Part shown: positions 1 to 32,000 of the stretch, piece after piece
How positions within the stretch are numbered: the stretch's first letter is position 1
How the letters are laid out: each line of letters begins with the position of its first letter
Assembly (NCBI GenBank): GCA_965279305.1
Contig: OZ257143.1
Location: 600,001-632,000, forward strand
Length of the DNA stretch: 32,000 bases
Reading direction: 5' to 3'
Source of the DNA: Gammaproteobacteria bacterium
GTDB taxonomy: Bacteria > Pseudomonadota > Gammaproteobacteria > JBIOEC01
The notes under the pieces: generated by a model
The model's database searches: none
Told to the model about the DNA's origin: nothing
The model's input: the letters and a program-made list of their open reading frames with translations, nothing else
Position numbers and translations under genes: made by a program

Positions 1-781
1 TAGGAAACGTAATGCGAGCCTGTTTTATTCTTAACATACTTCCTTTGATAGAAAGAATATCGCCTTGATCCCCCATCACTAAACGAGAAAAAGTCATTCC
101 ACGCGACACTATTTTTTCAAGCAAAAAAGTTTCAACTGCATTGGAAAGATAAGGATCATGTATACGTAAATCATGAACAGAAACAGGGATTGCCGCTACA
201 AAGTTTGCCAATTTTTTTTTATCTAACGCGTCCAGGTCGTTAAGTCTGAATAGAAACTGACTCCTCACTATTAATGAAGAGAAAGAAAGACCTAGCTCTT
301 TTGCTAATGTAAGAGCATCGGTTACTATACGAAGATTCTCCATTATCGGGATAAAAAGCTGACCGGGTTTGTACTGACTATATTCAAAATTATTCGTTAA
401 ACCATCTCTAGATTTATCCGATATAGTCACTATAGCGTTTCTAGGGGAAGTGCTATCATAATTAATAGAGGTCATAGGCTTTCCGCTTTTTACCAATGCA
501 TCTAGCATTTTTACGACAAAAACGGGCGTGCAAACAGGTGAAACAATATGAGAAGCTAAAGAAAATGAAATATAAAATTGGCTAGGAAAATACTCTACAG
601 GAATTTCACCTAACACCCTCAGTATTTCTGCTTCATCTTCTTCAGTAAAGGAATTATAAGGACTTAAATTAAGCTCAGCAGAATTTTGTTTGGAACGAGG
701 ATCAGCCCCCTCACCTTTCCAAGGTTCGAGATTAAATCGTAATACTCTCAATGCTTCTTGAAGTTCTGTATTAACGGGCAT
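1..781 (-). CDS. hypothetical protein, 3' end cut by window edge (260 codons visible)
   Basis: Absent from the supplied ORF track because its stop lies left of the window. Hand translation of the minus strand from ATG at 781-779 gives MPVNTELQEALRVLRFNLEPWKGEGADPRSKQNSAELNLSPYNSFTEEDEAEILRVLGEIP... It runs to position 2 without a stop. A 260-codon open frame in AT-rich DNA is unlikely by chance. No family recognised. Confidence 0.6.
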   Translation of the reverse strand, partial: MPVNTELQEALRVLRFNLEPWKGEGADPRSKQNSAELNLSPYNSFTEEDEAEILRVLGEIPVEYFPSQFYISFSLASHIVSPVCTPVFVVKMLDALVKSGKPMTSINYDSTSPRNAIVTISDKSRDGLTNNFEYSQYKPGQLFIPIMENLRIVTDALTLAKELGLSFSSLIVRSQFLFRLNDLDALDKKKLANFVAAIPVSVHDLRIHDPYLSNAVETFLLEKIVSRGMTFSRLVMGDQGDILSIKGSMLRIKQARITFP

Positions 782-913
782 GGGGGCTTTTCTCAAGGGT
801 AAAATAAAGAGATATTATATAGCAACCTAACTCTCATAGCAATTCAGGGCTAGGGTTTTACCCAGGCATTGATCTATGAGGGAACTATCGGGTCTATGGG
901 CTCTAAAAGAGGC

Positions 914-1543
914 TTAAGGGGCTATTTTTACGATGATGACTTTGCGGTTGATAGCTTGATCGGCAAAAGGCAGGCGCTCTATCAACTCGCAACGAAATCC
1001 TGGGGGCAATTCGGCGGCTTCTTTTTCGGCCTCGACACCTTTCAGAGCAATAAACGACCCTTCGGGTTTACATAAGTGCTTGGTGAGGGTTAACATTTTG
1101 GTCAGTTCCGCAAAAGCTCTGGATGTAACAATATCAAATAGCTCGGCTGGCTGGTACTCTTCTACTCTTTTGTTAATCACTTCAATATTGCGTAAACGCA
1201 GCTGTGTTTTGGCTTGAGTGACAAAACGCGTTTTTTTGCCATCACTATCCAGCAGGGCAAAGTGGCTTTCCGGCAGCATAATGGCCAAAGGAATGCCCGG
1301 CAATCCAGCCCCGGTTCCCACATCAATGATTCGCTGGCCTTTCATAAAGGGAAGCACCAACAAGCTGTCGATAATATGTCTATCAATAATATGGTGTGTA
1401 TTATCGTTAGCAATTAAATTGAAAATTTTATTCCAATGTTGTAATAGTTTTACATAATCTACGAGGAGTTGTATTTGGCTTTCTGAAGCAGCCATTTGAT
1501 GCAAGGTTAATTGTTGTTGTAGATAATCTTGAATGGGATCCAT
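914..1543 (-). CDS. rsmG: 16S rRNA (guanine527-N7)-methyltransferase RsmG (GidB)
   Basis: 209-aa ORF with the SAM-binding glycine-rich motif IIDVGTGAGLPGIPLAI and overall GidB layout. It lies 9 bp downstream of mnmG, as in the conserved gidA-gidB pair. Confidence 0.94.
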   Translation of the reverse strand: MDPIQDYLQQQLTLHQMAASESQIQLLVDYVKLLQHWNKIFNLIANDNTHHIIDRHIIDSLLVLPFMKGQRIIDVGTGAGLPGIPLAIMLPESHFALLDSDGKKTRFVTQAKTQLRLRNIEVINKRVEEYQPAELFDIVTSRAFAELTKMLTLTKHLCKPEGSFIALKGVEAEKEAAELPPGFRCELIERLPFADQAINRKVIIVKIAP

Positions 1544-1552
1544 TACTCTTCC

Positions 1553-3448
1553 TTAAGCTTCTAGTTTTGCGCGCGCTAAATTTCCGTGGCGTTTTAAATG
1601 CACTAATAATAAAGAAATAGCAGCCGGTGTAACACCCGGAATTCGAGTGGCTTGACCTAAAGTAGTAGGCCTTACATTTTGTAATTTTTCGCGCACTTCG
1701 TTTGATAAACTTGCTACCGCATAATAATCTAAATCGTCCGGAATAATTGATTGTTCATGGCGCAATACGCGCGCAATTTCATCGGTTTGTCTATCAATGT
1801 AGCCTGCATACTTGGCTTGAATTTCTACTTGCTCTGATTCTTCTTCAGATAGTTTTTGTTCTGGTTGTAATTCATTAATTTGCATGAGCATTTGATAATC
1901 GATTTGAGGGCGACACAGCAAATCTAATAATGAATATTCATGCGCTAATGGTTGTGCTATTAACGCTTCTACTTTTTCGCCTGTTACTGTTTTAGGTTGT
2001 ACCCATGTGGTTTTTAAACGCGCTTTTTCTTTTTCTACGTTTTCGCGTTTTTTAGAAAAATGTTCCCATTGTAAATCGCTAACCAATCCTAATTGTCGCC
2101 CTATTTCGGTTAAGCGCAAATCAGCATTATCTTCGCGCAACAATAAACGATATTCCGCACGACTGGTAAACATGCGATAAGGCTCTGGCGCACCTTGCGT
2201 TAATAAATCATCGACTAATACGCCTATATACGCTTGATCACGTGAAGGATACCATTCGTTTTTTTCTTGTATTTGTAATGCGGCATTAATACCCGCTAAT
2301 AAACCTTGTGCAGCCGCTTCTTCATAACCGGTTGTACCGTTGATTTGTCCGGCAAAAAACAAGCCTTTAATATATTTGGTTTCTAATGTAGGTTTCAAAT
2401 CACGTGGATCAAAAAAGTCATATTCAATCGCATAACCAGGGCGTGTGATATGCACGTTTTCAAAACCTTTTATGCTGCGAATAAATTGCTCTTGCACATC
2501 AAACGGCAAGCTGGTTGAAATACCATTGGGATAAACTTCGTGTGTGGTTAACCCTTCTGGCTCTACAAATATTTGGTGCGCATCACGTTCGCTAAAGCGA
2601 TGAATTTTATCTTCGATAGAAGGACAGTAACGCGGACCACGACCTTCAATTTCGCCACTATACATGGGCGAGCGTGATAAGTTTTGCGCAATAATTTCAT
2701 GTGTGCGTGCATTGGTATAAGTAATATGACAAGGCACTTGTTGTGGATGATGCTCACGTTTTCCTAAAAAAGAAAATACGGGAGTTGGATCATCACCCGG
2801 CTGTACAGCGAGTTGAGAGTAATCAATAGTTCTTCCATCTAAGCGCGCGGGAGTTCCGGTTTTTAAACGCCCTACTCGTAAAGGTAATTCGCGTAAACGT
2901 TCAGCTAGTGCTAATGCAGGTGGATCGCCTGCGCGACCACCACGATAATTTTCTAATCCAATATGAATTTTGCCGCCTAAAAAAGTACCGGCCGTTAAAA
3001 TTACTTTGGGGGCAATATATTTTAAGCCCATTTGGGTGACTACGCCTTTTACGGTTTCACCTTCAATAATGAGATCGTCTACGGCTTGTTGGAATATAAA
3101 TAAATTCGGTTGGTTTTCTACGGCTGAGCGAATGGCTTGTTTGTAAAGTACGCGATCCGCTTGGGCTCTTGTTGCTCTCACTGCAGGGCCTTTGCGTGCA
3201 TTCAAAATACGAAATTGAATGCCAGCTCTGTCAGCCCCTCTAGCCATGATGCCGCCTAGGGCATCAATTTCTTTAACTAAATGACCTTTGCCAATACCGC
3301 CAATAGCGGGGTTGCAAGACATTTGGCCTATGGTTTCAACATTATGAGTGAGCAATAAAGTGCGCACGCCCATACGAGCCGCTGCTAATGCGGCTTCTGT
3401 ACCGGCGTGTCCGCCGCCTACAACGATGACATCAAATTGCTGGCTCAT
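1553..3448 (-). CDS. mnmG: tRNA uridine 5-carboxymethylaminomethyl modification enzyme MnmG (GidA)
   Basis: 631 aa. It has the N-terminal FAD fold [22 protein letters not shown] and conserved MnmG blocks [23 protein letters not shown] and [11 protein letters not shown]. Confidence 0.97.
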
Positions 3449-3508
3449 ATATATAGGGTAAAAATCATTACTGGGGGTGTGATTTTACCATACTCTATAG
3501 TCAACGAG

Positions 3509-4528
3509 CTAATTTCCCAAGCTAGGACTAGAGGATGCTGACGGTGGTGTAGGAGAGCAAGGAATTTGCTCGCTATTTTCGCCTAAAGTATAAAGAGCAC
3601 CTGGACCGTAATCCTTTAGTTCTTTAGTACAATCGAAATGCGACATTCTTACATATACCTTGGGTTCTGGAGCTACAGCCTCTTTAGTTGTTTGTGTTTG
3701 GCTGTATACTCTTAATACCTTAAATACCGGACCATATTTTCCATCGAGCCCTCGGGTCATGGCTAAGAAGTTGGCAGCCCCTATTTTTTCAATATGTGCT
3801 TCTAGGCCAGCCGCAATGGAAGGCATGCTTGGATGTTCAAGAGGAAGCTTATGCGTCCAACGAACTAATCGTTCAAAGTTTCTTTTTTCTTCTTCAGACA
3901 CTGGTTGAAAGCCTGCTTTGGTGGAATAACAATGTCCACGACTATGTACCCCAAACATTCCAGAATTACTTAACTGTGATAGCCTAGTTGGCTTGGCTTC
4001 GTACACAATGATAGCCGCTTGTAAATCTTCGAGTAATTCTTTGTAGTCTGTTTCATCTTTTGGAATACCATAAAGATCTTTATCCTTTTTTTGCAATACT
4101 ATTAACGCTTTTTTTAAATCATTTAAAATTCCTGGCGTATAGCCGTTTACTTCTAAAAAGGCATATAAAATTTCTTGTCTTTCATGATATCTTTTTTTAG
4201 CTGCTTCTAAAACAGGATCTACCGACACAAAAGGGACTGGTCTTTTTCTTAATGCGGTTAAAAGAGGCGCAAGTACTTTGTGATCACCTGCTGCAGATTG
4301 TATCTGAGCTGGAGTTGCATCAGGGTAATGCTGCTGGATTTGTTGTACGGCCTGTTGAAATTTAGGATCATAAGGTGGGCGAGAGGCCGCTTTCTGCACT
4401 AACGATTTAAATTCAGGAGGTGCGGTGCGCTCGCGATCAACATCAGCGGTACTGCTTAAAAAAGATCTAGCGACTAAAACGGTTTCTCGTGTAAGCACTC
4501 TTCTTGCAAATCTTGAAGCGGTTAACAT
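3509..4528 (-). CDS. hypothetical protein (orphan; candidate secreted effector)
   Basis: 339-aa ORF with an ATG start preceded by a TAAGGAT Shine-Dalgarno 7 nt upstream. It has its own AT-rich upstream region (4529-4626). No domain recognised. The N-terminus is Arg-rich (MLTASRFARRVLTRETVLVARSFLSS) and the C-terminal tail is Ser/Pro-rich (PCSPTPPSASSSPSLGN). Confidence 0.75.
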   Translation of the reverse strand: MLTASRFARRVLTRETVLVARSFLSSTADVDRERTAPPEFKSLVQKAASRPPYDPKFQQAVQQIQQHYPDATPAQIQSAAGDHKVLAPLLTALRKRPVPFVSVDPVLEAAKKRYHERQEILYAFLEVNGYTPGILNDLKKALIVLQKKDKDLYGIPKDETDYKELLEDLQAAIIVYEAKPTRLSQLSNSGMFGVHSRGHCYSTKAGFQPVSEEEKRNFERLVRWTHKLPLEHPSMPSIAAGLEAHIEKIGAANFLAMTRGLDGKYGPVFKVLRVYSQTQTTKEAVAPEPKVYVRMSHFDCTKELKDYGPGALYTLGENSEQIPCSPTPPSASSSPSLGN

Positions 4529-4626
4529 AAATAAATCCTTATCATTGTTATTATTAAAAACAATCTATCTTATTTACGGAAAGAAAAAAAGAGGGGAATA
4601 AAAAAAGAAAAACTGACCAACTGATA

Positions 4627-5676
4627 CTATTCAACAACTAAAGCGACTTCTTCTTCGCTAATAGTGGCGTCATTATTTACTTCGCGTACTAATTCCATTT
4701 CAGTTCCGCCGGTTTTAGCAATATGTAAAATAGCATCACCTTCATTTACTAAAGGTAATTTATTAACGCCAATAACAATACCTTTGCAAGGTGAAAGTAA
4801 TGGAAACTCTACGCCGCTAATCGGATCAGCAATAATCGCCAGCAACTGATCTTTTTCTACTTCAGTTCCTAATCGTACTGGCGATACGCAAAGCCCAGCA
4901 TGATTGGCACGGATCCAAATAGCAGAATGTGCGATAAATGGTTTTATAAAATCTTTTGATTTTTTAGTAGCAGCAGGTAACATTTTTAATGAACGCATCA
5001 CATTCACAACACCTTTTACGCCCATACGAATAGCCACTTCATTCATGCGAAGCGCTTCTCCTGCTTCGTATAAAAGCATGGCAATACCTTGCTCTACAGC
5101 TTGGCAACGTAACGATCCATGAATAAGACCACCATCAATAATCACGGGGGCACCAAACGCTTTTGACATGGCTAACGTTACCGGATCTTTTAAGTTCGCT
5201 CGTATTTGCGGTAAATTACGACGATGTATTGCACCAGTATGTATATCAATTCCATGCGTGCAATGATTCACTATTTCTTCAATAATTAATTGCGCCATTC
5301 TTCCTGCCATGGATCCTTGTTTTGTTCCGGGGAAGCTTCTATTTAAATCGCGTCTATCGGGTAAATAACGTGAGCGATAAATAAATCCAAAAATATTAAC
5401 AATAGGAACAGCAATTAAAGTGCCTTTTAAATTTTCTAAATCAGTCACTTTTAATAAGCGCCGAATAATTTCCACACCATTTAATTCATCACCATGAACC
5501 GCTGATGTAATAAACATACGAGGTCCTGGTTTTTTTCCGTTAATCACATGAACCGCAATATTCATGGGTGTGCGTGTATACAAAGGAGAAATAGGAATAT
5601 CAATTAGCGTGCGTTGTCCAGGATGAACAGTCACACCACCAATGGTAATGGAATGATCGGTAATTTCTTTTTTCAT
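4627..5676 (-). CDS. succinylglutamate desuccinylase/aspartoacylase (AstE/AspA, M14-like) family deacylase
   Basis: 349 aa. It carries the zinc-ligand motif region SAVHGDELNGVEI and a later GIDIHTG block typical of the AstE/AspA family. Its ATG overlaps the rimK stop as ATGA (5673-5676). Confidence 0.82.
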   Translation of the reverse strand: MKKEITDHSITIGGVTVHPGQRTLIDIPISPLYTRTPMNIAVHVINGKKPGPRMFITSAVHGDELNGVEIIRRLLKVTDLENLKGTLIAVPIVNIFGFIYRSRYLPDRRDLNRSFPGTKQGSMAGRMAQLIIEEIVNHCTHGIDIHTGAIHRRNLPQIRANLKDPVTLAMSKAFGAPVIIDGGLIHGSLRCQAVEQGIAMLLYEAGEALRMNEVAIRMGVKGVVNVMRSLKMLPAATKKSKDFIKPFIAHSAIWIRANHAGLCVSPVRLGTEVEKDQLLAIIADPISGVEFPLLSPCKGIVIGVNKLPLVNEGDAILHIAKTGGTEMELVREVNNDATISEEEVALVVE

Positions 5677-6584
5677 GCGTAGTTTTTTTCTACCTGTTGC
5701 TGGTGAAGATGTTTTTTGATTTTCTTTTCAATAAACTCTATCATTTTTCCTGCAATATCTTTTCCACTGGCATTTTCAATACCACGTAAACCGGGTGAAG
5801 AGTTTACTTCTAATACCATAGATTGTTTGGGTGTTCTTAAAATATCCACGCCTGCCACTTGCAAGCCCATTACTTCAGCGGCTTTAATGGCCATATCATT
5901 TTCTTCACGCGTAATATCCACTTCTACCGCTTTTCCACCGCGATGTAAATTGGCTCTAAATTCATCACCTTGCGCTTGGCGCTTCATAGCGGCTACTACT
6001 TGGCCATCAATCACTAAGCAACGAATATCAAAACCTTTTGCTTCTTCAATGTATTGCTGCACTAAAAAAGGTGCACGTAAACGATGAAATGAATCCACAA
6101 TACTTGAAGTAGCATTCGGTGTTTCAGCCAAAATAACGCCTTTACCCTGAGAACCTTCTAAGAGCTTTATAATAATAGGAAACTTACCAATTTTTTTAAT
6201 CACACCCTGAATATCTTCAGGTGTGTGCGCAAAGCCAGTTTTAGGAACAGGCACATGCTGGGCAAGCAATTGTAATGAATGTAATTTGTCTCTAGAGCGC
6301 ACAATAGATTGAGAATCGTTAACGGCAAAAATACCCATATTCTGAAGCTGACGAACCAGCGTGGTTCCGTAAAAAGTGACGGAAGCTCCAATGCGAGGAA
6401 TAACGGCATCTAGCTTAGGCAATGGTGCGCCCTCGGTATAAACCGATAATTCACCCGTATTAATATGTAAAAAGGTACGCGTGGTATTAAATACAAAAAT
6501 GCGATGGCCACGATCTTCACCAGCAGCCACTAAGCGACGGGTGGAATAACACGTAGGCTCGCAAGATAAAATACCGATTTGCAT
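5673..6584 (-). CDS. rimK: ATP-grasp alpha-L-glutamate ligase RimK
   Basis: ATP-grasp blocks KLLEGSQGKGV, RANLHRGG and LEVNSSPGL. I place the start at ATG 6584 (MQIGILS...), the usual RimK N-terminus. The track ORF extends 16 codons further to a GTG at 6632. Confidence 0.88.
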   Translation of the reverse strand: MQIGILSCEPTCYSTRRLVAAGEDRGHRIFVFNTTRTFLHINTGELSVYTEGAPLPKLDAVIPRIGASVTFYGTTLVRQLQNMGIFAVNDSQSIVRSRDKLHSLQLLAQHVPVPKTGFAHTPEDIQGVIKKIGKFPIIIKLLEGSQGKGVILAETPNATSSIVDSFHRLRAPFLVQQYIEEAKGFDIRCLVIDGQVVAAMKRQAQGDEFRANLHRGGKAVEVDITREENDMAIKAAEVMGLQVAGVDILRTPKQSMVLEVNSSPGLRGIENASGKDIAGKMIEFIEKKIKKHLHQQQVEKNYA

Positions 6585-6648
6585 AAGGACTCTCTTAAAT
6601 AACTTGATGAGCGATATTACTATAAAAAACACGTTCTGGCGAGATAGG

Positions 6649-8010
6649 CTATTTACCTATACAGAAAGAGGAAAATATTTCACCCAACAAATCATCGGCG
6701 CTGAGTTTGCCGGTAATTTCACCTAACGCATCATGAGCGACTCTCAATTCTTGCGCTAATAATTCAGCGGCTTTATTTTCTTGCCATTGTGCTAGGCCTT
6801 TTTCTAAAGACTGCCCCGACCGTTTGAGCGCATCAACATGTCTTCTTCTGGCACTAAAAGTACTTTCAGTGGTGCCGGCATATCCCATACAACTTTTTAA
6901 ATGTTCTTTTAATGCAGGAATACCTTCGCCTGTTTTAGCTGAAATATCAATAACAGGGCAAGCCGTAATATCATTAGGCAGAGAAGGATTAAGATCCGTT
7001 TTATTTCTGATAATGGTTATTTTGCTTAATTCTGGGCATTGTCCAATTTTATGTGGCCACAATTTTTCAGGATCGTTACTTTTTATTTTAGTGGCATCAA
7101 CCACCAACAAAACGCGATCGGCTTTTGAAATTTGTTCTAGCGCTCTTCGTATACCTTCTTTTTCTACTTTATCACTATGCGCGTGAAGGCCTGCGGTATC
7201 AATAATATGTAAAGGTAATCCATCAATATGAATATGCTCTTTTAAAATATCCCGAGTGGTTCCTGCAACATCGGTTACAATCGCGGCTTCTTTTTCAGCT
7301 AAACAATTTAGTAAGCTTGATTTTCCTGCATTAGGCAATCCGGCAATAACCACTGTCATTCCGGCTTGTAACATAACGCCTTGCTCTGCCGCTTTTTCCA
7401 CCTGTTTTACTTGATCAATAATAGAGTTTAAATCAGTAGCTATATTACTTTCTGCAAGAAAATCAATTTCTTCTTCAGGAAAATCTAGCGCCGCTTCTAC
7501 AAATTTTCGCAGCTCTAAAATGGAAGTGGATAGCTCGGTGATTTTTTTTGAAAATCCCCCTTGTAAAGATTGCATAGCTGCATGAGCAGCTTGAGTAGAA
7601 CTAGCAGAAATTAAATCGGCAATCGCTTCGGCTTGCGCTAAATCTATTTTATTATTTAAAAACGCACGTTCTAAAAACTCACCGGGTTTTGCCATGATAG
7701 CGCCGTAAGACACAATCACCTCAATTAATTCATCAATGGTTATTTGTCCGCCGTGCGCTTGTAATTCTAAAACATCGTCACCGGTAAATGAATGAGGCGC
7801 TTTAAAAAACAAAGCAATTCCTTGATCAAGAACGGTATCGAATGAATTATAAAAGGGAGTGTAATGCGCGAATCGAACCTGAGGTTTTATTTTTAAAATC
7901 TTTTGTGCGATAGCTTCAGTTAAAGGACCTGATACTCGAACGATACCCACACCACCTCTTCCAGGTGGTGTGGCTTGAGCGACTATCGTTGAAGATTTAA
8001 TAGCAGACAT
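6649..8010 (-). CDS. mnmE: tRNA modification GTPase MnmE (TrmE)
   Basis: 453 aa. G-domain motifs are GLPNAGKSSLLN (G1), DTAG (G3) and NKTD (G4), and the protein ends with the family-typical C-terminal CIGK. Confidence 0.96.
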   Translation of the reverse strand: MSAIKSSTIVAQATPPGRGGVGIVRVSGPLTEAIAQKILKIKPQVRFAHYTPFYNSFDTVLDQGIALFFKAPHSFTGDDVLELQAHGGQITIDELIEVIVSYGAIMAKPGEFLERAFLNNKIDLAQAEAIADLISASSTQAAHAAMQSLQGGFSKKITELSTSILELRKFVEAALDFPEEEIDFLAESNIATDLNSIIDQVKQVEKAAEQGVMLQAGMTVVIAGLPNAGKSSLLNCLAEKEAAIVTDVAGTTRDILKEHIHIDGLPLHIIDTAGLHAHSDKVEKEGIRRALEQISKADRVLLVVDATKIKSNDPEKLWPHKIGQCPELSKITIIRNKTDLNPSLPNDITACPVIDISAKTGEGIPALKEHLKSCMGYAGTTESTFSARRRHVDALKRSGQSLEKGLAQWQENKAAELLAQELRVAHDALGEITGKLSADDLLGEIFSSFCIGK

Positions 8011-8016
8011 TTTTGG

Positions 8017-9729
8017 CTATTCTCTTGCTGCGGCATCACGTTCAATTTTTCTAGTGATAGACCATTGTTGTGCAATAGATAGAACGTTATTTACCAACCA
8101 ATATAATACTAAACCAGCAGGGAAATTTAAGAATACAATGGTAAATACTACCGGCATAAACATCATTACTTTTGCTTGTAAAGGATCGGGTGGTTGTGGG
8201 CTTAAACGTTGCTGAATAAACATCGTAGCGCCCATTAATAACGGTAAAATATAGTAAGGATCTTTAGCCGATAAATCCTGGATCCAGAACATAAACGGCG
8301 CTAATCTAAATTCTACGCTTTCTATTAGTACCCAATATAATGCGATAAACACAGGGATCTGCACTAATATAGGTAAACATCCACCTAGAGGATTAATTTT
8401 TTCTTTCTTATAAAGAGCCATTAACTCTTGGCTCATTTTTTGTCTGTCATCACCATAGCGTTCTTTTAATGCTGTAAACTTAGGTTGCAATCTACGCATA
8501 TTCGCCATTGAGCGATAACTGGTGGCTGATAGTTTATAAAATACTAATTTGATAAGAACGGTAACAAGAATAATTGCCCAGCCCCAGTTTCCAATCACTT
8601 CATAGATTTGTTTCATTAACCAAAATAACGCTTGTGATACAGGCCATAACCAACCGTAATCCACGGTTAATTCTAATTTAGGCGCAACACCACTTAACAC
8701 TTGAGTGATTTTAGGTCCTGCATAAAAACGTGCACTCACTTCACCTTTTTGCCCAGCATTAATTTCAAAAGGTTGTCCTACGGCACGTAAGAAATAGGTG
8801 TCACCTTTATATAATCCACCTGAATATAAATAAGAGGTAGAAGGATCAGGGATCCATGCGCTAACAAAATAATGTTGCACCATTGCAAACCATCCTTCAG
8901 TGATGGTACGACCAGGGCTTAAACCTACGTCTTCATTTAATTCATCTAAAGGAATTTTTTCATAGCGTTTATCAGGGCTAGAAATAGCAGCGCCGAAATA
9001 GCTAGGGAATGCAAAAATATTGGTTTCACCAGGAAGATGATCGTTTCGTTTAAATTGTAAAAATAAACTACCTAACCATTTTTCACGCATGTTATTATTG
9101 ATTTGATAATCTAAATCAACAACATATTCGCCACGATGAAAAGTGAATTGTTTTTTTACCGCAAGCCCTTGGCTGTTTTTCCAGGTTAAAACAACGTTTA
9201 AAACATCTTCACCGTCTTTTAAAACATATTCTTTTTGCGCAGTAGAATATTGTGCAATTTTTTGTTCGCGAACATTAGGAATACCAGGAATATCGGGGCC
9301 TTTATCAGCAACCAAACCACTTTCTGCTATATACAAATAATCAGGGGCATTATCAAGTAATACTAACGGGTCATGGTTTTCTAAACTTTTGGGATAATCT
9401 AATAAAGATAAATGTACAATGTTTCCACCCAATGTATCGATAGAAGTCATCATCACGTCTGTTTTAACAGTTACCCAACGTTCTTTATATTGTCCTTGAG
9501 TTTCTTCTTGAGCTTGTGCCACTTCATCTATCATAGGTAAATCAGGTGCAGCGGGTAGACCGTTGCTTGCAGGTGATGTTCCAGCTTCATATCGTGTGCT
9601 TTCTGCAGATTGTAGAGATTGACGTTCAGCCAATTGTTCTTGGGCCGTTTTTTCCTGCCATGATTGCCATAATAAGAAGCCAACAAAAACTAAGCCAGCA
9701 ATAATAAGTGTGCGTATTGTTTCCATCAT
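8017..9729 (-). CDS. yidC: membrane protein insertase YidC
   Basis: 570 aa with an N-terminal TM helix, a large periplasmic domain and a C-terminal multi-TM insertase core (GCLPILVQIPVFIALY...). It sits in the conserved position between yidD and mnmE. Confidence 0.96.
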   Translation of the reverse strand: MMETIRTLIIAGLVFVGFLLWQSWQEKTAQEQLAERQSLQSAESTRYEAGTSPASNGLPAAPDLPMIDEVAQAQEETQGQYKERWVTVKTDVMMTSIDTLGGNIVHLSLLDYPKSLENHDPLVLLDNAPDYLYIAESGLVADKGPDIPGIPNVREQKIAQYSTAQKEYVLKDGEDVLNVVLTWKNSQGLAVKKQFTFHRGEYVVDLDYQINNNMREKWLGSLFLQFKRNDHLPGETNIFAFPSYFGAAISSPDKRYEKIPLDELNEDVGLSPGRTITEGWFAMVQHYFVSAWIPDPSTSYLYSGGLYKGDTYFLRAVGQPFEINAGQKGEVSARFYAGPKITQVLSGVAPKLELTVDYGWLWPVSQALFWLMKQIYEVIGNWGWAIILVTVLIKLVFYKLSATSYRSMANMRRLQPKFTALKERYGDDRQKMSQELMALYKKEKINPLGGCLPILVQIPVFIALYWVLIESVEFRLAPFMFWIQDLSAKDPYYILPLLMGATMFIQQRLSPQPPDPLQAKVMMFMPVVFTIVFLNFPAGLVLYWLVNNVLSIAQQWSITRKIERDAAARE

Positions 9730-9755
9730 ATTAATATTTCCTAATTATTCTTAAA

Positions 9756-10007
9756 TTATTTGAGTGGATCATATCCACCATTACACCAAGGGTGACAACG
9801 GCAAAGCCTCATAAAGGCCTTGGCTGTTCCCTTCCAGCAACCATATTCTGTTATTGCTTCAATGGCGTATTGAGAGCAAGTAGGGGTAAATCGGCAATGC
9901 TGCCCTACCCAAGGGCTTAAGAAAAATCGATAGCCTTTGATAATCCCGATTAAGCAACGTCGGCCAAACGAGACCAAAGTTCGCTCAATAGGGGTGGTAT
10001 GGACCAT
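9756..10007 (-). CDS. yidD: membrane protein insertion efficiency factor YidD
   Basis: 83 aa with the YidD signature CRFTPTCSQYAIEAI...G...RLCRCHPW. It overlaps the 3' end of rnpA by 58 bp. Confidence 0.88.
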   Translation of the reverse strand: MVHTTPIERTLVSFGRRCLIGIIKGYRFFLSPWVGQHCRFTPTCSQYAIEAITEYGCWKGTAKAFMRLCRCHPWCNGGYDPLK

Positions 10008-10321
10008 GATTTATTCTCTATCAGTTTATGGGTGGCCACAATAACCAGGTCTTTGTTGACCAAGGACTCTTGATGTTGCCTAAAGTATTCTCGTATTTGC
10101 CGTTTGATGAAGTTTCGCGTACTGGCTTTTTTGAAATGCTTTTTGGCCGCAACAACCCCTAAACGTGAGTAGCCTAACGAGTTTTCACGATAATAAACTA
10201 CTATGCCACGGTAATACAGCTTTTTTTGATATTCAAATACGTGCTGAAACTCATGCGGGTTTAGCAGACGCTTGTTTTTTGGGAAGCTATTATTGGGGTT
10301 TAGCACAACTGTTGGGTGCAC
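9950..10321 (-). CDS. rnpA: ribonuclease P protein component RnpA
   Basis: 123-aa basic protein with FPKNKRLLNPHEFQHVF and the RNR-type block TRNFIKRQIRE. It lies 8 nt downstream of rpmH. Confidence 0.9.
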   Translation of the reverse strand: MHPTVVLNPNNSFPKNKRLLNPHEFQHVFEYQKKLYYRGIVVYYRENSLGYSRLGVVAAKKHFKKASTRNFIKRQIREYFRQHQESLVNKDLVIVATHKLIENKSWSIPPLLSELWSRLADVA

Positions 10322-10329
10322 AACTACCT

Positions 10330-10476
10330 TTAGCGGCCATCGGCCACGGTAAGCTGTTTGCGTCCTTTTTTACGTCTAGCGCTTAGGATTTTGCGGCCGT
10401 TATGAGTTTTCATACGGGCACGAAAGCCATGGGTACGTTTGCGTTTTAGTTTGCTGGGTTGGTATGTTCTTTTCAT
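10330..10476 (-). CDS. rpmH: 50S ribosomal protein L34
   Basis: Below the ORF-track size cut-off. Hand translation of the minus strand from ATG 10476 gives [48 protein letters not shown], a clear match to the L34 consensus (MKRTxQPS..KR.R.HGFRARM). Confidence 0.93.
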
Positions 10477-10514
10477 GTTGTAAACCGTTACTGTTGCTTT
10501 ACTGCAGGTAGGGT

Positions 10515-10543
10515 ATGGTACTGGGTTGGAGGATGAAAGTCAA
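10515..10543 (-). promoter_or_regulatory. candidate sigma70 promoter for rpmH-rnpA-yidD-yidC
   Basis: The minus strand reads TTGACT-N17-TACCAT, with -35 at 10543-10538 and -10 at 10520-15. That is about 40 nt upstream of the rpmH ATG. Pattern match only. Confidence 0.3.
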
Positions 10544-10564
10544 ACATTGTCCTCGGTGTAGGGA

Positions 10565-10618
10565 GTGGTATGGCCTTGAGGCTTATCAAAGACGCCGAAA
10601 ATACATCTTCTAGGGTTA
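10565..10618. repeat. degenerate half-copy of the 112-bp arm-core-arm element
   Basis: ...tggccttgaggcttatcaaagacgccgaaaatacatcttctaggg aligns by eye with tgccacggtctttatccaagacgccgcaagtacgtccctgtaggc, the left arm and first half of the core of the adjacent full copy. Confidence 0.45.
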
Positions 10619-10730
10619 GTGATGCGTGTGCCACGGTCTTTATCCAAGACGCCGCAAGTACGTCCCTGTAGGCTCAGCTTCGGCATCCCTGCCTCAGATG
10701 CTTGGATAACGACCATGGCACATGCATCAC
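10619..10730 (-). repeat. 112-bp palindromic element (30-bp arm / 52-nt core / 30-bp arm), copy A
   Basis: 10619-10648 (gtgatgcgtgtgccacggtctttatccaag) pairs with 10701-10730 (cttggataacgaccatggcacatgcatcac) at 27 of 30 positions. The reverse-complemented 52-nt core differs from the core at 21688-21739 at 6 positions. A further 6 bp of pairing (10612-10617 with 10731-10736) lies beyond a 1-nt bulge. Confidence 0.75.
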
Positions 10731-10740
10731 AACCCTCTTC

Positions 10741-11309
10741 ATGTTTAAATTTTTATGTTAAATTATTTTTTTATGGTTCAATATTTTTTTTGAAATTTAT
10801 TTTATGTTTTATTTATTTTGTTTAACACTATATGTAGTGGGTGTGAGAGGTTGGGGATACAGGTTGTTTCATAGAGATTGTTTTTTTGATTAAATAGTTT
10901 TGTTTGGGATGGTGATGTTAGGTGTGATGTGAAAAATATTTCTTCTTCGTCTTATTATTATATTTCTTTTTTTATGTCATTATAAGGGAGAGCAGTTTTT
11001 GTGGGTAAGTAAAAAAAATGTTTTTAATTTCAAACAAATGGAATAGAATGGACACCCCTGATATGATGTGGATATGTTATGTGAAGGTGTGCATAACTCA
11101 GGATAACTTTTTTTAAGGAGATGAAGTAGCAGTTTTAAACATGGATGTTTTAAGGTTGAGATGATGTTATACACAGCTTGCTAGTCGCTGGTTGATCAGA
11201 CACAATACGATTACCCGTTAGATGTTTGGCAGTTCACGTAGATTTCAGTTTCTAAAGATAGGTAACTGAAATTATTTCAACAATTAATAATGATAAGGTT
11301 TGAACTGTA
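10741..11309. other. putative chromosomal replication origin (oriC) and dnaA upstream region
   Basis: A very AT-rich tract (10741-10830) carries three TTTTATG(T/G)T repeats at 10751, 10769 and 10800. DnaA-box-like 9-mers follow, given as the TTATNCACA-strand reading. They are TTTTTCACA (10928-36), TTACCCACA (11000-08), ATATCCACA (11067-75), TTATGCACA (11088-96) and TTATACACA (11167-75). The region sits in the classic rpmH/dnaA intergenic position. Confidence 0.5.
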
Positions 11310-12707
11310 ATGGAATTACTGACCGTTTGGCATCAATGTGCTGACCGTTTGCAAAATGAAATGTCAGCGCAAGAATTTAATACGTGGATCCGCCCTCTGC
11401 AAGTTGAAGCACGCGATAATGCGTTAGTGTTGTTAGCGCCTAATCAATTTGTTTTAGGATGGGTGCGAGATAAGTACATGACTATTATCCAGCAATTGTT
11501 GGGAATAGTTTTACCTAAAGATTCTCCTTTGTTAATGTTAGAAGTAGGAACATTAGGTACAAAGCGCTTTGTACCTGATGCTGTGCAGAGCCCTACTCTT
11601 TCTAGCTCAAATCCTACATTTCAACGCGAACAACCTATTAATGTTAAATCGGATATTGTTATTAAAGATAATCCGATCATGTCGCATCAAAGTTTTTTAA
11701 ATCCTGCATTTACTTTTGATTCTTTTGTTGAAGGTAAGTCAAATCAATTAGCTCGTGCTGCTTCTATACAAGTAGCAGAAAATCCTGGTGGCGCTTATAA
11801 TCCTTTGTTTTTATATGGCGGTGTTGGTTTGGGTAAAACCCATTTAATGCATGCTATTGGTAATTTGATTTTTCAACGAAACCCAAAAGCGAAAGTGGTT
11901 TATTTACATTCTGAAAAGTTTGTAGCCGATATGGTAAAAGCATTACAAAGCAATATGATTAATGAATTTAAAAACTTTTATCGCTCAGTGGATGCTTTAC
12001 TGATTGATGATATTCAATTTTTTGCGGGCAAAGAACGTTCGCAAGAAGAATTTTTTCATACCTTTAATGCCCTACTAGAAGGACAGCAACAAGTTATTTT
12101 AACTTGTGATCGTTATCCTAAAGAAATAGATGGCGTGGAAGAACGTTTGAAATCTCGTTTTGGTTGGGGGTTAACGGTTGCTGTAGAGCCACCTGAGCTT
12201 GAAACTCGCGTCGCTATTTTAATGAGTAAAGCCGAGCAGCATCACGTGGCTATTACGAATGAAGTGGCTTTCTTTATTGCCAAAAAGTTACGCACTAATG
12301 TGAGAGAATTAGAAGGTGCCTTAAAACGATTGTTTGCTCATGCACATTTTGCTAACAGAGAAATCACCGTTGAGTTTGCGCGTGAGGCCTTAAAAGACTT
12401 ATTGGCATTACAAGATAAATTGGTTACTATCGATAATATTCAAAAGACAACTGCTGAATATTATAAAATTAAAATGGCTGACTTGTTATCTAAGCGAAGA
12501 AGTCGCTCTATTGCTAGACCTAGACAAATGGCGATGACTTTGGCTAAAGAGCTAACAAACCATAGCTTGCCGGAAATTGGCGATGCTTTTGGCGGACGTG
12601 ATCACACCACCGTGCTTCACGCTTGCCGAATTATCAATCAATTAAAAACGATCGATATAGATGTACAAGAAGACTGGGTCAATTTATTACGGGTATTATC
12701 GACTTAA
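11310..12707 (+). CDS. dnaA: chromosomal replication initiator protein DnaA
   Basis: 465 aa with Walker [11 protein letters not shown], Walker [10 protein letters not shown] and the C-terminal DNA-binding region ([13 protein letters not shown]...[11 protein letters not shown]). Confidence 0.98.
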
Positions 12708-12726
12708 TATAGTAAGGAAGTGATTT

Positions 12727-13890
12727 ATGAAATTGTCTATTCAACGAGAAGTTTTACTTAAACCATTACAGTTAGCAGCCAGTATCGCCGAAAGACGTCC
12801 TAGTCTGCCTATTCTGGCAAATGTCATGTTACACGCTAGCCCTGATAGTTTGACTATCATAGGTTCTGATAGTGAAATCGAATTAGTTGGGAAAATTCCT
12901 TTAGAAGAACGTGCCCATTCAGGCTCTATTACGGTTCCTGCGCGTAAGTTTTTAGATATTTGCAAAAGCTTGCCTGATCATTCTGTTTTAGAGCTGGAAT
13001 TAGTTCAGCCTACTACGGCCCATAAAACGGCTCCTATGGAAGAAACCGCGTTGATGCAGCAATTACAAATTCGCTGTGGCCGTAGCAAGTTTTTGCTTGC
13101 CACACTTCCTGCGGAAGATTTTCCTATTACTCTAGAATCTGCACCTACAGGACAGTTATCTATTCCCCAAGGTTTGTTGAGCGATTTGTTGAAGCAAACC
13201 TATTTTGCAATGGCACAACAAGATGTAAGACATTATTTAAATGGTGCTTTGTTTGAGTTAACACCTAACCAATTAACCGTGGTGGCAGCTGATGGACATC
13301 GTTTAGCATTAAGCCGTATTGCCATGGAATCAGAGCATCAAGCTCAATTAATTGTTCCTAGAAAAGCAGTATTGGAATTATTAAAATTATTAGATCATAC
13401 TAGCCAAGTGATGGCGGAGTTGGTGCTTTCTGATAATCAAATGCGAGTGATTACACCTGACTACGTGTTAACCACCAAAATTATTGATAGTAAATTTCCG
13501 GATTATAATCGTGTGATCCCTGTTAACGGCGATAAAATTATTGAATTAGATCGTGATGTGTTTAAACAAACATTAGCACGCACCTCTATTTTAGCGCATG
13601 AAAAACACAGAGGGATACGATTGGGGTTGCAATCGGATAATTTGCGCATTAGTACACATAATCCAGAACAAGAGCAAGCCGAAGAAGAGTTAGAAATTTC
13701 TTACGGCGGCGATGAGTTGGAAATTGGATTTAATGTCAGCTATTTAATTGATGTGTTAAATACTATTCCTTCTGGAAAAGTAGAATTAACCTTAATTGAT
13801 GGTAATAGTAGTGCTTTATTAAAAGGCCAAGATTCTGCCCAGCAATCTGGAATAGAATCACTTTACGTGGTAATGCCATTGCGTTTATAG
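12727..13890 (+). CDS. dnaN: DNA polymerase III beta sliding clamp DnaN
   Basis: 387 aa. It is collinear with DnaN, including LPIL.NV, RHYLNG, DGHRLA, KFPDYNRVIP, IGFNVSYL and the C-terminal VVMPLRL. It has about 16 extra residues in domain I relative to the E. coli protein as I recall it. Confidence 0.97.
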   Translation: MKLSIQREVLLKPLQLAASIAERRPSLPILANVMLHASPDSLTIIGSDSEIELVGKIPLEERAHSGSITVPARKFLDICKSLPDHSVLELELVQPTTAHKTAPMEETALMQQLQIRCGRSKFLLATLPAEDFPITLESAPTGQLSIPQGLLSDLLKQTYFAMAQQDVRHYLNGALFELTPNQLTVVAADGHRLALSRIAMESEHQAQLIVPRKAVLELLKLLDHTSQVMAELVLSDNQMRVITPDYVLTTKIIDSKFPDYNRVIPVNGDKIIELDRDVFKQTLARTSILAHEKHRGIRLGLQSDNLRISTHNPEQEQAEEELEISYGGDELEIGFNVSYLIDVLNTIPSGKVELTLIDGNSSALLKGQDSAQQSGIESLYVVMPLRL

Positions 13891-13894
13891 ATTA

Positions 13895-14632
13895 ATGAAA
13901 AGAATACTATTATTTTTTATTACCTTTATATTTATGAATACACTCGCTTCTGCTAAATTGCCGGATGGTTTTGTTTACGTTCATGACGTTGATCCCACTA
14001 TTATTATTAACATGAGTTATGCGCAAGAGCATAATTTTATTGGTAAACCGCTTTCAGGGTACAAAAAAAATGTAGCCATTTTGACGAAAGAAGCAGCGTT
14101 GGCATTAAGCAAAGTTCAACAAGCGGTAAAAAAAGATGGTTATACTCTTGTTATTTATGATGCGTACCGCCCACAAAAAACAGTGGATGAATTTGTGGTA
14201 TGGGGTAAAGATCATAACGATGATAAAATGAAACTTTATTATTATCCTGGTCTTGAAAAAGAAGATATTTTTAAACGTCAGTATGTGGCTGAAAAATCCA
14301 CCCATACTCGCGGCAGCACCGTGGATCTGACTCTTATTCCTATCGGCGATAAAGTAAAACCCATTACAGAAGAAAAAAGAAAATTAAATGATGGTTCTGA
14401 GGTTTATTATTTAAATGATGGCACTTTAGATATGGGAACCAGTTTTGATTTATTTGATAAAGCCTCGCATCCGGATTCCACACTTGTGGATGAAAAGTAT
14501 CAAGCTCGTAGACTTTACCTACAAGAAAAAATGGCGGAACAAGGGTTTATAGAGTATCCTTTTGAATGGTGGCATTTCACTTTGGGGAATGAACCATTTC
14601 CGGATACCTATTTTAACTTTGATGTGGAGTAA
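13895..14632 (+). CDS. D-alanyl-D-alanine dipeptidase (VanX/DdpX, peptidase M15D) with predicted signal peptide
   Basis: 245 aa. The zinc and catalytic blocks are YDAYRP, STHTRGSTVDLTL (SxHxxGxAxD-type) and EWWHFTL. The hydrophobic N-terminus MKRILLFFITFIFMNTLASA looks like a Sec signal. It starts 4 nt after the dnaN stop. Confidence 0.82.
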   Translation: MKRILLFFITFIFMNTLASAKLPDGFVYVHDVDPTIIINMSYAQEHNFIGKPLSGYKKNVAILTKEAALALSKVQQAVKKDGYTLVIYDAYRPQKTVDEFVVWGKDHNDDKMKLYYYPGLEKEDIFKRQYVAEKSTHTRGSTVDLTLIPIGDKVKPITEEKRKLNDGSEVYYLNDGTLDMGTSFDLFDKASHPDSTLVDEKYQARRLYLQEKMAEQGFIEYPFEWWHFTLGNEPFPDTYFNFDVE

Positions 14633-14635
14633 ACG

Positions 14636-15745
14636 ATGTCCCTCATTAAACAACTCACCTTGGGTTTGACTGCTATTCTTTCATTTAATATGGCATTTAA
14701 TGTTGCCCAAGCGGCCGATAAAGTGGTTCATGTATACAATTGGTCTGATTTTATTCCCCCCGATGTGTTAACCCGTTTTGAAAAAGACACAGGCATCAAA
14801 GTGGTTTACGATGTCTTTGATTCTAATGAAGTGTTAGAAACCAAATTATTTGCAGGCCACACGGGCTATGATGTGGTGGTGCCTTCTTCTTCCCCTTTCT
14901 TTGCTAGACAAATTCAAGCGGGCATTTATCAGCCTTTAGACAAAGCCAAGCTAACGAATTATAAAAACCTAGACACTGCTTTATTACAAAAATTAACCGT
15001 ATCAGATCCTGATAATAAATACGGCGTTCCTTATTTGTGGGGTACGGTAGGTATTGGTTATAACGTAGATAAAATAAAAGAGATCTTAGGCCCTGATGTG
15101 AAGCTGGATAGTTGGGATGTCTTATTTAAACCCGAAAATGCAGCCAAGCTTAAAGCGTGCGGCATATCCATGCTGGATTCTTCGGGCGTACTTTCTTTAG
15201 CTTTGGCCTACTTAGGCAAAGACCCTAATAGCACCAATGCACAGGATTACCAAGAAGATGCTAAAAAAGTGCTGATGGATATACGCCCTTATATTACTTA
15301 TTTTCACTCTTCTCAATATATTAACGATTTAGCCAATGGCGATATTTGTATTGCCTTGGGCTGGTCTGGCGATGTGATGCAAGCGTCTAAGCGTGCCAAG
15401 GAAAGTGGCAAAGGGATAAAAATAGAATATATGATCCCTAAAGAAGGTTCGGAAATATTTTTTGATATGATGGCAATTCCAAAAGACTCCAAAAATGTAG
15501 ATAATGCACTGGCCTTTATTAATTATATGATGAGCGCTGAAGTAGCTGCTGAGGCTACTAATTATCTGGGGTATGCTAATGCAAACTCGGCCTCTAACCC
15601 TTTTATTAATCAAAGTATTTTAAATAACCCAGGCATTTACCCTTCTTCTGCAATGGATAGTAAGTTATTTGTTTTAAAAGTAATGCCTCCCAATATTGAT
15701 AGAATAATGACCCGCACCTGGATCACGATAAAAACTGGACATTAA
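14636..15745 (+). CDS. potF: putrescine/polyamine ABC transporter substrate-binding protein (PotF/PotD family), paralogue 1
   Basis: 369 aa with a signal peptide (...FNVAQAADK). PotF-type blocks are YNWSDFIPPDVL..FEK.TGIKV.YD.FDSNE, PYLWGT.GIGYN and NDLANGDIC...WSGD. Confidence 0.86.
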   Translation: MSLIKQLTLGLTAILSFNMAFNVAQAADKVVHVYNWSDFIPPDVLTRFEKDTGIKVVYDVFDSNEVLETKLFAGHTGYDVVVPSSSPFFARQIQAGIYQPLDKAKLTNYKNLDTALLQKLTVSDPDNKYGVPYLWGTVGIGYNVDKIKEILGPDVKLDSWDVLFKPENAAKLKACGISMLDSSGVLSLALAYLGKDPNSTNAQDYQEDAKKVLMDIRPYITYFHSSQYINDLANGDICIALGWSGDVMQASKRAKESGKGIKIEYMIPKEGSEIFFDMMAIPKDSKNVDNALAFINYMMSAEVAAEATNYLGYANANSASNPFINQSILNNPGIYPSSAMDSKLFVLKVMPPNIDRIMTRTWITIKTGH

Positions 15746-15746
15746 A

Positions 15747-16853
15747 ATGAACATTTATAAAAATGCTTTTATTGGGCTTGTTTTTTTTCCTCTATCGGTA
15801 ATGGCTGCAGATGCCGCTACAGAAGAAAAAATATTAAATATTTATAATTGGGCGGATTATATTCCTGCTGATGTGTTGGAAGGCTTTGAAAAAGAAACTG
15901 GAATAAAAGTGAACTATGATACTTTTGATTCTAACGAAATTATGGAATCCAAAATATTAGCAGGCACTAGCGGATACGATTTGGTGGTCCCCACTGATAC
16001 GCCTTTTTTAAAACGTCAAATTGATGCAGGTATTTATCAAACACTAGATAAAACGTTGCTATCGAATTATAAAAATTTAGATGAAGCTTTATTAAAACAA
16101 TTACCTAAAACCGATCCTAAACATGAATATTCTATTCCTTATTTATGGGGTACCTTAGGTATTGGTTACAATGTTGAAAAAGTAAAAAAAGCATTAGGCG
16201 ATGATTTTCCTAAAGATAGCTGGGAGTTGTTTTTTAATCCTAAATATCTTTCTAAATTAAAAGACTGTGGTGTAGGTGTCACGGATTCTGGAACATTTAT
16301 GTTGTCAGTTACTTTACGATATCAAGGAAGAGATCCTAATAGCACAGATGTAAGAGATTATTACGCAGCCAAAATGTTATGGAAAGATATGCGCCCTTCT
16401 ATTCGTTATTTTAGTAATAGCCAACATATTAATGATTTAGCCAATGGTGATATTTGTTTATCTGTAACATGGTCCGGTGATGTGATGATGGCTAAAGAAC
16501 GAGCGAAAGAAGCTAAGAACGGACAAGTGATTGAATATATTATTCCTAAAGAAGGCACGTTTGTTGGGTTTGATAATTTTGCTATTCCTAAAGATGCTAA
16601 GCATGTAAAAGAAGCGCATCTATTTATTGATTATATGTTGCGTGCTGAATCAGCAGCGAGAGCTTCTAATGAATTGGGATATCCTAATGCGAATAAAGCA
16701 TCCTATGATTTATTAGATAAAGACTTAAGGACAGATCCGAATGTTTATCCCCCTGCAATTGTTATGAAAAAATTCTATGCTTTAGATCCGGTGGGGCCTG
16801 TTGCAGAGCGCGCTCGCACTCGACTCTGGACTTCTATCACGGCTGGCCGCTAA
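15747..16853 (+). CDS. potF: putrescine/polyamine ABC transporter substrate-binding protein (PotF/PotD family), paralogue 2
   Basis: 368 aa with a signal peptide (...LSVMAADA). It shows the same conserved blocks as paralogue 1, with roughly half the positions identical by eye. It starts 1 nt after the paralogue 1 stop. Confidence 0.86.
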   Translation: MNIYKNAFIGLVFFPLSVMAADAATEEKILNIYNWADYIPADVLEGFEKETGIKVNYDTFDSNEIMESKILAGTSGYDLVVPTDTPFLKRQIDAGIYQTLDKTLLSNYKNLDEALLKQLPKTDPKHEYSIPYLWGTLGIGYNVEKVKKALGDDFPKDSWELFFNPKYLSKLKDCGVGVTDSGTFMLSVTLRYQGRDPNSTDVRDYYAAKMLWKDMRPSIRYFSNSQHINDLANGDICLSVTWSGDVMMAKERAKEAKNGQVIEYIIPKEGTFVGFDNFAIPKDAKHVKEAHLFIDYMLRAESAARASNELGYPNANKASYDLLDKDLRTDPNVYPPAIVMKKFYALDPVGPVAERARTRLWTSITAGR

Positions 16854-16895
16854 AACATTCCGTCATTGCGAGGCCGCTTCGGCCGTGGCATCCAT

Positions 16896-17723
16896 TTAAA
16901 GATCTTTATTTTCTTTTTGGCGACGTTTATCGTTACGAATAGTCATTAAAGTAGCGAGGATACCAATAGTGGTTACGATGGCAATCATCACACTGGCCAG
17001 CGCGTTAATTTTAGGGTTAACACCTAAACGCACGCTAGAATAAATCTGCATAGGCAACGTGGTTGAGCTAGGGCCCGCCACAAAGCTAGAAATGACCAAG
17101 TCATCTATTGATAAAGTAAACGCTAGTAACCAGCCGGATATTAATGCCGGAGCGATAATGGGTAACGTAATGACAAAAAACACTTTCATTGGTGTCGCCC
17201 CTAAATCCATGGCAGCCTGCTCTAATGACTCATCCATTTCACGTAATCGTGATGAAACAATAATAGCTACGTAAGACGTGGTAAAAGTAACATGGGCAAT
17301 CCATAGTGTTAGCATGCCTCGCCCTTCTGGAAACCCTATCATTTCCTGCGAGGCTACAAATAAGAGTAATAACGATAAACCGGTTATCACTTCTGGCATT
17401 ACCAAGGGAATACTCATTAGGGCTGAGAAAAGAGTTTTACCTTTAAACTTTCCTAAACGGGTAAGGATTAACCCCACTGCTGTTCCTAGGCCTACTGCGG
17501 CAGTAGCACTAAAGATAGCAATTCGTAAACTCACCCAAGCAGCAGATAACAATGCTTTGTCATTTAATAGTTCTTGATACCAAATAGTAGAAAAACCAGA
17601 CCATACGGTGACTAGTTTTGATTCATTAAAGGAATAAACGATTAAGATAGCGATAGGAATATACAAAAAAGCATATCCAAAAGCTAAAGCTGAAAAGAGA
17701 AAGCGCGAGCGTTTAGGCGTCAT
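16896..17723 (-). CDS. potI: polyamine ABC transporter permease PotI
   Basis: Multi-TM permease with the EAA-type loop EQAAMDLGATPMKVFFVITLPIIAP. I place the start at ATG 17723 (MTPKRSRF...), which overlaps the potH stop as ATGA. The track ORF's 35-codon extension runs inside potH. Confidence 0.86.
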   Translation of the reverse strand: MTPKRSRFLFSALAFGYAFLYIPIAILIVYSFNESKLVTVWSGFSTIWYQELLNDKALLSAAWVSLRIAIFSATAAVGLGTAVGLILTRLGKFKGKTLFSALMSIPLVMPEVITGLSLLLLFVASQEMIGFPEGRGMLTLWIAHVTFTTSYVAIIVSSRLREMDESLEQAAMDLGATPMKVFFVITLPIIAPALISGWLLAFTLSIDDLVISSFVAGPSSTTLPMQIYSSVRLGVNPKINALASVMIAIVTTIGILATLMTIRNDKRRQKENKDL

Positions 17724-18628
17724 GAGCGTTCCTCTTCTATCGATTTGTTTTGGTAATAAGTAAATAAGAGAATGGGGATCATCAACATAATGACCATTAC
17801 CACGGCAACGGCTGATGCCACAGGCCAATCACGATTATTAAAAAATTCTTGCCATAATACTTTACCAATCATCAAGGTATCGGGGCCGCCTAATAAATCA
17901 GGGATCACAAATTCACCCACGGCAGGAATAAAAACTAACATGGCGCCTGCAATAATACCTGCTTTAGATAAAGGAATGGTAATGCTCCAAAAAGCTTTCC
18001 ATGGGCGCGCCCCTAAATCCATGGCGGCATCTAGCAAACCATAATCAATTTTGACGAGAATGGCATAAAGAGGCAATATCATAAAAGGTAAGTAACCATA
18101 AACAATTCCTAAATACACTGCAAAATCGGTGTGCAATAAAGCAAGAGGTTGATCGATAATTCCAAGGCTCATGAGTAATTGATTAAGCATGCCATTATTT
18201 TTTAAAATTCCCATCCAGGCATAAATACGAATTAAAAAAGAAGTCCATGATGGCAATACGACTAACATTAATAAAAAATGGCGAAGAGGTGTTGGTGTGC
18301 GAGCAATGGCATATGCCATTGGATAACCGATTAATAAACAGAGTATAGTAGAAATAAATGCAATTTTTAGAGAGCTTAAATAAGCAGCAGCATATAAAGC
18401 ATCAGTAAATAAAAAAAGATAATTGGCAAAGCTGGCAGTGATATGTAAGCTGCCATTCGCCCAATGAAATAAATTGGTATAAGGCGGAATGGAAACGGCC
18501 ATTTGGCTGAAGCTAATTTTGAATACAATTAATAGCGGAATAACCAGGAAAAAAATAAACCACAAAACCGTCAGTGATATAAGAAGAGAATGATTAGAGC
18601 GAAACAGTGAGTTTAGATACTGTTTCAT
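17720..18628 (-). CDS. potH: polyamine ABC transporter permease PotH
   Basis: 302-aa multi-TM permease with the EAA loop DAAMDLGARPWKAFWSITIPLSK. Its ATGA start overlaps the potG stop. Confidence 0.88.
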   Translation of the reverse strand: MKQYLNSLFRSNHSLLISLTVLWFIFFLVIPLLIVFKISFSQMAVSIPPYTNLFHWANGSLHITASFANYLFLFTDALYAAAYLSSLKIAFISTILCLLIGYPMAYAIARTPTPLRHFLLMLVVLPSWTSFLIRIYAWMGILKNNGMLNQLLMSLGIIDQPLALLHTDFAVYLGIVYGYLPFMILPLYAILVKIDYGLLDAAMDLGARPWKAFWSITIPLSKAGIIAGAMLVFIPAVGEFVIPDLLGGPDTLMIGKVLWQEFFNNRDWPVASAVAVVMVIMLMIPILLFTYYQNKSIEEERS

Positions 18629-19785
18629 ACGCTTAACACCACCGCACTATCGGGTTCCCAGCTAACATATACTTTGTCATTCCAGGTGATTTCTAATTTG
18701 TTTTTGCGATCCATATTGTAAATATTGGCGAGAATAATTTTTCCGCTAGGAAGTGCAATATGATAAATAGAATGGCTTCCCATATACGCGATATCTCGAA
18801 CGAAACCTTTCACACTGTTTTGATATTTATTATTGGAAATATCTTTGGGTGCTTTCTTAGATAAAAACATTTTTTCAGGACGAACTCCTACCCACACTTC
18901 CATTCCTAAATCATAAGAAACGCCGTGATTAACATAAATAGGATTTTCCAAATCAGGAGATTTAATTAAAACATATTCGGCTTCATCTTCAATAATCACG
19001 CCTTTAAATAAATTAATCGATCCAATAAAATCGGCAGTGAATAAAGTAGTGGGTGTTTCGTATACTTCTTTGGGAGCGCCGATTTGTAAAATGCGTCCTT
19101 TATCCATTACACCAATACGTCCTGTCATGGTCATCGCTTCTTCTTGATCATGCGTTACCATTAAACAGGTTACACCTACGCTTTCAATAATATTAGCAAT
19201 CTCTAATTGCATTTGTTCACGCAATTGTTTATCTAATGCTCCCATGGGTTCATCAAGCAATAATAGTTTCGGTTGTTTTGCTAAACTTCTGGCGAGTGCC
19301 ACACGCTGACGTTGTCCGCCTGATAATTGATGAGGTTTTCGTTTGGCATAGGCATCCATTTGAACCATCTGTAACATTTTTTCTACGCGTTCTTTAATCA
19401 ATGCTTTTGGCATTTTGTCTTGCTTAAGTCCGAACGCAATATTTTGTTCAACAGTCATATGAGGAAACAATGCATAAGATTGGAACATCATATTCACTGG
19501 ACGTAAATAAGGAGGAACATGGGTCATATCAACGCCATCAATAAAGAATTGACCGCGTGTAGGCTCTTCAAAGCCCGCTAACATATGTAATAGCGTGGAT
19601 TTTCCGCTACCAGAGCTGCCTAATAGCCCAAATATTTCACCTTTTTTGATGTCTAAGCTAACGTTATCGACCGCTACAAACCGATCAAAGGCCTTGGTTA
19701 GTCCTTTTATTTGTATATAAGCGTCATTTTTCTCTTTAGAAAGCGCATCTTGAGGCGGTTGAACATTTAAAAAAGGATCTGTCAT
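18625..19785 (-). CDS. potG: polyamine ABC transporter ATP-binding protein PotG/PotA
   Basis: 386 aa with Walker A GSSGSGKST, ABC signature LSGGQRQRVALAR, Walker B LLLLDEP and a C-terminal TOBE-like regulatory domain. Confidence 0.92.
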   Translation of the reverse strand: MTDPFLNVQPPQDALSKEKNDAYIQIKGLTKAFDRFVAVDNVSLDIKKGEIFGLLGSSGSGKSTLLHMLAGFEEPTRGQFFIDGVDMTHVPPYLRPVNMMFQSYALFPHMTVEQNIAFGLKQDKMPKALIKERVEKMLQMVQMDAYAKRKPHQLSGGQRQRVALARSLAKQPKLLLLDEPMGALDKQLREQMQLEIANIIESVGVTCLMVTHDQEEAMTMTGRIGVMDKGRILQIGAPKEVYETPTTLFTADFIGSINLFKGVIIEDEAEYVLIKSPDLENPIYVNHGVSYDLGMEVWVGVRPEKMFLSKKAPKDISNNKYQNSVKGFVRDIAYMGSHSIYHIALPSGKIILANIYNMDRKNKLEITWNDKVYVSWEPDSAVVLSV

Positions 19786-20066
19786 GGTTTGTTTTACGCA
19801 TTAAATAGAACTTAGCGCAAATGCTACCACTTCTTAGCTATAAAGCAAGCTTTTGATTAGGGTGATCTTAACGTGTGAGGAAATGGAATATTCTGTTAGT
19901 AAATGGTAGTATTAATTAAAAATACTAAACCTTCAGAGCAGGCCCAAGTAGAGCCAATAAGAACCAATAGCTTAAAAACGCTTTCTCTGCATTTGGCCGC
20001 AAAATTTGATATTTTGTTGGCTATTTCGACGCATTTGGAAGCAATGTAGGTTAATGGGTTCATAAA

Positions 20067-20234
20067 TTAATAACTTACCAACATCTTTAACAATGCAATG
20101 CTTACCAACGTCACCAGCGCAGCATTAACCACAAAATCGAATTTTTGACGATTTTCAAGGTATTTAGCAGCAAGATTGGCGCAAATGGCAGCAGCTTGCG
20201 GTTTTTTGTTAAAATCACGATGAGCAGCGCTCAT
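20067..20234 (-). CDS. small hypothetical membrane protein (55 aa, C-terminal TM helix)
   Basis: Below the ORF-track cut-off. Hand translation gives MSAAHRDFNKKPQAAAICANLAAKYLENRQKFDFVVNAALVTLVSIALLKMLVSY*. An AGGAG Shine-Dalgarno lies 10 nt upstream of the ATG. The ORF sits in an otherwise empty 666-bp intergenic region. Confidence 0.4.
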   Translation of the reverse strand: MSAAHRDFNKKPQAAAICANLAAKYLENRQKFDFVVNAALVTLVSIALLKMLVSY

Positions 20235-20451
20235 GTTGATAAAACTCCTAATAATTTTTTGACTTACATAGAAGTCTAGCTCTCTTATGCTCCAAATGAG
20301 AACTAAATTGAGGGTAAAGACCTACTATTAGCGCTGTTAGACCTACGGAGCTTATGGGTGGATATGGGTCACCGCTTTATGCAGAATTCTTTGATGAATT
20401 ATTGCCTTTCCAGTGTTAGAATCGATTTCCTTACTTATTTAAGCATACTTT

Positions 20452-21564
20452 ATGATCCTGTCTCGCCTGCGTATTCAAACTCTACGTAATCTAACAGAGC
20501 TGGAAATAGAACCCTGCTCTCAACTGAATTGTTTAATGGGCGTTAATGGCAGCGGCAAAACCAGCATATTAGAAGCTATTCATCTATTAGGTTTAGGGCG
20601 TTCGTTTCGCTCTTCTCAATTAAATCGTGTTATTCAGCATGGCACTAAAGAATTGCTCATTTTTGCAGAGTTAAAAGAGCCTGCCGCACAAGCCTCTTCT
20701 GCCAAAATTGGTTTTTCAAAAGATCTACAGGGAAAAACGCGAATAAAGCATAACGGCGATCCTTTGCATTCTTTGGCGGAGTTAGCAGAGCTATTGCCCG
20801 TTCTTTTGTTATATACAGAGTCTTATACTTTATTCCGCGATTCCCCTGGAGCTAGACGTAAATGGTTAGATTGGGGTATGTTCCACGTGGAACCTCGTTT
20901 TTTCCCCTTATGGAAGAAGTTGCATCGAGTAATACAGCAAAGAAACATCTTATTGAAGCAAGGCGCTTCGGATCTAGATATAAAAGTGTGGGATCAGCAA
21001 TTAATTGAGTGGGCTGAAGCCATACATCTATTGCGCACCGAGTTTGTAGCCAAATGGCAGCTGGCCATGTCCCCTATTTTACGTTCTTTGTTTGATAGAG
21101 AGGATTTGCTGTTATCTTATTCTCCAGGATGGGACTTAGAGTTAGGTTTAGCTGCTCATTTGGCGCGATCACTGAGCAGAGACCGTATGATGGGGCATAC
21201 CACGCGGGGACCTCATCGTGCCGATATTCAAATTTACATTAATGGCATCCCTGCGCAGCATACACTCTCTTTAGGACAGCAAAAACTGCTGGTGAGCGGT
21301 ATTGTTCTCTCTCAAGCCGTTGCTGTACAGCAGCTTGCAGGCAAATCTCCGTTATTGCTGATTGATGATCTGCCTGCTGAGCTAGATGAGGCGGCTAGAG
21401 AGCGAATTGCCGCGATTATTCATACTCTAGATGCGCAAATCTTTCTTACAGGCATCGATCGCCACACCCTAGACCCCTTTATCTCCCATCCCGCGTCCAA
21501 AATGTTCCACGTAGAACATGGCTCCCTCTCTCCAATTCCTCCCTCCACCCCTATAGAAGCGTGA
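20452..21564 (+). CDS. recF: DNA replication and repair protein RecF
   Basis: 370 aa with Walker A GVNGSGKTSILEA, the SMC-like signature LSLGQQKLL and Walker B LLLIDDLPAELD. Confidence 0.95.
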   Translation: MILSRLRIQTLRNLTELEIEPCSQLNCLMGVNGSGKTSILEAIHLLGLGRSFRSSQLNRVIQHGTKELLIFAELKEPAAQASSAKIGFSKDLQGKTRIKHNGDPLHSLAELAELLPVLLLYTESYTLFRDSPGARRKWLDWGMFHVEPRFFPLWKKLHRVIQQRNILLKQGASDLDIKVWDQQLIEWAEAIHLLRTEFVAKWQLAMSPILRSLFDREDLLLSYSPGWDLELGLAAHLARSLSRDRMMGHTTRGPHRADIQIYINGIPAQHTLSLGQQKLLVSGIVLSQAVAVQQLAGKSPLLLIDDLPAELDEAARERIAAIIHTLDAQIFLTGIDRHTLDPFISHPASKMFHVEHGSLSPIPPSTPIEA

Positions 21565-21611
21565 ATTTTTGATATTGAATCCCCCTCACCCGACCACGCA
21601 TAGCGTGGCCG

Positions 21612-21645
21612 ACCTCTCCCTCAAGGGAGAGGTGATTTTATATTT
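21612..21645 (+). terminator. candidate intrinsic terminator after recF
   Basis: A perfect 9-bp stem, acctctccc (21612-20) / gggagaggt (21625-33), has loop tcaa and is followed by gattttatatttt. A second hairpin, ccacgc-ata-gcgtgg (21594-21608), precedes it. Confidence 0.5.
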
Positions 21646-21657
21646 TATCTTGGGTGA

Positions 21658-21769
21658 GGCATGATGCATGGGGATGTCTCTGCCCAGCATCTGAGCCAGG
21701 GATGGCGAAGCTGAGTCTACATGGATGTACTTGCGACGTCTGGGCAGAGACATCCCCATGCATCATGCC
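21658..21769 (+). repeat. 112-bp palindromic element (30-bp arm / 52-nt core / 30-bp arm), copy B
   Basis: 21658-21687 (ggcatgatgcatggggatgtctctgcccag) is the perfect reverse complement of 21740-21769. The core at 21688-21739 matches the reverse-complemented core of copy A at 46 of 52 positions. Confidence 0.8.
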
Positions 21770-21873
21770 ACAGGAAAAGAACGCGTCTTGGCGGGCCGAA
21801 TACCCACCGCTTACTTCCCCAAAAGAGCCGCATTACAAACGCTATTATTACATCGCTAAACATGGTAAAATAA

Positions 21874-24357
<2,484 letters not shown>

Positions 24358-24435
24358 TCCCTCCTTTTCCCTTTTTAAGAAAAAACTGTATTAAATTATA
24401 GTGTTTTTTGCTGACCTATTTCCAAATTGACCCAT

Positions 24436-24460
24436 TTATTAGTCATTTAATGACTAATAA
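24436..24460. promoter_or_regulatory. 25-bp perfect palindrome, candidate operator
   Basis: ttattagtcat-t-taatgactaataa has 12-bp perfect arms around one central nucleotide. It lies just upstream of the candidate -35 of the 528-aa orphan gene. Confidence 0.4.
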
Positions 24461-24473
24461 GTGAAAAATAAAG

Positions 24474-24502
24474 TAGCCAGATTTCTAAATGTGTATTATA
24501 AT
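24474..24502 (+). promoter_or_regulatory. candidate sigma70 promoter for the 528-aa orphan gene
   Basis: TAGCCA (24474-79), N17, then TATAAT (24497-24502), about 80 nt upstream of the ATG at 24581. Pattern match only. Confidence 0.3.
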
Positions 24503-24580
24503 AAGTTATGTAGCTCATCCAATCCCTGAAAAGGGAGATGGAGAGCTCATTTACTATTTTAGAGGTATTAGAGAAAAGAA

Positions 24581-26167
24581 ATGGTTAGATATTTAGACGT
24601 TATATCAAATAAGTACGCAGGCGAATTTACGTACGTGCGTGATCATGAAAGAGATATTCTTGATTCCAATCGTTTAAGCGGGAATGCTCTGCGTGAAGAA
24701 ATAACTCGCTATTATAACAGCGATGTATCTCGTGCTTTTGCCGAAATTGAAGTAGGCGATTTTCCTTCTGAGATGACAGAAGCTGATGGAACAGTATTGT
24801 TAGATAATTTATATCTCAAAGAAACAGACTCTAAAACCGCAGAACACAATTTAGAAATCTGGTGGAATAAACGGGTAAAAGATTTCTTTGAAGATTTGAA
24901 CCGTATTGATGAAAAGACAAATACGACATATGCGGAACAAATATTTTCAAAAGTTCAATTGGGAAATGAACGTTTTCAAGACTACGCAGTAGGATTGCCC
25001 ATCTATCTTGCCAATACTTATCTTCAAAGAGCAACCATGAAAGCTCTTACTTTTGCTTCTGCTGAAATGCAAAGAACGGGCGGCAGCTGGCTAGGTAATG
25101 TATTAAGTTCGAAAACCCAAGATATAGTAAATAACCTTCTTGCTGAAAGAAAAGCAGATTTTGATTTGCGTACTCAAGAAAGACTGGAAGATTTTGCCAA
25201 TGCACTTAGTGATATAAGTACATTCTCTGAAGATGAGATAGCAGATGCTGTTATTCTTTCTGAAGATGACATCGCTGGCGCTTTAGACGGCGAACTGCAA
25301 AGAGCAGAAAAAGGCGAGCATACGCTAGCTACCCCTGATCAGCACCCTACTTCTTTACCGCGTGAAAAGGGGGCGTTGAAAAAATTGGATCAGTGGATCT
25401 TTGGTCACAAAACAGATAAAGCTGCATCAGAAAAATTAGCTCATGAGATTATCAATTATCTTTATACAGAAGATGACGCAGGCAAATTTAATATACACAA
25501 ATTAATGGATGAATTGATTGATACCAAAGGAAATTCTGCTGAATATAATCGTTACCAGCAAAAATGTGTGGCACAAGTATTTAATTATGTATTTGATATG
25601 ATTAGAGGTCATTCTGCTTCTCCGGAGAATCAAAAATACAGAAATAAATTATTGGAAAAAGAAAATAAAGCCCAAGCTAATATTAGTAAGCGCGAAGGTA
25701 TTTCCTTAGTTACCGCCGTAAGACGATTTAACGCACGTTTACAAAGAGTTAAACCGGCTGATCTTAAAGAAACCTTTTTTGAAGACTCTTTGAGCAAAGC
25801 GGGTGCTTTGTATGGAAATGAAGGTCGCCGTGTATCAAGTGCCGAAAAAAATACATTAAGAGATGAATTAGTAGATAACGTTAATGATATCACTAACAAA
25901 TTAGATAACGCTTCTTTAGGATTCCGTGATACGCTAAAAACATTTATAAAAGACATGGTTGAATGGGTTGCTAAGAAATTCACTCGTAGTGCCGATGCTG
26001 TATATGATAGTACCGGTGCGTTGAGTAGTAGTTCGGCAAGCACTCAAAGTTCTCGATTTGTAGGAAGAACTACGCAAGAATTCCATAAAGATGTAGAGAA
26101 GTTTGTTCCTACTAAAAAAGAACTTTTAACTCCGCCGCCATCCCATGGCGCAGCCCCTAGCGCTTAA
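24581..26167 (+). CDS. hypothetical protein (orphan; candidate secreted effector)
   Basis: 528-aa hydrophilic ORF with no signal peptide, no TM segment and no recognised domain. It has an acidic 11-aa tandem repeat, SEDEIADAVIL/SEDDIAGALDG. The C-terminal tail is Ser/Pro/Ala-rich (...SSSSASTQSS...ELLTPPPSHGAAPSA). Confidence 0.75.
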   Translation: MVRYLDVISNKYAGEFTYVRDHERDILDSNRLSGNALREEITRYYNSDVSRAFAEIEVGDFPSEMTEADGTVLLDNLYLKETDSKTAEHNLEIWWNKRVKDFFEDLNRIDEKTNTTYAEQIFSKVQLGNERFQDYAVGLPIYLANTYLQRATMKALTFASAEMQRTGGSWLGNVLSSKTQDIVNNLLAERKADFDLRTQERLEDFANALSDISTFSEDEIADAVILSEDDIAGALDGELQRAEKGEHTLATPDQHPTSLPREKGALKKLDQWIFGHKTDKAASEKLAHEIINYLYTEDDAGKFNIHKLMDELIDTKGNSAEYNRYQQKCVAQVFNYVFDMIRGHSASPENQKYRNKLLEKENKAQANISKREGISLVTAVRRFNARLQRVKPADLKETFFEDSLSKAGALYGNEGRRVSSAEKNTLRDELVDNVNDITNKLDNASLGFRDTLKTFIKDMVEWVAKKFTRSADAVYDSTGALSSSSASTQSSRFVGRTTQEFHKDVEKFVPTKKELLTPPPSHGAAPSA

Positions 26168-26711
26168 GCCCATCATTGGCAAGCACATGATCCACTAAGG
26201 TCGCCAGATCAGGAAACACAGGAACATTTTTTAATTCCTGTGTATGCTGGTCGAGAGTTTTATTACCTTTCCCTGTTAACACCAACGCGGTTTTTGCACC
26301 CACTGCAAGCCCGGCTTCTATGTCTCTCCACGCATCTCCAACCAGTAAACTTTGAGTGAGATCGGCATTAAGTTCTTTCGCAATTTCTAATAACATGCCA
26401 GGTTTAGGTTTGCGGCAATCACATCCTTCATCGGGTTTATGAGGGCAAAAAACTAAACAAGTAATATGTCCACCCGCTTCTTCAATCGCATCAATCATTT
26501 TTTTATGAATAGCGCCTAAGGTTTTTATAGAAAAATAGCCTCGCCCTACTCCTGATTGATTGCTAGCAATCGTCACGGTGTAACCCGCTTTACATAAGCG
26601 AGCTATGGCTTCTATGCTGCCGGGAATGGGGATCCATTCTTCAGGGGATTTAATAAACTCATCGGAGTCAAAATTAATAACACCGTCTCTGTCTAAAATA
26701 ATTAGTTTCAT
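26157..26711 (-). CDS. gmhB: D-glycero-beta-D-manno-heptose 1,7-bisphosphate 7-phosphatase GmhB (HAD family)
   Basis: HAD motif I is ILDRDGVIN and the GmhB zinc-loop is CPHKPDEGCDCRKPKPGM. I place the start at ATG 26711 (MKLIILDRDG...). The track ORF adds 6 codons. Its 3' end overlaps the convergent 528-aa ORF by 11 bp. Confidence 0.87.
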   Translation of the reverse strand: MKLIILDRDGVINFDSDEFIKSPEEWIPIPGSIEAIARLCKAGYTVTIASNQSGVGRGYFSIKTLGAIHKKMIDAIEEAGGHITCLVFCPHKPDEGCDCRKPKPGMLLEIAKELNADLTQSLLVGDAWRDIEAGLAVGAKTALVLTGKGNKTLDQHTQELKNVPVFPDLATLVDHVLANDGLKR

Positions 26712-26750
26712 ACACTTTCCTAAACACATCCTAAAGATAATAAAAAGGGG

Positions 26751-26775
26751 CTTGCGCCCCTTTTTGTTTTTCTTG
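26751..26775 (-). terminator. intrinsic (bidirectional-looking) terminator after the BON-domain gene
   Basis: aaaaa-ggggc-ttgc-gcccc-ttttt is a GC stem flanked by an A5 run and a T5 run. It lies 10 nt downstream of the stop at 26785. Confidence 0.65.
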
Positions 26776-26784
26776 GAAAAAGAT

Positions 26785-27465
26785 TTACATGACTTGTATA
26801 TCGGTTTTCACATCGTTAACACCTTCAACGGTGCTGACTATTTCCATAACGCGAGATTTCGCTTCGCTGCTATGTACTTGACCCACAATATAAACCACAC
26901 CGTTGTTGGTTTCTACATGAAGGTTCCATGCATTAAAATCACCGCTATTAAAGTATTGAGCTTTTAGTAAAGCCGTTTTTACTTTATAAGTGGTGAATGC
27001 ATCAGCGCTGTAATTGCTGCTAGGAGTTACGGTCAAATTCTTAGCATCTACTCCAGTAACACCATTGCTTCCAGCGGCGATATCAAGAGCACGTTCATAT
27101 TGAGTATTAGAATCTAGGTTTCCCGATAACGTTACGGTATTGTTATTGGTAGATACGTCTATTTTGAAAGGTCCTAACAAAGGATCCACGGCAAATTTTG
27201 CTACAATAGTGGTGGTGATCGTTGCATCGTTCACTTTATCACCAATATGTTGTAACTTTTGTTTAACTGTTTCAGCGGTGGTAGGCTGCGTAGTATTGCT
27301 CGTCGTGGTCATATCTTGCGATGTGGTCGACATGCTTTGAGAGTCAGCCATTGGTGCGGCATCTGTTGTCGTTTGCACAACAGCTTCAGTTGCAAATGCT
27401 GCTGTAGATAAAGCTGTACCAATAATGAGTAAGGAAACTGGGGCACGAGCCGCTAAATTTTTCAT
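26785..27465 (-). CDS. periplasmic BON-domain protein (OsmY-like)
   Basis: 226 aa with signal peptide MKNLAARAPVSLLIIGTALSTAAFA. A Thr/Ser-rich low-complexity linker is followed by two BON-like repeats (...IDVSTNNNTVTLSGNLDS... and ...LHVETNNGVVYIVGQVHS...). Confidence 0.82.
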   Translation of the reverse strand: MKNLAARAPVSLLIIGTALSTAAFATEAVVQTTTDAAPMADSQSMSTTSQDMTTTSNTTQPTTAETVKQKLQHIGDKVNDATITTTIVAKFAVDPLLGPFKIDVSTNNNTVTLSGNLDSNTQYERALDIAAGSNGVTGVDAKNLTVTPSSNYSADAFTTYKVKTALLKAQYFNSGDFNAWNLHVETNNGVVYIVGQVHSSEAKSRVMEIVSTVEGVNDVKTDIQVM

Positions 27466-27595
27466 GAAAACTCTCCTGTTAATGTTGGTAAATCCATTTT
27501 ACTTTCGTATAGAATATCGCATAGGATAAATGTACTCTTGTAATCTATAGTAAAATTTGTTTTTTGTCAAAAAAACCGTAAAAAGAGAGGGAATT

Positions 27596-28783
27596 TTGAG
27601 TAAAACATCTAATAATCGCTACATATTGCTATTAACAATTATTTTAATTACGTTATGGCACGGTAATATTGATATTTATATCACGGCAGTTCCTTCCATG
27701 ATGACAGCGTTGGCAACTGATAGCGCACATCTCAAATTATCTATCACTTTTACGGTATTGGGTTTTGGTGTTTCTCAACTCATTTATGGTCCATTATCTG
27801 ATCATTATGGAAGACGCCATATTACTTTAATTGGTCTTGTTATTTTTATTATAGGCAGCGCACTTTGTGCCAGCGCTGATCAAGTGGAATGGTTGCTCGC
27901 CGGGCGATTAATTCAAGGACTAGGTATTGGTTGTGCCGGTGCTATTGCTACCGCGGTACCTAGAGATATTTTTTCTGGAAAAGAACTTAATCGAGCATTT
28001 GCTTATATCTCAACTTCCATCGCTTTAACACCAGCTGTTGCTCCTTTATTAGGAAGTTATTTACAGGCATGGTTTGGGTGGCGTTCTACTTTTCTTTTTC
28101 TACTTATTTATGGCGTAGTAGTTTGTGTTTTATTTTATTTATATTTCCCCGAAACGAATAAGCATCGTAAACAGCAATCTCTTAATTTAAAAAACACTAT
28201 CAACAATTATATAAAGGTATTAAGCGATCGTCCTTATATGGGATATTTATTTTGCATTATCTTTTTATATACGGGAGAGCTCGCTTATATTTTACAAATG
28301 CCCTTAGTGCTGCAACATGAATTTGGATTAACTCCCGTACAAAATGGATGGACCATTATTATGACCGCTTGTGCAATGGGATTAGGTGCTTTTTCTTCTT
28401 CCTATTTGGTGAAACAACATTCTATTTCTACTTTGATTTTTCTGGGTATTTCAGTGATTACCGTGAGTGCTTTATTGATGCTTGTTTTCCCTTTGCTCTC
28501 TATTTACAACGCGTATTCTTTTGTTGGGCTGATGATGATTTATATGTTTGGATCAGGTCTTACTTTTAATAATTGTATCGCTGGATGTATGGATCGTTTC
28601 CCCCAGCAAGCAGGATTAGCGGGTGCATTATTAAGTGGTTTATTGATGTTATGTACGGGATTATTAACCTTAATTGTAGTGAAAATGTCTTATTCAAATC
28701 CTTATGTGATCCCTCTTTTTATATTAGCGTGCAGTGCAGGATTATTTGCGGCATTTTTAGGAATGGCCAGACGCGATTCTTAA
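27596..28783 (+). CDS. MFS transporter, Bcr/CflA-type drug resistance family
   Basis: About 12 TM segments and the MFS motif-A-like GPLSDHYGRRHITLIG. I favour the TTG start at 27596 (LSKTSNN...), which has a GAGAGGGA Shine-Dalgarno 5 nt upstream. The track ORF begins at 27557. Confidence 0.82.
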   Translation: MSKTSNNRYILLLTIILITLWHGNIDIYITAVPSMMTALATDSAHLKLSITFTVLGFGVSQLIYGPLSDHYGRRHITLIGLVIFIIGSALCASADQVEWLLAGRLIQGLGIGCAGAIATAVPRDIFSGKELNRAFAYISTSIALTPAVAPLLGSYLQAWFGWRSTFLFLLIYGVVVCVLFYLYFPETNKHRKQQSLNLKNTINNYIKVLSDRPYMGYLFCIIFLYTGELAYILQMPLVLQHEFGLTPVQNGWTIIMTACAMGLGAFSSSYLVKQHSISTLIFLGISVITVSALLMLVFPLLSIYNAYSFVGLMMIYMFGSGLTFNNCIAGCMDRFPQQAGLAGALLSGLLMLCTGLLTLIVVKMSYSNPYVIPLFILACSAGLFAAFLGMARRDS

Positions 28784-30042
28784 CGTGCTGTAACAAGCTC
28801 ATTCCATTGAGTGGTATAGGCAGGCGATCGCTTATCACAACGTGCTTGCCAGGTTCTACTGGTTCCTTGTGCTGCAATAAAAACCGTATGAGAACCCATG
28901 CGTTGATTAATATTATCCATCAGTTGCATTCTGCTATTTGCTTTTTCATCTTTTTCAGGGGAATAAAAAAGATCCGATTGATTCATGGTTTCTTGTGTTA
29001 AATCTAATAAAATCACTCCTGTTTTTTTATAATATAAACCAGGGCGAAAAATACGCGATAATGCTTTTTTAGCTTCGGCAATAATAAAGCAAGTATCTTG
29101 AGTAGGATGAGCAAACGCGCATGAGAGCCCTCTACTATAATAATCCACATTAATATTAAACCGATTTGTTTTTAGCATAACATGTACACCTTGCGCATAA
29201 CTCCCCTGCTCTCGCAATTTTTCGCATGCTCTAGCGGTATAATGAGAAAGAGCTTCAGCAACATCATCGTAACTCGTTAATGTTTTACCAAACGATCGGG
29301 CGGAACGAATATTTTTAGAAGGCTCAGAAAAAGAATCTAACGATAAACACGCACGGCCTTGCAGCTCATATAATATTTTTTCGCCATACACGCTAAAGTG
29401 TTTACGAATAAATTTAGGATCGCTATCTCGAAATTGTTTGGCTGTAGCAATGCCCAAATCGCGCGCTTTTAGCGCCGACTGATAGCCAATGCCCCAAATA
29501 TCTCCTACAGGGGTTTCATTTAATATTTTATTTTGTAAAAAAGGATCGCTTAAATTACATACTCCTATGGTTTTGTTTCGCTTAGCAATCAGGTTCGCCA
29601 ATTTCGCCAATACTTTGGTGGGTGCTATTCCAATAGAAACGGGAATACCTGTCCATTGTTTTACTTTGTGGCGGATGAGTTTGGCGTATTGGGTGACGCC
29701 TTCGTGCACAAAACTATCCAGCTGTAAAAAAGCTTCATCAATAGAATAAACTTCCATTTCTGGGCAAAAATGATGCAAGGTAGACATCACCCGATCTGAC
29801 ATGTCGCCGTAGAGTTGATAATTAGAAGAAAACACATGAATACGGTGTTGGCGGCAAATATCTTTATATTGGTAATAAGCCTTACCCATAGGCACCAAAG
29901 GCTTGGCTTCGTTAGAGCGTGAAATCACACAACCATCATTATTGGAAAGAATAACAATAGGTTTGTTTTCCAAAGAGGGGTTAAATACCCTTTCACACGA
30001 GGCATAAAAATTATTGCAGTCGACTAGCGCAAATATAGGCAT
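28780..30042 (-). CDS. umuC: Y-family translesion DNA polymerase, UmuC-like
   Basis: 420 aa with N-terminal FALVDCNNFYASCERVF, ILSNNDGCVISRS and YSIDEAF blocks typical of UmuC/Pol V. No UmuD-like (S24 peptidase) ORF is adjacent. Confidence 0.9.
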   Translation of the reverse strand: MPIFALVDCNNFYASCERVFNPSLENKPIVILSNNDGCVISRSNEAKPLVPMGKAYYQYKDICRQHRIHVFSSNYQLYGDMSDRVMSTLHHFCPEMEVYSIDEAFLQLDSFVHEGVTQYAKLIRHKVKQWTGIPVSIGIAPTKVLAKLANLIAKRNKTIGVCNLSDPFLQNKILNETPVGDIWGIGYQSALKARDLGIATAKQFRDSDPKFIRKHFSVYGEKILYELQGRACLSLDSFSEPSKNIRSARSFGKTLTSYDDVAEALSHYTARACEKLREQGSYAQGVHVMLKTNRFNINVDYYSRGLSCAFAHPTQDTCFIIAEAKKALSRIFRPGLYYKKTGVILLDLTQETMNQSDLFYSPEKDEKANSRMQLMDNINQRMGSHTVFIAAQGTSRTWQARCDKRSPAYTTQWNELVTAR

Positions 30043-30101
30043 GATGGTTCCTTGCTTTTAATAAAGAATATCGTACAATAATCAAAATAGCAAGGTAGAA
30101 T

Positions 30102-30890
30102 TTAGGGGATGTGGGCGTGAGTGATAAGGCCAGCGAGTGTCCAGGCTTTTAATAATGAAGCCGCGCGTAGTGCAATATGTTCATCTTCTTGTGAATAGTT
30201 AGCTAAGCCTTCACATATTTCTCCAAAGGTAGCGCCTGCTTGCATGGCATCGATAGCCCAGGCTTCATCTTCTGCTATAGAGCAAAAGTGATTCATTAAA
30301 TCGTTTCGCCAAAAAATCCAAGGTACAGGTGTTTCATTTATTTCAGGCGCAGGCGGATCTTCTTCATTATTTAAGGCTTGCCATAGCGCTACTACATTCC
30401 ACGATAAATTGACGCGATGCAAAGAAGGATGCGGCTGTAATTTCATATTTATCCAATCGTTAGGTGATATATGAGACAGCGTTTCTATAGATATACTCTG
30501 TGCATTTTCTGAATCAAATACCAGCGCCATTAACCATTCTATTTGTGCTAGTTCGGCTAGGTATGGATAGTTTTGATAAACACGGTGTTGTTTTAAAAAA
30601 ACAGCTAAATGATCTCCAAACCAGCGGATAGAACGAAAGGTAGAAGGATAAACATCGGCATATTCATTTCCCAAAGTGTTAAATCTTTCCTCTCCCATAT
30701 AGATTAAAAGGGCTGGATAGGTAATGGTTAATGTTTCAATTAAACGAGATTTGTAAGCATGGGCATAAATAGCTAAGCGTTTTTCTGCAGAGACATTTTT
30801 TGTGCTGACAATGGAATTTTTAATTTGTAGTTTTTGTGGATCTAATAAGTGTTGTTGAAATGCGTTTTGTAATAAGGGTAGTTCGCTCAT
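30102..30890 (-). CDS. DUF2063-family protein (HvfC/BufC-like partner of DUF692 enzymes)
   Basis: 262 aa. The pattern LQNAFQQHLL...RLAIYAHAYKSRLIETL...YPAL...G...F..L...Y....PS...S.RWFGDHL..FL is typical of DUF2063. Its ATGA start overlaps the upstream DUF692 gene's stop. Confidence 0.83.
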   Translation of the reverse strand: MSELPLLQNAFQQHLLDPQKLQIKNSIVSTKNVSAEKRLAIYAHAYKSRLIETLTITYPALLIYMGEERFNTLGNEYADVYPSTFRSIRWFGDHLAVFLKQHRVYQNYPYLAELAQIEWLMALVFDSENAQSISIETLSHISPNDWINMKLQPHPSLHRVNLSWNVVALWQALNNEEDPPAPEINETPVPWIFWRNDLMNHFCSIAEDEAWAIDAMQAGATFGEICEGLANYSQEDEHIALRAASLLKAWTLAGLITHAHIP

Positions 30891-31738
30891 GCCGGTGTTT
30901 CCATAGCTAAATGGTGTTTTGCTATTTGACGTGCATGATTAAGTTCTTTTATAAGCTCTTCTAGAGGAGGAATATGATCATCACGCTCAATCATAGTAGA
31001 AATGGGGCCAAAACGTTTTAGTGTTTTGTCATAGAGATCCCAGACCGGATCGACAATAGGATGATCATGTGTATCAATAATGCAATCATCTAAACGAGAA
31101 TGTCCTGCTAAATGAATTTGAAACACTCTATCTAACGGCAATGCGTTAATATAATCTACAGGATTAAATTCATGATTAACGGAACTTACATAAACATTAT
31201 TAACATCTAATAAAATAAGACAATCCGCTTTTTCGGCAATAGCAGATAAAAATTCCCATTCAGACATTACCGATTGTTGATAGGTAATATAGCTCGAGAG
31301 ATTTTCAATTAAGATGCGTTGTCCTAAAAAATCTTGTACTTGATGTATACGAGAAGCAACATGATTGATGGCTTCTTCTGTGTAAGGTAATGGTAATAAA
31401 TCATGCATGTTTTTTTGATCAACACCTGTCCAACAAAGATGATCCGATAACCATTGAGGTTTTACCCGCTCCATTAAAGTTTTCACTTGGCGCAAATAAT
31501 CCCAATCGATAGGATCGGTGCTGCCTATCGATAAAGACACACCATGCATTACCATAGGATATTTTTCGCGAATTCGATCCAGATAATATAACGGTTTGCC
31601 GCCAGGAACTAAGTAATTTTCGGTTAAAATTTCGAGCCAATCTACAGGAGGGTTGTTATTCAAAATAGCCTCGTAATGATCGGGTCTTAAACCTAATCCG
31701 AAGCCTAAAAATTTTTTGTGTGGGGTTGAATATGTCAT
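30887..31738 (-). CDS. DUF692/UPF0276 family enzyme (multinuclear non-haem iron oxidase type; MbnB/HvfB/BufB-like)
   Basis: 283 aa. The blocks GFGLGLRPDHY, VDWLEILTENY, MHGVSLSIGS, LSDHLCW, LIENLSSY, LLDVNNVYVS and IHLAGHS are characteristic of DUF692 TIM-barrel proteins. Confidence 0.9.
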   Translation of the reverse strand: MTYSTPHKKFLGFGLGLRPDHYEAILNNNPPVDWLEILTENYLVPGGKPLYYLDRIREKYPMVMHGVSLSIGSTDPIDWDYLRQVKTLMERVKPQWLSDHLCWTGVDQKNMHDLLPLPYTEEAINHVASRIHQVQDFLGQRILIENLSSYITYQQSVMSEWEFLSAIAEKADCLILLDVNNVYVSSVNHEFNPVDYINALPLDRVFQIHLAGHSRLDDCIIDTHDHPIVDPVWDLYDKTLKRFGPISTMIERDDHIPPLEELIKELNHARQIAKHHLAMETPA

Positions 31739-31752
31739 CGTGTTTTAGAATT

Positions 31753-31786
31753 AAAAAGCGCGCTTAGACTAGCCAAACGCGCTTTA
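31753..31786 (-). promoter_or_regulatory. intergenic stem-loop between precursor ORF and DUF692 gene
   Basis: An 8-bp stem, aaagcgcg (31785-31778 on the minus strand) / cgcgcttt (31762-31755), has a 15-nt loop. A short T-run follows it on the minus strand. It lies in the 67-bp spacer. Confidence 0.4.
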
Positions 31787-31805
31787 TTTTACAGCAGATG
31801 CATTA

Positions 31806-32000
31806 TTATTGATTATTTTGGTTCATATGATCTTTGATCATTGTGCCGCCTTTAGCTTTACAATCAGCTGCAGACATTTCCATAACGCCTTTACCTTTGC
31901 AAGAATTCATTCCTTTGCAAGAGTTCATTGATGTTTTGCATTGACCGTGGCCTTTACATGAGTTAACACCTTCACATTTAACCATGTGGTTTGTGCCCAT
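31806..32000 (-). CDS. Cys-rich small protein, putative RiPP precursor/substrate of the DUF692-DUF2063 pair (5' end probably beyond window)
   Basis: The 64 visible residues are MGTNHMVKCEGVNSCKGHGQCKTSMNSCKGMNSCKGKGVMEMSAADCKAKGGTMIKDHMNQNNQ. They contain six Cys, three of them in (M/V)NSCKG repeats. The frame is open right to the window edge, so a leader or signal peptide may lie upstream. Confidence 0.7.
   Translation of the reverse strand: MGTNHMVKCEGVNSCKGHGQCKTSMNSCKGMNSCKGKGVMEMSAADCKAKGGTMIKDHMNQNNQ

Follow-up and report, generated by a model that had tools for sequence, protein, structure and literature searches.

The 32,000-nt stretch of gammaproteobacterial DNA analysed here (the window) carries two copies of a hairpin repeat, copy B (21655-21772, plus strand) and copy A (10614-10735, minus strand), which on sequence comparison are best explained as short-form members of a superfamily that includes the TwoAYGGAY RNA motif and the YPAL/RU-2 MITEs. 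Elements of this kind are known, although how they work is unsolved, and the window holds a new short form of them. The structure, covariation, homology and turnover of the repeat are counted here as shown, and the best explanation for it is a non-coding, non-autonomous, mobile element. We lean towards a version of this explanation in which a protein encoded elsewhere recognises a single-stranded form of the element through its conserved, strand-specific core, and consider that version probably, if only just, correct.

In both copies, self-complementary arms of 30-35 bp flank a 52-nt core, as established by direct reading and with a repeat finder. The arms of copy B are complementary at all 30 of their inner positions (21658-21687 with 21740-21769) and extend to 33 nt at 97% complementarity (21655-21687 with 21740-21772). 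The 30+52+30 layout recurs in copy A on the minus strand, where the arms extend to 35 nt at 86% (10614-10648 with 10701-10735). The two cores are identical at 46 of 52 positions. Four of the six differences form true compensatory pairs, C-G in B and G-C in A at positions 9/18 and U-A and C-G at positions 29/49, and the remaining two (positions 35 and 39) are loop positions. An earlier note on this DNA had claimed the geometry with its opposite orientations, the 46/52 core match with four compensatory differences, and distances of 167 nt from copy B to gyrB and 142 nt from copy A to rpmH, all of which hold. A degenerate core pattern matches twice in the window, compared with 0.00 matches expected, and when folded, either strand of each copy reaches -62 to -77 kcal/mol (z-scores of -7 to -10). 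The coordinates of the elements and of their surroundings are collected in Table 1.

Table 1. Parts of the two hairpin copies and neighbouring features of the window, in window coordinates.
Feature	Position	Strand	Remarks
Copy B, 5' arm	21655..21687	+	33 nt; inner 30 nt pair perfectly with 3' arm
Copy B, core	21688..21739	+	52 nt
Copy B, closing 2-bp helix	21688-21689 with 21712-21713	+	
Copy B, hairpin 1	21691-21697 with 21704-21710	+	contains tandem G.A/A.G; loop AGGGAT, 21698-21703
Copy B, hairpin 2	outer 21715-21717 with 21735-21737; inner 21718-21720 with 21727-21729	+	loop ATGGAT, 21721-21726
Copy B, hairpin 2, 3' bulge	21730-21734	+	
Copy B, 3' arm	21740..21772	+	
Copy A, 5' arm	10701..10735	-	read on the GGA (minus) strand
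Copy A, core	10649..10700	-	52 nt; loops AGGGAT and AGGGAC; 94% identical to L016 copy b
Copy A, 3' arm	10614..10648	-	
Orphan remnant of an older family member	10569..10598	+	one arm and first 6 core nt (ggccttgaggcttatcaaag+acgccg)
Terminator-like hairpin with T-rich tail, downstream of recF	21612..21633	+	context, not part of the element; copy B starts 21 nt later
Minus-strand genes		-	rsmG, mnmG, two genes, rimK-like, mnmE, yidC, yidD, rnpA, rpmH
Plus-strand genes		+	dnaA, dnaN, six-gene peptidase/ABC-transporter block, recF, gyrB

A single fold, in which an outer stem encloses a 2-bp helix and two hairpins with A-N-G-G-A-Y loops, is common to 11 distinct copies from the window's lineage, Reinekea and four enterobacterial genera. 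In the alignment of these copies, which was fitted to a covariance model, 88% of cells are paired, compared with 32-46% when the partners are slid as a control, 17 of 23 pairs have changed on both sides, and none of 500 shuffles reaches the observed values. A six-sequence alignment made with MAFFT only agrees (83% paired, 14 pairs with double changes), and RNAalifold recovers the same helices plus a covarying 2-bp helix C-N/N'-G, in which the pair counts are A-U 5, C-G 3, G-C 2 and G-U 1. Across copies, hairpin 1 has 7 bp and the loop A[A/G]GGAU, hairpin 2 has 2-3 plus 3-4 bp, the loop ANGGAY and a 3' bulge of 4-5 nt, and the core closes with a final GU. The loops found among relatives are AGGGAU, AAGGAU, A-GGAU, AUGGAU and ACGGAC, which leaves A-N-G-G-A-Y as the conserved unit; the GGGA tetraloop of GNRA type read into the core by the earlier note is not conserved as such. 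The tandem G.A/A.G of hairpin 1, present in the window's lineage and Reinekea, alternates with G-C/C-G in the enteric copies and in L016 copy c, and the arms hold 12 G.U compared with five A.C mismatches. This alternation and this excess identify the GGA strand as the one that folds, and on it alone the core forms the 2-bp closing helix and the two small hairpins. The 112-nt minimal version shows what is probably indispensable: the two A-N-G-G-A-Y hairpins, the 2-bp closing helix and any stem of ~33 bp.

The TwoAYGGAY RNA motif was described by Weinberg et al. 2010 (PMC2864571), and its description includes a long, poorly sequence-conserved enclosing stem and tandem G.A in a stem (PMC4333381). 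The window copies have both, with arms of 33-35 bp and G.A/A.G at core nt 6-7 and 20-21. At Rfam gathering thresholds there are no matches in the window. With E-value thresholds on short stretches, TwoAYGGAY (RF01731) is the best structured-RNA match and aligns over the full length of the model, so that the small structured RNA family suggested in the earlier note was close to the mark. The scores against RF01731 are 31.9 bits for copy B, 24.9 for copy A, 39.7 for the Reinekea copy and 18.9 for YPAL, all full-length and all below the 43-bit gathering threshold; two canonical TwoAYGGAY copies of Agathobacter rectalis score 148.6 and 159.2 bits. Our own covariance model gives canonical TwoAYGGAY copies only ~17 bits. 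All four window loops (AGGGAU and AUGGAU in B, AGGGAU and AGGGAC in A) fit A-N-G-G-A-Y, and one of the four fits the strict AYGGAY. Conserved internal-loop segments separate the outer stem of TwoAYGGAY from its hairpins, and the alignments of copy B and the Reinekea copy show deletions at these model positions. The canonical copies of A. rectalis (L013 607-870, L013 5948-6212 and L014 ~32060-32340) are each enclosed by an extra near-perfect inverted repeat of 46-52 bp, which lies outside the Rfam model and differs from copy to copy.

When 185,579 genomes were scanned with a 21-base core pattern, a single match came up, in Reinekea marinisedimentorum, where the core, hairpins and loops are the same and the arms are wholly different yet perfectly complementary. 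The arms of this copy (L001 1882-1992) score 36 bits to the model of the plant MIR8670 precursor with an identical run of 13 nt, which is probably a generic long-hairpin effect, and the matches to miRNA precursors (mir-876, MIR8670 and others) were set aside as generic matches of long hairpins. A self-cleaving ribozyme (hammerhead, twister) was also rejected: the core motif is absent by eye, and a twister-P1 match of 17 bits falls outside the element. The only match of a metagenome scan, contig L002 4880-4990, has related hairpins with ATGGAC, AGGGAT and ATGAAC loops, lacks the long arms, shares an identical GCCAGGGATGGCGAAGCTGAG stretch and follows a 911-aa ORF and a terminator. Scans of viral contigs found no copies, and blastn of the core of L006 copy c against plasmids returned noise only.

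De Gregorio 2006 is said to be a source for the YPAL miniature insertion sequences of Yersinia. In a blastn search of 7.3 Gb of plasmids and phages, only the core of copy B aligned with YPAL/RU-2 in Yersinia (80.7% over 57 nt, E = 8e-4), and the Yersinia match is letter for letter the published 168-nt RU-2/YPAL repeat. YPAL-type copies reach 80-88 bits with our covariance model. Plasmids of E. coli, Klebsiella and Citrobacter carry diverged YPAL-like copies, and such copies are also found in Pantoea and Enterobacter. With copies in two sister lineages, Reinekea and enterobacteria, the case that only the two window copies exist, which the earlier note had named as refuting its proposal, does not arise. 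On the opposite strand, the Yersinia element matches Rfam Ysr224 (RF02770) with 134 bits; Ysr224 comprises the core and one arm of YPAL/RU-2 on the strand opposite the GGA loops (L003 2999-3105, L004 326-432, L005 2999-3105), and in L003 a ryfA sRNA (179 bits) lies directly upstream of it. An Enterobacter chuandaensis plasmid (L011) carries two copies with different arms in opposite orientation, ~150 nt apart (2283-2356, minus, and 2506-2577, plus). YPAL-type copies duplicate the flanking terminator hairpin over 19, 14 and ~20 bp. These 14-20 bp agree with the published target duplications of 3-26 bp beside dyad symmetry, for which empty and filled sites have been reported (PMC2229807); YPAL/RU-2 as miniature insertion sequences of Yersinia are also treated by Delihas 2007 (PMC2759123, PMC2229807).

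Close relatives of the window's lineage give a record of turnover. The window and the sister lineage L016 are 93.8% identical over 17 kb, and the homology breaks exactly at two patches, 10540-10790 and 21532-21842. In L016, one copy (a) occupies the site of A, and the recF-gyrB spacer contains two more, b (reversed) and c. The core of copy A is only 85% identical to copy a, at its own locus, compared with 94% to copy b, at another locus, and the orphan remnant, 21 nt from copy A, is identical at 25 of 26 positions to the arm of L016 copy a at that site. The spacers of L006 and L016 hold different copies than the window at the same sites, L007 (GyrB 89% identical) has a 120-nt recF-gyrB spacer without the element, and the regions seen of L008 (GyrB 84%), L018 (DnaA 87%) and L019 (DnaA 79%) contain no copies. 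In terms of the filled and empty sites known for YPAL, L007, L018 and L019 are empty and L006 and L016 are differently occupied. Judged from these alignments, copies have appeared, disappeared or given way to others at a few intergenic hot spots beside terminators or dyad symmetries within ~6% sister divergence. L006 and L016 are 95.4% identical overall; their elements b and c are identical without one difference, and the flanks differ by ~5%. Because the L006 and L016 elements are identical and the sister spacers are differently occupied, the elements are stable between events, and at preferred sites one element is exchanged for another as a whole. The same identity amid flanks ~5% apart rules out hypermutation of the arms in situ. 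This identity also looks like purifying selection for a host-level function, which counts against the mobile reading. Homology to L016 is absent from the final ~30 nt of recF and the G+C-rich stretch that follows (21532-21654, including the hairpin at 21612-21633), so close relatives differ in the C-terminus of RecF; the stop codon of recF in L016 falls inside an element arm.

The arms have a history different from that of the cores. Beyond the inner ~5 nt, arms of different copies resemble each other no more than shuffled sequences do, with the sole exception of A and L016 copy a (13/25, P = 0.006 without correction for the 15 comparisons). The arms of all six window-type copies measure 33-38 bp. 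Near-identical cores (94%) carry unrelated arms, and no two sampled copies have arms in common. The earlier note had proposed that pairing rather than sequence is conserved in arms that differ yet remain self-complementary, and this is borne out across the family. An origin of the arms as 'spacers' from phages or plasmids was rejected, since seven arms compared by BLAST with 50,697 phage and 72,556 plasmid records gave self-matches only. The arms may be rebuilt at insertion, the rest of the genome may hold many arm subfamilies, or the cores may spread by gene conversion; these are the three candidate readings. In Yersinia the YPAL arms are clearly inherited. Copy-specific arms appear to be unlike those of any known MITE, which counts against a mobile element, as does the absence of a consistent target-site duplication at the long-arm (window-type) copies.

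The reading towards which we lean, a mobile element recognised through its folded core, would operate as follows. The conserved unit is the ~52-nt core, clamped by a 33-38-bp stem that has a sequence of its own in each copy and would be needed only as a stem. A trans-acting protein encoded outside the window would recognise the folded single-stranded GGA strand, as RNA or ssDNA, using the core as a handle, and this recognition would serve the copying or moving of the hairpin element. No transposase, Y1/HUH enzyme or reverse transcriptase was found in the 32-kb window, one part of a genome of at least 1.87 Mb, or beside the 14 copies inspected (ORFs and annotation). If the element were transcribed, a hairpin of -66 to -76 kcal/mol with two loops fitting the CsrA/RsmA consensus would arise as a side effect.

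These loops are central to a regulatory alternative, which we think unlikely. The element would be a CsrA/RsmA-binding RNA in which the two GGA loops, ~23 nt apart, bind one CsrA dimer, and it would act as a sponge or as a local regulator or stabiliser of gyrB and rpmH mRNA. Both loops fit the CANGGANG motif, but this motif is not enriched across the window, and each element offers two sites only. Hairpin 2 of copy B (UACAUGGAUGUA) agrees with the SELEX consensus of CsrA, RUACARGGAUGU, at 11 of 12 positions. In our own tally, the GGA strand is sense to the neighbouring gene in ~11 of 14 independent copies, a bias that fits a role at the RNA level and counts against a reading of mobility only; together with the CsrA-consensus loops it makes an RNA-level role or an RNA intermediate plausible. 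Antisense copies nevertheless exist (L016 copy b, L009 and the second L011 copy), and Yersinia Ysr224 is annotated on the opposite strand. The identity of the L006 and L016 elements despite diverged flanks would also suit regulation, and the same role was proposed for TwoAYGGAY by Gardner et al. (PMC4333381). Scans of the window give the element neither a promoter of its own nor a U-tract terminator: the sole promoter-like site near rpmH falls between copy A and rpmH, the sequence after copy B is ACAGGAAAAG, and the terminator scan flags only the hairpin upstream of it (21612-21633). Binding of CsrA would moreover leave the 33-38-bp copy-specific stems and the turnover unexplained.

In a second alternative, a reverse transcriptase encoded elsewhere would use the hairpin as its template or partner RNA; the RNA would be copied into cDNA, snap-back synthesis would restore a perfect stem and the product would be reintegrated. 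We consider this distinctly improbable. It would agree with the strand specificity of the fold, the bias towards sense, the perfection of the arms and the variable length (3-26 bp) of YPAL duplications, but no reverse-transcriptase gene lies in the window or adjoins any copy examined, and the ORFs of the window and the annotation around other copies contain no reverse-transcriptase domain of the kind that accompanies a retron or RT-linked ncRNA. A match in Pseudomonas sp. FeN3W (L012) near an annotated reverse transcriptase lies inside a CDS without the GGA hairpin and was discarded as a chance match. A bioRxiv preprint (10.64898/2026.09.22.753630, September 2026) provides a lead only: it contains 'TwoAYGGAY' 52 times, 'cDNA' 24 times and 'transcriptase' 14 times, has 'transcriptase' in the abstract and uses the phrase 'TwoAYGGAY element'. 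'CsrA' does not occur in it, and neither, against this alternative, do 'retrotranspos' and 'mobile element'.

The core could also be a self-contained mobile module to which a fresh inverted repeat of ~33 bp is given with each new copy, a 'hairpin retro-MITE', which we put forward as a speculation that is rather improbable. The source of the repeat could be an inverted duplication of target DNA, or else fold-back or snap-back synthesis with an RNA-to-cDNA or ssDNA intermediate. The scheme is compatible with the data: unrelated arms accompany 94%-identical cores, the length of the arms is uniform, they do not change between events, and none are shared among the sampled copies.

An ordinary DNA-level element, either a MITE of TIR type with a DDE transposase or a hairpin of REP/RAYT or IS200/IS605 type (PATE), is very unlikely. 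The repeat is intergenic, multi-copy and palindromic as such elements are, and YPAL is classed as a MITE in the literature. However, the termini vary between copies and so offer no fixed TIR to a transposase, the conserved part is internal and strand-asymmetric, the element has three times the length of a REP, no TnpA or RAYT ORF is present in the window, and no fixed-length target duplication is seen. The earlier note was right to doubt a classical MITE with fixed terminal repeats, since termini and arms differ between copies, but its suggestion of REP/RAYT or IS200/IS605 PATE is not supported: REP hallmarks are absent, and the window has no Y1 or other transposase ORF. Inert palindromes or a chance resemblance without function or mobility, for which nothing speaks beyond the small sample size, deserve next to no credence in view of the 0.00 expected matches, the z-scores of -7 to -10, the cross-genus covariation and the homologues in several orders.

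The window is otherwise an ordinary chromosomal origin region. The rpmH-dnaA spacer has an AT-rich stretch (10740-10830) and a cluster of four DnaA-box matches of 8/9 (11000-11175), and the window as a whole has 17 DnaA-box-like sites compared with 9.2 expected; this spacer is likely to be oriC, with copy A at its rpmH-side edge. The six genes between dnaN and recF (13895-19785) encode a peptidase M15, two paralogous solute-binding proteins (~69% nucleotide identity between their genes, repeat D1), two permeases and an ABC ATPase. This block interrupts the usual dnaA-dnaN-recF-gyrB order and is present in L016 and partly in L019. Directly after gyrB, a 528-aa ORF (24581-26167, plus) has no Pfam/NCBIfam match; it is absent there in L008, and a homologue follows gyrB in L006. 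A 339-aa ORF (3509-4528, minus) likewise has no Pfam/NCBIfam match, and its L016 counterpart adjoins an extra gene with a Bro-N domain. At 30102-31738 (minus), a DUF2063 gene is paired with a gene of the MbnB/TglH/ChrH family, which suggests a RiPP-type peptide-modification locus.

To our knowledge, the TwoAYGGAY RNA motif has remained an orphan since 2010, and no mobilising enzyme has become known for the YPAL MITE since 2006. Among the papers listed in the literature searched, none appears under both names. The window provides a minimal 112-nt version of the TwoAYGGAY/YPAL superfamily that displays its indispensable parts, and the comparison of sister lineages separates the histories of cores and arms. 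If the arms are rebuilt at each insertion, this would be a new mechanism of mobility; a 'hairpin retro-MITE', if true, would be a mode of transposition undescribed for bacteria that unites the TwoAYGGAY motif with the YPAL elements. Should the loops bind CsrA, a mobile element would be spreading CsrA sites to positions next to housekeeping genes (gyrB, rpmH/oriC). The September 2026 preprint (10.64898/2026.09.22.753630) may already address the TwoAYGGAY family.

Among known systems, the Csr/Rsm sRNAs (CsrB, CsrC, RsmY, RsmZ) share GGA motifs in hairpin loops that fit CANGGANG, whereas the window element has two sites, lacks a dedicated promoter and terminator, is multi-copy and presumably mobile, and lies inside a 33-bp stem. 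Rfam, we assume, places TwoAYGGAY in clan CL00106 together with these sponge sRNAs. Recognition of a structure on one strand, as in REP/RAYT systems and IS200/IS605 PATEs, is the kind of mechanism we infer for the window element. In contrast to these systems, it has no GTAG or CGTC head, does not measure 20-40 bp and forms no clusters, and the window encodes no RAYT, TnpA ORF or Y1 transposase. The Correia/NEMIS, ERIC and RUP MITEs are comparable in that they measure ~100-170 bp, are transcribed together with adjacent genes and form long hairpins, which in the case of Correia elements serve as RNase III substrates; these MITEs have fixed terminal inverted repeats and TA duplications, whereas in elements of the window type the termini vary and the centre is conserved.

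The closest relatives are the two families named at the outset. Like TwoAYGGAY, the window copies have two adjacent hairpins with A-N-G-G-A-Y loops in a long outer stem of variable sequence, tandem G.A in a stem and stand-alone intergenic copies in Gammaproteobacteria, and they resemble the canonical A. rectalis copies in their copy-specific, near-perfect outer arms. They are shorter (112-118 nt compared with ~170 nt plus arms), lack the two conserved internal-loop segments, have a hairpin 2 of 6 bp with a 5-nt bulge rather than of ~15 bp, and often have G instead of Y at loop position 2. With YPAL/RU-2 they share a homologous core with the same helices and loops, a composition that is not A+T-rich, a position beside terminators or dyad symmetry, and filled as opposed to empty sites among close relatives. 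YPAL measures 167-168 bp and the window copies 112-122 bp, of which the 52-nt core alone aligns; YPAL arms are ~60 nt, imperfect and inherited by all copies, whereas the window arms are short, perfect and copy-specific; YPAL makes duplications of 3-26 bp, whereas none is detectable at the window copies; and the tandem G.A of hairpin 1 is replaced by G-C/C-G in YPAL. Since the window copies fall below the Rfam threshold for TwoAYGGAY and differ from YPAL in length and arms, yet share the cores of both, they are best regarded as a new short variant.

Follow-up and report, generated by a model that had tools for sequence, protein, structure and literature searches.

The bufferin 2 family was described between 2024 and 2026, and one of its members is encoded by the Caulobacter vibrioides buf2ABC operon (CCNA_02999-03001), which lacks bufD. 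Its peptide shows a mass change of -18 Da overall, with -4.03 Da at each central Cys and unmodified outer Cys residues, absorbs near 305 nm and is copper-induced (PMC11626156). Legionella genomes carry several bufferin clusters, Buf2 included, and sigma/anti-sigma genes have been found in Buf1 clusters and not in those of Buf2 (PMC12452194). For Buf1, the reported copper stoichiometry is 1:1. Among the captophorins, NACKG is a common 5-mer of the ‘Cys-Lys’ group, and an Asp, not Phe, after the catalytic Asp of the enzyme has been put forward as the partner of the substrate Lys (PMC13097082).

We analysed a window of 32,000 nucleotides (contig OZ257143.1, positions 600,001 to 632,000) from a gammaproteobacterium related to Legionellales. 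The DNA of this host is AT-rich (39% GC), and the locus is chromosomal. Its features are as follows:

31806..32000, minus strand: bufA2 precursor gene, truncated at the 5′ end and complete at the 3′ end (stop codon TAA at 31806-31808), assigned from the NF050166 match
31739..31805, minus strand: bufA-bufB spacer of 67 bp, read from the sequence
31750..31785, minus strand: terminator-like stem-loop and T-run, from a consensus scan and fold energy
30887..31738, minus strand: bufB, MNIO/DUF692 enzyme of 283 aa, assigned from NF050167 and PF05114
30102..30890, minus strand: bufC, predicted DUF2063 plus RRE-like partner (PME type 1) of 262 aa, assigned from PF09836 and AlphaFold/Foldseek
28780-30042, minus strand: umuC, 59 bp beyond bufC

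We read the region as a canonical Buf2-type bufferin operon, bufA2-bufB-bufC, of the ‘Cys-Lys’ captophorins, with a copper-buffering mechanism assigned by homology; we estimate the probability of this reading at roughly 0.86. The locus is a further member of the described family and not a new system. The first-pass annotation had recognized a RiPP metallophore cassette made of a Cys-rich precursor, an MNIO (DUF692) enzyme and a DUF2063 partner, and had proposed profile-HMM searches. Its coordinates, gene sizes, Cys counts, hairpin spacer and ATGA overlap all agreed when rechecked, and the cassette was borne out by the BufA2, BufB and PF09836 models, each of which scored above its cut-off, and by PF05114. 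The ORFs are far above chance (PF05114, E = 1.7e-114; PF09836, E = 2.1e-16; BufA2 model, E = 1.5e-19), and the ATGA overlap couples translation of bufC to that of bufB. Two of its novelty claims are not supported. The system type is not uncharacterised, since mass spectrometry and genetics exist for C. vibrioides Buf2 and NCBIfam holds BufA2 and BufB equivalogs; nor are the missing DoxX and sigma/anti-sigma genes an anomaly, as bufD is absent from C. vibrioides buf2 and the sigma genes have been reported from Buf1 only. The annotated genes of the window include no DoxX or ECF sigma factor, and no copper-homeostasis or regulatory genes were found in it.

The visible part of bufA2 encodes 64 residues with six Cys at positions 9, 15, 21, 28, 34 and 47, in the contexts VKCEG, VNSCKG, GQCKT, MNSCKG, MNSCKG and ADCKAKG. 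NF050166 (Cu_RiPP_BufA2) scores 70 bits (cut-off 60) over model positions 28-78 of 79, despite 30 absent N-terminal residues; against Pfam, BufA2 returned zero matches. Homologues number 562, and the six Cys columns are invariant in 121 aligned sequences, as are Lys16 and Gly17, with Lys35 nearly so. The peptide had been placed ‘closer to a 6-Cys class’, which these data confirm. Its (M/V)NSCKG repeat had been called unusual and is in fact the Buf2/BUF_6/12Cys consensus, which reads VxCxGVNSCKGxSxCKxAxNxCKGMNSCKGKG in the 121 relatives.

Three orthologues (P0001, L081 and L082; 95% identical in protein and ~92% in DNA) run 30 codons further upstream, as MNNTKS(F/I)TKTVAAAAALAFTAIVASSAYAN-MGTNH..., and the ATG at 32000 is therefore not the start codon; an internal ATG is in keeping with the NF050166 match beginning at model position 28. 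The P0001 and L082 precursors are 94 aa long and provide the absent signal peptide. These N-termini imply that both the signal peptide and residue 1 of the predicted core lie beyond the window edge. In the orthologues, the signal peptide, which lies outside the window and was assigned by eye, reads MNNTKS(F/I)TKTVAAAAALAFTAIVASSAYA before the N of the core, with a basic n-region, a 15-residue hydrophobic h-region and an AxA site; cleavage is predicted in relatives after AYA, between SSAYA and NMGTNH. A lipoprotein form was considered and rejected, as the P0001/L081/L082 group lacks the lipobox that other family members have. Values of dN/dS against L081 and L082 range from 0.02 to 0.15, and bufA2, bufB and bufC are all under purifying selection. 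The AlphaFold model of the core (moderate confidence, pLDDT 68.5) has C9 on its first strand and C47 on a short helix, as described for the two Cys of the bufferin disulphide (PMC11626156). A Foldseek search of the PDB with this model, the confidence of which is only moderate, returned no meaningful match.

BufB scores 392.9 bits with NF050167 (MNIO_BufB; cut-off 310), and 3BWW is the nearest of the solved structures (E = 6e-58). Mapping from MbnB (His54, His90, Glu133, Asp163, Asn166, His192, Asp208, His210 and Glu239) predicts the iron ligands H65, H100, E145, D178, N181, H209, D222, H224 and E251. D253, which aligns with Asp249 of FonB, is the predicted catalytic base. These nine ligands and D253 are invariant in all 80 related loci, which were gathered through searches with the BufA2 peptide and BufC; a search of public assemblies for the exact BufB sequence gave no match. 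The ligand E251 and the base form part of the motif E251-R-D253-D254, in which D254 is the predicted Cys-Lys specificity residue. Site 254 is Asp in 76 of the 80 loci and accompanies precursors with a C-K order. It is Gly in two loci (L053 and L061) with precursors that read CAG/CAT, and the second MNIO of another locus (L050), which adjoins an EGKCG precursor, has Phe there. Across these sequences the site co-varies with the substrate, in a manner that fits the specificity rule of PMC13097082. The ‘Lys-Cys’ captophorins differ accordingly from the system described here: their precursors contain EGKCG repeats, with Lys before Cys, which are absent from BufA2, and in their enzymes the catalytic Asp is followed by Phe and an Arg-Arg pair lies near the N-terminus, where BufB has ERDD and LRP. 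The 3BWW protein likewise has ERDF in place of ERDD.

BufC matches PF09836 over residues 7-99 (60.4 bits, cut-off 27.2). No BufC-specific family model exists for scoring; the HvfC model covers the full length of the protein (E = 4.3e-9) at a score below its cut-off (36.6 versus 142). The AlphaFold model of BufC has two domains and a pLDDT of 94.9, and a Foldseek search with it returned TglI (PDB code 8HI7_A, E = 1.2e-5) and NGO1945 (PDB code 3DEE, E = 4.3e-5, TM 0.71), followed by RRE proteins of lasso-peptide systems. A search of PDB sequences with the single BufC sequence gave nothing significant, and a 26-sequence profile returned only 3DEE, at a non-significant E of 0.12. The two-domain assignment, a DUF2063 domain plus an RRE-like fold, is therefore a prediction drawn from AlphaFold and Foldseek.

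The three genes also stay together in other genomes. Of the 80 loci that carry a related BufB gene, 62 have a same-strand bufA2 immediately upstream of it. The remaining 18 include three with a divergent bufA2, one with a hit ~2 kb upstream and two cut by contig ends; a search for an alternative Cys-rich ORF found nothing convincing in 15 of these 18. A bufC homologue directly follows bufB at 79 of the 80 loci, and the one exception stops at a contig edge.

Compared with C. vibrioides buf2, the locus has the same composition (a six-Cys Sec precursor, an MNIO and a DUF2063 partner) and the same NCBIfam families, BufA2 and BufB, and neither locus has doxX/bufD or adjacent sigma/anti-sigma genes. 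The hosts differ, one being an alphaproteobacterium and the other a Legionellales-like gammaproteobacterium. The core described here is Met/His-rich and ends in an NQNNQ tail. In the published numbering, the unmodified Cys24 and Cys50 of C. vibrioides are spaced by 26, versus 38 for C9-C47. The promoter in close relatives of our locus looks sigma-70-like and not of the SigF type, and a SigF/NrsF link is not visible; in L081 and L082 this promoter, TTGACT-16-TATTAT, sits in a gap of ~127 bp between bufA2 and a divergent LigD-phosphoesterase gene. The Cys spacing, the ordinary look of the promoter and the lack of copper-homeostasis or regulatory genes in the window count against the Buf2 reading. 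Predicted Legionella Buf2 systems (e.g. WP_010947964 of L. pneumophila subsp. fraseri; PMC12452194) belong to the same family and come from a related order, but against named Legionella species BufC reaches only 44-46% identity and BufB 67%; an uncultured Legionellales MAG is the nearest genome (78%, BufB). Bufferin 1/gig shares the enzyme-partner pair, Sec export, copper protection and the proposed central 5-thiooxazoles with an outer-Cys disulphide. It differs in its four-Cys DUF2282 precursor, as BufA2 has six Cys and no DUF2282 signature, and its clusters usually include DoxX (bufABCD) and often SigF/NrsF, none of which was found at this locus. HvfABC/oxazolin, gonophorin and fontiphorin likewise combine an MNIO and a DUF2063-RRE partner with a Sec-exported Cys-rich precursor and yield a 5-thiooxazole metallophore; the HvfB model scores 297.1 bits on BufB, below its cut-off of 360.

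If the homologous C. vibrioides Buf2, FonBC and HvfBC systems are a guide, the BufA2 precursor would measure ~94 aa, Sec signal peptide included, and in the cytoplasm it would be bound by BufC and handed to BufB. With O2, the Fe(II)/Fe(III) cluster of BufB would then oxidise each central Cys by four electrons, converting NSC15KG, GQC21KT, NSC28KG and NSC34KG to 5-thiooxazoles at a cost of 4 Da per Cys, with D254 pairing with the Lys after each target Cys; modified and unmodified Cys are distinguished here by their order within the invariant six and not by direct alignment. Sec would export the precursor, cleavage would occur after AYA, and the outer C9 and C47 would form a disulphide. For the 65-aa core, a monoisotopic mass of 6907.98 Da is predicted before modification, and the four thiooxazoles would lower it by 16 Da in the reduced state and by 18 Da in the oxidised, mature form (6889.84 Da). 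The mature peptide of ~65 aa would be held in the periplasm, where it would chelate excess Cu(I)/Cu(II) and buffer copper stress.

The composition of the core raises the question of whether copper buffering is its whole role. Its 64 residues include eight Met and three His (17%), whereas the median for Met plus His is 5% in the 120 nearest BufA2 relatives, and Met accounts for 2.6% of the residues in the window's proteins. The Met and His residues of the core include those of an N-terminal stretch (NMGTNHM) and a C-terminal tail (MIKDHMNQ), and relatives from the Legionellales clade have Met/His-rich C-terminal tails too. The same biosynthesis could in principle serve another end, such as binding of a different metal, transfer of Cu(I) to a partner or protection from phagosome stress. 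The enrichment, if taken as a sign of specialised function, and its recurrence in the clade would suit such a role, as would the absence of copper genes nearby, and MerC-bufferin fusions suggest other metals in some family members (PMC12452194). All characterised members of the family, however, act on copper. Periplasmic copper proteins typically bind Cu(I) through Met/His-rich motifs, and the enrichment therefore fits copper at least equally well. We consider a role beyond copper buffering unlikely. Within the copper-buffering reading, a tentative extension is that this Met/His-rich bufferin 2 of a Legionellales-related clade might have extra Cu(I) sites beside its four thiooxazoles. If so, these sites would raise the copper capacity above 1:1 or allow hand-off to another protein.

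Downstream of the operon, umuC shares the strand of bufC, a consensus scan found no terminator-like site in the 59-bp gap between them, and the same adjacency occurs in L081, all of which could point to co-transcription and a functional link. A promoter-like site nevertheless lies just upstream of umuC, and the downstream neighbours of bufC vary in ORF size and strand among the 80 related loci; the few that were translated are, by eye only, likely queC, likely cysteine-metabolism enzymes and unknowns, with no DoxX-sized ORF evident just downstream of bufC among the translated candidates. In L082, moreover, an opposite-strand higBA toxin-antitoxin pair separates bufC from umuC, and because of this insertion we reject a functional link to bufABC; that umuC belongs with the operon at all is improbable. 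Its description as an orphan umuC is accurate within the window and fails beyond it, as a close relative has umuD 5.4 kb upstream.

The chemistry assigned to BufB also has a methanobactin-like alternative, in which the product would be an oxazolone/thioamide and not a 5-thiooxazole. This was the first assignment for HvfB products (PMC11252979), and the two structures are isobaric, so that mass alone cannot separate them. MbnABC does share with the present system the MNIO fold, the iron ligands and the oxidation of Cys to a copper-binding heterocycle, but it uses a short leader-core precursor for a secreted oxazolone/thioamide chalkophore and has MbnC as partner in place of a DUF2063 protein (7TCR_C matches BufC with E = 0.87 only). 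The MbnB model (TIGR04159) gives BufB 60.5 bits, far from its cut-off of 325. According to later reports (PMC13097082, 10.64898/2025.12.15.693703, 10.64898/2026.06.05.730506), oxazolin was reassigned to 5-thiooxazole, and this structure is supported for the products of MNIO enzymes with PME-type-1 partners generally, bufferins included. An oxazolone/thioamide product thus seems very improbable. Lastly, an assembly of a DNA-binding DUF2063 regulator, a DUF692 TIM-barrel resembling sugar isomerases and an unmodified secreted protein, as the Pfam text for PF09836 (still ‘putative DNA-binding domain’) and the deposition of 3DEE as a ‘putative regulatory protein’ might suggest, can be dismissed given the tight co-conservation of the three genes, the co-variation of BufB residue 254 with the substrate, the resemblance of BufC to TglI, whose crystal structure is that of the holoenzyme formed with the MNIO TglH, and published reconstitutions that effectively refute it, BufB1C1 having been reconstituted in vitro (PMC11626156).

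Within the Buf2-type operon, the spacer between bufA2 and bufB contains a stem-loop at 31785-31755, which lies 21 nt past the bufA stop codon and consists of 13 pairs (6 G-C) and a loop of five, AAAGCGCGTTTGG-CTAGT-CTAAGCGCGCTTT, followed by a T-run. Folding gives -20 kcal/mol (z = -2.5), a stability equalled by 4 of 200 shuffled sequences. The hairpin is identical in L082 and nearly identical in L081, and 50 of 59 related loci have a strong stem-loop (z < -2) at the same position, with unrelated sequences. An Rfam scan of the whole window returned no family at the gathering score, and the hairpin therefore does not correspond to a known riboswitch or leader. It probably terminates or stabilises some transcripts, and as a partial terminator or mRNA-stabilising element it may leave more precursor than enzyme transcript. 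A dedicated attenuator that sets the precursor-to-enzyme ratio is a more speculative proposal. A limited search of the bufferin literature found no mention of a stem-loop after bufA2.

The locus adds one member, from an uncultured Legionellales-related host, to the periplasmic copper-binding RiPPs, a family that is very large and has already been described, and it opens no new question. Its relatives nonetheless provide an independent check, through natural variation, on the proposed pairing of an enzyme Asp with a substrate Lys, the residue being Asp for CK, Gly for CA and Phe for KC precursors. The conserved hairpin after the precursor gene is a possible stoichiometry device, and the Met/His-rich core offers a comparison case for the copper capacity of the Caulobacter peptide. 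Bufferins may also be important for intracellular bacteria of amoebae or macrophages, hosts that use copper against them.

The three minus-strand genes at the edge of the window form a standard Buf2-type bufferin operon, a family that has already been described. The operon and the gene that follows it are arranged as listed here.

31806-32000, minus strand: bufA2, the precursor, a small ORF open at the window edge, with 64 residues and six Cys
31739-31805: bufA-bufB spacer, 67 bp
31785-31755: stem-loop in the spacer, 13 pairs, six of them G-C, then a T-run
30887-31738, minus strand: bufB, 283 aa
30102-30890, minus strand: bufC, 262 aa, overlapping bufB by ATGA
28780-30042, minus strand as bufC: umuC, 420 aa, 59 bp after bufC

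Both the list of ORFs and the reverse complement bear out the layout described in the first-pass annotation (ORF sizes, six Cys, 67-bp spacer, hairpin, ATGA overlap and 59-bp gap), and the DUF692 and DUF2063 assignments were also correct. In Pfam, the 283-aa BufB is an MbnB_TglH_ChrH protein (PF05114, E = 1.7e-114), and the N-terminal 100 residues of BufC match DUF2063 (PF09836, 60.4 bits against a cut-off of 27.2). BufB scores 392.9 bits (cut-off 310) with the NCBIfam model “MNIO family bufferin maturase” and stays under the cut-offs of the HvfB, ApyH, ChrH and MbnB models, while the HvfC model aligns with BufC over its full length yet scores under its equivalog cut-off. The peptide, whose Cys residues lie in the contexts VKCEG, VNSCKG, GQCKT, MNSCKG, MNSCKG and ADCKAKG, has no Pfam match. 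It matches the NCBIfam equivalog “BufA2 family periplasmic bufferin-type metallophore” (70 bits, cut-off 60; model positions 28-78 of 79). The system proposed from the sequence is thus real and was properly typed, but its status as unusual and uncharacterised did not hold. The gene downstream of bufC encodes a UmuC-type Y-family polymerase (Pfam, NCBIfam).

A search with the visible BufA2 peptide returned 562 homologues. The top hit, the 94-aa orthologue P0001, is 95% identical, and its contig, L081, matches the window at 92.4% DNA identity across 2239 bp; the genes follow in the same order there, and umuC again comes 59 bp after bufC. A second close relative, the 50-kb contig L082, was reached through a 95%-identical BufC and carries the same precursor. 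Because the precursors of both relatives start further upstream, with MNNTKS(F/I)TKTVAAAAALAFTAIVASSAYA-NMGTNHMVKCEG, the ATG at 32000 is an internal Met. Judged from these relatives, the 30 codons absent from the window encode the signal peptide and the first core residue, and the signal peptide is predicted to be of the classical Sec type, with AYA as its cleavage motif and no lipobox; the start of the HMM match at model position 28 agrees with this missing N-terminus. In both relatives the upstream neighbour is a divergent LigD 3'-phosphoesterase gene, and the 127-bp gap between holds a good sigma-70-like site (TTGACT-16-TATTAT).

Conservation was assessed in 80 genome loci with BufB relatives of 63-78% identity, the nearest being from an uncultured Legionellales MAG. 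A bufA2 homologue lies immediately upstream on the same strand in 62 of them, so that the small ORF is indeed conserved beside DUF692 genes, and a bufC homologue lies immediately downstream of bufB in 79, the lone exception stopping at a contig edge. The precursors share a common signal peptide and the core VKCxGVNSCKGxxxCKxxxNxCKGxNSCKGKG...C, and across 121 aligned relatives the six Cys, G11, N13, K16, G17, N32, G36 and G38 are invariant. The (M/V)NSCKG repeat, at first taken for an unusual substrate, is therefore the family consensus, in agreement with the literature (PMC11626156, PMC13097082). C. vibrioides BufA2 founded the BUF_6/12Cys cluster, the second-largest MNIO substrate group (PMC11626156), named “Cys-Lys” captophorins by the Mitchell group, with NACKG among the common 5-mers (PMC13097082). 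Values of dN/dS against L081 and L082 are 0.02-0.15 for all three genes, which indicates purifying selection on bufA2, bufB and bufC. As a separate observation, a 209-aa precursor of Legionella nautarum (L057 5261-5890), upstream of a BufB 67% identical to that of the window, combines a signal peptide with an extended low-complexity region rich in Gly, Ser and Asn, followed by tandem NNCKS(Y/K) repeats that contain 14 Cys, a layout that differs from both the 6-Cys and the duplicated 12-Cys ones.

The lack of DoxX and sigma/anti-sigma genes, which had been noted, is not an oddity. The C. vibrioides buf2 operon (CCNA_02999-03001) has no bufD/doxX gene (PMC11626156), and in a survey sigma and anti-sigma genes were present in Buf1 BGCs and absent from Buf2 BGCs (PMC12452194); the three-gene layout of the window therefore matches characterised buf2. 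Downstream of bufC, the ORFs of the 80 loci vary in size and strand, and ten that were translated appeared, by eye only, to be queC-like, cysteine-metabolism enzyme-like or unknowns.

The closest solved structure to BufB is 3BWW (E = 6e-58), an Hvf-type enzyme that has ERDF and an Arg-Arg pair where BufB has ERDD and LRP. Iron ligands were mapped by aligning BufB to M. trichosporium MbnB (7TCR), with the MbnB ligands taken from PMC9060507.

Predicted iron ligands of BufB and their MbnB counterparts
MbnB His54: BufB H65
MbnB His90: BufB H100
MbnB Glu133: BufB E145
MbnB Asp163: BufB D178
MbnB Asn166: BufB N181
MbnB His192: BufB H209
MbnB Asp208: BufB D222
MbnB His210: BufB H224
MbnB Glu239: BufB E251

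All nine, together with D253, the counterpart of the proposed catalytic base FonB-Asp249, are invariant across the 80 relatives. The site after the catalytic Asp is Phe in “Lys-Cys” enzymes, which act on EGKCG-repeat substrates, and Asp in “Cys-Lys” enzymes, where a contact with the substrate Lys has been modelled (PMC13097082). This residue is D254 in the window, and Asp occurs there with C-K precursors in 76 of the 80 loci. It is Gly in L053 and L061, whose precursors, encoded with their bufB genes (L053 5632-5883; L061 3841-4092), show CAT/CAG/CAG for three of their four central Cys. Two further loci, L050 and L066, have a second MNIO with Phe at this site, and therefore two side-by-side MNIO genes; the Phe-type enzyme of L050 adjoins an EGKCG-repeat precursor (L050 3578-3844), and no such precursor was recovered beside that of L066. 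Natural variation at site 254 supports the Asp/Phe substrate rule.

Comparison of the BufC sequence with the PDB gave nothing significant. Its AlphaFold model, built from 68 homologues (pLDDT 94.9), comprises two domains, the N-terminal one helical and the C-terminal one built of three strands and three helices. Foldseek matched the model to TglI, the partner of the MNIO TglH (8HI7_A, E = 1.2e-5), and to NGO1945 (3DEE, E = 4.3e-5, TM 0.71), with weaker matches to lasso-peptide RRE proteins and MbnC. As modelled, BufC has the DUF2063 plus RRE architecture termed PME type 1.

The maturation of BufA2 can be inferred by homology to C. vibrioides Buf2, whose mature peptide is 18 Da below the core mass, with -4.03 Da on each central Cys, the first and last Cys unmodified and probably disulphide-linked, and absorbance near 305 nm (PMC11626156). 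That operon is induced by copper and protective against it, and in vitro BufB1 and BufC1 are both required and together suffice, DoxX being dispensable (PMC11626156). More recent reports assign the modification as 5-thiooxazole throughout this MNIO clade (PMC13097082, 10.64898/2025.12.15.693703, 10.64898/2026.06.05.730506). By analogy, the BufA2 precursor would be exported by Sec and cleaved after AYA, C15, C21, C28 and C34 (numbered from the first residue in the window) would become 5-thiooxazoles, C9 and C47 would form a disulphide, and the 65-aa product would act as a periplasmic copper chelator. In the AlphaFold model of the core peptide, which has a pLDDT of 68.5, C9 lies in the first strand and C47 in a short helix, as reported for the disulphide of bufferins (PMC11626156). 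Here and in the 120 relatives the outer Cys have a spacing of 38 residues, against 26 in C. vibrioides Buf2 by its published numbering (Cys24 and Cys50; PMC11626156).

The window is the chromosomal origin region; some of its genes, and some of those near umuC in L082, are as follows.

1-24357: origin gene cluster (gidB, mnmG, mnmE, yidC, rnpA, dnaA, dnaN, recF, gyrB)
13895-14632: VanX-like D-Ala-D-Ala dipeptidase, between dnaN and recF
14636-19785: PotF-type polyamine ABC transporter, between dnaN and recF
L082 5583-6098: umuD
L082 10786-11331, minus strand: higB/higA toxin-antitoxin pair, between bufC and umuC
L082 11468-12730: umuC

After gyrB come a HAD hydrolase, a BON-domain protein, an MFS transporter and then umuC. 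The window holds no copper or regulatory genes and gave no match in an Rfam scan. Two of its ORFs, of 528 aa (24581-26167, plus strand) and 339 aa (3509-4528, minus strand), have no Pfam or NCBIfam matches; for the former, L082 has a 537-aa counterpart in the corresponding position. The description of umuC as an orphan is right within the window, where umuD is lacking, but in L082 a UmuD gene (NF007621, 163.9 bits, cut-off 110) lies 5.4 kb upstream, separated from umuC by pabB/pabA-like genes, the LigD-PE gene, bufABC and higBA. A umuDC pair appears to have been split by insertions or rearrangement. The higBA pair is missing from the window and from L081, and is a recent indel among very close relatives; this insertion and the distant UmuD gene argue that umuC is not part of the bufABC unit. 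Within the bufC-umuC gap (30043-30101) lie an inverted repeat of 7 bp (CCTTGCT...AGCAAGG) and a weak promoter-like site (TTAAAA-18-TATATT); no terminator-like site or obvious LexA box was seen in it.

Of the 64 residues of the BufA2 core, 8 are Met and 3 His (17%; median of the 120 nearest relatives 5%), a share that ranks the peptide second of 121, tied with its orthologue. Across the proteins of the window Met accounts for 2.6%, against which a naive binomial test gives P of ~2e-4 for the core, and Met/His-rich tails also occur in neighbours of the same clade. As Met and His are common Cu(I) ligands, the core may possibly offer extra copper sites. The spacer stem-loop has a folding energy of -20 kcal/mol (z = -2.5 relative to shuffled sequences), and 50 of 59 loci have a strong stem-loop (z < -2) just behind the bufA2 stop codon (an example of such a spacer is L001 5929-6000). 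We found no mention of it in the main text of two bufferin papers. The stem-loop sequences are unrelated across taxa, and a T-run is also present in ~23 loci. In other RiPP operons, partial termination at a hairpin behind the precursor gene is well known, and on this ground the stem-loop may serve to set the ratio of precursor to enzyme. The minor points of this locus could inform studies of how these enzymes gain their specificity, of operon stoichiometry and of copper capacity.
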